This document shows positions 1 through 64,000 of a DNA stretch of 64,000 nt, in pieces (positions within the stretch are counted from its first letter, which is position 1; each line of letters starts with the position of its first letter). The notes beneath the pieces are model-generated. The model did not search any database and was not told the DNA's origin. It saw nothing but the letters and a program-made list of their open reading frames with translations. A program made the translations under genes and the position numbers. Source of the DNA: Kiritimatiellales bacterium (GTDB taxonomy: Bacteria > Verrucomicrobiota > Kiritimatiellia > Kiritimatiellales > Pontiellaceae). The stretch covers positions 2,282 to 66,281 of the forward strand of contig QIHI01000055.1 of NCBI GenBank assembly GCA_003230915.1, read 5' to 3'.

Positions 1-162
1 ACCCGAAAAAATATTCAATGGCTGGAAAAGCAATTAAATCCTCCAGTAGCACCTGAGTTGATTAAAGCGGTGCCGGCACCAACGCCCGACGCTGCAAAGC
101 GACGCCCAGCGGTGGAAATCGTGCCATTGGATGAGCTACACCAATGGATGGAAAACCTCTGA
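1..162 (+). CDS. 3' end of a hypothetical protein, truncated by the window edge
   Basis: Frame +1 is open from base 1 (TRKNIQWLEKQ...ELHQWMENL) to TGA at 160-162, with a Pro/Ala-rich linker. Not in the ORF track because no start codon lies in the window. Confidence 0.6.
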   Translation, partial: TRKNIQWLEKQLNPPVAPELIKAVPAPTPDAAKRRPAVEIVPLDELHQWMENL

Positions 163-261
163 TGGGGTGGAAAGAAAATGTTGAACAAGCCTGGTTATGC
201 CAGGCTTTTTTTGTGGTTTTGCGTAGCAGGTGGGGTAGGCTTTCAGCAAGTGGAGGCAGCA

Positions 262-1509
262 ATGGGTTTATTGATTCAAAAGGTGCAACTGAACGGCAGG
301 ACAACGGATGTCTTGATTGAGGGCAACTGTTTCAAGAAGGTGGAGGAAAACCTCGATGTAGCGGGAGTCCAGATCTTGGACGGGAGCGGGATGGCGATGC
401 TTCCGACATTTGTCAATATGCACACACATGCCTCGATGACGCTGATGCGTAGCTATGCCGATGATCTCGACCTGCACGATTGGCTGGAAAATTATATCTG
501 GCCGTTGGAATCGCAACTCGATGAGGAGGATATCTATCACGGCGCGCGGTTGGCCTGCCTGGAAATGATCAAGTCGGGCACCACCTGCTTCAACGATATG
601 TATTGGCATTTCCATGGCGTTGCTCGTGCCGTGGAAGAGATGGGACTGCGCGCCGTACTCTCCTCGGTGTTCATTGATTTCAACGATGCCGCCAAAGCGG
701 CAGAACAACGCGAGCTAACGGAGCGGCTGTTTGAGGAAACTAAACAATATTCGGATCGAATCGGCTTTGCACTGGGTCCACATGCCATCTACACCGTGTC
801 GAAGGAATCGTTGAAATGGGCATCTCGATTCTCAATGGAGAACAAAATTCCGCTCCATATCCATATCTCGGAAACCCAGAAAGAAGTGGACGACTGTCTC
901 GCACTATACGGCCTGAGGCCCATCCAATGGTTGGATAAAATCGGATTGCTCGGTCCGAATGTGATTGCCGCGCATGCGATCCATGTGACGGATGAAGAGA
1001 TCGGTATTCTAGCGCGTAACGGCGTGCAGGTGGTGCATTGTCCGGCCTCGAATATGAAACTGGCCTCTGGGGTTTTCCCGTTCCGTAAAATGCAGGCTAA
1101 AGGGGTTGCGCTGTCGCTGGGAACAGATGGTTGTTCGTCGAACAATAATCTTTCGATGATGGAGGAGATGAAGCTGGCGGCTCTGCTGGCCAAACTGAAT
1201 CATAACGATCCAACCCTGCTACCCGCCCGCACTGCTTTTGAGATGGCGACGGTTAATGGGGCGACGGCGCTTGGGCTGGATTGTGGTAAAATTGAAGAGG
1301 GTCGATTGGCCGATTGTATGTTGGTTGATCTGGCGAACCACCGACTCGCTCCGGGCTATAATCTTCAAGACGACATGGTTTACAGCGCAGACAGTTCATG
1401 CATCGACACGGTCATCTGCAATGGAAAAATTCTCATGAAAGCAGGGCGTATCGAAGGTGAGGAGGCGATTGTCGCCGAGGCTCGAAAGTATAAAAAAAGG
1501 TTCCAATGA
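262..1509 (+). CDS. mtaD: Metal-dependent amidohydrolase, 5-methylthioadenosine/S-adenosylhomocysteine deaminase-like
   Basis: HTH metal motif (NMHTHASM), GPHAIYT, HIHISET, HCPASNMKLASG, LGTDGCSSNN. Start moved to ATG 262, which follows a GGAGG RBS at 252-256. Confidence 0.8.
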   Translation: MGLLIQKVQLNGRTTDVLIEGNCFKKVEENLDVAGVQILDGSGMAMLPTFVNMHTHASMTLMRSYADDLDLHDWLENYIWPLESQLDEEDIYHGARLACLEMIKSGTTCFNDMYWHFHGVARAVEEMGLRAVLSSVFIDFNDAAKAAEQRELTERLFEETKQYSDRIGFALGPHAIYTVSKESLKWASRFSMENKIPLHIHISETQKEVDDCLALYGLRPIQWLDKIGLLGPNVIAAHAIHVTDEEIGILARNGVQVVHCPASNMKLASGVFPFRKMQAKGVALSLGTDGCSSNNNLSMMEEMKLAALLAKLNHNDPTLLPARTAFEMATVNGATALGLDCGKIEEGRLADCMLVDLANHRLAPGYNLQDDMVYSADSSCIDTVICNGKILMKAGRIEGEEAIVAEARKYKKRFQ

Positions 1510-1572
1510 TGGAATCCCAAGAGGAGGGAGAGGATTGCCACGCATTGGAACCTAGGGGGAGAATGGTTTTAT

Positions 1573-1665
1573 TCAGAGAAACGAGACGACAAACATCAGC
1601 CCGATCATCGCGGCTCCTGCCAGAGCCATCGAAACCTCTACTGCAATTATGGAACGAGTTTTCAT
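1573..1665 (-). CDS. Candidate 30-aa single-pass membrane protein
   Basis: MKTRSIIAVEVSMALAGAAMIGLMFVVSFL: basic N-terminus plus one hydrophobic helix, with AAAGGA just upstream of the ATG. Confidence 0.4.
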   Translation of the reverse strand: MKTRSIIAVEVSMALAGAAMIGLMFVVSFL

Positions 1666-2001
1666 AGATTCCTTTGGGTAATAAACTGAATAGGAGTAGA
1701 GCATAGCTCGTGCCAAATTATGAGAGGTTGTCGATAACTCTGTTCTGGCGGATAAAAATCCTTTTAACACTCAATGTCCTATAGGTGTTTAGATCTCAAT
1801 TATGAGAATTTATTAACCGCGATTATCTCATTTTCGGGTGCATTTTTTCATATTGAGCTCTCCGTCCTTGTATTTTTCCGCGAAAAACTCTCTTTAAAAA
1901 CTGTTCAGTTTTAAGGGATCAGCTCAGCTCTAAAGTGGGGAATTGCATTGCACCGTAGCTGAATGCCTTTAAACTCACGCAAACTTCGGAGGATATTTCT
2001 T

Positions 2002-3693
2002 ATGTGCGCAAAATCGTTTAAGCGAGATAAACGTCTTTTTTCAGCGGCGGTTGTTGAAGGGGTTGAACGGGCGCCCAGTCGAGCCATGCTACGAGCGGTC
2101 GGTTTTTCGGACTCCGACTTCAAGAAACCGCAAATCGGAATTGCTTCTACTTGGAGCATGGTGACGCCCTGTAACATGCACATCGACCGCCTCGCCAGGG
2201 AATCCGAAAAGGGAGCCAATGTGGCGGGGGGCAAGGCGGTGATCTTCAACACCATCTCTATTTCCGATGGTATTTCGATGGGAACCGAGGGGATGAAATA
2301 TTCCCTCGTCTCCCGCGAGGTCATTGCCGACTCCATCGAAACCGTGGTGGCGTGCGAGGGGTTTGATGGTGTGGTGGCTTTTGGTGGATGCGACAAAAAT
2401 ATGCCGGGTTGTCTAATGGCTCTGGCACGACTGGATCGGCCAAGCGTCTTTGTCTATGGCGGAACAATCCTGCCCGGATCCTACTGCGGAAAGGACATTG
2501 ATATTATTTCGGTTTTCGAAGCGGTTGGTCAGTTTTCCAAGGGCGAAATCTCATCCCGCGAACTGACGGGAATCGAGCGTGCAGCCATTCCCGGGGAAGG
2601 TTCCTGCGGTGGAATGTATACGGCCAACACGATGGCCTCGGCCATCGAAGCGATGGGTATGAGTCTGCCGAATAGTTCGTCGCGCGTGGCCTGCTCCAAG
2701 TCGAAAATGGAAGAGTCGCACGGGGCTGGTCGCGCGGTAATAAAGCTGATCGAACGGGGGATCAAGCCCTCCGATATCATGACGCGGGCGGCGTTTCTGA
2801 ATGCTATTGTGGTGGTGACTGCGCTGGGTGGATCAACCAATGCGGTATTGCACCTGTTAGCCATGGCGAAGGCAGCGAAAGTACGCCTTTCGCTTGCCGA
2901 TTTTACTACGGTCGGGAAAAAAGTTCCCGTGCTGGCCGATCTGAAGCCGAGTGGCCGATATGCCATGGCTGATCTTGCCGCCATCGGCGGAGTGGCTCCG
3001 CTGATGGCGCGGCTACTTAAGCAGGGCCTGTTGAATGGCGACTGCCTGACGGTGACCGGCGATACGTTGAAGCAGAACCTGGCTCGGGTAAAACCCTATC
3101 CCCGCAAGCAGGAGATCATTCGCTCTTTCAGCCGTCCGATCAAGAAAGAGGGGCACCTGGTCATTCTCAAGGGCAACCTTGCGCCGGACGGAGCTGTGGC
3201 CAAGATTTCCGGGAAGGAAGGATTGCTCTTTAGTGGCAAAGCGGTGGTCTTTAATTCCGAAGAGCAAGCGATGAAGAAGATTCTCGCCGGATCGGTCAAG
3301 GCGGGGCATGTGGTGGTAATCCGCTATGAGGGGCCGCAGGGCGGCCCCGGCATGCGCGAGATGCTTGCACCCACATCAACCATCATGGGGCAAGGGCTAG
3401 GGCAAGACGTGGCGCTCATCACCGACGGTCGGTTCTCGGGTGGAAGCCATGGTTTTGTAATTGGCCACATTACACCCGAAGCTTGTGTCGGCGGGCCGCT
3501 GGCGATTGTGAAAAACGGCGATGTCATTACCATCGATGCCAAAAAACGATCAATCATGTTGGAGCTCTCCAAGGCGGAAATCAAGCGGCGCTTTGCCCAA
3601 TGGAAGCCGCCGCGCCCGCGCTATAAAACCGGGGTTCTCGCAAAATATGCCAAACTGGTTGGGCCGGCTTCTGAAGGGGCGATTACGGACTAA
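2002..3693 (+). CDS. ilvD: Dihydroxy-acid dehydratase
   Basis: [43 protein letters not shown] motifs. GGAGG RBS precedes ATG 2002. Confidence 0.95.
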
Positions 3694-3768
3694 ACCCTAC
3701 CTTTGGCACATATTGGCTTTCTTCACGCCGCGGTATCTCCTACCTTTATTCTAACGGAGAGTCCATCT

Positions 3769-4176
3769 ATGAAAATCGAAGTATTCGCCCTCTGCGATGC
3801 CGCCACCGATAATCGAGGAAAGTTAAACATTCTCGGCACGTTCGACCAAATCTATGCCGCCAAAATGCCGGTGGTCCATCCGGCCTGCGCCATCGCCTTG
3901 CGCTTCCGGTTCGACAAGATGGAGGAGGGGTCGCACAAGATAAATCTGCAATTAGTCGACCCCGACGGCACGCCGGTATTTCCGCCGATGGAAGGCAAGG
4001 TTCACCCGCGCATGGCGCCGGATATCGAGTCGGTGGCGGTCAATCTCATCCTTAATTTTCAGCACATGAAATTCGAGACGTTTGCCGATTATCAGATCAA
4101 TCTGACCATCGATGATGTTTCGGAGGCATCGCTCCCGCTCCGAGTACGCGAAGTTCCTCAGCAGCACATGGTATAG
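3769..4176 (+). CDS. DUF6941-like hypothetical protein
   Basis: ALCDAAT...GKLNILGTFDQI pattern typical of this family. GGAG RBS precedes ATG 3769. Confidence 0.7.
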   Translation: MKIEVFALCDAATDNRGKLNILGTFDQIYAAKMPVVHPACAIALRFRFDKMEEGSHKINLQLVDPDGTPVFPPMEGKVHPRMAPDIESVAVNLILNFQHMKFETFADYQINLTIDDVSEASLPLRVREVPQQHMV

Positions 4177-4568
4177 GGTTTCTCCGGTCTCGTTAATTTA
4201 GATGGCGTATAATAAATGTATACCATCGCCGTTTTACACTCACCGAATAAACCACAACTCTTGGAGGTATCGGGTGTAACGGTTCGATGGCGATGGTCGA
4301 CTGAACGAAACCGAACAAGCCGCTTTGCATAAAGAGATCAAAGGAAGCCGACGGGAGCATAGAGAACAAGGCAAGCGTATAGAATAATTTAGATGGAGCG
4401 TCAACGGATCGCTCGTTGTAGGACATAGGCTTATTTTCCTATGCGCTGTTTTTTTTACGCATATTTACATCTAATCCTTGAGGTGAAACTGCTATAAAAT
4501 CGGCGTTTAAACGTTAGGCCTAATTTTGAATTTCCGACACACGGAAACTAGAGAACCCAGGAATTGCC

Positions 4569-5651
4569 ATGTCGAGTACGATCGGAACACTGTTCAAGGT
4601 CTCCACCTACGGGGAGTCGCACGGGAAAGCCGTTGGTGCCATTGTGGATGGCTGTCCCGCCAACGTAGAGTTGACCGAGACCGATATACAACCGCAGCTC
4701 ACTCGCCGCCGCCCCGGCCAAAGCGATATGACTACCCCGCGCGACGAAGCCGACCAAGTGACAATCCTGTCTGGGGTAGAAAATGGGAAAACACTCGGAA
4801 CACCGATCGGGTTGATGGTCAATAACAGGGATCAGCGCCCTGACGATTATCAAGAAATGAGTGATATACCTCGGCCTTCCCACGCCGACTTTACCTACCA
4901 AATGAAATACGGAAACCGTGCCGCCAGCGGCGGCGGACGCTCCAGCGCACGCGAAACCATCGGCCGTGTTGCGGCGGGTGCCATTGCCGAAAAGATTTTA
5001 TTCGAACGTTTTGGTACTCGGATTACGGCATGGGTCAGTGCTGTTGGCGATATCGACGCGCGAGACATGACCTTGGAAAACTTGACCCGCGAGCAGGTCG
5101 ATTCGAACATCATGCGCTGCCCCGATGAGGCCACCGCCGCAAAAATGATTGAACTCGTTGCCGCAACACGTGACCGCAAGGATTCCGTGGGAGGTATCCT
5201 GACCTGCGTGGCCGAACATATTCCGATGGGTCTGGGCGAACCAGTGTTCGACAAGTTCGAGGCTAAACTGGCGCAGGCGATGCTCTCGATCCCCGCGATG
5301 AAGGGGTTTGAGATCGGCTCCGGCTTTGCCGGTGCGCGCATGTTTGGATCGCAGCACAACGATCCGTTTGTGCAAAAGGACGGACGGCTTGGAACCGTCT
5401 CCAATCATAGTGGCGGCATTCAGGGCGGCATTACCAACGGCGAGCCGATCATATTTCGTACAGCCTTCAAGCCGCCTGCCACGATTGGCCAAGCTCAGGA
5501 AACCGCGACCTTCGATGGTGCTTCCGCCGTACTCGAAGCCAAGGGGCGCCACGATCCGTGTGTGGTGCCGCGCGCCGTGCCGATTATCGAGACCATGACC
5601 GCGCTGGTCTTAATGGATTTTGTGCTGCGCCAGAGCTATCGCACGATCTAA
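4569..5651 (+). CDS. aroC: Chorismate synthase
   Basis: [30 protein letters not shown] motifs. Confidence 0.97.
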
Positions 5652-5663
5652 TTGAAACCAGCC

Positions 5664-6023
5664 ATGTTCGACTCTTTCTCTCAGCTTGCCTTTGTCGGTC
5701 CCGGCGGCCTCGAATTTATCGTGGTCATGCTGGTGCTATTGATAATGTTCGGCGCCAAGGATGCCCCGCGAATTCTTCGTAAACTAAACGAGATCATCAA
5801 TCAGATTCGCAATACCGCCGACGGTTTCAAACGCGAGGTAATGTATAGCGATCTCAAAAATGAAACTTCCATTTACGAGCCGCCGGATCATTCCGACGAA
5901 TCCGGCCATGGCGAAGACGACGGCTACGACCCTGAGGAGGATGAATCGGTAGAAGCTGAGCCGGAACCCGACATGGGAAACGAGCTTCCTGAAGACGAGG
6001 ATGACGATGCTCAAAAATCTTAA
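5664..6023 (+). CDS. tatB: Twin-arginine translocase TatB-like subunit
   Basis: N-terminal TM (GPGGLEFIVVMLVLLIMFGAKDAP), amphipathic helix and acidic tail. Lies directly upstream of tatC. Confidence 0.75.
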   Translation: MFDSFSQLAFVGPGGLEFIVVMLVLLIMFGAKDAPRILRKLNEIINQIRNTADGFKREVMYSDLKNETSIYEPPDHSDESGHGEDDGYDPEEDESVEAEPEPDMGNELPEDEDDDAQKS

Positions 6024-6984
6024 ATGGTTCAAAGGCAAGTTTCGCTACGACGATAGTGAACTTCCATTTCTTGAGCACCTCGAAGAATTTCGAAAAACGG
6101 CGATCCGAACCGCCATCGCATTAGTCCTCGGCGTGGTAGTTTGCTTGCCGTTCGCGGATCATTTAATCGCAATTTTGCGTGCGCCTGCCGAACCCTACAT
6201 CGAAAAAACCGCCACCGAAATTCTGGGGGAAACGGCTCTGCAATTGCGAATTCCAGCATCCGCACTAACGGATGCGGTTTTGGTGGCGGGAGAAGGAGGG
6301 GAGACCTACTACAACATTGAGGCGGAGATTTTAACTCCACTCAATGAACCCCGGAAGGCAGGTGTGATTCGCCTTCAATTTTCTGAACCGGCGGCTGCGA
6401 TCAAGATGTGGTTAACCGTATCGTTTTTTGGTGGGCTGTTGCTGAGCCTTCCCGTACTGGTATTTATTATCGGTTCGTTCGTTCTGCCCGGGGTGCGGGA
6501 TCTCGAGCGTAAAGTGCTCCAGCGCATATCCTTTTTTTCCGGCGGCTTATTTTTGGCGGGCATCGCTATGGGCTATAAGGTAACCTTGCCGCTTGCGCTG
6601 GGGCTGATGCTTAAAATTGGAGGTTCCCTTGGCGGCGAATCGATCTGGTTCTACAATAAATACATCGCTTTTGCCCTTCAACTCCTACTCGGCTTCGGGT
6701 TGGCTTTCCAGCTCCCGGTCGTCATCCTTATTCTGGGGAAAATGGGACTGGTCAACTCCACGCAGTTGCGCGAAAAACGCCGACACGTCATCGTGGGTCT
6801 GCTGATTCTCTCCATGGTCTTGACGCCGCCAGATGTGATGACCCAGATGCTAATGGCGGCTCCCTTGATTTTTCTCTACGAATTCTGTATATGGTTTCTT
6901 CATTTCAGTGGAAACCGTGCGGTGAAGTCGGCGGCGGATAGGGACGACGGGAATAGGGAAACGGAAAATCTAAACAAGGAATAG
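6001..6984 (+). CDS. tatC: Twin-arginine translocase subunit TatC
   Basis: LPFLEHLEEFRK, FGLAFQLP, LTPPDVMTQ, LYEFCI motifs and six hydrophobic segments. Confidence 0.93.
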   Translation: MTMLKNLKWFKGKFRYDDSELPFLEHLEEFRKTAIRTAIALVLGVVVCLPFADHLIAILRAPAEPYIEKTATEILGETALQLRIPASALTDAVLVAGEGGETYYNIEAEILTPLNEPRKAGVIRLQFSEPAAAIKMWLTVSFFGGLLLSLPVLVFIIGSFVLPGVRDLERKVLQRISFFSGGLFLAGIAMGYKVTLPLALGLMLKIGGSLGGESIWFYNKYIAFALQLLLGFGLAFQLPVVILILGKMGLVNSTQLREKRRHVIVGLLILSMVLTPPDVMTQMLMAAPLIFLYEFCIWFLHFSGNRAVKSAADRDDGNRETENLNKE

Positions 6985-6988
6985 GGTT

Positions 6989-7222
6989 ATGCATACATTA
7001 GGATTTATGCCAGGGCAGTGGGAGATCATCGTGATCATCTTTATTATCCTGCTACTCTTCGGGGCCAAGAAGCTTCCGGAACTTTCGCGTTCGCTCGGTA
7101 AGAGCCTTGGTGAATTCAAGAAAGGCCAGAAGGAGGGATCCGAACCCGACCCGGTAGAAGAGGCCGAGAAGAAGGAAATCGACTCCAAGGAAGAGCCTGA
7201 AACGAAGGAGAGTAGTCCGTAA
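6989..7222 (+). CDS. tatA: Twin-arginine translocase TatA
   Basis: GQWEIIVIIFIILLLFGAKKLPELSRSLGKSLGEFKKG is the canonical TatA pattern. Confidence 0.93.
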   Translation: MHTLGFMPGQWEIIVIIFIILLLFGAKKLPELSRSLGKSLGEFKKGQKEGSEPDPVEEAEKKEIDSKEEPETKESSP

Positions 7223-7286
7223 TTCGTAACTCATTTTTCGGTAGACGAGGAATTACGCGCTACAGATTACGAATTACGTTCAATCC

Positions 7287-8123
7287 ATGAGCGAAAGAAA
7301 ACACATAGAACTGACCCCCGAAGAAGAGCGCGAAAACACCAAAGCGGTACTTGCACATGTTCTGCCCTTTGCCATCTGGCTTACCATGATGGTTTGGTTC
7401 GATGAGTATAATGCTCGAACGATTGGTGGGGTTATTGTGTTGCTCATCTTTCGCCCTTGGCGTTGGGCGCCTAAAATCCAACTCAAAAATATCCCCTTAG
7501 CGATCGGTGTGGGAGTATTTATTCTCGTGGTTTGGGTCGGCTTTGAAACTCCATGGATGACCCAGAATGCTCCGTGGGTGACGGAGTGGTACGATCGCCT
7601 ATTCGTTGACCTCATGAAGCCGTTCCAGACCCGAGAACTTTATGAAATCCCTTTACTTTCGGAGTCGGCCAAAATCCAAGAAGCCGTGGCTCTCGGGCTG
7701 GAAAACGTGCAGCGCACGATGCTTCCGTTTGAAGTCATTCAAGAGGGAGAGCACGCGGGATTACACGCCGCAGACCCCCGCGTTACAGGATGGGTTTCTT
7801 TTTGGATTCGTATGTTTGGCACAACTGTTATTATTGCCATTATCGAAGAGTTTTTCTACCGAAGCTTTGTTTACCGGTGGATGCTTGGCAGCCCCTTCTT
7901 TAAAATCAATGCCGGGCAGATGAAATGGTCTATGCTGTTGCTGGTCTCGCTCTTTTTCAGCGTATCGCATTTTGAAATCGGAGCGGCGGCGATCTGTGGA
8001 ATTGCTTTTGGTTGGCTCTACATCAAAACACAAGATATCTGGGCTGCGATCATCGCCCACGGAACCACTAATTTTCTCTTAGGCTTGTATGTTGTAAAAT
8101 ACAATGCCTACCAGTTTTGGTAG
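7287..8123 (+). CDS. CPBP-family (CAAX prenyl protease-related) intramembrane glutamic endopeptidase
   Basis: EEFFYRSF, FSVSH and AHGTTN catalytic motifs in a polytopic membrane protein. Confidence 0.85.
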   Translation: MSERKHIELTPEEERENTKAVLAHVLPFAIWLTMMVWFDEYNARTIGGVIVLLIFRPWRWAPKIQLKNIPLAIGVGVFILVVWVGFETPWMTQNAPWVTEWYDRLFVDLMKPFQTRELYEIPLLSESAKIQEAVALGLENVQRTMLPFEVIQEGEHAGLHAADPRVTGWVSFWIRMFGTTVIIAIIEEFFYRSFVYRWMLGSPFFKINAGQMKWSMLLLVSLFFSVSHFEIGAAAICGIAFGWLYIKTQDIWAAIIAHGTTNFLLGLYVVKYNAYQFW

Positions 8124-8159
8124 CGAAAGGGCTCCTCCGCACTTTCCTTCCAAAACCGC

Positions 8160-8188
8160 TTGCAAAGGGTAGGGGGCTAATCTATCTT
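8160..8188 (+). promoter_or_regulatory. Sigma70-type promoter of tRNA-Ser
   Basis: TTGCAA-N17-TATCTT, 19 nt upstream of the tRNA. A near-identical architecture (TTGCCA-N17-TATCTT) precedes tRNA-Met. Confidence 0.6.
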
Positions 8189-8207
8189 CCTCGCTCCATT
8201 TCAGTGC

Positions 8208-8297
8208 GGAAAGGTGACTGAGTGGCTTAAGGTGCTGGACTGCTAATCCGGTGTGGGACTTGTCCCACCGAGGGTTCGAATCCCTCCCTTTCCGCCA
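8208..8297 (+). tRNA. tRNA-Ser(GCT)
   Basis: GGAAAGG/CCTTTCC acceptor stem, anticodon loop CT-GCT-AA, long variable arm (GTGGGACTTGTCCCAC), GGTTCGAATCC T-arm, encoded CCA. Confidence 0.97.
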
Positions 8298-8311
8298 TAT
8301 TGTAATGCCTT

Positions 8312-8350
8312 AACGGGCAGTGATTAAAAAAATTACTGCCCGTTTTTTTT
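8312..8350 (+). terminator. Rho-independent terminator after tRNA-Ser
   Basis: AACGGGCAGTGA/TTACTGCCCGTT stem followed by a T run. Confidence 0.85.
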
Positions 8351-8656
8351 GCCCAATTATAATGCAGGCTACAATAAGCGCGTCGATGCTTCGGGGTATT
8401 TTTGTACAAAGAAGAAATCTTCTGTATGCCAAAAGGGAATAATCAAGATATGCCTTTCGGTAGCCTATAGCTCTAGGTTTTGAGTAGTAGGATGAAATTG
8501 ATTTTTGATTGCTTTGATAAATATCTATCGACTCCGAAGGGCAAGCCGAAGGCGTAGCCATCCCTCTCTTTCCACTATACTTTAAGACGGTTGACAATTG
8601 TCGCCAGCCTTTTTTATTTTAAGCAACTCGGCTCCGAATTGGAGTGCGGAGGTGCG

Positions 8657-8685
8657 TTGACACTCCGCCATGAAAATATTAGGTT
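8657..8685 (+). promoter_or_regulatory. Sigma70-type promoter of acnA
   Basis: TTGACA-N17-TAGGTT, 40 nt upstream of the start codon. Confidence 0.6.
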
Positions 8686-8725
8686 TTGCCTCGTTTTTCC
8701 AACTATCAAACAGGACGGTTATATT

Positions 8726-11347
8726 ATGAGTACATTTGATTTTTCGAAGAAGCAGCTGGAGCTTTCCTCTGGTAAGAAGGTGGACTATTTCAGTCTTCAG
8801 TCTCTTGAGGAAAAGGGGTATGGCGACCTCTCGAAAACCCCGAAGTTGGTCAAGATTCTGATCGAATCACTCGTGCGTATGCAAGGGCACCCCGCTTATA
8901 CGCCCGAGCAGGTAGAGACTTTAGTCAAGTGGTCACCGAAGGCGGAGAAGGAAGAACTGCCCTACATGCCTGCCCGCGTGCTGTTACAGGATTTTACCGG
9001 TGTGCCGTGCATCGTCGATCTTGCTGCGTTGCGTTCCGCAATGCAGAAGGCCGGTAAAGATGCTGGGCAGATCGAACCGCTTATTCCTGTCGATCTTGTG
9101 ATTGACCACTCTGTCCAGCTCGACGATGCGGGACATGCCGCATCGTTCAGCATCAATGTCGGGCGCGAATTCGAGCGCAATGAAGAACGTTATAAATTCC
9201 TGAAATGGGGGCAACAGGCTTTTGAAAAGTTGCGCGTACTGCCTCCAGGTCTCGGCATCTGCCACCAGATCAATATGGAATACCTTGCTGGTTGCGTGAT
9301 GTTGGACGACGATGGTGTTGCTTATCCCGATACGCTGGTTGGAACAGATTCGCACACGACCACGATTAACTGCATGGGTGTATTGGGCTGGGGTGTTGGC
9401 GGTATTGAAGCGGAGGCGGCGATGCTCGGGCAACCCATTCCGATCCTTACGCCGGAAGTGGTTGGTTTTAAAATGACGGGATCGCTGAGCGCGGGCGTTA
9501 CGGCCACCGACCTGGCGTTGACTGTGACCAAAATGTTGCGCGAAAAAGGCGTGGTTGGAAAATTTGTCGAGTTCTATGGTGAAGGTGCGGCGAAACTCTC
9601 GCTGGCCGACCGCTGCCCCGTTGCCAATATGGCTCCCGAATACGGTGCAACGATGGGCTTCTTCGCGGTCGACGAAAACACCATCGGCTACCTCCGCGAA
9701 ACGGGTCGCGACGAAGAGCAGTGCGAGCTGGTGGAAGCCTACTGCAAGGCGCAGGGTCTTTGGGGATTCGCCGATGAAGCTGACTATACCGATACGCTCG
9801 ATCTCGATTTATCCAGCGTCGCTGCTTGCGTGGCGGGGCCGAACAAGCCACAGCAACGCCTGGCGCTTTCCGACCTCAAGAAAGAGTTCAACGATGATTT
9901 TAATCCGTCCGATATCGAAGTGGATGTGCCGGGCTATGGAACGCTTAAAAACGGTTCGATCATTATTGCCTCGATCACCAGCTGCACCAATACCTCTAAC
10001 CCAAGTCTGGTGATGGGTGCAGGGCTGGTGGCCAAAAAGGCGGTGGAGAAAGGGTTGACGATTCCGGCCTACGTTAAAACCTCGCTGGCACCGGGATCGC
10101 AGGTGGCAACCGAATATCTGAAAGAGTCCGGTCTGCTGACTCCGCTCGAAACGCTGGGCTTCAATGTGGCCGCCTACGGTTGCGCCACCTGCATTGGCAA
10201 TAGCGGGCCTTGTGCCGAGCCGATCGAGGCCGCTATCAAGGAGCATGGCCTGACCGTGGGTGCGGTACTCTCTGGCAACCGAAATTTCGAAGGGCGTGTA
10301 CACCCGCTGACCCGCTCGAACTACTTAGCCTCCCCGGCATTGGTGGTTGCCTACGGTTTGGCGGGTACGGTCAACATTGATTTGGAAAATGATCCGATTG
10401 GGCAAGATCAAGATGGCAATAACGTCTACCTGAAAGATATCTGGTATTCCGAAGAAGAGCTGGCCGAAGTAATAAAGGTTGCAGCGAACAGTGAATATTA
10501 CAAGTCTATCTATGCCGATATCTTTACTGCAAACGAACAGTGGAATGAGCTGGAAGTCGCTACCGGCGAAACCTTCGCTTGGGAGGATACTTCGACCTAC
10601 ATTCGCGAACCTACTTTCTTTGATGGGTGTGAAAATCCAGCTGGTGGGCTGAACAATATTGAAGATGCGGCTGTGTTGGGCTACTTCGGCGACTTCATCA
10701 CGACCGACCATATTTCTCCGGCTGGCGTGATTCCCGAAGAAAACCCGGCCACACAATATCTGCTTGAACAGGGCATCGAAAAAAAGGATTTCAACAGCTT
10801 CGGGTCGCGTCGTGGAAACCACGAAGTGATGATGCGTGGCACGTTTGGCAATATTCGCATTGATAACAAGTTGGTCGATCGCGACGGTGGATTCACGGTT
10901 AAGGACGGTGAAACGATGCCGATCTACACGGCGGCCATGAAATACATCGAAGAAGGCAAAAGTCTCGTTGTGCTGGCCGGAAAAATGTATGGCGCGGGAT
11001 CGTCGCGCGACTGGGCGGCTAAAGGTACTAAGCTCCAGGGGGTCAAGGCCGTCATCGCCGAAAGCTTCGAACGCATTCACCGCTCGAATCTGGTGGGCAT
11101 GGGCGTGGTACCGTGCGAATTCATCAATGGTGAAACCGCCGAGAGCCTCGGCCTCACCGGGAAGGAAAGCTTCACGATCACCGGCATCGCATCTGATTTT
11201 TCTCCGGGCAAAATCTTAACCGTGAAAGCCGATGATAAAACCTTTCAGGTGAAAGCCCGTGTTGATACCCCACTTGAGATTGAGTACCTCAAAAACGGCG
11301 GTGTACTCAGCTACGTGTTGCGCAACTTTATTGCTGCGGATGCGTAG
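8726..11347 (+). CDS. acnA: Aconitate hydratase A
   Basis: RVLLQDFTGVP, DLVIDHSVQ, GICHQIN, GTDSHT, SCTNTSNP, GCATCIGNSG, TTDHISPAG, GSSRDWAAKG. Start moved to ATG 8726 (AGGA RBS). Confidence 0.96.
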   Translation: MSTFDFSKKQLELSSGKKVDYFSLQSLEEKGYGDLSKTPKLVKILIESLVRMQGHPAYTPEQVETLVKWSPKAEKEELPYMPARVLLQDFTGVPCIVDLAALRSAMQKAGKDAGQIEPLIPVDLVIDHSVQLDDAGHAASFSINVGREFERNEERYKFLKWGQQAFEKLRVLPPGLGICHQINMEYLAGCVMLDDDGVAYPDTLVGTDSHTTTINCMGVLGWGVGGIEAEAAMLGQPIPILTPEVVGFKMTGSLSAGVTATDLALTVTKMLREKGVVGKFVEFYGEGAAKLSLADRCPVANMAPEYGATMGFFAVDENTIGYLRETGRDEEQCELVEAYCKAQGLWGFADEADYTDTLDLDLSSVAACVAGPNKPQQRLALSDLKKEFNDDFNPSDIEVDVPGYGTLKNGSIIIASITSCTNTSNPSLVMGAGLVAKKAVEKGLTIPAYVKTSLAPGSQVATEYLKESGLLTPLETLGFNVAAYGCATCIGNSGPCAEPIEAAIKEHGLTVGAVLSGNRNFEGRVHPLTRSNYLASPALVVAYGLAGTVNIDLENDPIGQDQDGNNVYLKDIWYSEEELAEVIKVAANSEYYKSIYADIFTANEQWNELEVATGETFAWEDTSTYIREPTFFDGCENPAGGLNNIEDAAVLGYFGDFITTDHISPAGVIPEENPATQYLLEQGIEKKDFNSFGSRRGNHEVMMRGTFGNIRIDNKLVDRDGGFTVKDGETMPIYTAAMKYIEEGKSLVVLAGKMYGAGSSRDWAAKGTKLQGVKAVIAESFERIHRSNLVGMGVVPCEFINGETAESLGLTGKESFTITGIASDFSPGKILTVKADDKTFQVKARVDTPLEIEYLKNGGVLSYVLRNFIAADA

Positions 11348-11378
11348 GTGTGTGATTTTATATACTTGAGGTGAGGCA

Positions 11379-11408
11379 GAAAAAGAGGTCAAAATAGACC
11401 GCTTTTTC
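11379..11408 (+). terminator. Terminator after acnA
   Basis: GAAAAAGAGGTC-loop-GACCGCTTTTTC hairpin. Confidence 0.65.
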
Positions 11409-11654
11409 ATTGCGACACGCGTCTCCGATTCAGCGTTGCTGAAGGGATAGCTTTTTGTCACGCCCTCATCTAAAAGCACAACTCTCATATTTCATGAATA
11501 CTCTCTCTCGGTGCATGGTCATAAAGAAAGGTTCGGGCAAATTTGCAATGGAAGTACGTCTTTATTATACTATCTTAAAAATGTGGTTGGAAACATGCTC
11601 TGAGAACAGGGCAACTAACCACAAATGTATATATTACAACTAAGGAAGCGGTTT

Positions 11655-12443
11655 ATGAAATACGGTAAAAAGATTTTGATATATGGGTGTTGTCTAACCT
11701 TCATTATTCAACTCACTGAGATCGTGCAGGCGGCGGAGCCTAATGCGTCCAAACCGAGTCCTGATGAAGTGCTGATGATGCTTAAAAAAGGGAATGAACG
11801 TTTTTACTCTGAACAGGCGACCTATCCTCATGCCAATGCTGCCCGTGTTAAATTAGCTGGAGAGAAAAATCAGGGAAACTATGCCTATGCAACGATTATT
11901 TCCTGCTCGGATTCACGTGTTCCTGTCGAGTTAATCTTTGATGCTGGTGTTATGGATATTTTTGTCATCAGAATTGCTGGCAATGTGTGCGATACCGATG
12001 AAATTGGATCCATCGAATATGGCTTGGCACATGTCAATACGCCCCTATTTGTTATGTTAGGACACACGCAATGCGGTGCTGTTAGTGCCGTCACGCACGC
12101 GGTACAAGGGAAAGGACAAGCCCTTGAGCGTAATATCCCCCCGCTGGTCGATAATATTATTCCAGCGGTGAAGCGGGCGATAGAAGGCCATAAAGACGCT
12201 ATTGGCGACGCAGTAATTCCGTATGCCATCGAAGAAAATGTGTGGCAAGGTATTGAAGATCTCTTTATGAAAAGTCCGGCCACTCGTAATCTTGTCAACG
12301 CAGGAAAAGTTAAAGTAGTTGCTGCAATCTACGACGTTGGCACAGGCCAAGTTAGTTGGTTGCCCTCAGAGAGGACGGACGAAATCCTCAAACGGGTTGA
12401 AGCCTCTTCCGACAAAGAGACGGAACCGATGGCTACAAAATAA
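11655..12443 (+). CDS. Exported beta-class carbonic anhydrase
   Basis: CSDSRVP and GHTQCGAV zinc ligands. N-terminal Sec-type signal (MKYGKKILIYG...VQA-AE). Confidence 0.9.
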   Translation: MKYGKKILIYGCCLTFIIQLTEIVQAAEPNASKPSPDEVLMMLKKGNERFYSEQATYPHANAARVKLAGEKNQGNYAYATIISCSDSRVPVELIFDAGVMDIFVIRIAGNVCDTDEIGSIEYGLAHVNTPLFVMLGHTQCGAVSAVTHAVQGKGQALERNIPPLVDNIIPAVKRAIEGHKDAIGDAVIPYAIEENVWQGIEDLFMKSPATRNLVNAGKVKVVAAIYDVGTGQVSWLPSERTDEILKRVEASSDKETEPMATK

Positions 12444-12452
12444 AAGGCTCTG

Positions 12453-12486
12453 AAAAAAGGCGGACTCATATTGGGCCGCTTTTTTT
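12453..12486 (+). terminator. Terminator after carbonic anhydrase
   Basis: A6-GGCGG...CCGC-T7 hairpin. Confidence 0.7.
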
Positions 12487-12644
12487 ATTGCTGCGGGATC
12501 CGCTCTCTAGAGCAAAGGGTAAGATTGCATCATTTTCCATACCCCCTTTTTTCCTCTACAATGAACGAATTGATGAGCATCCTGTCCTAAACGATATATT
12601 GCATACTATTTTATGCGGGTTAACGAATCCTGAAGGAGGATAAA

Positions 12645-13088
12645 ATGAAGAAGTGGTTGATTATATGGGCAACACTAGCGTTAGGTGTGGGGGCATTTGC
12701 GGCGGAAGACTGGGAAACAAATTTTGAGAAAGCTTCGATGAAAGCCAAGGCCGAAGGCAAGCATATGCTGATCGACTTCAGCGGCTCCGACTGGTGTGGT
12801 TGGTGCATCAAGCTAGATAATGAGGTCTTTTCCAAAGAGGCTTTTAAGGCGTATGCCAAAGAAAACCTTGTTTTAGTACTAGCCGATTTCCCACGCGATG
12901 ACTCCAAACAGAGCGCCGAGCTGAAAAAGCAAAATAAGGCATTATCCGAAAAGTTTTCCGTGCGAGGTTTCCCGACGGTGATTATCCTCGATTCCGAAGG
13001 AAAGAATGTGGCACGGGCCGGTTATCAGGCTGGCGGCCCCGAGGCTTATGTTGAATACGTAAAAAAGCTTATTGCTGAAGCCAAATAG
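12645..13088 (+). CDS. Exported thioredoxin-fold protein, DsbH-like
   Basis: Signal peptide, DFSGSDWCGWC active site, cis-Pro loop RGFPT. Confidence 0.88.
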   Translation: MKKWLIIWATLALGVGAFAAEDWETNFEKASMKAKAEGKHMLIDFSGSDWCGWCIKLDNEVFSKEAFKAYAKENLVLVLADFPRDDSKQSAELKKQNKALSEKFSVRGFPTVIILDSEGKNVARAGYQAGGPEAYVEYVKKLIAEAK

Positions 13089-13113
13089 TTTTTTCCATGC
13101 ATCGGAAATGAAG

Positions 13114-13141
13114 AAGGCCATCCATGACGGGTGGCTTTTTT
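13114..13141 (+). terminator. Terminator after the thioredoxin gene
   Basis: AGGCCATCC/GGGTGGCTT stem plus T run. Confidence 0.7.
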
Positions 13142-13182
13142 GTGGGGGTAGGTTTCTCAGCTTACTCCGTTATGGTGACAAT

Positions 13183-13213
13183 AAAAAAGTCGACCGGTGA
13201 CCGATCGACTTTT
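13183..13213 (-). terminator. Terminator of fusA
   Basis: AAAAGTCGA...TCGACTTTT hairpin with a T run on the minus strand, about 20 nt after the fusA stop. Confidence 0.7.
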
Positions 13214-13235
13214 CTGTTTCCAGATTTGGAAACGA

Positions 13236-15320
13236 CTACCTGATTTTTCCATCTTCGCGCCGCTTATTGACCACCTCTTCGGCAATCGAGAACGGAACAG
13301 CCTCGTAGTGTTCGAAGGTCATCGAGAACGATGCACGACCCTGCGTTAGAGAGCGGATCGTGTTAGAGTAACCGAACATTTCACTCAGCGGAACCATGCC
13401 CTTAACGATCTTCATGCCACCGCGCTCGTCCATGGACTCGATGCGTCCACGACGCTGTGCAATGGTGCCGTTACAGGCTCCCATGAATTCGTCGGGGGTA
13501 GTGATCTCGATGCTCATGATCGGTTCCAGCAACTGCGGGTTACCTCTCATAAAGAGTTCCTTGAATCCTTGGCGTCCAGCAATTTGGAAGGCAAAGTCGG
13601 AAGAGTCGACATCGTGGTATGAGCCGTCGGTCAAAGTAACCTTCATGTCCACGACGGGGTAGCCTGCAAATGGGCCGGATGCCAGTGCTTGGATAACACC
13701 TTTTTCTACGGAAGGAATATATTCCGAAGGGATGCGTCCGCCGGTAACTTCGTTGACGAATTCGAACCCGTCGCCCGGCTTGCCCGGCTCAACGCGCATG
13801 ACCACGTGCCCATATTGGCCACGACCACCAGACTGCTTGGAGTGTTTGTAGGCCCCATCGGTCGGGGAGGTTGCGGTTTCGCGATAGGCTACTTCTGGGC
13901 GACCCACTTCAGCCACTACGCTAAATTCACGCCGGAGGCGGTCAACGATAATTTCCAAGTGAAGCTCACCCATGCCTGAAATAATGGTCTCTCCGGTTTC
14001 ATGGTCGAAGGCCACCGTGAAGGTGGGGTCTTCATCGGCTAGGCGGTGCAATGCTTCGCCCAGCTTTTCGTTGTCAGCGTTGGATTCCGGTTTGATCGAA
14101 ATGCTGATAACCGGCGCCGGGAAGTCCATGGACTCCAGAAAGATTTCGTTGTCCTTGTGGCAGATCGTATCACCGGTTTTGGTTTCGGAAAGCCCGGCTA
14201 CGGCAATGATATCGCCAGCCACGGCTTCGGAGATTGCTTCTTGGCGGTTCGCGTGCATGCGGAGTAAGCGACCGATGCGCTGTTTTTTCTGCTGGGAGCT
14301 GTTCCATATAGTTTCGCCCGCTTTGAGGGTGCCGGAATAAATACGCAGATAGGTCAGCTTGCCCATATGTTTGTCGGACATAATCTTGAAGGCCAGTGCG
14401 GAGAGCACCTCGTCGTCGTTAACTTTACGCTGATTTTCCGGATCTTTGGTACAGATAATTGGCGGAATTTCGTTCGGTGCAGGAAGAATCTTGATGACCC
14501 CGTCGAGTACCTGCTGAACGCCTTTGTTCTTGAAGGCGGATCCGCAGAACACGGGCACGACCTGACGGGAGCAGGTGGCTACTCGCAGGATTTTCCAAAT
14601 TTCTTTTTCGGTCAAATCGCCTTCTTCGAAATATTTTTCGAGCATTTCTTCGTCTTGCTCAGCACATTTTTCGACGAGGTTGTTGCGCCATTCCTTGGCT
14701 TCGTCCAACAAGTCGGCTGGAATTTCGGTTTCGTCCCATTCCGCGCCTTGGGAATCTTCCTTGAAGATCAGGGCTTTCATGGTGATGAGGTCGATCACTC
14801 CGGCGAACTCATCGGAGGCCCCGATTGGAATAACGACCGGAACGGCATTGGCACCTAACATGTTTTTGATGCCTGCCACCACGCCGAAGAAGTCAGCACC
14901 GATGCGGTCCATCTTGTTGATAAAGGCAATTTTCGGTACTTCATAGCGTTCGGATTGATGCCAAACGGTTTCGGACTGGGGCTGGACGCCGCCGACAGCA
15001 CAATAGAGGGCGATGGCTCCATCGAGTACGCGCAACGAACGTTCCACTTCCATGGTGAAGTCCACGTGGCCGGGGGTGTCGATGATCGAAATCATGTGAT
15101 CCTTCCACATGCAAGTGGTGGCGGCAGAAGTAATCGTGATGCCACGTTCCTGTTCCTGTTCCATCCAGTCCATGGTGGCGGCGCCGTCATGGACTTCTCC
15201 GATTTTATGCGAACGGCCGGTGTAATACAGGATACGTTCGGTTACGGTGGTTTTTCCGGCATCAATGTGCGCCATGATTCCAATGTTACGGACATTCTTC
15301 AAAGGGACTTCTCTAGCCAT
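13236..15320 (-). CDS. fusA: Elongation factor G (stand-alone copy)
   Basis: [60 protein letters not shown]. Confidence 0.95.
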
Positions 15321-15473
15321 TGATTTTCCTCGTTAAATACTCTCTGTTAACCTTATCTTAAAGGCGCGCAATATGCCGATTGGACTGCTTTACTGCAAGG
15401 CAGAAACCAGCAAAATTATTCTACCTAAAAATCTCGTACGCAACCCTGCAGTTTAGGTTTACTCCTTCGTGCT

Positions 15474-16250
15474 ATGTTTATTGATTCACATGTTCATTTC
15501 GATGACTTCGTCAAGGATGAGACCCTTGCGAAATATCTAGAAAATGCCAAGGAGGCCAATGTTAATGAAATGGTCGCTATCGGCGGGTCAACCGAGGCCA
15601 ATACACTTTCGCTGAAATTGGCGAGGGCGCATCCGGGTTGCATCTTTGGTTGCGCGGGCTATGATCGCGATTTGGCTACCAAAGACTATGATCTTTCCGA
15701 GTTGCGTGGATCTCTGGAAAATCCGTTGGTCAAGGCGGTCGGCGAAACTGGGTTAGACTATTACTATACCGCCGAAACTGCTACCGAGCAAAAAAAGCTG
15801 TTTGCCGAAAATCTGGCGTTGGCCGCGGAGTTTGAAAAACCGGTGGTGGTGCATTCGCGCGATGCCGACGAAGATACGCTTGCCCTGCTGAAAGATTATT
15901 CCAAGGACTGGAAGAGCGATCCCGGCCGTTTGGGCGTGCTGCACTGCTTTACGCGGGATGCCGCCTTTGCTCGGAAAGTACTTGATTTGGGGCTAATGAT
16001 TAGTTTTAGCGGCATTGTTACATTTGCTAATGCCAACCCGTTGCGCGAAGTGGTGAAGTATGTGCCGGATGATCGCTTGTTGATCGAGACGGACGCACCG
16101 TATCTTGCGCCGGTTCCCATGCGCGGCAATCGTAATGAACCGGCTTTCGTGGTTCATGTGGCTAAACAACTTGCGGTGCTACGCGGTGATTCGATAGACT
16201 CCATCGCGAATTTAACAGCACAAAATGCACGAGCGTTGTTTTCGCTTTAA
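15474..16250 (+). CDS. tatD: TatD-family hydrolase
   Basis: DSHVH, GETGLDY, VVHSRDA, LHCFT, LIETDAPYLAP. Confidence 0.93.
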   Translation: MFIDSHVHFDDFVKDETLAKYLENAKEANVNEMVAIGGSTEANTLSLKLARAHPGCIFGCAGYDRDLATKDYDLSELRGSLENPLVKAVGETGLDYYYTAETATEQKKLFAENLALAAEFEKPVVVHSRDADEDTLALLKDYSKDWKSDPGRLGVLHCFTRDAAFARKVLDLGLMISFSGIVTFANANPLREVVKYVPDDRLLIETDAPYLAPVPMRGNRNEPAFVVHVAKQLAVLRGDSIDSIANLTAQNARALFSL

Positions 16251-16263
16251 CCCAGGAAACACC

Positions 16264-17076
16264 ATGAAACTTTATCTGCCCGTTCTACTCGCCTCCGCTT
16301 GCTTTTCTACCATCGCTCAAACTAACGAAATACCCAAGGTTAGGGTGACGGGTGATCGTGTGAGCCTACGTTCAAACCCTGACTTAAACTCCGAACTGCT
16401 TGACCGTGCGATGAAGGGAGAGGAGCTACTATTTCTTGGAAAAACCAATGGATGGCTGGCTGTTCAGGCGCCTGAGAATTTGGATTTCTGGGTGTCGGGG
16501 CAGTATGTGCAGAATGGTACAGTGCAACCCACCAAGCTGAATATTCGTTCGGGGCCAAGTCCAAACTATAGCGTGGTCTGTGTAGTAAAGCAGGGAGATA
16601 CGCTGGCGTTACGCGGCGAATTCAACGAGTGGCTGAAGATTGCGCCGCCTGCCGGAAGTCGGGTCTGGATTAGCGCAGACTATGCCGAGTTGATCCAACC
16701 ACCTAAACTCGAACCTGAACCCGAACCGGTGGTCGAGTCCGAATTCGAGTCCGAACCGGCACCTATGGCGGCTCCCGAACCTCCGGAAAAGGAACTGCAG
16801 CCGCTGGTATTGGTGTTGGATAAAACCAAACCGCAGGGTGTCTACGACGAAATTCCCGGTGTACTCCGCCGCGCTAACCCAGGCTTATACAAGCTGGTAT
16901 TGCTCGTGGGTGATTTGGAGGAGCCAATCTGTCTGGTGCGAGGAAAGGAAGCGCAGATGGAGAGTTATCTAAACCGCTCAATGCTCATTAAGGGAAAGAA
17001 GTTCTGGGCCAAAGGGGTTGATCTGCCCATCCTCCAACCGGTTAAAATTCACCTCGATCCGATTCTGACTGATTAG
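16264..17076 (+). CDS. Exported protein with two bacterial SH3 domains, a Pro/Glu linker and a C-terminal domain
   Basis: Signal peptide; VTGDRVSLRSNP...GWLAV and LNIRSGPS...EWLKI...VWIS SH3b patterns; PEPEPV linker. Confidence 0.8.
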   Translation: MKLYLPVLLASACFSTIAQTNEIPKVRVTGDRVSLRSNPDLNSELLDRAMKGEELLFLGKTNGWLAVQAPENLDFWVSGQYVQNGTVQPTKLNIRSGPSPNYSVVCVVKQGDTLALRGEFNEWLKIAPPAGSRVWISADYAELIQPPKLEPEPEPVVESEFESEPAPMAAPEPPEKELQPLVLVLDKTKPQGVYDEIPGVLRRANPGLYKLVLLVGDLEEPICLVRGKEAQMESYLNRSMLIKGKKFWAKGVDLPILQPVKIHLDPILTD

Positions 17077-17090
17077 TTTGTGAGACGGTT

Positions 17091-17795
17091 ATGAAACGGT
17101 TTTTGGACCTTCTCTACCCGCGTCGTTGCATCGGCTGTGGTGTGTCATCACCTGAAACCTTCCGGTATATATGTTGGGATTGCTGGTCGGATGCGGCACG
17201 GGTGGAGCCGCCTTTTTGTGCATTGTGCGGCGATCCGGTGTCCGGAGCGGTTGATCACGATTTTATCTGCTATTCCTGTTCCGCGGAAAAACCAGCCTTC
17301 GATGGTGCACGCTCGACCGTCCGCTACGACGGGGTCGTAGGCGAGGCATTGCGGCAACTTAAATATGAAAAGGCGCTATGGCTTGCGCCCGACATGGCGG
17401 AACTGCTGCATAACTGCCTCGATGCCGAATATTCCGGCCGCTCGTTCGATTTACTCATACCGGTTCCGCTTCACCATGTGCGCCGTCGTGCGCGCGGCTA
17501 TAACCAATCTGCCGTACTCGCACACGAGCTGAGTCGCCGCGTGGGCTACCCTTCTGTACCCGGACTGCTTCGCCGAATTCGTCCAACCACCACGCAAACA
17601 AATTTGACAGCGAAACAACGGCTTAGTAACGTGGTTGGAGCTTTTCAATATAGAGGAGAAAAGCGACTGGCGAGTCGACGGGTTTTATTGGTCGACGATG
17701 TGATGACTACTGGGGCAACGGTGAATGCCTGCGCAAAAACGCTTAAAGAGGGCGGGGCGGTATCGGTTCATGTGATTACCGTGGCTCGGGGATAA
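17091..17795 (+). CDS. comF: ComF-family protein (double zinc ribbon plus phosphoribosyltransferase)
   Basis: Four CxxC pairs, RGYNQS, LLVDDVMTTGAT. Confidence 0.9.
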   Translation: MKRFLDLLYPRRCIGCGVSSPETFRYICWDCWSDAARVEPPFCALCGDPVSGAVDHDFICYSCSAEKPAFDGARSTVRYDGVVGEALRQLKYEKALWLAPDMAELLHNCLDAEYSGRSFDLLIPVPLHHVRRRARGYNQSAVLAHELSRRVGYPSVPGLLRRIRPTTTQTNLTAKQRLSNVVGAFQYRGEKRLASRRVLLVDDVMTTGATVNACAKTLKEGGAVSVHVITVARG

Positions 17796-17809
17796 CTAGA
17801 GGATTCAAT

Positions 17810-18658
17810 ATGGCTCTATTTGGAAGCAGCAAGAAGAACTATTCGACCATCACCGTCAAAAAGCGCGATGTGCCTGATGGCCTCTGGATGAAGTGTCCCT
17901 CTTGCAGTGAAATCGTCTATAAAGAAGAGGTTGCTGCCAATCTCGAAGTCTGCACTAAGTGCGACCACCATTTTACTCTCTCGCGTCAGGTGCGCCTTGA
18001 CCTGCTCTCCGACAAAGACACCTTCGAGGAATGGGCGGGCAACATTAAATCGGTCGATACCCTTGGCTTCACCGGTAAACTTTCCTACATCGACAAGCTT
18101 GAGGCCAATCAGAAAAAATCGGGATGGGATGATGCCATCACTGTTGGCGGTTGCAAACTCGGTGGGCGCGAGATCGGTCTGGGCGTGATGGATTTTTCCT
18201 TTCTTGGGGCAAGTATGGGTAGCGTAGTCGGTGAGCGTGTCACCCACCTCATCGAGCGTTGCACTGCGGAAAAGCGTCCTGTGCTACTCTCCTGCGCTTC
18301 TGGTGGCGCGCGTATGTATGAGGGTCTTCTGAGTCTAATGCAAATGGCCAAAACCAGCGCGGCGCTCGCTCGCCACGCCGAAGCAGGACTTCCCTATATC
18401 CCCATCCTAACGCACCCGACCATGGCCGGCGTCATGGCCAGTTTTGCCACTCTGGGCGACCTCATCGTCGCCGAACCCGAAGCTCTAATCGGCTTCGCTG
18501 GACCGCGCGTGATCAAAGAAACCATCCAGCAGGATCTTCCAGAAGGTTTCCAGCGTGCCGAATTTCTCGAAAAGCATGGCTTGATCGACATGGTTGTTCC
18601 GCGCAACGACTTGCGCGACCGCATGATCCTTGTGCTCGAATACCTGTGCGATAAGTAA
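17810..18658 (+). CDS. accD: Acetyl-CoA carboxylase carboxyltransferase beta subunit
   Basis: LWMKCPSC...CTKC zinc finger, GASMGSVVGE, SGGARMYEG, IGFAGPRVI. Confidence 0.96.
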   Translation: MALFGSSKKNYSTITVKKRDVPDGLWMKCPSCSEIVYKEEVAANLEVCTKCDHHFTLSRQVRLDLLSDKDTFEEWAGNIKSVDTLGFTGKLSYIDKLEANQKKSGWDDAITVGGCKLGGREIGLGVMDFSFLGASMGSVVGERVTHLIERCTAEKRPVLLSCASGGARMYEGLLSLMQMAKTSAALARHAEAGLPYIPILTHPTMAGVMASFATLGDLIVAEPEALIGFAGPRVIKETIQQDLPEGFQRAEFLEKHGLIDMVVPRNDLRDRMILVLEYLCDK

Positions 18659-19905
18659 TGACCGCCGCAGTCAGAGCCCTGTTTGCAAGAACGACGCAGG
18701 GCATCAAGCCTGAGCTTGAAATCATCACTGAGGTATTAAAAGCCTTGGGAAATCCGCATCGCAGATTGGCGGTAATTCATGTGGCCGGTACTAACGGAAA
18801 AGGTTCCGTCTGCGCCATGCTTGAGTCTGTCCTGCGCGCTTCTGGCTTTAAAACCGGACTCTACACTTCACCACATCTCATCGATTTTTCCGAACGCTTC
18901 CGTATTAACGGGGTGTCGATTCCGGAAAAAGAGCTAGAGAATTACATCCACCTATTGGAGGCTGTTTCTGAGAAAGTGGCAGTGGAAAGCGACCAGCGGC
19001 CAGCCACTTTTTTTGAAATCTCCACCGCCATTGCCTTCCAATATTTTTCTGATGAAGTTGTTGATATCGCCATCATCGAAACCGGAATGGGCGGTCGATG
19101 GGATGCAACTAATGTAATCATCCCGTTGATCTCTGTAATTACACATATCGATATCGACCATACTAACTTTCTCGGCAACACCATCGAAGCGATCGCTGCC
19201 GAGAAGTCCGGAATCATTAAGTCTGATCGTCCTGCCGTCTCCGCCCCGCAGGCCGATGTGGTCATGGCCGAGTTACGCAAGCCCGGTGTTCCACTCATTG
19301 AAGCCTCCGAGGTTGTTTCGGTGGTCAAAACCGGATTTCCACAGAAGCTGAAAATCGAAACTCATTCGCGTACCCTGCCGCCGATTAATCTGCCATTGCT
19401 AGGCGAATGCCAACGCGAAAACTGCGCGGTTGCGGTCGCCACGTTGGAACGGTTAGCTGATATGCTTGATTTTGAACCGGAGTTCAAGCGAGGGATGGAA
19501 TCGGTGGAGTGGGGGGCGCGATTTCAAATATTGGAAACCGATCCGTTGATCATTCTTGATGGTGCGCATAACCCGTCGGCCGCGCGTGCATTGGTTAAGA
19601 CGCTCAAAGAAAACTACCCGAAACATCAGGTGGGTTTTCTTCTGGGCTTTCTTAAGGATAAGAACACGGAAGAATTCCTACGTGCAATCAGGCCGCTAGC
19701 CTCCAAGGCATGGACGATTCCGATCGACGCACCGCGCGGCACAACGGCCGAACACTCCGCCGCTCAGGCGCAATTGGCGGGAATCATTGCAGTTCCCGGG
19801 AGCGTTTCCAATGGGTTAAGTGCGGCCCGCGAGTGGGCATCCGCCGAGCCGAGGCGGCTCGTTTGTATCACCGGATCGCTCTATCTGGTGGAGGCGGTGG
19901 GCTAG
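18658..19905 (+). CDS. folC: Folylpolyglutamate synthase/dihydrofolate synthase
   Basis: HVAGTNGKGS, YTSPHL, ETGMGGRWDATN, LDGAHNP, TGSLYLV. Confidence 0.94.
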   Translation: MTAAVRALFARTTQGIKPELEIITEVLKALGNPHRRLAVIHVAGTNGKGSVCAMLESVLRASGFKTGLYTSPHLIDFSERFRINGVSIPEKELENYIHLLEAVSEKVAVESDQRPATFFEISTAIAFQYFSDEVVDIAIIETGMGGRWDATNVIIPLISVITHIDIDHTNFLGNTIEAIAAEKSGIIKSDRPAVSAPQADVVMAELRKPGVPLIEASEVVSVVKTGFPQKLKIETHSRTLPPINLPLLGECQRENCAVAVATLERLADMLDFEPEFKRGMESVEWGARFQILETDPLIILDGAHNPSAARALVKTLKENYPKHQVGFLLGFLKDKNTEEFLRAIRPLASKAWTIPIDAPRGTTAEHSAAQAQLAGIIAVPGSVSNGLSAAREWASAEPRRLVCITGSLYLVEAVG

Positions 19906-19906
19906 T

Positions 19907-20989
19907 CTATTTCTGGGATTGCTGGAGCATTAGAATCATTTGCTGGAATTCATCGGACTCGCGGAGTTGATTGAATTCAGAGCTGTTCATGTGGCCGAGG
20001 GCGGCGTTTGGGTCGGATAGCTGTATACCACGTTTAAAGGCTTCGATGGCCTTGTCCGGCCGGTTGTTGTGTGTTTCGACCTGACCCAGCAGGAAGTAGA
20101 GGACGGGAACATCGGTGATCTGTTGGGTCAAACTTTGGAGCCGAATGGCGGCCTCTTCCCACCGACCGATTTTGGTGAGGTAGAGAGCAAGGCTATGTTG
20201 TGTGTCGAGATCCATAGGACGCAGGTCTATATATTTTTCGTAGGCCGCCACAGCTTCGTCTGCGCGATTCTGTTGTTTATAGAGTACGGCCATATTTTTC
20301 TGGGGTTCGGCATAGGCCGGCTGCATTTCAATGGCTTGCTTTAGATAACTCTCCGCCCGGTCGTAGGCCTCGGCGTTAAGGCATGCCGCTCCAAGATTGT
20401 TAAGCACGTCCGGGGTGAGATCGGCTTCGGGGGTATTTTCCAGCAGGGTAAGGGCTTTGTTAAAATTCTCTAGTTTAAAGTAGATTGCGCCGAGCGGAAT
20501 TTTGATTCCTTCGAGATTGGGCAGAATTTCGAGTACGTTTTCATAGTAGCTGGCCGCTTCTTTGTTTTCGCCTAGGCTGGCGGCTTGCTCGGCGAGGATC
20601 AGGTTGAAGACGGCCTTTCGGATCCATTCGACGTTAAAAGGGCGCTCTCCTTCGCCGTTCCACTTCGGGCTTCCGTAGCTACGAGAAAAATCGAGTACCC
20701 ACTGGGATTCGGCCGGTAGTGAGTAACGTGGAATATATTCCTGCGTTATGGGAGTGGGAGAAGGTGCCACGGACTGGATTTTTACATATTCGCGAACGAC
20801 CACGTAGACCAGCGAGACAGACAGGACGAGTACGAGAAATCCAAGAATAAAACTGGTGAACTGATGGCGGCGGATATCGCGTTTGCGCTCTTCGAGGGCT
20901 TCGGCTGAAACCTGCGGCGTATAATCGTCTTTGGCGGTTCGGTCGGTGGCGTAGATATCTTGAAGATGTTGGCGTTTTCCAGAGTCCAT
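19907..20989 (-). CDS. Membrane-anchored tetratricopeptide repeat protein
   Basis: One N-terminal TM (FILGFLVLVLSVSLVYVVV) followed by several TPR-like helical repeats (LNNLGAAC...AESYLKQAIEMQP). Confidence 0.85.
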   Translation of the reverse strand: MDSGKRQHLQDIYATDRTAKDDYTPQVSAEALEERKRDIRRHQFTSFILGFLVLVLSVSLVYVVVREYVKIQSVAPSPTPITQEYIPRYSLPAESQWVLDFSRSYGSPKWNGEGERPFNVEWIRKAVFNLILAEQAASLGENKEAASYYENVLEILPNLEGIKIPLGAIYFKLENFNKALTLLENTPEADLTPDVLNNLGAACLNAEAYDRAESYLKQAIEMQPAYAEPQKNMAVLYKQQNRADEAVAAYEKYIDLRPMDLDTQHSLALYLTKIGRWEEAAIRLQSLTQQITDVPVLYFLLGQVETHNNRPDKAIEAFKRGIQLSDPNAALGHMNSSEFNQLRESDEFQQMILMLQQSQK

Positions 20990-21136
20990 GTATTCGTGTT
21001 CCCGTGTTTAGGCGTAAGGGTGAGATTTCTCCATAACGCCCCCTTAAATGCAATCCTAATATGCTCTGAGCTTCAGGCTCTGCCATTTTAATGGATTCAT
21101 CTCCAATGCCGTTTTTGTTTGCACGAGGAAGGTATG

Positions 21137-21803
21137 ATGGCATTTAGCATCGCCGAGATGATCCTGTTGGGTCTGTTGGTGGATTGGTTGTTCCGCAAAC
21201 TGCGGATGCAGGGACTGCTGGGCATGCTATTGCTGGGCGTTTTGTTCGGCCCGCATGTATTGGATCTGATGGAGCCGAGCTTACTGGAAGCTTCGGCGGA
21301 TCTGCGCATGATTGCGCTGATCGTTATTCTCCTGCGAGGAGGCTTTGAGTTAAGCCAAGAAGTCCTGAACAGAGTGGGGTTTCAGGCACTGTTGCTTTCG
21401 TTTATTCCAGGCATTATGGAAGGCTCAACGATTGCGCTACTGGGACCGCATTTCCTTCCGTTAACGCATCTGGAGTCGGCCATGTTGGGTTTCATTATTG
21501 CGGCGGTTTCGCCGGCGGTGGTGGTTCCCATGATGATCCGCTTTATCGAGCGGCGCATGGGTACAAAGAAGGGGATTCCAACGATGGTGATGGCGAGGGC
21601 TTGCTGATCGGTTGGTTACTGCTGAAGCTTTTTGATCGCTTCAATCCTCATGCCACAAAACGCACCTTGATCGTGGTCGGACTCTCGATCACCTTGGTTC
21701 ATGTGCAACAAGTACTGGAGGGATTTTCCCGTTCGCGGCATTGTTGGCCGTGATGGCCATCAAGTGGGTCGGCGAACAAGTGCTTGAAGCTGAGAAGGAT
21801 TAG
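21137..21803 (+). pseudogene. Cation:proton antiporter pseudogene (deletion, frameshifts, truncation)
   Basis: The intact N-terminal part (IALIVILLRGG, AVSPAVVVP, KGIPT) stops at 21607. Homologous text continues in other frames (LIGWLLLKLFDRFNPHATKR..., then IFPFAALLAVMAI) and ends at TAG 21801-21803, next to the tRNA-Met 3' end. Confidence 0.8.
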
Positions 21804-21810
21804 GTAAAAG

Positions 21811-21886
21811 TGGTGGCTGTGAGTGGACTTGAACCACCGACAAGCGGATTATGATTCCGCTGCTCTGCCAACTGAGCTACACAGCC
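21811..21886 (-). tRNA. tRNA-Met(CAT), elongator type (Ile2 not excluded)
   Basis: GGCTGTG/CACAGCC acceptor, anticodon arm GCGGA-AT-CAT-AA-TCCGC, GGTTCAAGTCC, CCA. It has G1:C72 and no 3 G-C anticodon pairs, so it is not an initiator. Confidence 0.93.
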
Positions 21887-22081
21887 ATTCCCTCGAAAAG
21901 AGAGGCAGAAGATAGTTAAACCCCCTGTGCTTGGCAAGGCCATTATCTACTCTTTTTCTGCTGTTCTGGTCGGACGAGTTGGCTGAGCGGGCACCCGTCG
22001 TATTCAGGCCGAGTTTTACAGTATTCCTGCCCCAGGCGCACTGTTCTAGCGCAACGAGGTAGGAGGTCTCGTCTACATTTT

Positions 22082-23620
22082 TTAGAAATCAACGATGTTG
22101 GAGATGTGGGCTTCCAGTTCGTTGATCGGTAGGCGGATCTGCTCCATGGTATCGCGGTCGCGGACGGTGACGGTATCGTCCCTTTCGATGGTATCGAAGT
22201 CGATGGTCACGCACAGCGGTGTTCCAATCTCATCCTGACGCCGGTAGCGACGGCCGATGGCTCCGGTCTGGTCGTAGAAGCATTTCCAGCGTTTGGCGAG
22301 TTGCTCATAGAGACAGCGCGCTTTTTCAACGAGCAGCTCCTTGTTCTTGAGCAACGGCAGGATGGCCACCTTGTACGGCGCGATGCACGGGGAGAAGCGC
22401 AGGACGGTGCGGGCTTCGTAGCCTTCGGGTGCGCGCTGAACGCCGACCTCGGCGGTAAGTACTTCTCCACCGTCTTTTGGAATCCATTCTTCGCGGTAGG
22501 CTTCGCATAGCAACGCGAGGGCAATGCGATCAACACCAGCGGACGGTTCGATGACGTGGGGGATAAAGCGTTCCTTGGTCTCCTCATCGAGATATTCGAG
22601 TTTCTTGCCGCTGGCTTCCTGATGCTGTGTGAGATCGAAGTTGCCGCGTGCGGCGATGCCTTCGAGTTCCTGCGTGCCGAATGGGAAGTCGAACAGGATA
22701 TCGGTGCAGGCGCTGGCATAGTGGGCGAGGGCATCGCCTTTATGAATATCGCGATGCATACGGCCTTCGGGCAGACCCACTTTTTCGTACCACTTCAGGC
22801 GCTCGGCCACCCAGTATTCGTGCCATTCGGAATCGGTGCCGGGCTTGATGAAGAATTCGAGTTCCATCTGCTCGAATTCGCGCGAGCGGAAGATGTAGTT
22901 TCGCGGGTTGATTTCGTTGCGGAACGCCTTGCCGATCTGCGCGATGCCGAAGGGAATTTTGTTGCGGACGGTGGAGCAGACGTTACCGAACTGGGCAAAG
23001 ATACCCTGTGCGGTTTCAGGGCGGAGGTAGGCGATGTTGCTGTTTTCTTCGACGGGACCGACGTAGGTTTTGAACATTAGGTTGAACGCGCGCGGCTCGG
23101 TGAGCGTGCCGGGTTCGTTGGTGTCGGGACCAACCAGCTTATCGTAGGCATCGAGCGGAATATTGAGCAGGGCGACCTGTTCGTAGTCCTCGACGTTGCC
23201 CTTGGCGATTTTATTTACTTTTTTCTCGGCGGAACTGGGTGCGCCTTCGTGGAAGGTAAACATGAGCGCGTCGGTGTCGGTTTTGTGCTTGAGCACGAAG
23301 ATTTGGTCGGCTCTATACCGGCCTTTGGTTTCGCGACAATCGAGCATCGGATCCTTGAAGTTTCCAACGTGGCCGGAAGCTTCCCATACGCGCGGGTGCA
23401 TAATGATGGAACTGTCAAGACCCACAATGTCTTCTCGCAGCTGGGTCATTGATTTCCACCAGCAGGATTTAATATTGCGCTTCATCTCGACGCCAAGCGG
23501 CCCGTAGTCCCAGAAGCCGTTGATACCCCCGTAGATTTCCGATGTTTGGAAGATAAACCCACGCCGTTTGCACAAGCTGGCGAGGGCGTCCATTGTTACG
23601 TGATAGTCGTTTACTTTCAT
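22082..23620 (-). CDS. glyS: Glycine--tRNA ligase, homodimeric alpha2 type
   Basis: LCKRRGFIF...WDYGPLG, YLRPETAQGIF, AFRNEI, FRSREFEQMELEFF, HVIEPSAGVDR, C-terminal anticodon-binding domain (IGRRYRRQDEIGTP). Confidence 0.95.
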   Translation of the reverse strand: MKVNDYHVTMDALASLCKRRGFIFQTSEIYGGINGFWDYGPLGVEMKRNIKSCWWKSMTQLREDIVGLDSSIIMHPRVWEASGHVGNFKDPMLDCRETKGRYRADQIFVLKHKTDTDALMFTFHEGAPSSAEKKVNKIAKGNVEDYEQVALLNIPLDAYDKLVGPDTNEPGTLTEPRAFNLMFKTYVGPVEENSNIAYLRPETAQGIFAQFGNVCSTVRNKIPFGIAQIGKAFRNEINPRNYIFRSREFEQMELEFFIKPGTDSEWHEYWVAERLKWYEKVGLPEGRMHRDIHKGDALAHYASACTDILFDFPFGTQELEGIAARGNFDLTQHQEASGKKLEYLDEETKERFIPHVIEPSAGVDRIALALLCEAYREEWIPKDGGEVLTAEVGVQRAPEGYEARTVLRFSPCIAPYKVAILPLLKNKELLVEKARCLYEQLAKRWKCFYDQTGAIGRRYRRQDEIGTPLCVTIDFDTIERDDTVTVRDRDTMEQIRLPINELEAHISNIVDF

Positions 23621-23706
23621 AAGACTGGGGAGCATGCCCAAGCCGGATAAACCGGTCAAGGGTGAAGGGGTAAAACTATATTTATTTCCCCTTTTTTATC
23701 GGCTGC

Positions 23707-24186
23707 CTACTTTCGTTCCTTGGACTTGCGGCGGAGGTCTTGGAAGAAACCTTGCATGACGGCTTTGCAGTCGTTTTCCATCAGTCCAGTTTCGACTTCA
23801 ACGGCGTGGTTGAGGTCGGCGGTGTTGAGGATTTGGAATTTGGAGATGGCTCCGCCGCGGATGGGATCGGTCATGCCCCAGATTACTTTCTCGATGCGGG
23901 CGAGTACGAGAGCTCCGGCGCACATGGGGCAGGGCTCCTTGGTCACATACATTACTGCGCCATTGAGCCGCCAGTTGCCGACGGCTTGGGTGGCTTGGGT
24001 AATGGCGAGAATTTCGGCATGTGCTGTAGGATCGTTGAGGGTTTCGGTTTGGTTATGCGCCTTGCCGATCACCGCGCCGTCTTTAACGATCACCGCGCCG
24101 CAGGGTACTTCACCTTCTTCGGCTGCGATTTCCGCCTGCCGGAGGGCCATGCGCATAAACTGAATATCGGGCGAAAAGTTGTCCAT
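23707..24186 (-). CDS. tadA: tRNA adenosine(34) deaminase
   Basis: EVPCGAVIV, DPTAHAEI, TKEPCPMCAGA. Confidence 0.92.
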   Translation of the reverse strand: MDNFSPDIQFMRMALRQAEIAAEEGEVPCGAVIVKDGAVIGKAHNQTETLNDPTAHAEILAITQATQAVGNWRLNGAVMYVTKEPCPMCAGALVLARIEKVIWGMTDPIRGGAISKFQILNTADLNHAVEVETGLMENDCKAVMQGFFQDLRRKSKERK

Positions 24187-24445
24187 TGGGCTGAGTCCTA
24201 AATCATGATTCGGTGGATCAATTAAGCATCTCATCGTTTTTCTCACTGATGTTCAAATTTAAAATGGTATCGGTAGGCGTTAAATTAAAAAGCCCAAATT
24301 TTCTGGGGCAGATGTATTTCATACCGACCCTCAAAAGACCCTCTACCAAAATGTACTCATTTCGGTTCAGAGGCTTGCTCTTGCCTGTCTGGGTGCTACC
24401 TTTTCTTTAGTTCTATGTCGACAAGTCTAACGGAGCATATAAATC

Positions 24446-24604
24446 ATGGAACCATTCAAAGAAGTGGCCACGGCATTCCAATGTCTTGGGAAATATCTGG
24501 GCGAGGAGCCGTATGGCTCGGATCAGATCAGCAGTATGTTCAAGGTGATCTTTGGGCGACGTTTGGATTTTTCACCAATAGATAGAGGGGAGTTTCGTGG
24601 ATAG
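24446..24604 (+). pseudogene. N-terminal remnant of an aminoglycoside-phosphotransferase-family (sugar 1-kinase-like) gene
   Basis: GGAG RBS plus MEPFKEVATAFQCLGKYLGEEPYGSDQISSMFKV, resembling the family N-terminus (F-Q...EPYGxGHINDTY). Stops after 52 codons. Confidence 0.55.
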
Positions 24605-25265
24605 ACGTCCAGTCATTCAGGCGGTTTACAGTGACGGGGAACCCTGTGCCGAGGTGTGGGACAAGGCTCCGGGATATCGGCTGGCTTTGAGTCAAGACTG
24701 CAGCGGAGTCCTATATGAGGGCGGAGAGGTTCGGTTTGCTTGGAATGAGCGGGGGCTAGTTGTACGAGCCGAACTGGAAGACTCCTGCCTGATAGCAATA
24801 AACCGGCAGGACGAGCAGTTGCACTACCTGTGTGGCGATGTGTTCGAGCTGTTTGTGAAGCCGCTGAACGAACCATACAAATGGGAAATGTATGCCACGC
24901 CTGCTGGAAATAAGGCTACGCTTTTTTTCCCGACTTGGCCGACAGAGCTGTCCCCAGAGGAAGGCTTGCTTGATCATGATTTCCGAGGGCTCGGCGTGTG
25001 GGTGGAGGAGACTTCCATCGGTTGGACGGCGCAGATGTTTGTGCCGTCGGAGCAGTTGACTGCGCTCGGTGCTGTATGGGGATCGGAATCGGAGTGGACG
25101 ATCTTTTGCGGACGCTACAATTGCAATACGGAAGACCTTAAAAATCCAGAGATGAGCATGGCTCCGGCTCTCTCAAAGACCAATTACCATTTGGGCGAGG
25201 AATACGCCGTGCTGGAATTTTTGGAAATGAATACTAAATCCGTTTACCGCAGGGAAAAAAAATGA
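24597..25265 (+). CDS. Carbohydrate-binding family 9-like (DOMON-type) protein
   Basis: VRFAWNERGLVVRAELED, GDVFELFV, WTAQMFVP, CGRYN, YHL...Y pattern. GTG start. Confidence 0.65.
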   Translation: MDRRPVIQAVYSDGEPCAEVWDKAPGYRLALSQDCSGVLYEGGEVRFAWNERGLVVRAELEDSCLIAINRQDEQLHYLCGDVFELFVKPLNEPYKWEMYATPAGNKATLFFPTWPTELSPEEGLLDHDFRGLGVWVEETSIGWTAQMFVPSEQLTALGAVWGSESEWTIFCGRYNCNTEDLKNPEMSMAPALSKTNYHLGEEYAVLEFLEMNTKSVYRREKK

Positions 25266-25421
25266 AACCAACTCTCGTAATCATGGCCGCAGGTATTGGA
25301 AGCGGCTACGGCGGGCTGAAGCAAATCGATCCGGCCGGGGCTATCCGGTAAAATCGTGCTCGATGGAATGAGCAAGAACGGCGAAGCCACCGTCGAGGTC
25401 TTACCCACCAATGAAAAGTGG
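25262..25421 (+). pseudogene. Sugar-phosphate nucleotidyltransferase remnant with a large internal deletion
   Basis: MKPTLVIMAAGIGSGYGGLKQIDP (family N-terminal motif AAGxGSRYGGLKQ) is joined out of frame to ...KNGEATVEVLPTNEKW (family C-terminal segment). Confidence 0.8.
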
Positions 25422-25464
25422 ATGAGTTTAGGTGTTATTATGGCAAGGTGCTTGTTGCATAAGA

Positions 25465-25497
25465 AAAGCCCTGTAAATGGTTTGTTTACAGGGCTTT
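25465..25497 (-). terminator. Terminator after tRNA-Lys
   Basis: 13-bp stem AAAGCCCTGTAAA/TTTACAGGGCTTT. Confidence 0.8.
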
Positions 25498-25502
25498 AAG
25501 AA

Positions 25503-25578
25503 TGGTGAGCCGGCTGGGGCTCGAACCCAGGACCCTTTGATTAAAAGTCAAATGCTCTACCGACTGAGCTACCGGCCC
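25503..25578 (-). tRNA. tRNA-Lys(TTT)
   Basis: GGGCCGG/CCGGCTC acceptor, anticodon arm TTTGA-CT-TTT-AA-TCAAA, GGTTCGAGCC, CCA. Confidence 0.96.
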
Positions 25579-25757
25579 ACAAAATTTATGGTTTTATACA
25601 GGTCGAAATCATCTTCTCTCCTGTAAGGGAGCGGATGTTCTACCTAATCGATCCGAACGAGGCAAGTGCTAATTTCCTGTTTTCTTTTGTTTCCGGTTTG
25701 CACGCGATTTCGCTATGCTGTCCCTGTACTGGGAAAGCTTAAGGACGAGGGGTAGGC

Positions 25758-26996
25758 ATGAATGTGGTGGGATTGATTCTCGGAGGCGGCGCAGGGAGCC
25801 GTCTACAGCCTTTGACGCAAGAACGATCAAAACCGGCGGTTCCCATCGCCGGAAAATATCGATTGGTCGATATTCCGATCAGCAACTGCATCAACAGCGG
25901 AATCCGCAAGATTTTCCTGCTCACCCAATTCAACAGCGTATCGCTACACCAGCACATTGGAACCACCTTCCGGTTTGATCAGTTTAGCGGGGGACACGTG
26001 CGCATCTTAGCCGCCGAGCAGACGCCGGATTCGGAGGGATGGTTCCAGGGTACGGCGGATGCCGTGCGCCGTTCCATGCGTTATTTTACGGAAGAGTCGG
26101 TCGATTTGGTGGTGATTCTTTCCGGCGACCAGCTCTATCGGATGGACCTTCAGTCTGTAATCGATTCGCACGTAGCCCATGGAGCAGACTTAACGATCAG
26201 TACTAAACCGGTCGGGCGCGAGGAGGCGGGCTCGCTGGGCATTATGCAGGTGGATGAAACGGGGAAGATCGTCAATTTTTCGGAAAAGCCCGGCGATACA
26301 TCGAAACTCGACGAACTGCGGGCACCGCTCTACGAGGACGAGCGCTATCTGGCCAGTATGGGCATCTATGTCTTCAACATGGACGTGTTGAAAAATCTGC
26401 TGTGCAAAAACGATGAGTCCGACTTCGGCAAGCACATCATTCCGGACGCAATCAAGTCGCATAACGTCTATAGCTATATTTTTGACGACTACTGGGAGGA
26501 CATCGGTAGCATCCGCTCCTTCTGGGCTGCGAATTTGGCACTAACCGATGCCCTGCCCAGCTTTTCGTTCTACGATATGGCCTCGCCAATCTACACCCGC
26601 ATGCGCTATCTCCCGCCCTCGAAAATTAATGGGTGCGACCTTAGCCGATGCTTACTTAGCGAGGGATGCATCATTAGCGGTAAGCGCATCGACCATGCCG
26701 TGATCGGCCTGCGCGCGCTGGTGGGTGAGGGGACCGAGATCGATGATTCGATCGTCATGGGCGCGGACTACTACGAGCACGGAGAGATCAAACACGAGTC
26801 GGGAATTCCTTTAGGGATTGGCCAAGACTGCATCATCAAGCAGGCTATCATCGACAAGAATGCCCGAATCGGCGACGGCGTAGTTATTTCACCGGAAGGC
26901 AAACCCGCCGACGAAATGACGGATCTCTATTGGATTCGCGACGGCATCATCGTAATCCCAAAGAGCACCGTGATTCCATCGGGAATCGTTCTTTAA
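25758..26996 (+). CDS. glgC: Glucose-1-phosphate adenylyltransferase
   Basis: ILGGGAGSRLQPLT, RSKPAVP, WFQGTADAV, FSEKP, DFGKHIIP, YWEDIG, left-handed beta-helix C-terminus. Confidence 0.95.
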   Translation: MNVVGLILGGGAGSRLQPLTQERSKPAVPIAGKYRLVDIPISNCINSGIRKIFLLTQFNSVSLHQHIGTTFRFDQFSGGHVRILAAEQTPDSEGWFQGTADAVRRSMRYFTEESVDLVVILSGDQLYRMDLQSVIDSHVAHGADLTISTKPVGREEAGSLGIMQVDETGKIVNFSEKPGDTSKLDELRAPLYEDERYLASMGIYVFNMDVLKNLLCKNDESDFGKHIIPDAIKSHNVYSYIFDDYWEDIGSIRSFWAANLALTDALPSFSFYDMASPIYTRMRYLPPSKINGCDLSRCLLSEGCIISGKRIDHAVIGLRALVGEGTEIDDSIVMGADYYEHGEIKHESGIPLGIGQDCIIKQAIIDKNARIGDGVVISPEGKPADEMTDLYWIRDGIIVIPKSTVIPSGIVL

Positions 26997-27026
26997 ATAT
27001 CTTGTTTGTTAGGCAGAAATAGAGGC

Positions 27027-27055
27027 TTGTACAAAACCGAGCCATGCTGTAGCTT
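27027..27055 (+). promoter_or_regulatory. Sigma70-type promoter of the 27177-30092 operon
   Basis: TTGTAC-N17-TAGCTT. Confidence 0.45.
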
Positions 27056-27176
27056 CCCTCCCTTTTATTGCACGGCGACACATCGCCAAACTTCCACGAT
27101 TCCATTTCGGAGCTTGTGGCCGAGACGACGATGTATGTGCATGGAACACTGAAAACCTAACCAAAAGGAAGATATT

Positions 27177-27776
27177 ATGGGTTTATTTAACCTGTTTAAA
27201 GCAAGCAAGACTATTGTTGTAGTCGATGGCGTATCACTGAACGAAGCGCTGGGCATGAAGGGCACTGTCCCTCCGCGCAACCAACTACAAACCTTGCGTA
27301 GCCTCGCTCGCTTCTCGCAGCGCGAAAAGATCGAGGTGGTTGCGGTACTGAGCGGCAGCCCGCTCCACAAGGCACCTGCCGGAAAAAAATTCGAAGACAT
27401 CACGGTGGTCTATAGCAAGACGGCCGAAGCGCACTCCAAATATGTCGTGAAGGTCGCCAAGTCCAAGGGGCTGGGTGCAATCCTAATCTCGGGCAATGCA
27501 ACGGTTGAAAAGGTGGCCGGAAGCGGTGTGAAGATGATGCGCATGAGCACCTTGCGAAAGATGTTTGATGCCGGTGGCGAGGGCGGAGAAGGCTCCGATC
27601 GTCCTGCCCGTTCCGAGCGCAGTGGTGGAAGCGATCGCAACAAGAACCGCAATCGGCCTCCGCGTCAACGCCAGCAAAAGCCGGCCGCCGAGAAACAACA
27701 GCAGCAAGAGCGTCCGCCGAAGAATGAAAATCCGGAATCCGACGCGATCAACGAACTGATCGATCTGGTTGATTAG
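27177..27776 (+). CDS. Hypothetical protein with a possible degenerate NYN/PIN-like fold and a disordered charged tail
   Basis: IVVVDG first strand and alpha/beta pattern. Arg/Gln/Glu-rich C-terminus. AAGGA RBS. Confidence 0.6.
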   Translation: MGLFNLFKASKTIVVVDGVSLNEALGMKGTVPPRNQLQTLRSLARFSQREKIEVVAVLSGSPLHKAPAGKKFEDITVVYSKTAEAHSKYVVKVAKSKGLGAILISGNATVEKVAGSGVKMMRMSTLRKMFDAGGEGGEGSDRPARSERSGGSDRNKNRNRPPRQRQQKPAAEKQQQQERPPKNENPESDAINELIDLVD

Positions 27777-28435
27777 TGCCCAGTCGCTACATCTTTTGTG
27801 ATATCGATGGAACGTTGCTGTATGCCCCCCGGGCAGGCCGCAGTGCCTTTGGCGATGTGTTTGCCGAGGTGTTCGGTATTTCGATCGATATGAGCCACAT
27901 TAATTTTGCGGGTGCCACCGATACCCGGGTTCTCCAACAATTGATGCGCGAGCAGAATGTTCCACACGATGCTGCTCGTGAGCAGCTTTTCTTTGAGCGC
28001 CTACCGGAATTTCTCGACCGCAACATGGCCACCATTCCGCCTGTGGTTTTTCCGGGGGTTGTCCCCTTTCTGAATCGGGTTTCCAAGCATTGGAAGCTGG
28101 GCCTGGTGACGGGTAATATTAAGGCCTGTGCTTTTATTAAGCTTACGCGTGCCGGCCTTGCCCAATATTTTGATGGGATCGGTGGATTTAGCGACGACGA
28201 CGGCGACCGGAATAAAATGGCCGCGCTCGCGCTGGAGCGCGCGGATCATCCCGAACGATCCTTTTTACTCGGCGATACGCCATCGGATATTGCGGCGGCC
28301 CGCGCCAACGGCATGGTATCGGTAGCCGTTTGCAACGGCCAGTTCGACCGTGCCACGCTGGAAGGCGAGGGTGCGGATCTGGTGCTGGACTCGTTCGAGG
28401 CCGCCGATGAACTTTTTCAGGCATTGGACGTATGA
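27776..28435 (+). CDS. HAD-family hydrolase/phosphatase
   Basis: FCDIDGTL, LVTGN, LLGDTPSDI motifs. GTG start overlaps the upstream stop. Confidence 0.9.
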   Translation: MPSRYIFCDIDGTLLYAPRAGRSAFGDVFAEVFGISIDMSHINFAGATDTRVLQQLMREQNVPHDAAREQLFFERLPEFLDRNMATIPPVVFPGVVPFLNRVSKHWKLGLVTGNIKACAFIKLTRAGLAQYFDGIGGFSDDDGDRNKMAALALERADHPERSFLLGDTPSDIAAARANGMVSVAVCNGQFDRATLEGEGADLVLDSFEAADELFQALDV

Positions 28436-29415
28436 GCGTAGGCTTTGAAAATCTTGATCCAAACAGCATTCTCGATGCGGTTGAATCAGTGATGGGTCTG
28501 TCGCTTACGGGACTGACTGCGCCGCTACCGAGCTATATCAACCGCGTCTACGAACTTCAGTCGATGGACGGTGAGCGGTTGATTGCTAAGTTCTACCGTC
28601 CCGGTCGCTGGGCACGCGAAGCCTTGCAGGACGAGCACGACTTTGTCGCCGATTGCGCGGCGGATGAAGTTCCCGTGGTTGCGCCGCTTGCACTGGCAGA
28701 TGGAGGCACCATCGGGGAATATGACGGCATTCTGTTTTCCGTTTTTCCGAAACGGTCGGGGCGCGAAATGGATTTGCATACGGACGAGGGCTGGCGCCGA
28801 CTTGGCAGCCTGGTGGGTCGCATCCACCTTGCCGGTAGCCGCCGAGAGGCGACTAACCGCCTACAAATGCATCCGGAAACCACCACGGTTCCAGAAATTG
28901 AACAATTACTCGGTTTCATGTCGCTGCATCAAGCGGAGCGCTTTACGGAAGTTACCTCGCGAATTGTGGAGATCGCCCTGCGCGAATTCGAGGGCATTGA
29001 GTTTCAGCGCATCCACGGCGATTGCCATCGCGCCAATATCCTTGAGCGCCCCGACGAGGGGCTGATGGTCATCGACTTCGACGACATGGTCATGGGGCCT
29101 CCGGTGCAGGACATCTGGCTGCTGCTTCCCGACCATGCCAACCATGCACGCCACGAGATCAATTTGATTCTGGAAGGCTACGAGCAGTTTATGGATTTTG
29201 ATGATCGCTCGCTACGGCTGGTCGAAATCCTGCGAGCCATGCGGATTATCTATTTTCTGAGTTGGTGCAGCACGCAGGTGGACGATTTCAGGTTTAAAAC
29301 CACGTTCCCCGATTGGGGCAGCGCACTATTCTGGCAGCGGGAGATCGCTGATTTGGAGCACCAGTATCATGTTATTTTGAACGATGAAAGATTGAATGCT
29401 AGAGGTCTGTTATGA
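28432..29415 (+). CDS. srkA: Stress-response serine/threonine kinase SrkA/RdoA (YihE) family
   Basis: LPSYINRVY, IAKFYRPGRW, RIHGDCHRANIL, IDFDD, VQDIWLLL. Confidence 0.9.
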   Translation: MSVGFENLDPNSILDAVESVMGLSLTGLTAPLPSYINRVYELQSMDGERLIAKFYRPGRWAREALQDEHDFVADCAADEVPVVAPLALADGGTIGEYDGILFSVFPKRSGREMDLHTDEGWRRLGSLVGRIHLAGSRREATNRLQMHPETTTVPEIEQLLGFMSLHQAERFTEVTSRIVEIALREFEGIEFQRIHGDCHRANILERPDEGLMVIDFDDMVMGPPVQDIWLLLPDHANHARHEINLILEGYEQFMDFDDRSLRLVEILRAMRIIYFLSWCSTQVDDFRFKTTFPDWGSALFWQREIADLEHQYHVILNDERLNARGLL

Positions 29416-30092
29416 GTAAAATCTTCAATATTAAATGCCCTTCCTGCGGTGTCTCGCAAGAGGTTGAACTACATGAATCCGTGAATGTGGCCACGGAGCC
29501 GAAATTGAAGCAGGAGCTATTGGAAAACCGGCTAAACCGGGTCGAGTGCATCGACTGCGATGCCAACTTCCGGGTGGATATGCCGTTGCTCTATTCCGAT
29601 CCCGCGCACCATGTTTTAATTCACTGGATTCCAGAGACCGATACCTTTGGCAAGGAGCAGATCATCGAAGATTTCGACCGGTCACTGGAGCAGATCAATG
29701 AAATGGTTCCGCCGGATATCGAAGTGCCGAGTGTGCGGTTGGTGCTGACGCGCGTCGAGTTGGTCGAGCTGATCTTCATGATCGAGGCGGAGATGAACGA
29801 ACGCGTGGTGGAATATGTGAAATACAGCATCTACACGCGCAATCTGGAAAAGATTCCACCCCGGCAGTTCCGCCTGTTGCTCAACGTACAGGACTCTTCC
29901 GATGAAGAGCTTTGCTTCGTGATGCAAGATGCCGAGGATCAGAAGCTGGGCAAGGAACTGCGCTATGGCCGCGCCGCGTATGATTCGATGTGCGAGCTCT
30001 ACGACGAGACCCCGGAGGAGTTCATCGAAATGTTCCCCGGCCCGTGCATCAGTGCCCGCAACCTGCTGCTCGAAGATAGTGTCGAGGCATAG
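29412..30092 (+). CDS. CpXC-domain-containing protein
   Basis: IKCPSCG...VECIDC...LLYSDP pattern. Confidence 0.8.
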   Translation: MSKIFNIKCPSCGVSQEVELHESVNVATEPKLKQELLENRLNRVECIDCDANFRVDMPLLYSDPAHHVLIHWIPETDTFGKEQIIEDFDRSLEQINEMVPPDIEVPSVRLVLTRVELVELIFMIEAEMNERVVEYVKYSIYTRNLEKIPPRQFRLLLNVQDSSDEELCFVMQDAEDQKLGKELRYGRAAYDSMCELYDETPEEFIEMFPGPCISARNLLLEDSVEA

Positions 30093-30191
30093 CTACTGCG
30101 TTTTGCATGATCGAAGCGATTCGCCCCGCGTTGCTTTCTAATCGATGGAAACTAGTGCGAGGTGGGATTCCTTCAGGATGAATGAAGCGTG

Positions 30192-31553
30192 CTACCAGTT
30201 GTTGTGTTCGCCGTGGCCGAATCGATAAACCAGACTGGCATTGAGGTTTTGGTCGTAGGTTTCTTGGTCGAAGCTGTAGTAGTTGACCCAGTCGGCATGG
30301 AGGCTCCATTTGTTGTGGAGTTTCCAATGTACGCCTAGCCCCGCATTCCACTGAAAGGTTTTTTGATCCAGATCCTCATCCCACATTTGTTCACCGAATC
30401 CCGCGGTGATATAGGGGCGGAGCTTTCGCTTGGTATTGAGATAGTACTGGGTATCGAGGCTATAGTTTTCGTAAATCACGGTTTCACCGTTCGACTTCCT
30501 TTTCAAGTCAGCCCATGCGTAGCTCAGCCGGGTAGAGAGGCGGGTAGAAAAGTAGAGGCCGAGCGATACTTTGGTATAGAAGCCATCATCCACGCCCCAA
30601 TCATCATCCAGAAAGGTGTGACCGCCGCCGATGCTAAAGCCAACGATTCCGGTATCGACGGGGTCGTTACGGTATTCCATGTGGCGGATCTTGGGAATAG
30701 GCTTGGGTTCGGGGGTTCCGCCCCAAGGGAAGCGCATGTTGAGATAGACGGTATGGTCAATGTCTGTTTCATCTGGCGTGGCTGTATAGGTAAAGTAGCC
30801 AGATCCCGACTTAATCCAACGTCGCCCAACGATCCGGTTGACTCCGCGGCCGAGAGAGTCGATCGGATCGAGGAAGAAGAGGGAGGTTTCGCCCAGAAAT
30901 TTTGAACCCGCCACTTCATTGTTCTTGTCCCGAACCTTGAGTTCGGTTTGGTAGGCCCATTCCCCGTAGACCCACCCGATAAGCGGGGTGAAGACCAGAT
31001 CCTGAATCGAAGGAGGTTCGGCAAAAGCCTCGATACCGTACTCCCAGTAGAAGGTCGACATCAGAGCCGCGTAGACAAAAGAATCCCACTGTCGGTAGCC
31101 CGATTTTCGAGCCACCTGATAGTAGACCCCGCCGACGTAGGTATGGCCGATATAGTTGTAGGCCCAGTTGTCACGATCCCAGACAGGGCCTGATTTTACA
31201 TTTTCAACCCATTTACTGAAAATATCTTCTTCCGTTTCCCAGCCTGTTGCCGACTCCGGTAGTGCGGCCAAAAAAAGTGCCACGCCCACTCCGTAAATAA
31301 ACATGGACTTGGTTTGCGACCAAACCCGTACACCGTCCTCGTCATTTTGCGGTTTAAACAGAGAGATCTGGTAGGGGGTGTCGTAGATGGCCGGGTTGAT
31401 GGATTGTGCTGTCCAATATGAATTGGTGGGCCAGTACGGAAGGATTTCGGCATACGTATTGGTTTGCCCCTGCACGTGAGTGGCGGCGAGGATTGCAGAG
31501 AGGGAAAGACACAGGATCGGCCTGCGAAAGCGATTGGACTGGAAGCGATTCAT
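30192..31553 (-). CDS. DUF3943-domain protein fused to a C-terminal OmpA-like outer-membrane beta-barrel
   Basis: Signal peptide; WDRDNWAYNYIGHTYVGGVYY, WEYGIEAFAEPPSIQDL (DUF3943-like); C-terminal amphipathic strands (RPYITAGFG, WNAGLGVHW, ASLVYRF). Confidence 0.75.
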   Translation of the reverse strand: MNRFQSNRFRRPILCLSLSAILAATHVQGQTNTYAEILPYWPTNSYWTAQSINPAIYDTPYQISLFKPQNDEDGVRVWSQTKSMFIYGVGVALFLAALPESATGWETEEDIFSKWVENVKSGPVWDRDNWAYNYIGHTYVGGVYYQVARKSGYRQWDSFVYAALMSTFYWEYGIEAFAEPPSIQDLVFTPLIGWVYGEWAYQTELKVRDKNNEVAGSKFLGETSLFFLDPIDSLGRGVNRIVGRRWIKSGSGYFTYTATPDETDIDHTVYLNMRFPWGGTPEPKPIPKIRHMEYRNDPVDTGIVGFSIGGGHTFLDDDWGVDDGFYTKVSLGLYFSTRLSTRLSYAWADLKRKSNGETVIYENYSLDTQYYLNTKRKLRPYITAGFGEQMWDEDLDQKTFQWNAGLGVHWKLHNKWSLHADWVNYYSFDQETYDQNLNASLVYRFGHGEHNNW

Positions 31554-31682
31554 GAAAAAACTTAGGTCTTGAATTTTGTCAAAGTCGGTTGAATTGGGCG
31601 GGTTTATACTGGGGATAAGCTCTTGAAACGAGTAGATTCATCATTTCTTTAGCAATCAGGTTTTAAGACTGAGGTACATTGA

Positions 31683-32681
31683 ATGATGAGTTCCCTGAAA
31701 GCAGGGTTTTGTATAATAATGGCGTTAGGCGCTGGTTCCACCGTCTATGCAGAACGGGGTGACCCGATCTATGTGGCCAACCAAAACCCTTTCGTACAAA
31801 TTTTTGGACTCCCCAAAGCCGAGCCCGGAACCATAACGCCGAGCGGAAAACTTGATGTGGGGTTTCTCTATTTTGTTTCCAATAATTCCATTTCAGCAGA
31901 TGCAGGAAACGAGTCCATTATCTGGGATGGTGAAACAGCGCAATATAACCTGAAGCTTCGGTATGGGGTTTCTGATCGCTTAGAGCTGGGAATGGATATT
32001 CCCTATATCGACCATAGTGGCGGTTACCTCGATTCCCTGATTAGAAATTTCCATGATCTTTTCGGTATAACCAACGAGCGGCAGGAGGGATTTGATAAAA
32101 ACCAAATCCATTATCAGCTTAGAGAAAATGGTACGACCACCTTTGAGATGACAGACCGAGCCCGTGGTTTTGGGGACATCCGTTTTTCTGCAGCCATTCC
32201 ACTGATTGGGCGTTCGGAGCAAAAGCAAAGGTTTCTTGCGCTCCGTCCTCAGATAAAGCTACCAACCGGTGACGCTGATGAGCTATTGGGAAGTGGTGGG
32301 ACGGACGTGTCGATGGGGCTGTCCTATAGCGACTTTCAAACGTTAAGCAGTCTCAATATGGTACTCACATCCCATGCCGGGGTGCTTTATATGGGGAATA
32401 CAAAGGTCTTGCGGGACAAGCAGAAGCACTTTGCCGGGTACGGCGGGATTTCTTTGGCTTGGTTGGTCATGAAGTCGCTTGAATTTAAGATTCAGATGGA
32501 TTTGCACTCTGCTCTTTACAATAGTGATCTCAAGCAACTTGGCTCCTCCCTTCAGCTATTGGGGGGAGGTACCGCACATTTACCGGGCAAGGTTTTGTTG
32601 GATCTCGGTATGTCGCAGCAGTTGCTAACAGACTCCACCCCCGACGTAGGGTTTTACCTCATGCTCCGCCGCCTTTTTTAG
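31683..32681 (+). CDS. DUF3187-family outer-membrane beta-barrel protein
   Basis: Signal peptide, NQNPFVQIFGLP, GGYLDSLIRNFHDLFG, KLPTGD, terminal Phe. Confidence 0.75.
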   Translation: MMSSLKAGFCIIMALGAGSTVYAERGDPIYVANQNPFVQIFGLPKAEPGTITPSGKLDVGFLYFVSNNSISADAGNESIIWDGETAQYNLKLRYGVSDRLELGMDIPYIDHSGGYLDSLIRNFHDLFGITNERQEGFDKNQIHYQLRENGTTTFEMTDRARGFGDIRFSAAIPLIGRSEQKQRFLALRPQIKLPTGDADELLGSGGTDVSMGLSYSDFQTLSSLNMVLTSHAGVLYMGNTKVLRDKQKHFAGYGGISLAWLVMKSLEFKIQMDLHSALYNSDLKQLGSSLQLLGGGTAHLPGKVLLDLGMSQQLLTDSTPDVGFYLMLRRLF

Positions 32682-32688
32682 AAAGGTT

Positions 32689-33246
32689 CTAGTCCTCGGA
32701 TATTTTTATTTCGGCAAGTATTGCGCGATCGGCGAGGCTGAGGCGGCCAGTTTGGAGATAATTTTCGATCACGACGAGCGCAGCTCCGGCTTCTTCCATG
32801 CGTTGGAATAGCTGATTATGATCCACTTTTTCCAGATCATCAGGATTTCGGATCTCGCCAAGAGCCAAGCTCCCGAGCGCATTGTGACCAATATGATCCA
32901 TTAACTGGCCGAGCACTTGGGCCGTGAGGCGGGCCTCATCGTCCGGCAGGCGGGCGAGGAGCTGGTCGCAAAAATAGGCATAGCAAATGGTCGGGCGACC
33001 ATATTCCAGCGAGCATCCGTGCAGGTCGAGCCAGCCATAGCGGTCGTCCATGTTTGCTTCCGAGAGGCCTTGCCGTTGGAGCAATTGGGAGAGAAATGCG
33101 CTTTGCAGAGCCTCTTCGCAAATATCCGCGCGACAGCAACACGCCGTGCATAAGCCGCAGGTATCGCTAAACAGCTCTTTCATCAACCGGCAGACGGATT
33201 GCTCCAGCTCAGCATACGGATCCAGAATATCATCGATTGAATTCAT
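32689..33246 (-). CDS. Cys-rich hypothetical protein (CxxCxxCC-like metal-binding)
   Basis: CGLCTACCCRADIC and GCSL...RPTICYAYFC. Confidence 0.65.
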   Translation of the reverse strand: MNSIDDILDPYAELEQSVCRLMKELFSDTCGLCTACCCRADICEEALQSAFLSQLLQRQGLSEANMDDRYGWLDLHGCSLEYGRPTICYAYFCDQLLARLPDDEARLTAQVLGQLMDHIGHNALGSLALGEIRNPDDLEKVDHNQLFQRMEEAGAALVVIENYLQTGRLSLADRAILAEIKISED

Positions 33247-33359
33247 AGGGGCGCAGGATATAGAGAGGCAACGTATCTGCAAGAGGAAATATAATTTAAT
33301 AATTGCATACACTGCGGTTTAATGTAGTTTTTCGCAAATTTAACGGAGTGATGTTGTTT

Positions 33360-34010
33360 ATGCACGAAATAATGACAATCGAGGAAGTTGCTGCATATAT
33401 ACGCGTATCTGAGCGTACGGTGTATGATTGGGCACAAAAAGGGGAACTGCCCGGCGGAAAGCTGGGCACCACCTGGCGGTTCAAGCGCGACGACATTGAA
33501 AAATGGGTGAGTGATCGTCTTTCAAAATCATCTGGGAAAACACCCCCCATCAAATCGCGTACAGAAATCTTTGTATTGACTCCAGAACGGGTGATTTTGC
33601 TGGATACCCTGTCCAAGAAAGAAGTTTTAACACGATTGGTCGACGTGCTGGCGGAAACCCCGTTTGTTAAAAATCGGGATGAATTGGTGAAAGGTATTTT
33701 TGCTCGCGAGGAGCTCATGAGCACCGGCATTGGCTTTGGCATCGGTGTGCCGCATGTTCGGATCGATTCGGTGACGGATCTGGTGATGGCTGTTGCGGTG
33801 GCGAAAAACCCGGTTAACGACTATGCCTCGCTCGACGGTGAACCGGTGCAGATTATCTGCATGCTGGCCGCCCGTTCGGATCAGCACACGAAATATATCC
33901 GCGCACTATCGTCGATCAGCTCCCGCCTGAAGGATCCTGATATTCGCAAGAGCATTATCGAATCCGACGATCCGACCTTTATTCATTCTCAACTCACCAC
34001 CGTGGAATAG
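33360..34010 (+). CDS. Excisionase-like HTH fused to a PTS IIA (PtsN/fructose-type) domain
   Basis: MTIEEVAAYIRVSERTVYDWAQKGELPGGKLGTTWRF; AREELMSTGIGFGIGVPH with the phospho-His retained. Confidence 0.88.
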   Translation: MHEIMTIEEVAAYIRVSERTVYDWAQKGELPGGKLGTTWRFKRDDIEKWVSDRLSKSSGKTPPIKSRTEIFVLTPERVILLDTLSKKEVLTRLVDVLAETPFVKNRDELVKGIFAREELMSTGIGFGIGVPHVRIDSVTDLVMAVAVAKNPVNDYASLDGEPVQIICMLAARSDQHTKYIRALSSISSRLKDPDIRKSIIESDDPTFIHSQLTTVE

Positions 34011-34014
34011 AGCC

Positions 34015-35688
34015 ATGCATGAATTTCAACTCGGTGTTTTAGCGATACTCGGAATCTGCATAGCGGGCGGCGTGATCGGTGCGTGGTTTTTCCAAAAACT
34101 AAAAGTGCCGCAGGTAGTCGGCTATATCGTGGTCGGCGTGTTGATTGGCGACACTGGGTTTGGATTGCTGCGTTCTGCGGATATTGTAGCACTGGGTTCC
34201 TTCAATAATTTTGCGCTGGGGTTGATCGGCTTTCTGGTGGGGGGCGAACTGAGCGGTAGCATCTTCAAGAAGCATGGGAAGCAATTTACCGCCATCCTGC
34301 TTGGCGAGGGGTTGGCGGCTTTTTTCCTCGTTGGATTGGCTTCGACCGTAATCGTCTATCTGGTTTGCCATAACTGGGCGAGCTCCATTGCTGCGGGGGT
34401 CGTGTTGGGGGCGATTGCCTCGGCTACTGATCCCGCCTCAACCATCGATGTACTGTGGGAATACCGTTCCGCTGGGGTGCTTACCACGTCGATCGTAGCG
34501 ATCGTAGCGCTTGACGATGCATTGGCGATGACGCTCTACGGGCTCGGCACCAGCATAGCCTCAATTCTCACCCAAAGCGGTGGCGAGTCCATTGGAGCCA
34601 CGTTAATGCATACCGGCATTGAGCTTGGAGGAGCCATTGTGCTGGGAATCGCCTGTGGCTTTGTGCTCGATGCCATGATGCAGTACCTACCGCAAACCGA
34701 AAAGCGGCTAGGCTTGTCGATCGGCGTGCTGTTGGTTTGCATTGGGCTTTCCGTGACGTTTAATATGGATGTTATTCTTTCCACAATGGCGGTGGGTATT
34801 GTGCTCATCAACCGAGCACCCAACCGCAGTAAAAAGCTGTTCGAGACAGTGCGTTCGTTCTCCACACCGATCTACATTATTTTCTTCGTACTGGTGGGAG
34901 CACGCCTTTCGCTCGGAAATATGCCTAGATGGATTTGGGGACTGGTTGTGGCCTATGTGCTGATGCGAAGCGCGGGGAAATGGTTCGGTGCCTACTGGGG
35001 AGGACGGATATCCAAAGCCGAGAAACCCGTTCAAAACTATCTAGGCATGGCGATCTTTACGCAGGGAGGCGTGGCCGTAGGCCTCTCCATTGTGGCCAGC
35101 AACAACCTCCAGCATATTCAAGTGACCGAAAGCCTGAGCCTCGGCGATATGATCATCTTCACCATCACTACCACTACGCTATGCGTGCAGCTTATCGGCC
35201 CGGCCTTTGCAAAGCTGGCGATCACGAAGGCGGGGGAAATTGGCCGCAACGTAACCGAAGAAGACATCATGGCTGAACTGAAGGTTCTCGATGTAGTTGA
35301 TACCGATATTATTCCATTGCTCGAAGGGTCTCCGGTCAGTCAGGTTGTACAGGGCTTTGCCGAACAGGATACCTTTGTCTATCCCGTAGTTTCCAAAGAG
35401 GGAGAGATTATTGGGGTGCTCACGTTTGACATGCTTAAAGAACTGCTCACCGATCGTGATTCATGGCAATGGATGCTAGTTGGCGACGTCATGCAGCCTT
35501 TACGCCACCGACTCTTTTCTTCGATGAATCTGGCGGATGCACTGGAGGAAATGCGTAACAATCAGGTTGAATCCTTGCCAGTGATCGAAAGTGAGGAAAA
35601 TAAAAAATTACTTGGAGTACTTGATCAACGCGAAGCCCACCGCCGAGTCGGAGCCGAGCTTGTTCGTCGGAAGACCGCGATCACCTAG
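34015..35688 (+). CDS. Cation:proton antiporter with a C-terminal CBS pair
   Basis: About 12 TM helices, ASATDPAST, VALDDALA, QGGVAVGL; two CBS repeats (YPVV...GVLT, LPVI...GVLD). Confidence 0.88.
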   Translation: MHEFQLGVLAILGICIAGGVIGAWFFQKLKVPQVVGYIVVGVLIGDTGFGLLRSADIVALGSFNNFALGLIGFLVGGELSGSIFKKHGKQFTAILLGEGLAAFFLVGLASTVIVYLVCHNWASSIAAGVVLGAIASATDPASTIDVLWEYRSAGVLTTSIVAIVALDDALAMTLYGLGTSIASILTQSGGESIGATLMHTGIELGGAIVLGIACGFVLDAMMQYLPQTEKRLGLSIGVLLVCIGLSVTFNMDVILSTMAVGIVLINRAPNRSKKLFETVRSFSTPIYIIFFVLVGARLSLGNMPRWIWGLVVAYVLMRSAGKWFGAYWGGRISKAEKPVQNYLGMAIFTQGGVAVGLSIVASNNLQHIQVTESLSLGDMIIFTITTTTLCVQLIGPAFAKLAITKAGEIGRNVTEEDIMAELKVLDVVDTDIIPLLEGSPVSQVVQGFAEQDTFVYPVVSKEGEIIGVLTFDMLKELLTDRDSWQWMLVGDVMQPLRHRLFSSMNLADALEEMRNNQVESLPVIESEENKKLLGVLDQREAHRRVGAELVRRKTAIT

Positions 35689-36205
35689 AAGGAGATCATA
35701 CAAAATCTGGTCGTAGGTATCGGGCAATTTTTGGAGGAGATTTGTAGACGCCTTTTTGGTATCAGAACGCCACGGTGGAAATCCGTCCGCGTCCCCGACC
35801 ACCACCACGGTCGACCAAATGTGGTTCATAACGCTCGGCTCCTCAAAGTTTTCAATCTCCAGCGTTTCGCTCGGAAAAATAATCCTTCACCTGTTCTTTT
35901 TGTTTAACCATCAAACAAAATAAAACCACGGCACGGGATCAATCCTTTCCATCGAAGAGCAGGTGCGCTCTTCTACGTTTTGATACAATCGGTGTGGTGG
36001 ATTGACAGAACCTCATTTTGAAATCATTATGAATCCAACAGTGGAAGTAGCTATCAGTGAATATTATGATGAAGTATGTAGATTTGGACTTGTATGATCG
36101 ACCCAAACAAGGTGTTGCATGCTCCTGCCGTAGCATTAATAATAGAGCTGTCGGCAGTGTTTATCCCGTGTCATTTCACCGTCTGGTTGTGTTGCTAGAT
36201 TGTCC

Positions 36206-37516
36206 ATGAAACGCATCCATATCCATCTGTGTTTATTCGTGATTTTTCTTTTCGCTACGTCGGCGAGGGCTGGCTTTGATGGCGATCCGCTCTATGAAAG
36301 CATGGTGGCGACGAACGATATGTCGTTTTTTGCGGTGCGCCCGTTCTACTCGCACGTCGAAAGCCCGGCTACAGAGCGCTGGCGGAAGGACTACCTCTGG
36401 CCGCTCTACACCAAGAAGGGGTTCAAGGAGGAGCAATATAGTCGATTCCTCTTTTTCGGATACTCGCAGGATTTTTCGGAGGACGACGATCGCCATCGGA
36501 ACTGGGTGATCCCCTTCTATTTTCAGGGTGTGGATGCCAACGGGGAGGGCTATTTCGCGCTCTTTCCTTTCGGCGGAACCATCCACGAATTTCTTGGACG
36601 CGACAAAATGATGTTTGTGTTGTTTCCGATCTATGGAAAATCGAGTGTGAACGATGTACGCACCACATCGGTGTTATGGCCGATTTATTCAACCTCTAAA
36701 GGCGAGAAGGTGGATCGCTTTCGCATTTGGCCGATCTATGGCCGGACGGATCTCTTTGGCGAATACCGCAAAAAATTCATTCTATGGCCACTCTACACCT
36801 CGGTTAAATATACCAATGAACGCAATCCCGGCGGCGGCTTTATCTTGGTTCCCATCTACGGACGGATCAAAACGGAGCATGCGGACAGTTTCTGGTTCGC
36901 GACTCCGTTCTTCCGCTACATGACCAGCGAAGAACAGTGGATCGTCCATGCGCCGTGGCCGTTCATCCAGATGGCTGATGGCGAGATACGTAAGCGCATT
37001 GTTTGGCCGCTCTACGGCAAGAAGAGCCTCGACACATTGACTCGGCAATACTTCCTTTGGCCGTTTATCTGGAACAACCAGATCGCGTATGCACGCCACA
37101 TCCAGCACCGACGCTACATCCTTCCGTTCCTCGCCTATCAATCAGATGTCGTGACCCAAGAAACTGAACTATACGAAGTGGGCGATATTTCATCGCGCTA
37201 TTGGAAGATCTGGCCGTTGATGAGCTGGGAACGCACGGACGGCAACACCCGCTTTCGCACACTGGAACTTTGGCCGTTGCGCAACACACTAAGCATCGAA
37301 CGCAACTGGACGCCCTGGTGGACGCTCTACCGCCGTATGAATGCCGATGGCGAGATCGGCCACCATCTCTTGTGGGGATTGTATCGCCAAACGAAAAGTC
37401 CAGAGCGCTATGAATGGAGCTTGCTCAAAGGGTTCGTCGGTTATAAAAAGACACAAAATAACCGTCGTTACCGATTTTGTTTCATGTGGTTCGGCGATGA
37501 GGAGGAACAGCCATAG
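36206..37516 (+). CDS. Exported aromatic-rich repeat protein (hypothetical)
   Basis: Signal peptide (..ATSARA), then 16 [hydrophobic]-W/F/x-P-[ILF]-Y-like repeats. Confidence 0.75.
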   Translation: MKRIHIHLCLFVIFLFATSARAGFDGDPLYESMVATNDMSFFAVRPFYSHVESPATERWRKDYLWPLYTKKGFKEEQYSRFLFFGYSQDFSEDDDRHRNWVIPFYFQGVDANGEGYFALFPFGGTIHEFLGRDKMMFVLFPIYGKSSVNDVRTTSVLWPIYSTSKGEKVDRFRIWPIYGRTDLFGEYRKKFILWPLYTSVKYTNERNPGGGFILVPIYGRIKTEHADSFWFATPFFRYMTSEEQWIVHAPWPFIQMADGEIRKRIVWPLYGKKSLDTLTRQYFLWPFIWNNQIAYARHIQHRRYILPFLAYQSDVVTQETELYEVGDISSRYWKIWPLMSWERTDGNTRFRTLELWPLRNTLSIERNWTPWWTLYRRMNADGEIGHHLLWGLYRQTKSPERYEWSLLKGFVGYKKTQNNRRYRFCFMWFGDEEEQP

Positions 37517-37536
37517 CCCGTACCATTATAAACTAC

Positions 37537-38325
37537 ATGCGCTCTCCCGCTCGCTCGACGCGGCGGTTTGGCAGCCAAGTTCTGCAATTAATGCACGACA
37601 CCGGGCATGCCATGTTCATGCTACTGGAAGCGGCCTACTTTATGCGCTATGCCTTTAGCAAACGAAGCCGTACTGAGACCGCCACACAGATGTTCACCAC
37701 CGGAATTAAGAGCCTTGCGGTGATCACGGTAGTGGCGCTGTTCACCGGCATGATTCTCGCTTTGCAAACTGGGCTTGAATTGCGGCGTTACGGGCAGGAG
37801 GTCTACATCGGTTCCGCCGTCGCCGTCTCAATGATCCGCGAAATGGGTCCGTTCATGACCGGGCTGATTATTGCCGCCAGCGTGGGTTCCGCCATTGCCG
37901 CACAGATCGGGACTATGACTGTTTCGGAAGAGATTGCCGCCCTCGAGGTAATGTCCATTAATCCCAATCGTTTTCTCGTTATGCCACGCCTAGTGGCGCT
38001 CATTGTTATGATGCCGCTTTTGACGGTCTATACCAATATTCTCGGCATTCTTGGCGGTGCGCTGGTCGGCGCAACGCAGCTGGGTGTTTCGGTGCAGGCC
38101 TATATGGACAACGCTACGCAGTTCGCCACCAATAAGGATCTTTACGTGGGCCTGTTTAAGGCGGGGGTGTTCGGTATTGTCATCACGGCGGTGTCGTGTC
38201 ATCAGGGCTTCATGACGACCGAAGGCGCGGTGGGCGTTGGCAGAGCCACTCGCCGCGCAGTCATTATCTCCTTCCTGATTATTCTGGTATTGGGTTATGT
38301 GATAACGAGGTTGTTTTACATATGA
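37537..38325 (+). CDS. mlaE: MlaE-family ABC permease
   Basis: IREMGPFMTGLIIAASVGSAIAAQIGTM..SEEIAALEVM, GAVGVGRAT. Confidence 0.92.
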   Translation: MRSPARSTRRFGSQVLQLMHDTGHAMFMLLEAAYFMRYAFSKRSRTETATQMFTTGIKSLAVITVVALFTGMILALQTGLELRRYGQEVYIGSAVAVSMIREMGPFMTGLIIAASVGSAIAAQIGTMTVSEEIAALEVMSINPNRFLVMPRLVALIVMMPLLTVYTNILGILGGALVGATQLGVSVQAYMDNATQFATNKDLYVGLFKAGVFGIVITAVSCHQGFMTTEGAVGVGRATRRAVIISFLIILVLGYVITRLFYI

Positions 38326-39089
38326 TCCGCTTCGAAAATATTACCAAGGCACTGGGCGGAAAAACCGTGCTCGACCGCATTAGCTTCGAAGTCAGCGAGG
38401 GCGAAACCCTTGTGATTGTCGGCCTCTCTGGTGCCGGCAAGAGCGTAACGCTAAAGCACATGATCCGCCTCATGCAGCCGGATTCCGGAGTCGTGATGAT
38501 CGACGGCGAGTCCATTAACGACCTCGGGCGGTCCGCATTACAGGTGACTCGTACTAAATTCGGTATGCTCTTTCAAAGCGCGGCACTGCTTCAATGGATG
38601 TCGGTTAAGGACAATGTCGCCCTCCCGTTACGCGAACACATGAAAATAAGCGAGGAAGAGATTGAGAAACGCGTCGCTAGCAAATTGAATCTGTTGAATC
38701 TTTCCGATGCAGGCGATAAGTTTCCGGCCAACCTATCCGGCGGCATGCAGAAGCGCGTTGGGCTGGCGCGAGCCATTATCATGAATCCGAAAATCGTACT
38801 CTATGACGAACCGACCTCCGGACTCGATCCAGTTACGTCGCGACGCATCGACGATTTAATCGTGGATATGCGCAAGGAACTCGGTATAACGAGTGTGGTG
38901 GTAACGCACGACCTGCACAGCGCACTCTTCATCGGCACACGCATTATGATGCTGCACGAAGGCCGGATCGTGGAGAACGCGCCTCCGGAAGAGTTTATCC
39001 GGTCGAAAAACGAAACCGTGCAGAGCTTTCTCGAGTCGCAGTACATTACGAAAAAAGGAAAATGGGAAACCGGGTTAAGCCATGAATAA
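38322..39089 (+). CDS. mlaF: MlaF-family ABC ATPase
   Basis: GLSGAGKS, GMLFQSAAL, LSGGMQKRVGLARA, LYDEPTSGLDP, VVVTHD. ATGA overlap with mlaE. Confidence 0.92.
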   Translation: MIRFENITKALGGKTVLDRISFEVSEGETLVIVGLSGAGKSVTLKHMIRLMQPDSGVVMIDGESINDLGRSALQVTRTKFGMLFQSAALLQWMSVKDNVALPLREHMKISEEEIEKRVASKLNLLNLSDAGDKFPANLSGGMQKRVGLARAIIMNPKIVLYDEPTSGLDPVTSRRIDDLIVDMRKELGITSVVVTHDLHSALFIGTRIMMLHEGRIVENAPPEEFIRSKNETVQSFLESQYITKKGKWETGLSHE

Positions 39090-40023
39090 ATACAGGCGCG
39101 AAGTCTCCATAGAAATCTTAGTTGGGTTATTTATGTTCACCGTGCTGATCACACTCGGTGTTTTCACGATCGTACTCAGTAGCGAAAAAATCTGGAAGGA
39201 AAGCTATCAATACGAATTTGTTTTCTCTGAAATCAGTGGTCTGCGTGAAGGGGATAATGTGTATGTTCGCGGACTGAACGTCGGGCGCGTTAAGCAAACG
39301 GATCTAGAGGAAGGCCATGTGCGGGTCTATGTCACCCTCGATGCTCCGCTATATCTGCGGCAGGGGTATATAATTGATGTTGTGGACTCCTCCATGCTGG
39401 GCGGAAAAAAACTTAAAATCTACGAAGGCCCCGACGGTGCGCCGGAACTGGGCGAAAGCATGACGATCCTCGGCGCGAAACCCGTTGATATGATCGAGGA
39501 ACTGGCTCGTGTGATCGGTGGTTTTCAGGCCGTGATTGATGCTGTTAACTCCGGTAAGGGAACGTTGGGCAAGCTACTCAAGGATGAAACCATCCACAAG
39601 AACATGGCGACGATTAGCGAGGATTTGATGCGGATCATGGACCGGATCGAGAGCGGCGAAGGTTCCTTAGGGCAGTTGCTCGTTGCGGATGATGGACAGC
39701 TTTATGCTGATGGGAAGATTTTTATGGCCAACTTGCGAATCATCAGTCAGAACCTAGCCGATGGCAAGGGCACGCTTGGCAAGATGATGTTCAGCTCGGT
39801 AGACGACAACTCCTACGACGATCTTCAAACCACACTGGCCAATATTAGAAGCATCACGCAAAGCATCAACGAAGGCGAGGGTACGCTCGGTCGGCTTGTG
39901 CGCGATGCCAAGCTCTACGACGAAACCACTCTGTTGATCGAAGACGTCCGCGCCGCTGTCGACGACCTCCGTGAGGCTTCGCCAATCACTTCATTCGGTA
40001 GCGTACTCTTCGGAGCCTTTTAG
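39082..40023 (+). CDS. mlaD: MlaD/MCE-family protein with an extended helical region
   Basis: TM plus MCE domain (GLREGDNVYVRGLNVGRV) and four G[KE]G[TS]LG[KQR]L repeats. Confidence 0.88.
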   Translation: MNKYRREVSIEILVGLFMFTVLITLGVFTIVLSSEKIWKESYQYEFVFSEISGLREGDNVYVRGLNVGRVKQTDLEEGHVRVYVTLDAPLYLRQGYIIDVVDSSMLGGKKLKIYEGPDGAPELGESMTILGAKPVDMIEELARVIGGFQAVIDAVNSGKGTLGKLLKDETIHKNMATISEDLMRIMDRIESGEGSLGQLLVADDGQLYADGKIFMANLRIISQNLADGKGTLGKMMFSSVDDNSYDDLQTTLANIRSITQSINEGEGTLGRLVRDAKLYDETTLLIEDVRAAVDDLREASPITSFGSVLFGAF

Positions 40024-40034
40024 GAGCGCGTGCA

Positions 40035-40718
40035 GTGCCACGCGGCAATACAACGATCAAGCAGCTTCGCCGTGCCACTGTTGGCGTTTCCATAGCCGGG
40101 CTGTTTATCGCATCGCTCGGTGCAAGCCTCCGGGAGCCACCCCTCATCCGTATTGGCGAAATAAAGCCCACCATGGGTCTTTCAACCGTGCGAGTGAAAG
40201 GAGTGCTTGAATCCGACGCGCGTCCACTACGAGGTGGAAGTGTCTTCTACATGGTCAACGATGGTTCGGGCCGCCTCCCAATTTTCCTTGCCCAACCTCC
40301 CGCCGGAAAATTACCTATGGCCGGAAGCCGTATTGTCGCGGAAGGAACTCTCGGCCTCGGAACTGGCCATGCGCTTCGCATGAACATTCAGTTCTCCGAC
40401 CAGATTTCTGTGATGCCAGAGAAATTTATTTCCGACTTCAAACTTTCCGATGTTACTGTCGAACAGGATGGTGAACGCATGACCGCCTATGGCCGAGTGG
40501 CCAAGGTTTGGCATCCTGGAGTCGGATCAAAAGCTCCCCATAGAATTATACTTTCTGACCCCAGCGGTTCGCTGGAGATTGTTCATTGGTTCGAGCCGAG
40601 CTGGCCGGTAGAAGTAGGCGACAGGCTGGACGTTCGAGGGTCGGTCGATCTCTACAAGGGGCGGGTTCAACTCAAGATTTGGCAACCCCAAGATATCCGT
40701 CCTTATTCGGGCGGGTAG
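40035..40718 (+). CDS. Membrane-anchored protein with two OB-fold domains
   Basis: N-terminal hydrophobic segment; VRVKG...VNDGSGRLPIF and TAYGRV...LSDPSGSLEIV...VGDRLDVRGSVDLYKGRVQL. Confidence 0.72.
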   Translation: MPRGNTTIKQLRRATVGVSIAGLFIASLGASLREPPLIRIGEIKPTMGLSTVRVKGVLESDARPLRGGSVFYMVNDGSGRLPIFLAQPPAGKLPMAGSRIVAEGTLGLGTGHALRMNIQFSDQISVMPEKFISDFKLSDVTVEQDGERMTAYGRVAKVWHPGVGSKAPHRIILSDPSGSLEIVHWFEPSWPVEVGDRLDVRGSVDLYKGRVQLKIWQPQDIRPYSGG

Positions 40719-41026
40719 GAGGCGCGGTGGGCGGCTTAAGACTTTTCTTGCGCAGTTTTTGAGCCGGTAAGGTAGTGGGTGAATTCGGGAGGCCACACCA
40801 ACCGATTTCCGTGGTTTTTGACGGCTTGGATGTATTGAGCGCAGAGACCTTCTAATGGATATGATTCGCTGAATCGACTGATCGCTATGACGAACGAGGG
40901 CATCTAAGTTACAATGTTTGGTTATGAAGTAACCTCTTTTCAAGCCGTTTAATGTGCCGGGCGAATAGAAGTACTTTCATTAGATTAAGTTTTTGGCTAT
41001 AGCTCTGTTTTGATACAGTTCTCATC

Positions 41027-41815
41027 ATGTCAGTTCACTTGGAAAATATTGAACTTATCGAGCTTTTTTCGGTTCCCGTGCTGAAGTACGGGAGTCCGGA
41101 TCACATTCCATTGAACGAGGCATTAAAGGAGCTGATTCTCCAGCGGGCTGGCTCTGAAAGGGGTCTGGCGATTTCGAATGTCAACGGCTGGCATTCGGAA
41201 CGGAATCTGCTCGAATGGGATGCCGACTGCATACAGAAGCTGAAACAGCAGTTTCTACAGGCTGCACATGCCTATTTCAGTCGCATGGGCGTAGAGCTGT
41301 CCGATGCGGATTTGGATACGCTGGAGATCGAGGCATGGGCCAATGTAAATTACACTAACTCTTCTAACGCCACGCACGACCACCTCAAGGATGCCACCCA
41401 ATGGTCCGCCGTCTACTACGTGGATGGAGCTGGATCAGGCAATGGCACGGTGGGCGGAGAAACCGTCTTTGTTGATCGCGAGCATCGATTCGTATACAAG
41501 GACAAGGCCATCAGCCGCTTGGCTCTTTGTGAACGAGGCTCCTATACGTGCTACCAACCGGAGTTCACGGTTGCGCCCCACAATGGAATGTTTGTTCTTT
41601 TTCCTTCCTCCACGTGGCACCGAGTGAACTGCTATAAGGCTAGCGAGGTTCGCGTCACTATTGCATTCAATTTTAAATCCCCGATTTTTCACTATGTCTG
41701 TGAAGGGGAAACCTCGTTGAAGAGTTGGCTGTGGCTCAATTTCCGAGGCCCCATGAGCTGGGCACTATCCGCCAAGCGGTGGGTTTCCGCTATTTCGCCG
41801 AGTACTCGGACTTGA
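41027..41815 (+). CDS. TIGR02466-like 2-oxoglutarate/Fe(II) oxygenase
   Basis: GWHS, AWANVN, HDH...WSAVYYV, LFPSSTWHRV, RVTIAFN. Confidence 0.8.
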   Translation: MSVHLENIELIELFSVPVLKYGSPDHIPLNEALKELILQRAGSERGLAISNVNGWHSERNLLEWDADCIQKLKQQFLQAAHAYFSRMGVELSDADLDTLEIEAWANVNYTNSSNATHDHLKDATQWSAVYYVDGAGSGNGTVGGETVFVDREHRFVYKDKAISRLALCERGSYTCYQPEFTVAPHNGMFVLFPSSTWHRVNCYKASEVRVTIAFNFKSPIFHYVCEGETSLKSWLWLNFRGPMSWALSAKRWVSAISPSTRT

Positions 41816-43151
41816 TCCAATCCATGAGTTCTTCTCGGTTGATGAAGCGATTTTCCATCTGGGCATCGTAGGATTTTCTCAGGATTTTCCCGATGAGTTT
41901 GCCTTCTATGATGCCGATGGCGATTAAGTCGTGGCCGCAAATCCACGGTTCGGGAAGGATCGGTTCATTGACCATTCTTTCCATATAGTGGAGTACGAAG
42001 GCGTGGTTATCGAGCGTTGTGTGAGAGCCGAGGCAGTCGAGGCGGTGCAACTCGAATTCAAGGCCGAAGGTTTCCGCCCCGATCATTCGCCGCAACGTGG
42101 AGGTTCGCATTTTCTGCACATCCATAAAGCGCATATGTCCGTGGATGGCCGTCACGATTTTCTTCTTTTCTTTGGCCGGAAATCTAAGCCGAGTCAAGAT
42201 GGCCTCGGCCATTTTGGCTCCGATGGCGGCGTGTCTATCGAAGCGGATACGCGGATGACCGTCCGTTCCCGAGTTGGTGTTAGCGGTAGATGGCTTGCCG
42301 ACATCGTGTAGCAGCACGGTGTAGGCTCGTTCCCGTGCAGTGAAGGAAGTTTCCTCAGGATTCTCGTTCATCAGGTTGAGCATCAGGACAGTGTGTTCGA
42401 AGACATCGCCTTCAGGGTGGAGCTGGGGCGGCTGGTCTTGCCCGATCATCGGTAGGATTTCGGGGAGGATGTGTTCGAGTAGACCGAGCCGATGGAGATG
42501 TGCAAGCGCATCGCCCGGTCGAGGGCTATCGGTGAGTATGCGGGAGAGCTCCATCTCGACGCGCTCGGCACTGATCTTGGTGATGAGTGCCGACATTGTA
42601 CGGATGGCTTCTTCGGTTTTGGATTCAAGCGTAAAGCCGAGGTTATGCGAAAAACGTACGGCGCGCAGCATGCGGAGGTGGTCTTCCTGGAATCGTTCGA
42701 TGGGGTTGCCAATAGCCGTGATGATTGTTTTTTTCAGGTCGCGCTGGCCGTGGACATAGTCGTGGAGTTGTTCGGCAATAGGATCGTAAAACATGCCATT
42801 GATGGTGAAGTCGCGCCGCAGGGCATCTTCTCTGGCGGCACTGAATAGGATGGTTTCGGGATGCCGCCCATCGAGAGTTCCCATCTCTTCGCGGAAAGTA
42901 GCGACCTCGACGGTTTCTTTGCCGTCGATGACGGCGATAACCCCAAAGGCTTTGCCGATCGGGATGGTTTTTGGAAAGAGGGCTTCGACCTCTTCCGGGA
43001 GGGCGTCGGTGGCGACATCGTAGTCCTTCGGCTCGCGGCCAAGTAGCCGGTCGCGTACGCAGCCTCCGGCAAAGAAGGCGAGGAACTCTTCAGATTGAAG
43101 GGTTTTTACTACCTTGAGCGCAGCTTTTTTTTGTGGGTTGATTTCGCTCAT
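41790..43151 (-). CDS. cca: Class II CCA-adding tRNA nucleotidyltransferase/poly(A) polymerase with an HD domain
   Basis: GGCVRDRLLG, DYDVAT, DALRRDFTIN, EDHLRMLRAVRF, HPEGDVFEHT, LLHDVGK. Confidence 0.9.
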   Translation of the reverse strand: MSEINPQKKAALKVVKTLQSEEFLAFFAGGCVRDRLLGREPKDYDVATDALPEEVEALFPKTIPIGKAFGVIAVIDGKETVEVATFREEMGTLDGRHPETILFSAAREDALRRDFTINGMFYDPIAEQLHDYVHGQRDLKKTIITAIGNPIERFQEDHLRMLRAVRFSHNLGFTLESKTEEAIRTMSALITKISAERVEMELSRILTDSPRPGDALAHLHRLGLLEHILPEILPMIGQDQPPQLHPEGDVFEHTVLMLNLMNENPEETSFTARERAYTVLLHDVGKPSTANTNSGTDGHPRIRFDRHAAIGAKMAEAILTRLRFPAKEKKKIVTAIHGHMRFMDVQKMRTSTLRRMIGAETFGLEFELHRLDCLGSHTTLDNHAFVLHYMERMVNEPILPEPWICGHDLIAIGIIEGKLIGKILRKSYDAQMENRFINREELMDWIKSEYSAK

Positions 43152-43232
43152 AATCCTTTCGTGTACGGGAAAGTGAACTATAATGCGGTTGGTCTGTCGA
43201 AGGAAACATTAAGGAAAGCAAAGGAATCTTAT

Positions 43233-44831
43233 ATGAGTAAGTTTATTCCACCCATGGCTTTGGTATTATTTTACGTCGCGACGGTCTTCGCGCAGTTTGG
43301 CGACCCTTATTCAATATCGGCTCGACTGGATGGCGATGTGGTTCGACTGGAAGTTGGCGTTCCCGCCCAGCATTATCTCTATGCCGATTCCCTGAAGGTG
43401 ACCGACGCGCTGGGTAATGAGCAGGTATCACTTAAGCTTCCTGCAACCACAACCATTACCGATCCAAATACCGGAAAGCCAAAGCCAGTTTTCGATAAGT
43501 CCTTCAAGGCTTCCTTTTCGTGGAAACCACAGGCTGGTGGAGCGGACGCCTTCCACGTCCAGTATTGGGGTTGCAACGATTCCGTCTGCTTCATTCCGCA
43601 GACCAAGGTGGTGGAACTAACAGTTTTGGAAAAAGCCGAAGTCGATGATGCTTCCGAAGCGGAGGCTCTGACCGATTGGGAAATCGAGCTTGATGCGTTT
43701 CAGGTGTTGGGCTCCGAGGCCGGCTATATGAAGGCCGAGCCGTTCCTGCATTTCCTAGATCGGGCGGAGAATGGCGAATCCGAGGGCAGTATCAGTAGAG
43801 TCCGCTTGTTTCTGACGGATCCGGTTGCCTTCGTTCGTGAGTCCGGTTTGGCTTTAACGATCTTCTTCATCCTTCTTGGGGGACTGGCGCTCAACCTTAC
43901 GCCATGTGTGCTACCGATGATCCCGATTAACTTGGCCATTATTGGTGCCGGTGCGCAGGCGGGTTCAAAAAGTCGTGGTTTTGCGCTAGGTGCCACGTAT
44001 GGCTTAGGCATTTCGTTGGTATATGGTTTGCTGGGTGTGGTGGTAGTTTTGACGGGATCCCAGTTCGGAACGATCCAAGCAAACCCGTGGTTTAATTTGG
44101 TGATCGCCACCATTTTTGTGGTGCTGGCTTTAGCCATGTTCGATGTTTTTCACATTGACCTCTCCCGCTTCCAATCCAAGATGGGCGGGGGCGAGCAGAA
44201 GCAGGGAAGCTTCCTCGTTGCAATCACGATGGGATCTGTTGCCGCGTTGCTGGCGGGTGCCTGTGTTGCGCCGGTGGTGATTGCCGTGTTGTTGCTTGCT
44301 ACGAATATCTACGAGGCCAGCGGTCCAGTGGGGTTGGCCTTGCCCTTCATCCTCGGGATTGGCATGGCGCTACCCTGGCCGTTTGCAGGCGCCGGCCTAT
44401 CCTTTCTTCCCAAACCCGGAAAATGGATGGAATATGTTAAGTATGCTTTCGGCGTGGGCATCATCTTCTTTGCGCTCTATTACGGCCACTTGAGCTACCG
44501 AGCTTTTCATCCGGCAGATCTCACCGAGCACGGCGAGGTGGAAGGGTACTTGATCGTTGATGGAACAACCAACGTTGGATTAGCCACTGCCCTGAAACAG
44601 GCACGTGCTGATGATAAGCCCGTACTTATCGATTTCTGGGCCAGTTGGTGCAAGAACTGCAAGGCCATGGATAAAACCACCTTCAAGGATGAAATGGTGA
44701 AGGCGCGGCTTAAGGGCTATACATTCATTAAATACGTTGCTGAAGATCCGGTGGATCCGGAAACCAAGGCCGTGATGGATCGCTTTAGAGTGCAGGGACT
44801 GCCGACTTTTATTGTGCTTGATGCGAAATAG
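43233..44831 (+). CDS. dsbD: Thiol:disulfide interchange protein DsbD
   Basis: Alpha domain GCNDSVC, TM domain LTPCVLPMIP and GACVAP, gamma domain WASWCKNC. Confidence 0.92.
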   Translation: MSKFIPPMALVLFYVATVFAQFGDPYSISARLDGDVVRLEVGVPAQHYLYADSLKVTDALGNEQVSLKLPATTTITDPNTGKPKPVFDKSFKASFSWKPQAGGADAFHVQYWGCNDSVCFIPQTKVVELTVLEKAEVDDASEAEALTDWEIELDAFQVLGSEAGYMKAEPFLHFLDRAENGESEGSISRVRLFLTDPVAFVRESGLALTIFFILLGGLALNLTPCVLPMIPINLAIIGAGAQAGSKSRGFALGATYGLGISLVYGLLGVVVVLTGSQFGTIQANPWFNLVIATIFVVLALAMFDVFHIDLSRFQSKMGGGEQKQGSFLVAITMGSVAALLAGACVAPVVIAVLLLATNIYEASGPVGLALPFILGIGMALPWPFAGAGLSFLPKPGKWMEYVKYAFGVGIIFFALYYGHLSYRAFHPADLTEHGEVEGYLIVDGTTNVGLATALKQARADDKPVLIDFWASWCKNCKAMDKTTFKDEMVKARLKGYTFIKYVAEDPVDPETKAVMDRFRVQGLPTFIVLDAK

Positions 44832-44841
44832 ATTGCGGTGC

Positions 44842-45879
44842 CTATTCCTCGGTTTCGGGTTGGCGGATGGCAACGAGGGTGTCACCGAGCCTGATGCGGG
44901 TGTCGGAGCCAGGGTCGAAGGTGGTATGGCCGTCAAGATGTTTGATGGCGATAACCATTCCTCCGAGGATCTGCCGAACACGGGCTTCGGCCAAGCTTTT
45001 ATCGAGCATGTCGCTCTCTTCACCTACGGGATGTTCAAATACTTGCAAGGCGATGCTTTTATCTTTCGTGACGAGCTCGACCAAGTCGACGACGGAAGGG
45101 CGGGTAATGAGCCGGGCGATCTGGCTGGCTCCGGTGGAAATGGGGGAAACTACGCGGCTGGCTCCGGCATTCTGGAACTTGCGTGTACTATCGGGATCGT
45201 GTACGCGCGCAATGACGCGTAGCCCCTCGCAGAGCCCGTTTGCGGTGAGGGTGAGGAACAGGTTTTCAGGATCGCTGTCGAGCGCGGCCACGAGCGAATC
45301 GGCCTAGTAGACATTGGCGGCCTCGAGAATCTCCTCTTCGGTGGCATTGCCGACGATGTAAGGAATGTTTTGCTCGTCGAGCCGTTTAATGATGTCTTCG
45401 TTTTCCTCGATAACGACGAAGGGTTTGTTGGCGGCCTGCAGTTCGGCGACGACGCGGGCACCGGTGCGCCCATAGCCGCAGATGATGGCGTGTTGCTTGA
45501 GTTTCGTGATTTTATTCAGCATGATTTTTCTCCCTAAAACGTTGGTGATGCTACGCTGGAACAGGAATTCAACTAGGTGGGTAAGGCAGTAGGCCATCAG
45601 GCCGACGCCGATGAAAATGAGCAAGATGGTGAGGGTCCGGCCTGCTCCGGAGAGAGCGTGGACTTCGCCGTATCCGACGGTGGAGACGGTGATGACCGTC
45701 ATGTAGAAACAGTCGGCCCAACTCCATCCTTCAATCAACCGATAGCCAGTCACGCCGGTCAGCATGACGATCCCGATGCCGATCAGGCCTTTGCGCAGTC
45801 CGGAACGGAATTGTTCGTTTATACCTCTCATCCGCATGGGGGATGAGTAAAACGGATTCATTCGGCTCTTTCCAAACAT
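44842..45879 (-). pseudogene. TrkA-domain potassium channel interrupted by one in-frame TAG (45304-45306)
   Basis: TVSTVGYG selectivity filter, GYGRTG Rossmann motif, then ...AANVY*ADSLVAAL... continuing in the same frame into RCK-N/RCK-C. Confidence 0.8.
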
Positions 45880-45915
45880 TAATCCTTTTTAGTAGCTTCT
45901 ACCTTCGAGGTTTAA

Positions 45916-46884
45916 ATGCATTTGACAACTAGACAGCTATTCCTTTCCCACGTCGTTCTGTTGGCGGGTTCCAGTGCGTCGGCGCTAGCCGCGCCCGCTT
46001 CCAAGACCGTATCGCTTTCCTACATCGCGCGCCTCTATTCGATGCGCACTTCGGTTTCCGGCAAGAAAGTCGTGATGAAGAACAAGTGGAATAACATCGA
46101 GGTGGAAACCAACAGTCGTCGCGCATGGGTCAATGGCGTGATGGTATGGTTGCACCACCCCTGCCGAAAAGCGGGCGGTGGCTGGGCGATCCGCGAACTT
46201 GATTTCAAGAAAGGTATCGACCCAATCCTGCGCTCCTATGCCTATGTGCCCACCAAAAAGCCCAATATGGTGGTGCTCGATCCGGGGCATGGCGGAAAGG
46301 ATCCGGGGGCAGTCGGTACACGTAAGGTCTACGAAAAAAAGGCGGTGCTCTCCATTGCCAACCGCGTTAAGGCGCATCTCGAAGCCAAAAAAATTCCCGT
46401 TCGCATGACCCGTACCACGGATGTCTACCTTACCTTGAATCAACGTAGCGACTATGCCGCCAAGGTCGGAGCCGACCTTTTCGTGAGCATTCATGCCGAT
46501 AGTGCGGAGGCCTCTTCCGCGAACGGCGTGGAAACATTCACCATGACCGCCGCCGGGTGCGATTCAAGCAACTACTATGGTCAGAGTGGCGACAAATCGA
46601 CCAAGAGGGGCAACCAGTACGATGCTGCCAATGCAGTGCTTGGCTTTTCCATCCAAAGCAATCTGGTGAAAATGTCGAAACGGTCGGATCGGGGTCTACG
46701 CCGAGCTCGCTTTGCCGTGCTTAAAAATGCGCCGTGTCCGGCCGCCTTGGTGGAGTGCGGTTTCCTTTCCAATCCGGAAGAAGAGGCACTGATGATCGAT
46801 CCAAACTACCGCGAAGCCGTCGCGCGCGGAATTTCCAACGGCATTCTCGGCTACATCACTCTCGTCAACCGCGCCCGAAAATAG
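45916..46884 (+). CDS. N-acetylmuramoyl-L-alanine amidase (Amidase_3)
   Basis: VVLDPGHGGKDPGA, EK, FVSIHAD, LVECGFLSN. Confidence 0.92.
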   Translation: MHLTTRQLFLSHVVLLAGSSASALAAPASKTVSLSYIARLYSMRTSVSGKKVVMKNKWNNIEVETNSRRAWVNGVMVWLHHPCRKAGGGWAIRELDFKKGIDPILRSYAYVPTKKPNMVVLDPGHGGKDPGAVGTRKVYEKKAVLSIANRVKAHLEAKKIPVRMTRTTDVYLTLNQRSDYAAKVGADLFVSIHADSAEASSANGVETFTMTAAGCDSSNYYGQSGDKSTKRGNQYDAANAVLGFSIQSNLVKMSKRSDRGLRRARFAVLKNAPCPAALVECGFLSNPEEEALMIDPNYREAVARGISNGILGYITLVNRARK

Positions 46885-46889
46885 TCCGG

Positions 46890-47672
46890 TTAGTCCGACG
46901 AGGTTATTTCGATGTTGTCGATGCAGACCAACCCAAGCTGGCGGAGCGGAGCGTTGAACCCACAGTAGAGTCGGCTCTGGTTCCACATGGATGCGGTTTT
47001 TTTATCTTTCAGTAAATCATGGAAGGCGAGGCGAGCGATGATTTCGTAGTCGCTATTTCTGATTTCTACATAGGATTCAAACGCATCTGGTTCTAGAAGT
47101 TTTTTTGTGATCAGGGTGAAATGCATCCAATTCGATATGGCGATCTCATCGCCTTCGGATCGCTCGACGACCGTATCGGCTACGATGCCATCGATTTCTT
47201 TCCAGACTGGAAGACCGCCGCTGAGTTTCCACGTTCCGCCAGGTTCGGCCTCCAAGCGGATTTCCCACCGGGTCTTTGGTGAGAGGTAGGCATTTCCAAT
47301 AAAAACGGTTAGCACTGGCTTATTTCCGGCTAGTTCTTGCGCGGTGATTCCGACTCTGAAATCAAAGTCCATGCTCCAGGTTTGGCCCGGCATCCAGCGG
47401 AGACCATCGGGCCCTACCACTCTTGAAACTTCATCGGAAAGTTGAATCACCAGTGCCTTGTCGCCTGCGGTTTCGGTCGGGCCAAGCTCATCAAAAATCG
47501 ACACCGCCGACTTGCCGGGGCGTTTGCGCAAGATCTTCCAACCGTTTTGGCCATTAAGTTGGCCGTCGATAAACGTGTTGAAATCATATTTAACGGTTTC
47601 CCTGGCAGCGTCTGTTGCGCAGAGAAACAGTCCGAAAGCACCTATCAGCAAACCTAGTTTTCCCACTTTCAT
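46890..47672 (-). CDS. Exported hypothetical protein with a probable beta-sandwich (jelly-roll/CBM-like) fold
   Basis: Signal peptide; YDF...GQLNGQNGW N-terminus and CIDNIEI C-terminus; Trp-rich beta pattern. AGGGG RBS. Confidence 0.7.
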   Translation of the reverse strand: MKVGKLGLLIGAFGLFLCATDAARETVKYDFNTFIDGQLNGQNGWKILRKRPGKSAVSIFDELGPTETAGDKALVIQLSDEVSRVVGPDGLRWMPGQTWSMDFDFRVGITAQELAGNKPVLTVFIGNAYLSPKTRWEIRLEAEPGGTWKLSGGLPVWKEIDGIVADTVVERSEGDEIAISNWMHFTLITKKLLEPDAFESYVEIRNSDYEIIARLAFHDLLKDKKTASMWNQSRLYCGFNAPLRQLGLVCIDNIEITSSD

Positions 47673-47731
47673 TTGAATACCCCTATTCAACGAAACTTTA
47701 AGTTTATAAAAAAATTCATAGCGAGCATATA

Positions 47732-47748
47732 AGCAATTTGCTTGCCAA
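47732..47748 (-). promoter_or_regulatory. Sigma54 (-24/-12) promoter
   Basis: The minus strand reads TTGGCAAGCAAATTGCT (GG-N10-GC), 60 nt upstream of the ATG at 47672. Confidence 0.6.
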
Positions 47749-47826
47749 TATCTAGATGCGCCGAAAAGGAATAAGGCTTTCTCACTCCGCCTTGAGAGGG
47801 ATCGTGGGGCTACGGGGCGCGTGCTA

Positions 47827-48366
47827 TTACCGAATAAGCTGGAGGAATTCGTTGCGGGTCGATTGGTCGCGCCGGAAGCTGCCGAGCATGGCCGATGTAA
47901 TCATGCAGGAGTTTTGCTTTTCCACACCACGCATCATCATGCACAGGTGCTGTGCTTCAATCACCACACCGACGCCCTCGGGGGCAATGGTTTCCATGAT
48001 TGAGCTGGCCACTTCGTTGGTGAGCCGCTCCTGGATCTGAAGGCGGCGGGCGAAGAGGTCGACGATCCGTGCGAGTTTGCTGACACCGAGTACCTTGCCT
48101 TCGGGGATATAGCCGATATGACATTTCCCGAAGAAAGGCAGTATGTGGTGTTCGCAGAGACTGTATAGCTCGATGTCCTTTACGATAATCATATGGTTGT
48201 CTTCGACGGTGAAGACGGCATCGTTGACCACATCTTCGAGTTTTTGGCGATAGCCTTGAGTAAGGAAATCCATTGCTTTTGCAGCGCGGTCGGGAGTATC
48301 GAGCAGTCCTTCGCGATCGGGTTCTTCGCCAATTTTTGAAAGCAGGTCTTTGTAGAGTTTGTTCAT
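47827..48366 (-). CDS. folE: GTP cyclohydrolase I
   Basis: [44 protein letters not shown]. Confidence 0.96.
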
Positions 48367-48393
48367 TAAATTCTCCGATTAATTGGCCAGAAG

Positions 48394-50076
48394 CTATGCT
48401 TTCCGGCGCAAGCGTGCAAGTACGATTACGCCTTCAGCCACCATCCAAATCTGTAGCAGGGTAATGACCATACCCATACCGAAAAGGAGCCACTCAGCCT
48501 TGGTATAAAAATCGACGAGATTGATCTTCATGGCCCAACCGGTCATGGCAATCATGAAGATCATGGGAATGGACGTGTAGAAGGTTGGGATTTTTTTCTT
48601 GGCGAGCCAGACGGTGATGACGAGTAGGGCAAGGCCAGCGAGCAGTTGATTGACGGCTCCAAAAAGGGGCCACAGCGCAAGCGCACCCTTTCCGCCTCCG
48701 CTTGAAAAGGCCAGCAGTAGTGCCGTAATGACGGCGATGAAGGTGGCTGGGTGCTTTTTGCCGAGGGCGGGGACTTTGCAGCTTACGGCGATCTCGGCCA
48801 CAATATAGCGCTGAATGCGCGTGGCGGTATCGAGTGTTGTGGCAGCAAAGGATGCAACGAATACGCCCATGAGGGTGATGACCCATTCGCGCGGCAGTCC
48901 ATGTCCGGAAATCATATTGGCTGCACCGGTCACGAACGCGGCAATCTTTGCGCCGAGGCCTTCGGCGGACTGCCAACTGGCATATTGCTGGGTAAAAGCC
49001 TCTGTGCCGGTGTAAGTGATGCCTGCCTTTTCTAGCCCGAGGCCAATACCCGCGCCACAGGCGATCAGTACGATGACCGCCAGCAGACCTTCAAGCAACA
49101 TGCCGCCGTAGCTGATGCCTTGGGCACTGCCTTCCGAGTCGCATTGTTTCGACGAAGTGCCGGAGGAGACGAGACAGTGGAAACCGGAAATGGCTCCGCA
49201 GGCAACGGTAATGAAGAGCAGGGGAAAAATGGCAGGTGCGCCTTCGGGATGCCAATTAACGGCGGGTGCCACCATCGGCGGGTGCGTGACGACGATGCCG
49301 AGTAGCAGAAGTCCCATTGTGATGCAGAGCTGTAAAGCGTTGATGTAGTCGCGTGGTTGCAACAGAACAGTGACGGGTAAGGTGGAGGCGGCGTAGGCAT
49401 AAATGAGGAGTAGCACCACCCACGTTCCAACGCTCAGAGTGGGAAGCAGGTCGGAGGTATACGCCCCGATACCGATTGTGGCATACATTAGCGTCGTGGC
49501 AATGAGGCCGAAGATGATGTGCGACTTGCCTTTTTTATAGACGATGAAGCCGAGCCAAATCGCGATCGGTAGCTGGAGCCACACGGGAATCACGGACTCC
49601 GGAAAAATGCTAAAAACGGAGGCAATTACCACGCCAAAAATGGCGATGACGATCCAGAGCGCGAAGAAGATGATTAGCATGAACAGGAATTTAACGCGTG
49701 GACCGATAATCTCGCCGGCCAAGTCGCCGATGGAGCGTCCCTCGTTGCGTAGTGAGATGATCATCGATCCAAAGTCGTGCACCGCGCCCATGAAAATAGA
49801 GCCGACGAGGATCCAAATCAGCGCCGGTACCCATCCCCAAATGATGGCGATCGCAGGCCCCACAATTGGCCCCGTCCCGGCAATCGACGTAAAGTGGTGG
49901 CCGAATAGAACCAGCTTGTCCGTAGCCACAAAATCAACCCCGTCATGGTGTGTTTCACTCGGGCATTTATTGGAGGGATCGACCTTGAAAATCTTCTTCG
50001 CCAGAAAGCGGCCATAGGTGTTGCAGGCCACGAGGTAGAGGGTTGCGGAAACCAGTACGATGACTAATGAATTCAT
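48394..50076 (-). CDS. cstA: Carbon starvation protein A family transporter
   Basis: GHHFTSIAGTGPIVGP, GAVHDFG, LQPRDY, ACGAISGFH, TTLDTATR, LWPLFGAVNQLLA. Confidence 0.92.
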   Translation of the reverse strand: MNSLVIVLVSATLYLVACNTYGRFLAKKIFKVDPSNKCPSETHHDGVDFVATDKLVLFGHHFTSIAGTGPIVGPAIAIIWGWVPALIWILVGSIFMGAVHDFGSMIISLRNEGRSIGDLAGEIIGPRVKFLFMLIIFFALWIVIAIFGVVIASVFSIFPESVIPVWLQLPIAIWLGFIVYKKGKSHIIFGLIATTLMYATIGIGAYTSDLLPTLSVGTWVVLLLIYAYAASTLPVTVLLQPRDYINALQLCITMGLLLLGIVVTHPPMVAPAVNWHPEGAPAIFPLLFITVACGAISGFHCLVSSGTSSKQCDSEGSAQGISYGGMLLEGLLAVIVLIACGAGIGLGLEKAGITYTGTEAFTQQYASWQSAEGLGAKIAAFVTGAANMISGHGLPREWVITLMGVFVASFAATTLDTATRIQRYIVAEIAVSCKVPALGKKHPATFIAVITALLLAFSSGGGKGALALWPLFGAVNQLLAGLALLVITVWLAKKKIPTFYTSIPMIFMIAMTGWAMKINLVDFYTKAEWLLFGMGMVITLLQIWMVAEGVIVLARLRRKA

Positions 50077-50175
50077 TTTTATTTTCCGGGACGTTCCTGG
50101 AACAGCCAGGTTGAGTTCTTATCCAAAACAGTGAAAGATATATCAAGTCCGGTGAAGATATGAGAGCCGAAATGA

Positions 50176-50387
50176 TTGATGATCTTGAACGTGAAGACCG
50201 GATTATAAGGAGGGCGATCTCCTCTTCTTTGGTTCGAATCGTCTATTCGTTTCTCTAGAACTGGGCGTAACATCTCTCCGATCACCATTTGTTAAGCTTG
50301 TCGGGCACAGTTGAATACGGCTTGAGTTTATCCACCGCTCCTGATAGTCGAAGAGCATCGCATCTTGGCTGTGATTTTTATATTCAT
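50176..50387 (-). mobile_element. Degenerate IS5-family transposase N-terminal remnant (two frameshifts)
   Basis: Joined frames give MLFDYQER/VDKLKPYSTVPDKLNK/VIGEMLRPVLEKRIDDSNQRRGDRPPYNPVFTFKII, matching the IS5/DUF772 pattern F-D..R..KL....LE.L...I.WE.FRP.L...GRPPYD.V.MFKI. Confidence 0.65.
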
Positions 50388-50471
50388 AAGAGATATGACT
50401 CCTCCTCTTCTGTCTTAAACTCAAATGTCCGGCTAAAACTCGGGTTAATTATGATATTACTAAGTCTTGTA

Positions 50472-51488
50472 TTATTTCTGCGGTGCGATGCAGAGGAGGC
50501 GGGTTTGTCCGTCAGGAGTAGTATCAAAGCTGATAGAACCGTTAACCTGATTGGCATGATGTTGCATTAGCTCTATGCCTAGCCCTAATTCTGGTTGCAC
50601 AGGCATAGGCCTCCCATTATTTACCACGGTCAGGTAATAGGCATTTTCTTTTAGTTCGAGACGGATTCGCACCAAATCCGCCTTTGCATGGCGTATGGCA
50701 TTTGAGACGGCTTCGTGGGTAATGCGGTATAACTGATATTGAAGGAATTTAGGAAAACTTCCATATTCGCTTCCAAAGTCTAACTCAAAATCAGTCCCAG
50801 CGGTATCCCGGAAATTATCGGCCAGTTTCTGTATTGAAGAATTAAATATTGTTTGATCATTGGTGATAAAAGGATCAACAAACTCAAGATTTTGGATAAG
50901 GGCGATACTTTTCTTTGTTAAGTTGTTCAGGCGGGTTGCTTCGACGGATTCTGATCTGCCTTCGGCAATTAGACGGATTACAAGGGCTTCACTTTCTTTC
51001 AGCATGTTGGACAAGGATTCACCAAGGTCTTTTAGCAACGTTTGGTTTAACAAAGCCTGTATCTCTTCGTGATTTTCAATAATATAGTGGCGTAGTCGGT
51101 TCAATTCTTGTGTACGCATTTTAACTTTTTTCTCAAGTAGCGCATTTAAGTGATCCAGCTGATCTTTTGCGGATTTTAGCAAAGCAATCATTCCGGAGAT
51201 AAAGAGCTGGGTTATAATACCAAAAAGATTGAAGGCTTCGCTCCAAATGACGGGGTTGTTGGAGGAATATACAAGCATGACGTAATGGTAGGGAATGGTA
51301 AGTAAAGTTGTGAATAACCATCCTGGATAGCGGTACAGCCACGCTCCAACTATTGATAAGGCAATGGAAAACAGCATGACAGTTATGCCGAATATAGGGA
51401 AAACAAGTAGTGTAAGCAGAATATATATCAACCATGCGGAAGCATAGACGGTAAATTTTCGGGGTCTTATGTTTCTGCCTTCAAGCAC
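50472..51488 (-). CDS. Membrane HisKA_3-type sensor kinase homologue lacking the phosphoacceptor His
   Basis: N-terminal TMs, coiled coil, H-box reads TLLKDLGE, CA domain EAVSNAIRHA / VVNNG / GLGIELM. Probable GTG start at 51488 overlaps the upstream stop. Confidence 0.8.
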   Translation of the reverse strand: MLEGRNIRPRKFTVYASAWLIYILLTLLVFPIFGITVMLFSIALSIVGAWLYRYPGWLFTTLLTIPYHYVMLVYSSNNPVIWSEAFNLFGIITQLFISGMIALLKSAKDQLDHLNALLEKKVKMRTQELNRLRHYIIENHEEIQALLNQTLLKDLGESLSNMLKESEALVIRLIAEGRSESVEATRLNNLTKKSIALIQNLEFVDPFITNDQTIFNSSIQKLADNFRDTAGTDFELDFGSEYGSFPKFLQYQLYRITHEAVSNAIRHAKADLVRIRLELKENAYYLTVVNNGRPMPVQPELGLGIELMQHHANQVNGSISFDTTPDGQTRLLCIAPQK

Positions 51489-52494
51489 AGGATGCCGTTT
51501 CCCTGTACGCGTGGTTATACGGAACTTGGCATTCAATAATAGTCTTGTTGTCAAAGTTATGAATGGTTAGGTGTCCTTTTATCTGTTTCGCTCTGTAGCG
51601 CATTAATTCCGATTCCATGTTACCCTTTATCAGATTGGTTTCATCACTTTCAATGCGAAGGAGGTAGCTTCCGTGGTTGCCGAAAAGAGCGATGTTAATT
51701 TGGCTGGAGGTCCCGTACCGCAGGGCACTCAAAATTCCCTCATAAGTGATACGGTAGAGGTGAAGAATCGTCTGATCCGATAGATGTTGGTGGAAATTAT
51801 CCAGTTGAACATCGAATTTTAGGCCGGTGGTTTCGGTGAAATAGGAGGTGAGTTCATTTAGAGCCGCTTCAAAACCGGTTACCGAAATTCTTACGGGAAA
51901 GAGGATCCTGGAAGCTTTTCGGGCAAGATGAAGGTTTTTTTTTGCGCTTTCTGCTAAGGCGGAAGCTCGAGCTGCCTCCTCTGATTTGTTGTCGTGTAAC
52001 TCGGTCTCCAGCGAACTGCTGTACAATAATACTCCTGTAAGATATTGACCCAACCCATTGTGGATATTATGAGCTAGATTAATCCTCAAGGTTTCATCCT
52101 CAGAGATCAATCGGGTTGTAAGCACATCGAGCTCATGCGTACGTTCATTTGCTTTTTGGTCGAGTAGAGTCGAAAAATTCTTTGCTTGATCTCTCATCCG
52201 TTTAGTTGTTCCGGAGATAATAGCGACAAGTATCCCAATGCCCGTTCCAAAAGCTTTTGTCTGATAGGTTTCTAAAGTATCTCCATTATGGTCTAGCAGG
52301 AAATAAAGGTAAGGCTCAAGGCATAGTACGATCAGTAAACTGACTCTAACTCCATATAGCCACCCGCCAATGGCCACCAATAATACAGAGGGAATCATGA
52401 TGCTGGTTTTATAGACGGGAAACCAATGAAAGCAAAACACTAGATACAAAAACCATACTAGCGCATATAGAATATGTTTGAGTACTGTCACCAT
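51481..52494 (-). CDS. Membrane HisKA_3-type sensor kinase homologue with a degenerate ATP-binding domain
   Basis: N-terminal TMs, H-box AHNIHNGLGQYL, CA domain EGILSALRYG / IESDETN / NMESELMRYRA. Confidence 0.8.
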   Translation of the reverse strand: MVTVLKHILYALVWFLYLVFCFHWFPVYKTSIMIPSVLLVAIGGWLYGVRVSLLIVLCLEPYLYFLLDHNGDTLETYQTKAFGTGIGILVAIISGTTKRMRDQAKNFSTLLDQKANERTHELDVLTTRLISEDETLRINLAHNIHNGLGQYLTGVLLYSSSLETELHDNKSEEAARASALAESAKKNLHLARKASRILFPVRISVTGFEAALNELTSYFTETTGLKFDVQLDNFHQHLSDQTILHLYRITYEGILSALRYGTSSQINIALFGNHGSYLLRIESDETNLIKGNMESELMRYRAKQIKGHLTIHNFDNKTIIECQVPYNHAYRETASCA

Positions 52495-52637
52495 TCATAA
52501 TCTACCAAAAGGGAATATCGTTAACCACTTTTTTGTAAATATGATGACAGCATAGATAGTTCAAATATTCCTGATCGACTAATTAAGACCAAATTCCGGT
52601 TGTGGCGGATAGGGCGTTTATCTAGAATGCACGAATT

Positions 52638-53720
52638 ATGAAAAAAACGCCGCTGCATGGGCAGCATATCGAACTCGGTGCTCGTATGGGTGAATTCGGC
52701 GGATGGGATATGCCCATCCAGTACGCTGGCATTCTTCAGGAACACCACCACACACGCACAAAAGCTTCAATTTTTGATATTTGCCATATGGGCGAATTTG
52801 AACTTAGTGGTTCAACTGCCTCCAATGACTTAGAACGGTTACTCACCTGCAACATCACATCTATAGCCATCGGACAAGTACGCTACGGCTTTATGCTTAA
52901 TGACGAGGGCGGGGTGATCGACGATCTTACCTGCTACCGTCTCGACACCGACCGCTACATGCTCGTCGTCAATGCCGGTACGGCTGGTGTCGATGCCAAA
53001 TGGATCCAAAGCCATGTTTCTGCAGAAACGCAATTTACCGACCTCTCGCCCTCCATGGCTAAGCTCGATGTGCAAGGCCCAGAATCACGCAACGTATTAG
53101 AGGATGTTTTTGGCTGCCCGTTACCCGAACTTGGTTATTTCCGCTTTAAGGAGTTTCAGGCCATGGATGCCTCCTGCATTCTCAGTCGCACGGGCTATAC
53201 CGGTGAATTAGGCTACGAAATCTATCTCCCCACTAAAGCTGTCAGCCGATTCTGGGACAAGCTTCTCGAACACGATCTATGCGAACCCAGCGGACTCGGC
53301 GCGCGCGATACGCTTCGCCTTGAAATGGGCTATCCACTCTACGGCCAAGAGCTTTCCGCCGCCCGTACCCCTGTTGCCACTTCGCGAGGGGCTTTCATCG
53401 ACCTAAAAAAAGAATTTGTCGGGAAAGCCCATATTCAAAGCGATATCGATGATCCCTCGGTGCAGTTGATTGGCTTGGTCTTTAACTCTAAGCGAGCTGC
53501 CCGCGAGCACGACAAGATTTATTTTGATGGGATTAAAATTGGCGAAGTCACCAGCGGATCTCTCGCCCCTAGTCTTGGCGTGGCTGTGGCCATGGCCTTT
53601 GTCGAATTCGAATTCTCTGAACTGGGCAGAGAACTCCAGGTCGAGATTCGCGGGAAACAATTTCCGGCAACGGTGGTTAAGCTGCCATTCTACGCGAATG
53701 GAACCGCCCGCGGTGGATGA
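52638..53720 (+). CDS. gcvT: Glycine cleavage system T protein
   Basis: KTPLH, FGGWDMPIQY, FDICHMGE, SRTGYTGELGYE, LGARDTLRLEMG. Confidence 0.96.
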   Translation: MKKTPLHGQHIELGARMGEFGGWDMPIQYAGILQEHHHTRTKASIFDICHMGEFELSGSTASNDLERLLTCNITSIAIGQVRYGFMLNDEGGVIDDLTCYRLDTDRYMLVVNAGTAGVDAKWIQSHVSAETQFTDLSPSMAKLDVQGPESRNVLEDVFGCPLPELGYFRFKEFQAMDASCILSRTGYTGELGYEIYLPTKAVSRFWDKLLEHDLCEPSGLGARDTLRLEMGYPLYGQELSAARTPVATSRGAFIDLKKEFVGKAHIQSDIDDPSVQLIGLVFNSKRAAREHDKIYFDGIKIGEVTSGSLAPSLGVAVAMAFVEFEFSELGRELQVEIRGKQFPATVVKLPFYANGTARGG

Positions 53721-53739
53721 CCAAAGAGAAAGATAAGCT

Positions 53740-55089
53740 ATGAAAAAAACACCATTTTGTGCGACAAGTGAACAGGATCAAGAGGCGATGTTCCAAACCT
53801 TAGGTATCGCAGATTTCGACGCACTCTTTGAGGCTATTCCCGATGAACTCCGCTCCGATGAGCTGGACATTCCAGAAGGCCTCTCTGAAATGGAGGTGAT
53901 GCAGCATGTCCGAAAACTCGCCTCGAAAAACTCCACCGACCTTGTGAACTTTTGTGGCGCGGGATTCTACGACCACTACATTCCAGCGGCAGTCGATGCA
54001 CTCTCCAGCCGCGGTGAGTTTTATACCGCCTATACGCCGTACCAACCGGAGGCATCCCAAGGCACTCTTCAGGCCGCATTTGAATACCAGACCGCCATCT
54101 GCCGCCTCACCGATATGGAAGTCGCCAACGCCTCGTTGTTCGATGGTGGAACGGCACTGATCGAAGGCATCATGATGGCTCTGCGTCAAACGCGCCGAAA
54201 CAAGGTTCTGGTCGATACCGGCGTAAACCCGATCTACCGTGAAATGCTGCGGTGCTACACCCGGAATATTTCGATCGATTATGAGGAGGTTCAGATCTCG
54301 AATAACGGCCTTGCCGACCGTGCCGCCTATGCAGATGTCCTTAATGATTCCGTAGGTGCCGTCGTTTTGCAGAACCCCAATTTCTTCGGATGCCTCGATA
54401 ACTTGACAGAACTGATCGACTCCATCCACGAAGTCAAGGCACTGGCCATCATGTCAGTCTATCCCATGGCTCTTTCGCACGTTGAAACACCCGGTGCGAT
54501 GGGCGCGGATATCGTGACCGGGGAGGGGCAGAGCCTTGGATTGCCGCTCAATTTTGGCGGCCCCTACCTTGGTTTCATGGCCACCAAAAAGAAATATGTG
54601 CGCAAGATGCCGGGCCGTATTGTGGGTGAAACCGAAGATGGCCAAGGCCGGCGCGGCTATGTGCTAACCTTGCAAGCGCGCGAGCAACATATTCGCCGCG
54701 AAAAGGCCACGTCCAATATTTGCAGCAACGTCCAGCTCTGCGCGCTACGCGCCATCATCTATCTCTCACTCGTCGGCCGCGAGGGTTTTCTTGATGTCGG
54801 CCATCAGTGCATGGATCGCGCAAACTACGCTTGGCACAAACTCATGGCCATCGAGGGCATTGAACCCGCCTTTAACCGCCGCTTCTTCAACGAATTTGCC
54901 ATCCGCCTTCCGAAGGATGCCTCGGAAGTGGTCAGTACACTCGTCGATCAAGGGATCGCCGCAGGCTTTCCCGCTAGCCGGTACTATGACGGTATGGAAA
55001 ATATTCTCTTACTCGCCTTCACCGAAAAGCGAACCAAAGAGGAAATCGATATTATGGTCACCAAGCTGGAGAGTGCTTTAAAAGCTTAA
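53740..55089 (+). CDS. gcvPA: Glycine dehydrogenase subunit 1
   Basis: FYTAYTPYQPEASQGTL, NASLFDG, GGPYLG, QAREQHIRREKATSNIC. Confidence 0.95.
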   Translation: MKKTPFCATSEQDQEAMFQTLGIADFDALFEAIPDELRSDELDIPEGLSEMEVMQHVRKLASKNSTDLVNFCGAGFYDHYIPAAVDALSSRGEFYTAYTPYQPEASQGTLQAAFEYQTAICRLTDMEVANASLFDGGTALIEGIMMALRQTRRNKVLVDTGVNPIYREMLRCYTRNISIDYEEVQISNNGLADRAAYADVLNDSVGAVVLQNPNFFGCLDNLTELIDSIHEVKALAIMSVYPMALSHVETPGAMGADIVTGEGQSLGLPLNFGGPYLGFMATKKKYVRKMPGRIVGETEDGQGRRGYVLTLQAREQHIRREKATSNICSNVQLCALRAIIYLSLVGREGFLDVGHQCMDRANYAWHKLMAIEGIEPAFNRRFFNEFAIRLPKDASEVVSTLVDQGIAAGFPASRYYDGMENILLLAFTEKRTKEEIDIMVTKLESALKA

Positions 55090-55102
55090 TGAGAATTTTA
55101 TA

Positions 55103-56545
55103 ATGAAACTAATTTACGAAAAATCATCGCCGGGTCGTTCTGGGGTTCAAATGTCCTCGATCAAAATTTCTCCGACAGAAGAGATTCCATCCAAATATTT
55201 ACGGAGCGAATCTGCTGAACTTCCAGAGGTTTCAGAGGTGGAGGTAGTACGGCACTTCACGGCGCTCTCCCGATTAAATTTCTCGATTGATACCCACTTC
55301 TATCCGCTAGGTTCCTGTACGATGAAGTACAACCCGAAGGTGTGTGAGGCTGCCGCTAATCTACCTGCACTGACCGACGTTCATCCGCTATGGCCGCAGT
55401 TGCGCGGCGGCGGTTTGCTCACGCAGGGTTCATTGGGTTTACTTTATAAAACAGAACGATTACTTTCTAAGGTGACCGGCTTCGATGAATTTACGTTGCA
55501 ACCGATGGCCGGAGCACACGGCGAACTGACCGGCGTGATGATGATGGCGGCTTACCATAAGGATCGAGGTAATCAAAAAGACCACATCATTATTCCCGAC
55601 TCGGCGCACGGCACTAATCCAGCGAGTGCGAAGATCGGCGGCTATGACGTGGTCACCATTCCGTCGGATGAAAACGGAAGGATGGATTTTGAGCTGTTCA
55701 AAGCGGCTCTGAATGAAAAGACGGCCGGTGTGATGCTAACAAGTCCCAACACACTCGGTGTATTCAACCCGCGCATCAAGGAAATCTGCGATGCCGTGCA
55801 TGAAGTAGATGGATTGATGTACTACGACGGTGCCAACTTCAACGCCATTATGGGTCGCTACCGTCCTGGCGACATGGGGTTTGATATCTGCCATTTGAAT
55901 CTGCATAAATCGTTCGCCACACCGCACGGCGGCGGTGGTCCGGCTTCCGGTCCGGTAGGGGTGGTGGAAAGACTACGACCCTTTCTGCCCATCTCGCGTG
56001 TGGTAAAGACTAGCGATGGAATCTATACGCTTAACTACGACGAACCCAAAAGCATCGGCTACATCGCTCCATTTTACGGGAACTTTGGGATTATTGCTCG
56101 CGCCTATGCCTATATTCTCTCGCTTGGCCGAGATGGTATGCTTGGCACTAGCAATCGCGCGGTGCTTAATGCCAACTATCTTCAAGAAAAACTGCGTCCG
56201 CTTTTCAAGGAGGAATATAAGGGTCGTTGCATGCACGAGTTTGTTTTTTCAGGAAAAAACCTTCCTTCCGGTATTCATACGTTAGATTTGGCCAAAGGCA
56301 TGATCGATCGAAATATCCATCCGCCTACGATCTATTTTCCACTCAACATCCCCGAAGCTATCATGATCGAGCCGACCGAAAGTGAGGGGCGGGAGACGCT
56401 CGATCATTTTGTCGAGGTGATGGAAGAGTTGGTGGAACTGGCTCGAACCGATCCGAGAAAACTGCAGGAAGCACCAGTCACCACGCCGGTGGGTCGCCTT
56501 GATGAAGTCAAAGCCATGCGCGATATGCGTTTAAGTTATACGTGA
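55103..56545 (+). CDS. gcvPB: Glycine dehydrogenase subunit 2
   Basis: YPLGSCTMKYNP, QPMAGAHGE, SAHGTNPAS, HLNLHKSFATPHGGGGP (PLP Lys), MIEPTESE. Confidence 0.95.
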   Translation: MKLIYEKSSPGRSGVQMSSIKISPTEEIPSKYLRSESAELPEVSEVEVVRHFTALSRLNFSIDTHFYPLGSCTMKYNPKVCEAAANLPALTDVHPLWPQLRGGGLLTQGSLGLLYKTERLLSKVTGFDEFTLQPMAGAHGELTGVMMMAAYHKDRGNQKDHIIIPDSAHGTNPASAKIGGYDVVTIPSDENGRMDFELFKAALNEKTAGVMLTSPNTLGVFNPRIKEICDAVHEVDGLMYYDGANFNAIMGRYRPGDMGFDICHLNLHKSFATPHGGGGPASGPVGVVERLRPFLPISRVVKTSDGIYTLNYDEPKSIGYIAPFYGNFGIIARAYAYILSLGRDGMLGTSNRAVLNANYLQEKLRPLFKEEYKGRCMHEFVFSGKNLPSGIHTLDLAKGMIDRNIHPPTIYFPLNIPEAIMIEPTESEGRETLDHFVEVMEELVELARTDPRKLQEAPVTTPVGRLDEVKAMRDMRLSYT

Positions 56546-56637
56546 CAAATCCGATTTTATTGATAATCTTTTGAACGTTGATGGATCTGATAGGTCATTG
56601 AGCACAACAATTGGTTAAACTAATAGGAGACCATAGT

Positions 56638-56862
56638 ATGAAAAGAATGATGAGTATTGCGGCTGTTGCGTTGTTTGTAGCAGGTTCTACTGTTTTCGCG
56701 GGCGAAGACTGTAAAGACACGAAAGCCAAATGCAGTAAGGCGGCATATTCCGAGGCCGAAAAAGCTGAGTGCAAGAAAGATTCCAAGAAATGCATGAAAG
56801 ATTCCAAGAAGTGCGGTGCAGATTGCAAGAAAGCGTGCTGCGCACCGAAAGCTGCAAAATAA
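56638..56862 (+). CDS. Small exported Cys/Lys-rich protein
   Basis: AGGAG RBS; signal peptide MKRMMSIAAVALFVAGSTVFA; 53-aa mature part with 8 Cys; own terminator. Confidence 0.8.
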   Translation: MKRMMSIAAVALFVAGSTVFAGEDCKDTKAKCSKAAYSEAEKAECKKDSKKCMKDSKKCGADCKKACCAPKAAK

Positions 56863-56886
56863 TTCTGGTCTCAGAATTTTAGTGCC

Positions 56887-56917
56887 AAAAAGCCTCTCCA
56901 GTTGGAGAGGCTTTTTT
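56887..56917. terminator. Bidirectional terminator between the Cys-rich gene and leuB
   Basis: AAAAAGCCTCTCCA-G-TTGGAGAGGCTTTTTT. Confidence 0.85.
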
Positions 56918-56931
56918 GTGTCTACAGCTAG

Positions 56932-58017
56932 TTATAGTGCGGCAACGGCCGCATCGCGGACCAGATCACCTAACTCGGTGGTGGAGGCAAGGGTGTTGCC
57001 TTCACGCCATAGATCGCTGGAACGATAGCCATTGTCCAGCACTTTCCCGACGCCTGCGCGAATGGCGGAAGCCGCAGCGCCTTCATCAAGCGTATCAAGC
57101 ATCATCGCAACCGACAGGATCATTGCGAACGGATTTGCCTTTCCTTGTCCGGCGATATCCGGTGCAGAGCCATGCACGGGCTCAAAAATGCCGACCGCTC
57201 CACCCACGGAGGCGGAGGGCAACAGCCCGAGCGAACCGCCGAGTGTGGCGGAGGTGTCGGAAAGAATGTCGCCGAAAATATTTCCCGTCAGGATCACATC
57301 GAACTGGCGCGGATTGATGACCATTTGCATAGCGGCATTATCGATATAGAGGTGGTCAAGTTCCACATCGCTGAATTCTTTCTGGTGGAGTTCAATAACG
57401 GTATCGCGCCAGAGGCGGGATACTTCCAACACATTGGCCTTATCGACACTCGTCACTTTATTACGCCGTTTGCGCGCCCATTCAAAGGCCACGCGAGCCA
57501 CACGTTTGATTTCGCCGACGGAGTAGACCATCGTATTCCAGGCTTTCTTGTCGTCGCCTTCGCCTTCTTCGCCGACCGGCTGGCCGAAGTAGATTCCGCC
57601 GGTCAGCTCGCGAACGGTAAAGAGGTCGAGACCGGCCACGGTTTCCGGGCGTAGCGGGGAGTTTTCTGCCAGCGATTCGGGGACGGTCACGGGACGCAGG
57701 TTGGCGAACGCGCCGAGCTCTTTACGAATTTTAAGCAGGCCACTTTCCGGGCGCAGCGCGCCGGTCAGGTGATCCCATTTGGGGCCGCCGACGGCGCCGA
57801 GCAGTACGGCATCGGATGCCTTGCAGGTTTTAACCACCGAGTCGGGCATCGGATCGTTATGCGCGTCGATCGCCGCACCGCCCGCGTTCTGTTCGGTATA
57901 TTCCAGCACAAAGTTGCTTTGTGCTGCGATGGCATCGAGTACTTTAATGGATTCTTTGATGACTTCCGGGCCGATGCCATCGCCCGGTAACAGGGTGATT
58001 TTATAGGTTTTGGACAT
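56932..58017 (-). CDS. leuB: 3-isopropylmalate dehydrogenase
   Basis: LPGDGIGPEV, GAVGGPKWD, RPESGLL, RELTGGIYFG, DKANVL, NIFGDILSD, EPVHGSAPDIAG. Confidence 0.96.
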   Translation of the reverse strand: MSKTYKITLLPGDGIGPEVIKESIKVLDAIAAQSNFVLEYTEQNAGGAAIDAHNDPMPDSVVKTCKASDAVLLGAVGGPKWDHLTGALRPESGLLKIRKELGAFANLRPVTVPESLAENSPLRPETVAGLDLFTVRELTGGIYFGQPVGEEGEGDDKKAWNTMVYSVGEIKRVARVAFEWARKRRNKVTSVDKANVLEVSRLWRDTVIELHQKEFSDVELDHLYIDNAAMQMVINPRQFDVILTGNIFGDILSDTSATLGGSLGLLPSASVGGAVGIFEPVHGSAPDIAGQGKANPFAMILSVAMMLDTLDEGAAASAIRAGVGKVLDNGYRSSDLWREGNTLASTTELGDLVRDAAVAAL

Positions 58018-58085
58018 GTTTTTCCCTCGGTTAAAATGAGCGCAAAATACTACTGGGGCGTATGGATATTGCAATCCCTTTTCGG

Positions 58086-58841
58086 CTATGGGTCGAAACG
58101 CCTTCTGGGGCGGCTACGGGATGGCTGGATGGTGGTAGCGGAGATGATCTCTTCGATATAACTGTAAAAGTCCTGCGCCTCTTTGCCGTCATAGCCGAGA
58201 TCGTTGGCCAATTTCCGGAACATGGTGCTGCGTTCTGCGTCCATAAGAGGGCGGGCTTCGTTAATGACTCCGAAGAGTTCGCGCATGGCTTCACGATTTG
58301 ATTGCTCTGGATCATTGAACTGATCGATCAAATTCCAGACCGTCGACATTTTTTCAATCAGCAATTCGTGATTTTCGCGTTCGGCATCAGTCATGAATTC
58401 GGTGTCGAGTTCCATGAAATTGGCGATACGTTTGGCGAGGTTGTAGCGGACGGCCTCTCGTCGTTCTGTACGACTTTTGATCATTTCGGCGTAGCCCTCA
58501 GGCTCTTCCTCCTTCATGCGTGTCATGCGTTCTTCCCAGCTTTCTCGTTGCGGGATTTGGTTTGCCTTGGCAACTGCGAGTTCAGCTCGCAACGCGGTTA
58601 GTTCGGCCTCGAGTTTCGCTAGGGAATTTGTATTGACCGATGGCTCCAAATAGATTGCGAGTGGGGGTTCCACTTTTGGAGTCGGGGCGGCGGCTCGCTT
58701 CTGGGCCATCTGTATCCGCAAACGGCCGACTTCCTCCTTAGCAGCATTCTTTCGACGGGAGGCGGACATGCCAAATGAAATACTGCCGATGGCGACGACT
58801 AGGGATAGGGAGATTGTTAAAATGAGAATCTGTTTTTTCAT
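58086..58841 (-). CDS. Hypothetical membrane-anchored coiled-coil/helical protein
   Basis: N-terminal hydrophobic anchor, heptad LAKLEAELTALRAEL, charged helical body. GGAG RBS. Confidence 0.7.
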   Translation of the reverse strand: MKKQILILTISLSLVVAIGSISFGMSASRRKNAAKEEVGRLRIQMAQKRAAAPTPKVEPPLAIYLEPSVNTNSLAKLEAELTALRAELAVAKANQIPQRESWEERMTRMKEEEPEGYAEMIKSRTERREAVRYNLAKRIANFMELDTEFMTDAERENHELLIEKMSTVWNLIDQFNDPEQSNREAMRELFGVINEARPLMDAERSTMFRKLANDLGYDGKEAQDFYSYIEEIISATTIQPSRSRPRRRFDP

Positions 58842-58890
58842 GTTTTTCTCCGATTGTGATTCAATCACGCACAAGGGAGTGGATTTGTTG

Positions 58891-59676
58891 CTATGAGATA
58901 AAAATACCCTGCCGCAGGCGCTGATGGTCGTCGAAGGCGACGGGAAGGCTGAGCAGGATGTTGGCGAGTGCGGCGATAACCATGGCGGTGAAGATGCAGA
59001 TCATGATGCCGATTTGGTATTTGATGGCGGTGATTGGCATGGCACCACCGAGGATCTGGCCGGTCATCATGCCGGGCAGGGAGACGATGCCCATGGTGGC
59101 CATGGTGGCGATGGAGGGGTTGATAGCCGCCTTGATGGCCTCGCGCAGATAGGGGCGGGTGGCCTCGCGCAGGGTGGCGCCGAGCATGAGGTAGGTCATA
59201 AACTCGTTTTCGTTCTTGCGGATACCGCTATAGAAACGCTCCAAACTCAGGACATTGCTACGAAGGCAGTTCCCAAGAACCATCCCGACGATTGGAATCA
59301 TGTAACGCGCATCGTAGATCGGGTCTGGCCGGATGGCAACGAGGATGAACCACCCGCTGACGAATAGGGTGCTTCCGGCCACACCAGTCAGCGAACGCCA
59401 AAAGAAGGGACTACGTTTAAGTCCCGCCTTGTTGAGGATGCTGAGGTTTGCAACCACCAGCATGATGGACACCCAAAGCAGGCTTACAAACGGGTTGTTG
59501 AGTTGGAAGATATATTTCAAGTAGAGGCCGACCAGGATCAGTTGCGCAGTCATGCGCAGCATGCCGATCAGCATGTCGCGGATGACTCCGAGTTGGAGGT
59601 AGAGGAAGATTCCCAGTGGAACAAGCATTAATGCGTACATGGAAAGTACGGCGGGAATGGATAGGTCGGCGGTCAT
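58891..59676 (-). CDS. fetB: ABC transporter permease, FetB/YbbM (UPF0014) family
   Basis: RMTAQLILVGLYL, YLMLGAT, GIVSLPGMMTGQILGG..P..A.KYQ. Confidence 0.9.
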   Translation of the reverse strand: MTADLSIPAVLSMYALMLVPLGIFLYLQLGVIRDMLIGMLRMTAQLILVGLYLKYIFQLNNPFVSLLWVSIMLVVANLSILNKAGLKRSPFFWRSLTGVAGSTLFVSGWFILVAIRPDPIYDARYMIPIVGMVLGNCLRSNVLSLERFYSGIRKNENEFMTYLMLGATLREATRPYLREAIKAAINPSIATMATMGIVSLPGMMTGQILGGAMPITAIKYQIGIMICIFTAMVIAALANILLSLPVAFDDHQRLRQGIFIS

Positions 59677-60314
59677 TGTCCTCTCTCCGCAAGCTGGTGG
59701 TTTAAGAGATCGACGACCCGCCCGCAGGTGGTGATCCATTCGGGGTCGTGCGAGACGGAGAGCAGGGTGATTTCCGGTCGGAAAAGTTCGGCCATGACGG
59801 CTGCTTTACTTTCGAGATCGAGCGCGGAGGTGACTTCATCGGCGAGAAAAATGGTCTTATTGAGCAGTAGGGCGCGGAGGATGGCAATGCGCTGTTTTTC
59901 GCCGCCGGAGATACGTTTGCACGACTTATCGAGAATGTTTTTTGAAAGGTGAAAGCGTTCCAACAATTGGAAAATCTGCTTGTCGCTTGGCGAGTTGTCG
60001 CAATGCACTTTGAAATGGAAAGGAAGCAAAAGGGCGTCGCGGACGTTATCCGCGCCGAGTACCGGTTCCTGCCCGATGAAAGCGATATGGGAGCGAATTT
60101 CCGCAACAGTGTCGGCGGACAGCGTCAGGTTGTCGATACGAATGGAGCCTCCACCTACTGGGAGTGCACCGACCGCGCATTTGAGCAACGAGCTTTTCCC
60201 ACTTCCGGATACGCCGCAAATCACCACTTTATCGCCGGGAGCAACGTGCAGGTATGCGCCATCAAGCAACGTTTGCTGATAAACCTTTAGCGTGATGTTT
60301 TCAAATGTGATCAT
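59673..60314 (-). CDS. fetA: ABC transporter ATP-binding protein, FetA/YbbL-like
   Basis: GVSGSGKSS, ISGGEKQR, LADEVTSALD, VSHD. ATGA-coupled to fetB. Confidence 0.85.
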   Translation of the reverse strand: MITFENITLKVYQQTLLDGAYLHVAPGDKVVICGVSGSGKSSLLKCAVGALPVGGGSIRIDNLTLSADTVAEIRSHIAFIGQEPVLGADNVRDALLLPFHFKVHCDNSPSDKQIFQLLERFHLSKNILDKSCKRISGGEKQRIAILRALLLNKTIFLADEVTSALDLESKAAVMAELFRPEITLLSVSHDPEWITTCGRVVDLLNHQLAERGQ

Positions 60315-60315
60315 G

Positions 60316-61233
60316 TTAGAGGCCGATCGCAATGATGATCGGCAAGGTGATAGCGGAGAGTAAGGTGCTGAGTGCTACGATGCGCCCGGCAAGCGGGCCA
60401 TCGTTTCCCATAACCTCGGCCATAATGTACGACATGCCGGCGGCGGGGCAGGCGAGGTAGAAGATGGCGATCATCCGCTCGGTCGTGTCGAGGTTAAACA
60501 AACCAGCCAGCAGAAAACCAAACAGAGGTGTGGCAACCACTTTGATGAGCGAGGCGATCAACGTTGGTGATGCTGAACCATGCAGGCGCTCGAAACTGAG
60601 CGATGAGCCAATGCTGATCAGAATCAGAGGAAGTGCGGCATTTCCAAGCGCATCCAGCGGGCGAAAGAGGAAGGTTGGAATGGAAATTCCGGCGAGGTTC
60701 GTCCCGATTCCTATGGCGCACGACACGATAAGTGGATTCTTAATGATCTGAAAAACAAAAGTTTTAACCGATTCTGAAGCACTGGTTTTACGCTGGCTGT
60801 AGCGCAGTAGTATGGATACTCCAAGTAGGTTAAAGAGGATGACGACGGGGGCAAGGACGACAGTTCCCAGAGTTTCCGCTCCGAGCGTATAGGCAATCAC
60901 GGGCAGGCCGATAAATGCGCCGTTACCGCGAAATGATCCCTGAATGAATGACCCTCGTTTGTGCATCGGTAGTTGCATCCATCTCGCAACGACCCATGCC
61001 AGCGCGAGGCTGGCCAAAGTTCCGGCGGTGAACAGTAAGACGATTTTCGAAATGGACTCGAAGTCGATGCTCGCAGTACCGATCTGGCTGATGAGCAGGG
61101 CGGGCAGGGCAAACCAAAAAACCAGTCGGTTAAGTCCTTTAAAAAAGGTGTCCGGGAAAAATTTCGGGTGCCGCAAAGCCGCGCCCAGCGCGATCAGCAG
61201 GAAAATTGGTGCAATGCTGTTAAGAATGAACAT
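60316..61233 (-). CDS. AEC (auxin efflux carrier) family transporter
   Basis: LNRLVFWFALPALL, GNGAFIGLP, NPLI, LACPAA, ALSTLLS. Confidence 0.88.
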   Translation of the reverse strand: MFILNSIAPIFLLIALGAALRHPKFFPDTFFKGLNRLVFWFALPALLISQIGTASIDFESISKIVLLFTAGTLASLALAWVVARWMQLPMHKRGSFIQGSFRGNGAFIGLPVIAYTLGAETLGTVVLAPVVILFNLLGVSILLRYSQRKTSASESVKTFVFQIIKNPLIVSCAIGIGTNLAGISIPTFLFRPLDALGNAALPLILISIGSSLSFERLHGSASPTLIASLIKVVATPLFGFLLAGLFNLDTTERMIAIFYLACPAAGMSYIMAEVMGNDGPLAGRIVALSTLLSAITLPIIIAIGL

Positions 61234-61414
61234 GACATAAGCGTAAATCATTTTGGAGTACGGTGGCAAGAGGCATGCTAAGTATTACGCATTACTTAGC
61301 TACTTCCTGTGGTTGAGGTTTTCATGATACGTGATGGTTAAGTTGGAAAGAACATTTGGTTTAGGTTCGGGATTTGGGCAAGATGCGCGCTTTGATCATT
61401 GAAGGGGTGATGTC

Positions 61415-62137
61415 ATGGCTGGTTTGGATGATTTATTGAACGACGGAGGCGCACTAAAACCGCCGAGTCTGAGCGATGCAGTCGGCGGTTCGTCAAACAA
61501 GGAACTGATGGCGGATGCGCGAATGGCGCTGTCGGGAAACTGGGGAATGGGCGTGCTGGGATTAGTGCTATACTATGCCTTCGCCTTTAGCCTTAGCATG
61601 TTTACGGTGGCTGCGACGATGTTTGTGACGGTGGCCGTCTCGGCCAGTGGAGCCAACGTAGAGCTGGCAAGCAGTGCCATGTCATTTGCCTCGCAAGTTG
61701 TCCAGATTTTGGTTTCAGGTGCTTTGGCGGTTGGGTTTTGTAGCTACTACCTCGTGATTGCGCAGGAAGGCGAGGCGCGGCTGGAATACCTCTTTACGGG
61801 TTTTAGGCGGTTTTGGACGGCATTCGGTGCGTATTTTTTCTACACGCTATTTATCTTTCTCTGGATGTTGTTATTCATCATTCCCGGTATTATCGCCACT
61901 TTCCGTTATGCCATGGTTTTCTTCGTGGTTGCCGACGACGAGGAGTGCGGCTCGTTGGAAGCGATTCGCCGCAGTAAGGAAGTGATGAAGGGGAACAAGT
62001 GGAAGTTATTTTGTCTATATTGGCGTTTTTTCTGGTGGGGGTTGCTGGCGACCTTCTTTACCTTCGGGATTGGCTATTTTTGGTTGCTTCCTTATATGCA
62101 GACGAGCTTCGCGAAATTCTATGAAGACGTTAAATGA
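61415..62137 (+). CDS. DUF975-family membrane protein
   Basis: ELMADARMALSGNW, LFIIPGIIATFRYAM, RSKEVMKGNKWKLF, WLLPY...A.FY. Confidence 0.85.
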   Translation: MAGLDDLLNDGGALKPPSLSDAVGGSSNKELMADARMALSGNWGMGVLGLVLYYAFAFSLSMFTVAATMFVTVAVSASGANVELASSAMSFASQVVQILVSGALAVGFCSYYLVIAQEGEARLEYLFTGFRRFWTAFGAYFFYTLFIFLWMLLFIIPGIIATFRYAMVFFVVADDEECGSLEAIRRSKEVMKGNKWKLFCLYWRFFWWGLLATFFTFGIGYFWLLPYMQTSFAKFYEDVK

Positions 62138-63312
62138 AATTTGAATCGGGAAACTTGAAGTCGGAAACGGGAATATTTGAACTTTTAAGGACTGATCCTT
62201 CGTGCAAGGCGCGGCGAGGGCGGTTGCATACGGCGCACGGAACCGTGGAGACACCGGTCTTCATGCCGGTGGGTACGCAGGCGACGGTCAAAACAATGTC
62301 ACCTGAAGAGATGCACGGGCTAGGCACGGAAGTTCTGCTGGGCAACACCTATCACCTTAATGATCGCCCCGGTCCGGATTTAATCGAGCGGATGGGCGGG
62401 TTGCACGAGTTCATGGGGTGGGATCGCGCGATCCTGACGGATAGCGGCGGATATCAGGTTTTCAGCCTCGGCAGTATGAACAAGATTACTGCGGAAGGCG
62501 TTTCGTTTCAGTCGCATTCCGACGGAAAAAAACATTTCATCGGGCCGCGCGAATCGATGGAGATCCAGCGCAAGCTCGGCTCGGATATAGCGATGGTTTT
62601 CGACGAATGCCCGCCGTATCCGTGCGAGAAGGAATACGCTTGCCAAGCGGTACGTAGAACCCTAGATTGGGCGGCTATTTGCAGGGAAACGCCTCGCGCG
62701 GAGAGCCAATTGGTCTTTGGGATTGTGCAGGGCGGCGTCCATGCCGACTTGCGTGAGGAATGTGCGACGGCATTGGTTGAAATGGATTTTGATGGCTATG
62801 CCATCGGTGGGGTGAGCGTGGGCGAACCCGACGAACTGATCCTGCGGGGAGTGGACGACACGATCGACCACCTTCCGGTGGAGAAGGCGCGCTACCTAAT
62901 GGGTGTTGGTGAAATGGCTCAGATGGTGGAGTCGGTGGCGCGCGGGGTCGATATGTTCGACTGTGTGATGCCGACGCGGCAGGCACGCAATGGAACGGTT
63001 TCGACCCGGCGCGGACGCTACCCGGTGAAGGCGGCTCTATATAAGGAGGATCCGCGTCCGTTGGAAGAGGGATGCTCTTGTTATGCGTGTACGAACTTTA
63101 CGCGCGCCTATGTACGGCACCTGATCAATGTGGGCGAGATTTTAGGGTTGAGGTTGATAACGATGCACAACCTGCATTGCTATCTGGAGTTTTTGAAGGA
63201 TATGAGGAAGGTGATAGAGGAGGGAACGTTCGATGCGTTCCGAACGGCATTCCATGCCGACTATCGCGTGGTTTTAGAAGAACATACGATAAACGTTAAG
63301 GAGAACAACTAG
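62134..63312 (+). CDS. tgt: tRNA-guanine transglycosylase
   Basis: TPVFMPVGT, NTYHL, LTDSGGYQVFSL, GIVQGG, DMFDCVMPTR, CSCYAC...HN zinc site. Confidence 0.96.
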   Translation: MKFESGNLKSETGIFELLRTDPSCKARRGRLHTAHGTVETPVFMPVGTQATVKTMSPEEMHGLGTEVLLGNTYHLNDRPGPDLIERMGGLHEFMGWDRAILTDSGGYQVFSLGSMNKITAEGVSFQSHSDGKKHFIGPRESMEIQRKLGSDIAMVFDECPPYPCEKEYACQAVRRTLDWAAICRETPRAESQLVFGIVQGGVHADLREECATALVEMDFDGYAIGGVSVGEPDELILRGVDDTIDHLPVEKARYLMGVGEMAQMVESVARGVDMFDCVMPTRQARNGTVSTRRGRYPVKAALYKEDPRPLEEGCSCYACTNFTRAYVRHLINVGEILGLRLITMHNLHCYLEFLKDMRKVIEEGTFDAFRTAFHADYRVVLEEHTINVKENN

Positions 63313-63660
63313 ATGAATTCACTGTTTTTTACGATTGCCGAGGCCGCTCCGGTGGTTGCACCGAAGGGATCGCCGTTGCAATTCCCGATCATGATGGCGT
63401 TGCTGTTTGGTGTAATGTATTTCATGATGATCCGCCCCCAGCGTCGCCGCGACAAGGCACGCAAGGAGATGATCGCCAACGTTAAGTCCGGCGACCGCGT
63501 ATTGCTTACTAGCGGCATTCTCGGGAATGTTCAGAGCGTCAATGACACCTCTCTCATTATTCAGATTGCGGAGAAGACCAAAATCGAAGTGGTGAAAGCC
63601 GCCATCTCCCAGATATTGGAAAAGGACGAAACGCCTTCCGAAATTGAACCCGCTAGATAG
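63313..63660 (+). CDS. yajC: Preprotein translocase subunit YajC
   Basis: YFMMIRPQ, VKSGDRVLLTSGILG, and position between tgt and secD. Confidence 0.93.
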   Translation: MNSLFFTIAEAAPVVAPKGSPLQFPIMMALLFGVMYFMMIRPQRRRDKARKEMIANVKSGDRVLLTSGILGNVQSVNDTSLIIQIAEKTKIEVVKAAISQILEKDETPSEIEPAR

Positions 63661-63674
63661 AAAGGTTTACTACA

Positions 63675-64000
63675 ATGGATAAGAATAAACTCTGGAAATG
63701 GTTGTTGTTGGGTTTTCTCGTGCTCTGGTCGATCACGCTGGTCACCCCTCTCGATCAAAAAGTTAAACTCGGTCTCGACTTAAAGGGCGGATCGAGCTTT
63801 GTGGTGGAGGTGGATGCGGACGACGTGGCCAAGAAAATGGTGGAAGATGGAAAGGCCGAATCGATCGAGACCGTTGACCGCTCGGATCTTGCGAAGAAGA
63901 TCAAGGAAGTACAGGAGGTTGCCGTTGAGGTGATTCGCAACCGTATTGATGTGCTGGGCACTTCCGAGCCGGAAATCTATCCGGAAGGCGACAACCGTAT
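63675..64000 (+). CDS. secD: Protein translocase subunit SecD (5' part, truncated by the window edge)
   Basis: MDKNKLWKW...KLGLDLKGG...RNRIDVLGTSEPEI. Confidence 0.92.
   Translation, partial: MDKNKLWKWLLLGFLVLWSITLVTPLDQKVKLGLDLKGGSSFVVEVDADDVAKKMVEDGKAESIETVDRSDLAKKIKEVQEVAVEVIRNRIDVLGTSEPEIYPEGDNR

Follow-up and report, generated by a model that had tools for sequence, protein, structure and literature searches.

The route by which diderm bacteria move phospholipids from one membrane to the other remains a matter of debate. MCE systems that consist of MlaE, MlaF, and a long MlaD only are reported to be widespread (PMC10665443), and the premise of a first-pass annotation of the DNA studied here, that an MCE system needs MlaC/MlaA, PqiC, or stacked rings, is therefore outdated. 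For the PVC group, the MlaD proteins are described as devoid of a C-terminal outer membrane (OM) barrel, how such a barrel-less long-MlaD needle meets the OM is stated as a gap, and unidentified accessory proteins are raised as a possibility (PMC10665443). In the same work the single C-terminal strands of MlaD are considered to form, perhaps, a tiny barrel, and Mce1 (PDB 8fed) is cited as a needle-type MCE assembly in which every subunit gives one C-terminal strand (PMC10665443).

Here we describe a locus from a 64,000-nucleotide stretch of a Kiritimatiellales genome (the window) in which such a long MlaD is accompanied by an exported repeat protein, referred to below as REP.

Gene content of the locus

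Five tightly packed ORFs on the plus strand encode, in this order, REP, MlaE, MlaF, MlaD, and an OB-fold protein; the ORFs of the window and their junctions, read directly, agree with the earlier description of five closely spaced or overlapping same-strand genes. The features of the locus are as follows.

35954-35973: terminator-like hairpin, 3' of the gene upstream of REP
36002..36030, plus strand: candidate sigma-70-like promoter, TTGACA-17-CATTAT, from a consensus scan (10/12 matches; pattern match only)
36206..37516, plus strand: REP, exported Trp-Pro beta-hairpin repeat protein of an unnamed family, 436 aa, ATG start
36206..36271, plus strand: signal peptide of REP, ~22 residues ending ...SARA/GF, SPase I type without lipobox (sequence and homologue alignment)
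36287..37276, plus strand: repeat array of REP, 16-19 units of ~18 aa (repeat logo, invariant W/P columns, DCA hairpin couplings)
37537..38325, plus strand: MlaE-family permease, 262 aa, without STAS fusion (PF02405, 9e-73; TIGR00056, 1.6e-67)
38322..39089, plus strand: MlaF-type ABC ATPase, 255 aa from an ATG overlapping the MlaE stop (PF00005, 6.7e-33)
39082..40023, plus strand: long single-MCE MlaD, 313 aa, with an N-terminal TM helix, the MCE domain, and ~170 aa with repeats (PF02470, 1e-12)
39979..40020, plus strand: hydrophobic C-terminal tail of MlaD, ...SPITSFGSVLFGAF, last residue Phe, conserved among REP-adjacent MlaDs
40035..40718, plus strand: membrane-anchored OB-fold protein, 227 aa, GTG start, hydrophobic N-terminal segment (PF01336, 1e-7)

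The gap 5' of REP measures 517 bp and holds the promoter candidate. A TTG at 36200 is a less likely start of REP than the ATG at 36206, since the homologues begin with MKR or MRR. As read from the sequence, a 20-nt gap separates REP from MlaE, MlaE and MlaF overlap by 4 bp (ATGA), MlaF and MlaD overlap by 8 bp, and MlaD is followed by an 11-nt gap with a GGAG ahead of the GTG of the OB-fold gene.

By domain content, genes 2 to 4 encode an MCE/MlaFED-type ABC lipid transporter, for which lipid transport and a hexameric ring are predicted. MlaE scored 227.9 bits against TIGR00056 (cut-off, 212.2). The score of MlaF against the MlaF equivalog model (176.8 bits, 5e-52) is below the cut-off of 441, so the protein is called MlaF-type here and not a certified equivalog. 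MlaD, hydrophobic in its N-terminal segment, matched PF02470 over residues 41-113 (48.4 bits; cut-off, 25.1). Beyond this MCE domain it appears from its residues to consist of repeats and stretches that look helical, with a hydrophobic tail of 14 residues at the end and no beta-barrel domain; the C-terminal ~170 aa hold four ~36-aa repeats of the form G-x-G-[TS]-L-G-x-L. Judged by sequence, it is a long barrel-less MlaD in the sense of PMC10665443.

The OB-fold protein matched PF01336 over residues 152-215 (32.2 bits; cut-off, 27). It had been described as a double OB-fold protein; one OB domain was detectable, and its two halves were not significantly alike (E 0.16), leaving an internal duplication unsupported. 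Many Kiritimatiellales loci have the gene and others do not, and the deeper relatives lack it altogether. Being patchy and limited to part of the order, it is no core part of the system, and we regard it as accessory or merely neighbouring.

The source genome (92.7% complete) has one MCE locus, of the type with REP (type A). No match to MlaA (PF04333; controls positive), MlaC (PF05494), or a PqiC-type lipoprotein (PF03886) was found in this 92.7%-complete genome, so that the lack of mlaA, mlaC, and pqiC, recorded before for the locus, extends to the whole assembly. At the locus itself there is neither a STAS gene (MlaB) nor a STAS fusion, MlaE being 262 aa long. Relatives carry two further MCE types, and in each a different partner is encoded alongside. 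Type B operons, in the same phylum, have a PqiC-like lipoprotein (PF03886) and a STAS-MlaE fusion, and a type C locus in a Kiritimatiellales relative has MlaA (PF04333) adjoining a short MlaD.

Linkage of REP to MCE genes across the phylum

REP was present in 98 of the 99 Kiritimatiellia genomes sampled, in nearly every case with just one strong copy. At each of the 82 Kiritimatiellia loci whose flanks were long enough (8/8 plus 74/74), the order REP-MlaE-MlaF-MlaD was kept, with REP identity down to 28%. Other classes of Verrucomicrobiota had the full order at 15 of 20 loci, with one more REP adjoining MlaE only (16/20), and metagenomic relatives had it in two of three cases; outside the core class, REP does not adjoin MlaEFD in 5 of 23 loci or relatives. 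Where REP paralogues are unlinked, the genes around them have nothing recognizable in common. Partial REP-like repeats, with weak matches (1e-4 to 1e-11) inside 600-1300-aa ORFs of other families that do not adjoin MlaE, were left out of the orthologue counts.

Through a gene order kept across the whole phylum, REP is tied to MCE genes far beyond chance. The neighbourhood of REP homologues had been named in the first-pass annotation as the place where its reading could fail, and there the linkage to MCE genes held. Because the genomes compared are related, they do not count as independent samples, and the co-occurrence counts overstate the support.

The hydrophobic MlaD C terminus (...FGAF) co-occurs with REP, even where REP is unlinked. 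The tail was found in 91 of 91 REP-adjacent MlaDs, ending in GAF or GAL in most Kiritimatiellia and in xLF or AF in the other classes, and in all four type A MlaDs of genomes with an unlinked REP. None of the ~23 MCE ORFs in 10 REP-less genomes had it. Among the strains that carry REP are the cultured, genome-complete Opitutus terrae, Horticoccus luteus, and Pontiella species, which makes the needle-OM question directly testable.

Sequence family and predicted fold of REP

The signal peptide reported before on the first protein was corroborated by sequence and alignment. In the window it has no lipobox, so this REP is no lipoprotein; a strict lipobox without Asp after the Cys predicts 52 of 475 homologues (~11%) to be lipoproteins. 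The 16 regularly spaced motifs listed earlier proved real: REP has 19 x-P-[hydrophobic] sites, 16 of which, those of the earlier list, served as anchors, and they are conserved across 501 homologues. In a repeat logo (16 anchors in 501 homologues), Pro occupies the anchor in 98% and the residue before the anchor is aromatic in 75%. The consensus reads R-x-F-x-L-W-P-[LF]-[YF]-G, and the half that comes next is polar or charged. F, Y, and W together make up 20% of REP, and 16 positions, mostly W or P, are invariant in 117 sequences with identity down to 28%.

The family comprises 1606 clusters at 50% identity (E<=1e-3), its members being 430-550 aa of WP hairpin repeats. Neither Pfam nor NCBIfam gave a match for the window REP and 10 distant homologues, a profile of 117 homologues had 0 matches among PDB sequences at E<=10, and literature searches found no description. 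The REP family is thus conserved and previously undescribed in papers, Pfam, and NCBIfam, and adds >1,600 sequence clusters of envelope proteins to those needing a name.

A first AF2 model, built from 27 close sequences, was poor (pLDDT 63), and its Foldseek matches are superseded. The AF2 model used here is an all-beta meander of ~42 short strands (pLDDT 94.2, pTM 0.83), mostly of 5-6 residues (range, 4-8), with the signal peptide as a lone helix. Mean-field DCA independently supports it by placing antiparallel hairpins centred on the WP turns, and the beta-hairpin repeat sheet expected at first is borne out by both. The aromatic face attributed to that sheet is not: in the repeat logo hydrophobic and aromatic residues are contiguous around the WP turn, not alternating, and therefore lie on one edge of the ribbon, not on one face.

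Foldseek with the good model gave a best TM of 0.25 in PDB and 0.29 in BFVD, and hence no structure above 0.3 in either; the best matches by E-value or probability are local hairpin look-alikes. The comparison with LptA/AsmA beta-taco folds and OM barrels, suggested earlier as a check, yielded no fold match, so REP is not one of the folds proposed for comparison; LptA, LptC, LptD_N, AsmA, and TamB were not among the top 50 PDB matches. An Atlas model of a relative reached TM 0.30-0.34 to clusters of LptD_N and TamB. As the good model matched only local hairpin look-alikes (TM<=0.29), we rejected the interpretation of REP as a beta-propeller, an OM barrel, a beta-taco, or a solenoid.

Coevolution hinted, with modest support, at a ring or spiral closure after ~310 residues. 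We propose tentatively that REP may be a new fold and a new coupling of the MCE needle to the OM, with ~21 WP-turn hairpins in a hoop or short spiral that closes after ~17 repeats. If so, it would be the long-sought OM end of the barrel-less long-MlaD systems in Verrucomicrobiota.

Proposed role of REP and comparison with known systems

On balance we lean towards REP being an OM-proximal accessory subunit of a needle-type MlaFED, probably its missing OM-end partner. The fold type, the export signals, the gene linkage, and the co-occurrence with the MlaD tail are observed, and from them we infer the location of REP, its physical contact with MlaD, and its handling of lipids. The type A transporter would then combine an inner-membrane MlaE-MlaF ABC module, the long MlaD, and REP as a dedicated fourth subunit. 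The putatively helical extension of MlaD would form a periplasm-spanning hexameric needle ending in the hydrophobic strand. REP, exported via its signal peptide and presumably lipid-anchored in part of the family, is predicted to fold as a ribbon of ~21 antiparallel hairpins, with continuous Leu-Trp-Pro-Leu/Phe-Tyr/Phe turns along one edge and polar or charged residues along the other. Situated at the OM end, it could touch or dip into the inner leaflet with its hydrophobic Trp-Pro rim, receive the needle's tips, the hydrophobic C termini of MlaD, and so take the part that MlaA or the PqiC-type lipoprotein plays in the phylum's other MCE types.

An OM-end role is suggested because REP in type A has a position analogous to that of the PqiC-like lipoprotein in type B and MlaA in type C, because the MlaD tail tracks the presence of REP, and because gene order is conserved and REP near-universal in Kiritimatiellia. 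The export signals, the lipobox of some homologues, and the hydrophobic edge point the same way, as do the barrel-less MlaDs of the PVC group and the accessory proteins thought possible there (PMC10665443). One conserved, unannotated gene with a confident and unmatched predicted fold is tied, across the phylum, to exactly the barrel-less long MlaD. Counted against this role were the window REP being no lipoprotein, the 5 of 23 unlinked outer loci, and the modestly supported closure.

REP could alternatively be an envelope protein (peptidoglycan-, glycan-, or LPS-binding, or structural and OM-associated) that is merely co-regulated with MlaFED and makes no contact with the transporter. Aromatic beta-hairpin repeats often bind cell-wall ligands, choline-binding repeats being an example; some REP homologues are unlinked to MCE genes, and partial REP-like repeats occur in much larger ORFs far from MlaE. 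We nevertheless consider this unlikely, as the tightly spaced gene order persists in different classes even at 28-35% identity, REP goes together with a particular MlaD tail even when it is unlinked, and no choline-binding or other solenoid repeat was among the top 50 Foldseek matches. The same linkage would also suit a periplasmic lipid carrier or scaffold, MlaC-like or an apolipoprotein-like amphipathic beta-belt, passing lipids to or from the MlaD needle, and so would an exported, strongly aromatic, amphipathic sheet. This appears quite unlikely, since no shuttle is needed where MlaD is a long needle (PMC10665443), the lipoprotein variants of REP argue for a fixed membrane anchor, and the hydrophobicity lies on an edge, not on a groove-forming face. 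The open beta-sheet of vitellogenin and TamB are among the look-alikes of a relative's model (TM 0.34-0.39) and speak for a carrier, but these values are below 0.5 and do not come from the window REP.

An integral OM beta-barrel, akin to TGD4, LptD, or the C-terminal barrel of Veillonella MlaD as a separate protein, seems highly improbable to us, even though REP is all-beta and exported. Its predicted strands are too short to span a membrane, its hydrophobic positions do not alternate, and part of the family is predicted to be lipoproteins. The weak Foldseek matches to VDAC and Tom40 reach a TM of just 0.13-0.17, and the aromatic motif ...YRFLFMWFG near the C-terminal end is followed by an acidic tail and hence not at the C terminus.

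As an OM-proximal subunit, REP would have its nearest functional counterparts in the partners of the other MCE types. MlaA (PF04333), the OM lipoprotein of the canonical six-component Mla pathway (MlaA-F), is the OM-side partner of MlaFED, the role proposed for REP, and sits for the most part in the OM's inner leaflet, the placement proposed for the WP rim. However, MlaA has an alpha-helical fold and cooperates with a soluble shuttle, MlaC, and with an MlaD that is short, and no match to MlaA or MlaC was found in the source genome. PqiC-type OM lipoproteins (PF03886; partners of needle-forming MCE proteins such as PqiB and PA3213; PMC13631591) are, like REP, exported and encoded by an accessory gene in an MCE operon. 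The proposed role at the OM end of the needle is the same, and predicted lipidation is shared by part of the REP family, but the two have no sequence or fold relation, the window REP has no lipobox, and its gene lies upstream of mlaE, whereas the PqiC-type gene lies downstream of the MCE gene.

With OspA, the TCP10/CPAP G-box, MORN, and YD-repeat shells, single-layer beta-sheet and hairpin-repeat proteins that rank among the best Foldseek matches by E-value or probability, REP has in common the local geometry of tandem antiparallel hairpins, but the global TM is 0.1-0.29 and the sequences are unrelated; those folds have neither a WP-turn motif nor the suggested closure after ~310 residues.

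By sequence, the closest solved relative of the window MlaD is the mycobacterial Mce1 subunit 8fed_B (7e-8). Mce1, in contrast, is a heterohexamer of six Mce proteins from a mycomembrane organism and has no REP-like component. The MlaEFD system of Veillonella parvula (Grasekamp et al. 2023, PMC10665443) has an MlaEFD core without MlaA, MlaB, and MlaC, and the locus in the window likewise encodes MlaEFD with none of these three alongside. In both cases MlaD is long, with an extension that is helical in Veillonella and probably so in the window. Veillonella MlaD has its own 10-stranded OM barrel, whereas the window MlaD has one short hydrophobic strand and a separate REP in the operon.

Layout and setting of the locus

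The locus consists of five closely packed or overlapping genes on the same strand (window 36206-40718), and all five ORFs proposed in the first-pass annotation are present. The first encodes REP, a Trp-Pro beta-hairpin repeat protein.

Features of the MCE/Mla locus (window coordinates)
36002-36030, + strand: promoter-like site, TTGACA-17-CATTAT, in the 517-bp gap upstream of REP
36206-37516, + strand: REP, ORF of 436 aa
37537-38325, + strand: MlaE, ORF of 262 aa
38322-39089, + strand: MlaF, ORF of 255 aa counted from the ATG at 38322
39082-40023, + strand: MlaD, ORF of 313 aa
40035-40718, + strand: OB-fold protein, ORF of 227 aa, GTG start

REP and MlaE are separated by 20 nt, MlaE and MlaF overlap by 4 bp (ATGA), MlaF and MlaD overlap by 8 bp, and the OB gene follows MlaD after 11 nt, with GGAG ahead of its GTG. 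The gap 5' of REP also includes a terminator-like hairpin belonging to the preceding gene, and a 308-bp gap lies downstream of the OB gene. Judged from the sequence, this layout is compatible with a single operon. Pfam and NCBIfam recognised MlaE, an ABC ATPase, one MCE domain, and one OB domain in the locus. The flanking genes are housekeeping genes unrelated to MCE (an HTH-EIIA protein, a CBS-bearing Na+/H+ exchanger-family protein, a 2OG-Fe(II) oxygenase, and DsbD); another encodes a PolyA_pol-family nucleotidyltransferase, probably a CCA-adding enzyme. Directly upstream (33303-35688), the HTH_17-PTS EIIA(2) fusion and the exchanger-family protein, whose CBS is C-terminal, are encoded with a 4-nt spacing and could be a regulatory pair. 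On the minus strand, 32689-33312 holds a Cys-rich 207-aa ORF with a CGLCTACCC... motif and no Pfam match at E<=1e-4.

The fifth gene had been described as encoding a double OB-fold membrane protein. One PF01336 domain and a hydrophobic N terminus were found, but the two halves are not detectably similar. The protein has no relative among PDB sequences; OB proteins of archaea (Thermoplasmatota, Hadarchaeota) and Chloroflexota resemble it in their features. The gene stands directly after MlaD in many Kiritimatiellales loci, is patchy even within a genus-level group, and is missing from this position in several Pontiella-like genomes and in all deeper relatives examined. We regard it as accessory or simply adjacent and do not count it among the core components.

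Repeats, fold, and export of REP

The aromatic-Pro motifs read from the sequence alone proved real and conserved in comparisons of 27, 117, and 501 homologues. The motif W and P are invariant at most sites in the alignment of 27, and the 117 homologues, which reach down to 28% identity, retain 16 invariant columns, W or P nearly throughout. The repeat logo (16 anchor positions, 501 homologues) reads R-x-F-x-L-W-P-[LF]-[YF]-G followed by a polar/charged half; the anchor Pro is 98% conserved, hydrophobic or aromatic residues fill positions -4 to +2, and the remaining positions carry Gly and 25 to 50% charged residues. F, Y, and W make up 20% of mature REP. Searches of Pfam and NCBIfam gave zero matches, and the family profile matched none of the PDB sequences. 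The family comprises 1606 clusters (50% identity) at E<=1e-3 and 533 at E<=1e-30, is called "hypothetical" throughout its source records, and is without any name. Weak partial profile matches (E 1e-5 to 1e-11; e.g., G195:C1:339326-339775, G227:C15:66886-68208, and G046:C1:388966-389292 in sampled genomes) sit within open frames of 600 to 1300 aa away from MlaE, so the WP hairpin repeats may be a module of larger proteins in other Verrucomicrobiota families. One unlinked homologue (L115:5564-8887, genome G253) is the C-terminal portion of an apparent 1107-aa ORF without a Pfam domain; fusion is one possible explanation of this ORF, a long open frame in GC-rich DNA another.

AlphaFold2 gave a pLDDT of 63 for REP with a shallow alignment and 94.2 (pTM, 0.83) with 117 sequences. 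The latter model has an N-terminal signal helix followed by about 42 strands, mostly of 5 to 6 residues, and a single short helical insert (residues 362-372). Independently of it, mean-field DCA (501 homologues; Meff, 412) recovered antiparallel hairpin registers centred on WP turns (e.g., 188-201 and 189-200 around W194-P195) and on polar turns (179-191 with 182-188; 200-211 with 201-210), which makes the WP turns and the polar turns opposite edges of a beta-meander ribbon. Of the beta-hairpin sheet with an aromatic face envisaged in the first-pass annotation, the sheet is thus recovered by both methods, but the hydrophobic surface is an edge and not a face. The top long-range couplings (49-367, 29-373, 29-371, 59-365, and 80-369), a second group (96-404, 100-408, and 108-413), and an approximately twofold enrichment over background at separations of 305 to 344 residues suggest that the ribbon meets itself again roughly 17 repeats (about 310 residues) further on; it may be a hoop, a two-layer pack, or a spiral.

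Foldseek returned no structural neighbour of the model (best TM, 0.25 in the PDB and 0.29 in BFVD), the matches being hairpin look-alikes (OspA, TCP10, WD40, and tail-fibre). The beta-taco of LptA, LptD, and TamB, a fold suggested earlier for comparison along with OM barrels, did not appear among the hits. An ESM Atlas model of a REP-related cluster reached TM 0.86 to 0.91 with unnamed clusters only and at most 0.39 with named families. One structurally neighbouring Atlas cluster bears the label Thermodesulfobacteriota, which lies beyond Verrucomicrobiota. REP is probably a new protein fold.

REP carries a signal peptide, in agreement with the original reading; it is of the SPase I type, as in the Kiritimatiellales subfamily. 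A strict lipobox criterion predicts 52 of 475 homologues to be lipoproteins, 32 of them among the 145 of a diverse representative set; the signal is L-x-G/A-C (e.g., P0129, P0133, P0139, P0142, P0152, and P0156), and the residue following the Cys is mostly Ala and never Asp. This would fit a periplasm-facing protein attached to a membrane.

Linkage of REP to MlaEFD and to the MlaD tail

REP occurs in 98 of 99 sampled Kiritimatiellia genomes and in about 48 of 201 from other Verrucomicrobiota classes (E<1e-50), cultured carriers outside Kiritimatiellia including Opitutus terrae and Horticoccus luteus. Pontiella desulfatans and P. sulfatireligans are further carriers in culture. The order REP-MlaE-MlaF-MlaD was found in 8/8 relatives, in all 74 further Kiritimatiellia loci with a usable downstream flank, in 2/3 metagenomic relatives, and in 15 of 20 loci from other classes, where MlaE identity is 32 to 56% (mostly 35 to 41%); in one more of these, REP adjoins MlaE. 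Unlinked REP copies showed no common neighbourhood.

A hydrophobic tail ends all 91 REP-adjacent MlaDs, although these genomes are related and the counts not independent. It reads ...SP[IV]T[ST]F[GS]S[VI][LF]FGAF in most Kiritimatiellia and ...GPITAVGVxAxxLF in Opitutaceae-like genomes. Where REP is unlinked to MlaEFD, a long MlaD with such a tail lies elsewhere in the genome (4/4 checked). Ten REP-less genomes, each from a different family, have about 23 MCE-domain ORFs, and none of these ends in such a tail. Allowing for relatedness, tail and REP co-occur consistently in both directions. MlaD residues ~155 to 275 form four repeats of ~36 aa with G-x-G-[TS]-L-G-x-L (SGKGTLGKLL, SGEGSLGQLL, DGKGTLGKMM, and EGEGTLGRLV); the NCBIfam Leptospira Mce model matches three stretches of this extension, and Pfam PF28544 (Helical_needle) matches MlaD homologues weakly or faintly.

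REP among MCE partners

MlaE is present in 284 of 301 sampled genomes, many with two copies, and copies away from REP belong to systems other than the REP-linked type A. Type B combines a STAS-MlaE fusion, MlaF, an MlaD of ~310 to 340 aa with a hydrophilic end, and a PF03886 PqiC-like lipoprotein; type C, seen in one Kiritimatiellales genome, combines MlaE, MlaF, a 162-aa MlaD, and MlaA (PF04333). Loci of other MCE types in relatives are L125:7613-11275 (G096), L126, L132, and L131:5664-9123 (G027). Among the loci examined, each partner type is exclusive to one system type; each type thus has its own extra envelope partner, which for type A is REP. The genome carrying the window, a Kiritimatiellales (Pontiellaceae-like) MAG of 1.9 Mb and 92.7% completeness, has type A only and no MlaA, MlaC, or PqiC-like gene, which extends the absence first noted at the locus.

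The reading with the most support makes REP a dedicated accessory subunit that works at the outer-membrane end of a needle-type MlaFED. The analysis shows its fold class, its export signals, and its linkage across the phylum; its location, contacts, and stoichiometry, and the direction of transport, we infer. The WP rim would be the surface touching membrane or lipid, and the MlaD tails would dock REP. Alternatively, REP could be a lipid-binding shuttle or belt, an envelope protein merely co-regulated with the transporter, or an OM barrel. The lipoprotein predictions and short strands argue against an integral barrel, and no convincing OM barrel appeared among the structural hits.

The transporter core (MlaE, MlaF, and MlaD) is already known. 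Pfam, NCBIfam, and the literature searched contain no description of the fourth component, of its fold, or of the way it pairs with a specific MlaD tail. PVC MlaDs are reported to lack the OM barrel that Veillonella-type MlaD carries at its C terminus (PMC10665443). The closest solved relative of the window MlaD is Mce1 (8fed_B), and, as in Mce1, a tiny six-stranded barrel may arise from single terminal strands (PMC10665443).

Follow-up and report, generated by a model that had tools for sequence, protein, structure and literature searches.

The genome of a marine Pontiella (Kiritimatiellales) contains two overlapping genes for paralogous membrane sensor kinases, A and B, each of which carries one half of the chemistry of a histidine kinase. 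We analysed them within a window of 64,000 nucleotides, the whole stretch of DNA considered here, and the complementary defects that a first-pass annotation had described in the two proteins are confirmed. Our preferred reading, to which we give a probability of about 60%, is that A and B would together make up one membrane kinase of the HisKA_3 (DesK/LiaS/NarX) class, in which B supplies ATP and phosphorylates the histidine of A in trans; judged from sequence, the pair most likely works only as a two-protein kinase. A is predicted to serve as the sensor, phospho-acceptor and phosphatase subunit. The two genes are arranged as follows:

51481..52494, minus strand: gene A, an open reading frame of 337 aa; His-bearing subunit with a degenerate catalytic domain
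50472..51488, minus strand: gene B, an open reading frame of 338 aa; subunit lacking the His but with its ATP-binding catalytic domain intact
51481..51488, minus strand: overlap of 8 nt between the stop of A (TGA) and the start of B (GTG)

Re-reading of the open reading frames returned both genes at the minus-strand coordinates first reported for them, with the GTG at 51488 starting B and the TGA at 51481-51483 ending A. The 8-nt overlap indicates probable translational coupling, as had been proposed, and stop/start overlaps of 1, 4 or 8 nt are present in 14 of 17 related A-B pairs. Paralogy along the full length is likewise borne out, as A and B are 24% identical over 326 aligned aa (E 2e-29).

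The domains of A, from its N terminus, are:

52201..52494, minus strand: transmembrane input, residues 1-98, made up of four hydrophobic helices (hydropathy and AF2 model) with very short loops between them
52093..52200, minus strand: signalling-helix linker, residues 99-134; ER[T]xEL motif, from the consensus of alignments A1 and A2
51880..52092, minus strand: DHp, residues 135-205; His145, Gly149, Gln150, Leu152 and Thr153 invariant
51484..51879, minus strand: pseudo-catalytic domain, residues 206-337; N-box Asn, G1 and G2 lost, Bergerat fold kept in the model

The transmembrane input is of the intramembrane-sensing type, and the ER[T]xEL motif of the linker that follows it is common to A and B, as can be seen in the consensus lines of alignment A1, which comprises 27 A orthologues, and alignment A2. 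The DHp is the best-conserved domain of A, with 14 of 71 columns conserved at 90% or above and a dN/dS of 0.076, and it retains the H-box histidine attributed to it: the codon at 52060-52062, CAC, encodes His145 within AHNIHNGLGQ. In the AF2 model of A (pLDDT 90.4) the pseudo-catalytic domain superposes on the catalytic domain of VraS with a TM-score of 0.82 and an rmsd of 2.1 Å, and a profile of A-type sequences matches the DHp and catalytic domain of DesK (E 5e-12). In Pfam, A scores 19.4 bits against HisKA_3, below the cut-off of 24, and has no match to HATPase_c. The motif state of A is that of the His-bearing protein of a split kinase, devoid of a functional ATP site.

The H-box of A reads HNxxxQ, with H145 and Q150 in place and an Asn after the His, where the HisKA_3 form is HDxxxQ. 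The Gln at H+5, the putative phosphatase motif of the His-bearing half, is found in 36 of the 37 A-like proteins matched in the library search and does not vary in alignment A1. In the subclade to which this window belongs, Asn takes the place of the acidic residue after the His (IHNGLGQ, with HN rather than HD). Work on HisKA kinases has established that an acidic residue after the His is required for the kinase half-reaction; because HN replaces HD, the A of this lineage may be a poor phospho-acceptor, and phosphorylation of the His may be weakened in the subclade of this window.

The domains assigned in B are:

51180..51488, minus strand: transmembrane domain, residues 1-103; best-conserved part of B
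50853..51068, minus strand: DHp-like helical hairpin, residues 141-212; Leu152 at the His position, no DxxxQ motif
50475..50852, minus strand: catalytic ATP-binding domain, residues 213-338; N-box, G1 and G2 invariant in B-types

B was modelled by AF2 with a pLDDT of 82. In its transmembrane domain 14 of 103 columns are conserved at 90% or above (entropy 1.57; dN/dS 0.11-0.15), and its least-conserved domain is the DHp-like hairpin (3 of 72 columns). The position of the phospho-acceptor is occupied by Leu, as reported, the codon CTA at 51033-51035 encoding Leu152 within TLLKDLGE. We rejected another phospho-acceptor His near this H-box, since none is conserved there in B-types. The catalytic domain is complete by its motifs: N263, A264 and H267 of the N-box, N290 and G292 of G1, and G302 and G304 of G2 are invariant in B-types. 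B passes the Pfam HATPase_c cut-off of 26.4 with 38.9 bits and has no match to HisKA_3, and a profile of B-type sequences finds the catalytic domain of VraS with E 8e-20. The Pfam comparison suggested with the first-pass annotation divides the pair accordingly, with HATPase_c passing in B only and HisKA_3 coming near its threshold in A only; the His and the N, G1 and G2 boxes stand together on one polypeptide in neither protein. The motifs of B are those of an ATP-binding domain lacking a phospho-acceptor, with the caveat that G1 has Asn for Asp.

This Asp-to-Asn change had been put forward as one that could disable ATP binding by B, whose G1 reads N-N-G in alignment with D-N-G in VraS and DevS. 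However, among 81 HisKA_3 relatives that bear the His and are otherwise complete, 29 also have Asn at this position, so it is neither a defect peculiar to B nor an argument against ATP binding by B. To our knowledge, there is no kinase in which the G1 Asn variant has been tested.

The same division of motifs recurs across the genus. Of the 53 genomes of the genus, 36 have one to three A-type genes with a single B-type gene behind them, as a rule flanked by gcvT and cstA, and wherever the contigs permit judgement neither type is found alone. The H-box His is kept in every A-type (20 in the motif table, 11 in arrays and 37 of 37 A-like matches of the library search, related loci being sought with a query alignment of nine closer A sequences) and is invariant in more than 60 sequences down to ~25% identity. 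B-types have L, M, I, C, Y, F or V at this position, never His, and all keep N263, H267, N290, G292, G302 and G304. The earlier claim that A had lost its N-box, G1 and G2 stands for the A of this window, but loss of the N-box is no rule for A-types: the N-box Asn remains in 16 of 37, and the universal defect of the degenerate ones is loss of the G2 glycines, seen in all A-types except those of two cassettes with an intact A. The pattern of a His-bearing protein without an ATP site beside an ATP-competent protein without a His thus holds across the genus, and constraint is reciprocal: among the domains of each protein, conservation is highest in the DHp for A and lowest there for B.

Both genes, including their degenerate domains, are under purifying selection. 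Compared with one relative at 71-74% identity, dN/dS is 0.235 for A and 0.163 for B, and it is 0.26-0.38 for the pseudo-catalytic domain of A and 0.08-0.22 for the His-less DHp of B, so that the values proposed as a check on the pair are far below 1 for each gene and each degenerate domain. The distance matrices of A and B are closely correlated (r 0.89, Mantel p ~2e-4), whereas their correlations with GcvT are only 0.27 and 0.20, and the A and B subclades are congruent. A and B share one history, that of a fast-evolving cassette whose past differs from that of its flanks.

With respect to canonical kinases, A and B form one clade and therefore arose by duplication. In two metagenomic cassettes, L079 and L082, A is still fully intact and stands next to a B that has no His, from which it follows that B lost its His first and that the ATP site of A decayed only once a His-less, ATP-competent paralog was in place. 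Of the duplication followed by subfunctionalisation that had been proposed, the duplication is retained, but the losses were sequential rather than symmetrical. Likewise, relatives with both motifs intact, sought as evidence against a split kinase, exist for A in these two cassettes, but B is His-less in all. ML trees favour two independent losses of the ATP site of A (clade supports 95 and 99), although a single loss is not rejected by AU tests (p 0.19 and 0.07). Among A paralogs of one array the transmembrane domain is the most divergent, with 26-40% identity against 90-94% in the DHp (26% against 94% at the widest).

The surroundings of the pair are as follows:

52638..53720, plus strand: gcvT, divergent from A; conserved left border of the cassette
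50077..50471, no strand: B-cstA spacer of 395 nt, unusually long compared with 39-146 nt in relatives
48394..50076, minus strand: cstA, of the carbon-starvation / pyruvate-peptide transporter family (Pfam CstA, E 1.5e-135), downstream of B
47827..48366, minus strand: folE (GTP cyclohydrolase I), conserved downstream neighbour

In 18 of 22 loci B is followed by a cstA in the same orientation. The gene probably shares an operon with A-B and is plausibly a candidate target or co-sensor of the A:B system; folE probably lies outside the system. We also note that the cassette is low in GC and is adjoined by the long, odd spacer. An IS5 scar after B, as previously annotated, finds no support: the small open reading frames there have no Pfam or NCBIfam match and the 395-nt spacer is single-copy, with no second copy in the genome. 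A promoter and terminator scan of 47700-52800 gave nothing above chance, PADLOC returned no match that would point to an anti-phage defence role, and the RNA runs matched conserved genes of relatives only, with no match to this DNA.

No response regulator adjoins the A-B pair in any of 17 loci, in agreement with what had been noted for this one, and the closest receiver domain of the genome lies ~16 kb away. Only two HisKA_3 systems and two NarL-type regulators are encoded in the genome. On contig C73 one of these regulators is paired with a canonical HisKA_3 kinase; the other, on contig C32, is an orphan, as it also is in a complete genome. The orphan regulator is present in 34 of 36 genomes with an array and in 5 of 17 without one (two of these five being 92-94% complete), an association that is confounded by kinship among the genomes. 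A:B output probably runs through the unlinked orphan NarL-type regulator, and that on C32 is the best candidate partner. A match of A to the orphan through their shared best NCBIfam matches, MctS/MctR, was discarded, as the canonical C73 pair gives the same result.

We infer that A and B form a complex and that phosphorylation occurs in trans, and we likewise infer which regulator and which signal belong to them. Pointers to the complex are indirect: translational coupling, strict co-occurrence and co-divergence at r 0.89. The resulting scheme would run as follows. ATP would be bound by the intact catalytic domain of B, from which phosphate would pass in trans to His145 of A, the subunits being joined in an A:B dimer or a higher hetero-oligomer, and A would carry the phosphoryl group to a NarL/LuxR-type response regulator. 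Gln150 of A, at the DxxxQ position, would promote dephosphorylation of the same regulator. Signal input would be intramembrane, through the four transmembrane helices with very short loops of each subunit, and would reach the DHp by way of the signalling helix. Where arrays have two or three A genes, these would encode alternative sensor subunits with differing transmembrane domains around one common catalytic B. An AND-gate for two membrane inputs is speculation.

The scheme is sensitive to geometry, since a strictly cis arrangement, if true of HisKA_3 kinases, would leave an A:B dimer inactive; in the papers on DesK-type kinases that we consulted we found no answer that settles cis versus trans autophosphorylation. 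In EnvZ and NtrB, engineered mutants lacking the His and mutants lacking the ATP site complement each other, and a dimer with one His and one catalytic domain autophosphorylates in trans. Those are engineered homodimer mutants, whereas the Pontiella arrangement is naturally fixed. Separated EnvZ domains are also cited in work on split kinases (PMC3591291).

The alternative that survives best, which we consider unlikely but worth serious attention, is that A and B are signalling proteins that pass no phosphate: A would be a membrane-bound phosphatase of the regulator or a histidine phosphotransferase of the ChpT/Spo0B kind, and B a DivL/RetS-like pseudokinase that modulates A or the C73 kinase, with nucleotide binding acting as a conformational or energy-state signal. 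ChpT and DivL are indeed among the fold matches of the A model. By fold matches and motifs A resembles ChpT and Spo0B, combining a DHp His with a nucleotide-blind Bergerat-fold domain, and B resembles DivL in having a kinase fold with no phospho-accepting His; unlike ChpT, however, A is a membrane sensor coupled to B, and ChpT/Spo0B and DivL belong to separate pathways with other partners, whereas A and B are paralogs, co-translated and co-evolving. Retention of the phosphatase Gln150 by an A that has lost the acidic residue after the His in this lineage also fits a non-kinase role, but a pure phosphatase needs no His, and that of A is invariant. Similarly, the cassettes with a complete A show that B was at first accessory to a self-sufficient kinase, and nearly every genome of the genus, pair-less ones included, encodes a canonical HisKA_3 kinase together with its regulator; yet the ATP site of A has decayed only alongside B, with the ML trees favouring two such events, and the ATP-contacting residues of B are all invariant. 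At least one A with one B, and their translational coupling, fit a stoichiometric enzyme better than a modulator.

It is improbable that B is the only active enzyme, acting on a substrate other than A, for example on Ser/Thr like the anti-sigma-factor kinases, which belong to the same ATPase superfamily, with A unrelated to the catalysis by B. Such an activity might be read into the weak, sub-threshold match of B to HATPase_c_2 (21.8 bits, cut-off 27.4), but B is paralogous to A over its full length and shares its layout of transmembrane domain, signalling helix and DHp-like hairpin, neither an anti-sigma nor a STAS partner is found nearby, and the tight co-evolution of A and B would be left unexplained. 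Decay of a duplicate, with one or both genes incipient pseudogenes and complementary by chance, is scarcely credible: the low GC of the cassette, the odd spacer and a stop codon inside the B of one related second cassette would suit it, but genus-wide conservation and dN/dS contradict it, as the frames are intact, the same defects recur in ~36 genomes at 25-50% identity, dN/dS is 0.16-0.24 and the remaining catalytic residues are invariant.

If A and B form a split kinase, they join a short list. Histidine kinases are textbook homodimers, and natural obligate hetero-oligomeric ones are few: CheA3/CheA4 and, since 2025, FasB/FasC. The Fas kinases are AgrC-like (HPK10 type). In the FasBCAX system of group A Streptococcus, FasB and FasC are tandem paralogous membrane sensor-kinase-like proteins with six transmembrane helices each, and a ComE-like regulator, FasA, is encoded in the same operon; the kinase domain of FasB is sufficient, FasC needs His246 but can dispense with its kinase domain, and in two-hybrid assays the two form a heterodimer and no homodimers (PMC12675982). 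As in FasB/FasC, the Pontiella proteins are tandem paralogs in which the catalytic domain of one is combined with the His of the other, a division demonstrated genetically in Fas and, in Pontiella, at the level of sequence only. The differences are several: FasB retains its DHp His and the Pontiella B has none; the Pontiella proteins are HisKA_3/DesK-like, with an unlinked regulator and one to three His-bearing subunits per catalytic subunit; and their reciprocal loss is visible at the motif level and genus-wide. The resemblance to FasBC is one of mechanism, not of homology.

In CheA3/CheA4 of Rhodobacter sphaeroides, the precedent invoked from the outset and rightly so, the ATP site and the His lie on two proteins that are a kinase only together, and the His-bearing part of a split kinase also has phosphatase activity (PMC3591291). 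Those proteins are soluble, belong to another kinase class and lack whole domains, whereas the Pontiella proteins are full-length membrane sensors in which the lost half is vestigial. The Mycobacterium tuberculosis proteins Rv0600c and Rv0601c, one with an ATP-binding domain and the other with a His domain, are not paralogs: one kinase gene has been cut into domain-sized pieces, and the regulator is adjacent. The Rv0600c/Rv0601c-TcrA system comprises two sensor-kinase genes that serve one regulator (PMC3544749). The best sequence and fold relatives of A and B are DesK, VraS, LiaS and UhpB, intramembrane-sensing HisKA_3 kinases with which they have in common the order of transmembrane bundle, coiled coil, DHp and short-lid catalytic domain; their HDxxxQ box reads HNxxxQ in A and is missing from B. 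Unlike the Pontiella pair, each of these kinases is one polypeptide that homodimerises, and its gene lies beside that of its NarL-type regulator.

A more tentative proposal, which we regard as possible though rather doubtful, is that the cassette encodes a modular receptor. One conserved B would serve up to three interchangeable A subunits (A1-A3), whose transmembrane domains diversify fast while their DHps stay near-identical, and A+B, in at least three deeply diverged types, would be exchanged as a unit between close species at the fixed gcvT|cstA locus. This would amount to a specificity-group (pherotype-like) or arms-race pattern, possibly tied to sensing through or for the CstA transporter and, if true, undescribed for split kinases.

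On the preferred reading, the Pontiella pair would be a variant of the rare split or heterodimeric kinases already described, its new part being the HisKA_3 type with several sensors for one catalytic subunit. It would add a genus-wide DesK-class case to the natural hetero-oligomeric kinases, and its surviving intermediates, with a complete A and a His-less B, would record by what sequence of steps a homodimer turned into an enzyme of two genes. One catalytic subunit is apparently common to several sensor subunits, and a heterodimer with one His and one ATP site would offer a clean natural test of trans-autophosphorylation. There is also a consequence for annotation: taken alone, each gene would be annotated as a histidine kinase, complete or degenerate, and the two together would be miscounted as two orphan kinases.

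The two genes lie in tandem on the minus strand of the window, and the most likely start of gene B (whose longest ORF extends to 51554) overlaps the TGA stop of gene A by 8 nt:

51481-52494, minus strand: gene A, His-bearing sensor-kinase paralog, 337 aa
from GTG at 51488, downstream of A, minus strand: gene B, His-less paralog with an ATP site, 338 aa

Their products are full-length paralogs (24% identity, E 2e-29). In both, four hydrophobic helices joined by very short loops are followed by a long helix that carries a common ER[T]xEL signalling-helix motif and is continuous with the DHp helical hairpin; a Bergerat-fold domain with a short lid completes each protein. DesK, VraS and DevS/DosT are all matches of the A and B family profiles. 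The first-pass annotation, which proposed an obligate heterodimeric histidine kinase, had placed both key codons correctly: CAC at 52060-52062 encodes His145 of A, within AHNIHNGLGQ, and CTA at 51033-51035 encodes Leu152 of B, within TLLKDLGE. In Pfam searches, HisKA_3 scores below threshold in A and HATPase_c is not matched, and in B HATPase_c passes its threshold and HisKA_3 is not matched. AF2 models A with confidence (pLDDT 90), and in this model the degenerate C-terminal domain still superposes on the catalytic domain of VraS (TM-score 0.82, rmsd 2.1 Å).

The complementary pattern reported for this pair, His without ATP site in A and ATP site without His in B, is kept across the inspected genomes and library matches. 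The H-box His is present in every A-type protein of the inspected genomes and arrays and in 37/37 A-like library matches, 36 of which also have Gln at H+5, where the HisKA_3 DxxxQ motif has its phosphatase residue. Both G2 glycines are absent from all A-types except two (those of loci L079 and L082). Loss of the N-box Asn, also claimed earlier, holds for the window's A and does not extend to A-types in general, since Asn is retained in 16 of the 37 A-like proteins. In all B-types the His is replaced by a hydrophobic residue or by Cys/Tyr, there is no conserved alternative His in their DHp region, and N263, A264, H267, N290, G292, G302 and G304 are invariant. The Asp-to-Asn change noted in the G1 motif of B is real, as the aligned residue in VraS, DevS and DesK is Asp; the worry that it marks damage peculiar to B falls away, because 29 of 81 relatives that have the His and are otherwise complete carry the same Asn, which points to a trait of the wider subfamily. 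In the window's own A subclade (the window protein and relatives at ≥65% identity), Asn replaces Asp directly after the His. An acidic residue at this position is needed for the kinase half-reaction of HisKA kinases, and this substitution suggests a possible bias of A towards phosphatase activity in the window lineage.

Arrays of this kind are present in 36 of the 53 Pontiella genomes and, wherever contigs permit judgement, consist of one to three A genes and then exactly one B; by the same standard, an A without a B, or the reverse, was never found in the genus. Full-length relatives of either are confined to Pontiella among 401 genomes of the class, and among 1.84 billion representative proteins profile searching reached ~30 clusters for B and ~35 for A before ordinary HisKA_3 kinases appeared. 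The array is flanked by a divergent gcvT on one side and cstA on the other, the latter downstream of B on the same strand with a gap of 39-146 nt in 18/22 loci, compared with a spacer of 395 nt (50077-50471) in the window. The IS5 remnant that had been placed in this spacer could not be confirmed, because none of the small ORFs in it has a family match and the sequence occurs only once in the genome. No response regulator adjoins the array at any of 17 loci, as had been remarked for the window. At metagenomic locus L036, the closest relative of the window cassette (71-74% identity), the interval between B and folE (2339-2752) lacks cstA and holds only a 71-aa ORF. Genome G001 carries a second cassette of a different type outside the gcvT-cstA locus (L024, contig C10, 7831-9634), with an intact A and a B shortened to 256 aa by a TAA stop; the cassette on contig C74 of the same genome is complete.

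Measured by the Nei-Gojobori method against L036, A has a dN/dS of 0.235 and B one of 0.163, both below 1 as the heterodimer proposal had anticipated. By domain, the values are 0.26-0.38 for the pseudo-catalytic domain of A and 0.08-0.22 for the His-less DHp of B, and the vestigial halves of both proteins are thus still constrained. Orthologues show opposite patterns of constraint in the two proteins: in A the DHp is most conserved and the catalytic-like domain least, and in B the TM domain is most conserved and the DHp least.

Phylogenetically, A and B form a single clade against canonical kinases (support 99), within which B is monophyletic (support 99), A splits into two groups that form an unresolved trichotomy with B, and the A and B subclades mirror one another. 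Two metagenomic cassettes (L079, 8001-10228; L082, 2301-4393) have a gene in the A position that retains an intact His, N-box, G1 and G2, beside a B whose His has already been replaced by Cys. These are evolutionary intermediates and, with a His-less B in every sampled cassette, they indicate that the ATP site of A decayed after B had lost its His. In the maximum-likelihood trees of both A and B the intact-A cassettes are nested in one subclade beside degenerate ones, which would imply two independent decays if the trees hold; a single loss remains acceptable in AU tests (p 0.19 and 0.07). Under one loss or two, the ATP site of A decayed only once a His-less paralog with a functional ATP site adjoined it. 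We read this order of loss as the strongest indirect argument for the B catalytic domain serving the His of A. In the chief rival explanation, which seems to us less likely, A is a ChpT/Spo0B-type phosphatase or phosphotransferase, B is a DivL/RetS-like modulator, and no phosphate passes between them. We favor trans phosphorylation of A by B, with a probability of roughly 0.6 for the mechanism overall: B would bind ATP and phosphorylate His145 of A, in an A:B dimer or some larger assembly of both subunits, and A would hand the phosphate on to a regulator. Free A may serve as that regulator's phosphatase, and the input could be intramembrane or come via a partner, for example CstA.

The concept of split kinases is already established, with CheA3/CheA4 (PMC3591291) as an example, FasB/FasC is a paralogous heterodimeric pair characterized genetically in 2025 (PMC12675982), and TcrA of M. 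tuberculosis is served by two kinase genes (PMC3544749). The Pontiella pair differs in belonging to the HisKA_3/DesK class, in the complete absence of the His from B, in the vestigial yet constrained domain of each subunit, in its arrays of several A genes per one B, in its still extant intermediates, and in its cassette-like diversification. Three library matches from other organisms (P0069, P0089 and P0143; 1066-1335 aa) carry two HisKA_3-type kinase modules per chain, the first with a normal LHD box and the second with Tyr at the His position (QLYNQ); the second-module ATP site is intact in P0069 and P0089, and the ATP motifs of P0143 were matched as a separate stretch. These chains are possibly a fused counterpart of the two-gene arrangement.

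Two HisKA_3 systems and two NarL-type regulators are encoded in the window genome (1.9 Mb, 92.7% complete). On contig C73, one of the regulators adjoins a canonical 444-aa kinase; the other, of 221 aa on contig C32, has no kinase beside it, and neither does its orthologue in the complete genome G049. By elimination, this orphan is a candidate output of A/B, which we regard as a lead. Its orthologues (55-80% identity) occur in 34/36 array-positive and 5/17 array-negative genomes, a comparison confounded by genome relatedness. The orphan gene (L033, 1042-1707; also L085) lies between a DUF1189 membrane protein gene and convergent ackA-pta, with a short integrase-like ORF immediately before it and a PAS-HisKA hybrid kinase ~1.8 kb upstream.

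Pairwise distances of A and B are strongly correlated (r 0.89, Mantel p ~2e-4), whereas the correlation with the flanking GcvT is only 0.27 for A and 0.20 for B. G013, the closest genome to that of the window by its flanks (GcvT 79%, CstA 88%, FolE 92% identity), has an A and a B that are only 29% and 31% identical to those of the window and belong to a different deep type, whereas G023, whose flanks are less similar, has a closer A and B, at 44% and 50%. Cassette GC is below flank GC in 17/18 loci (0.426 versus 0.525 in the window). The cassette at 50472-52494 of the window was compared with loci L031, L021, L018 and L025, and its history is unlike that of its flanks. From the co-divergence, flank discordance and low GC, the A+B pair behaves like a rapidly evolving cassette that is exchanged or sorted in one piece at a constant genomic position. 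Recent A paralogs of the same array diverge mostly in the TM domain: where three A genes accompany one B, A2 and A3 of G049 (L084, 6639-10850) share 26% identity in the TM domain and 94% in the DHp, and A1 and A2 of G007 (L016, 7491-11528) share 40% and 90%. These comparisons suggest that the sensor part of A diversifies rapidly or is swapped, and the TM-divergent paralogs fit a role as alternative sensor subunits with a common output and a single catalytic partner.
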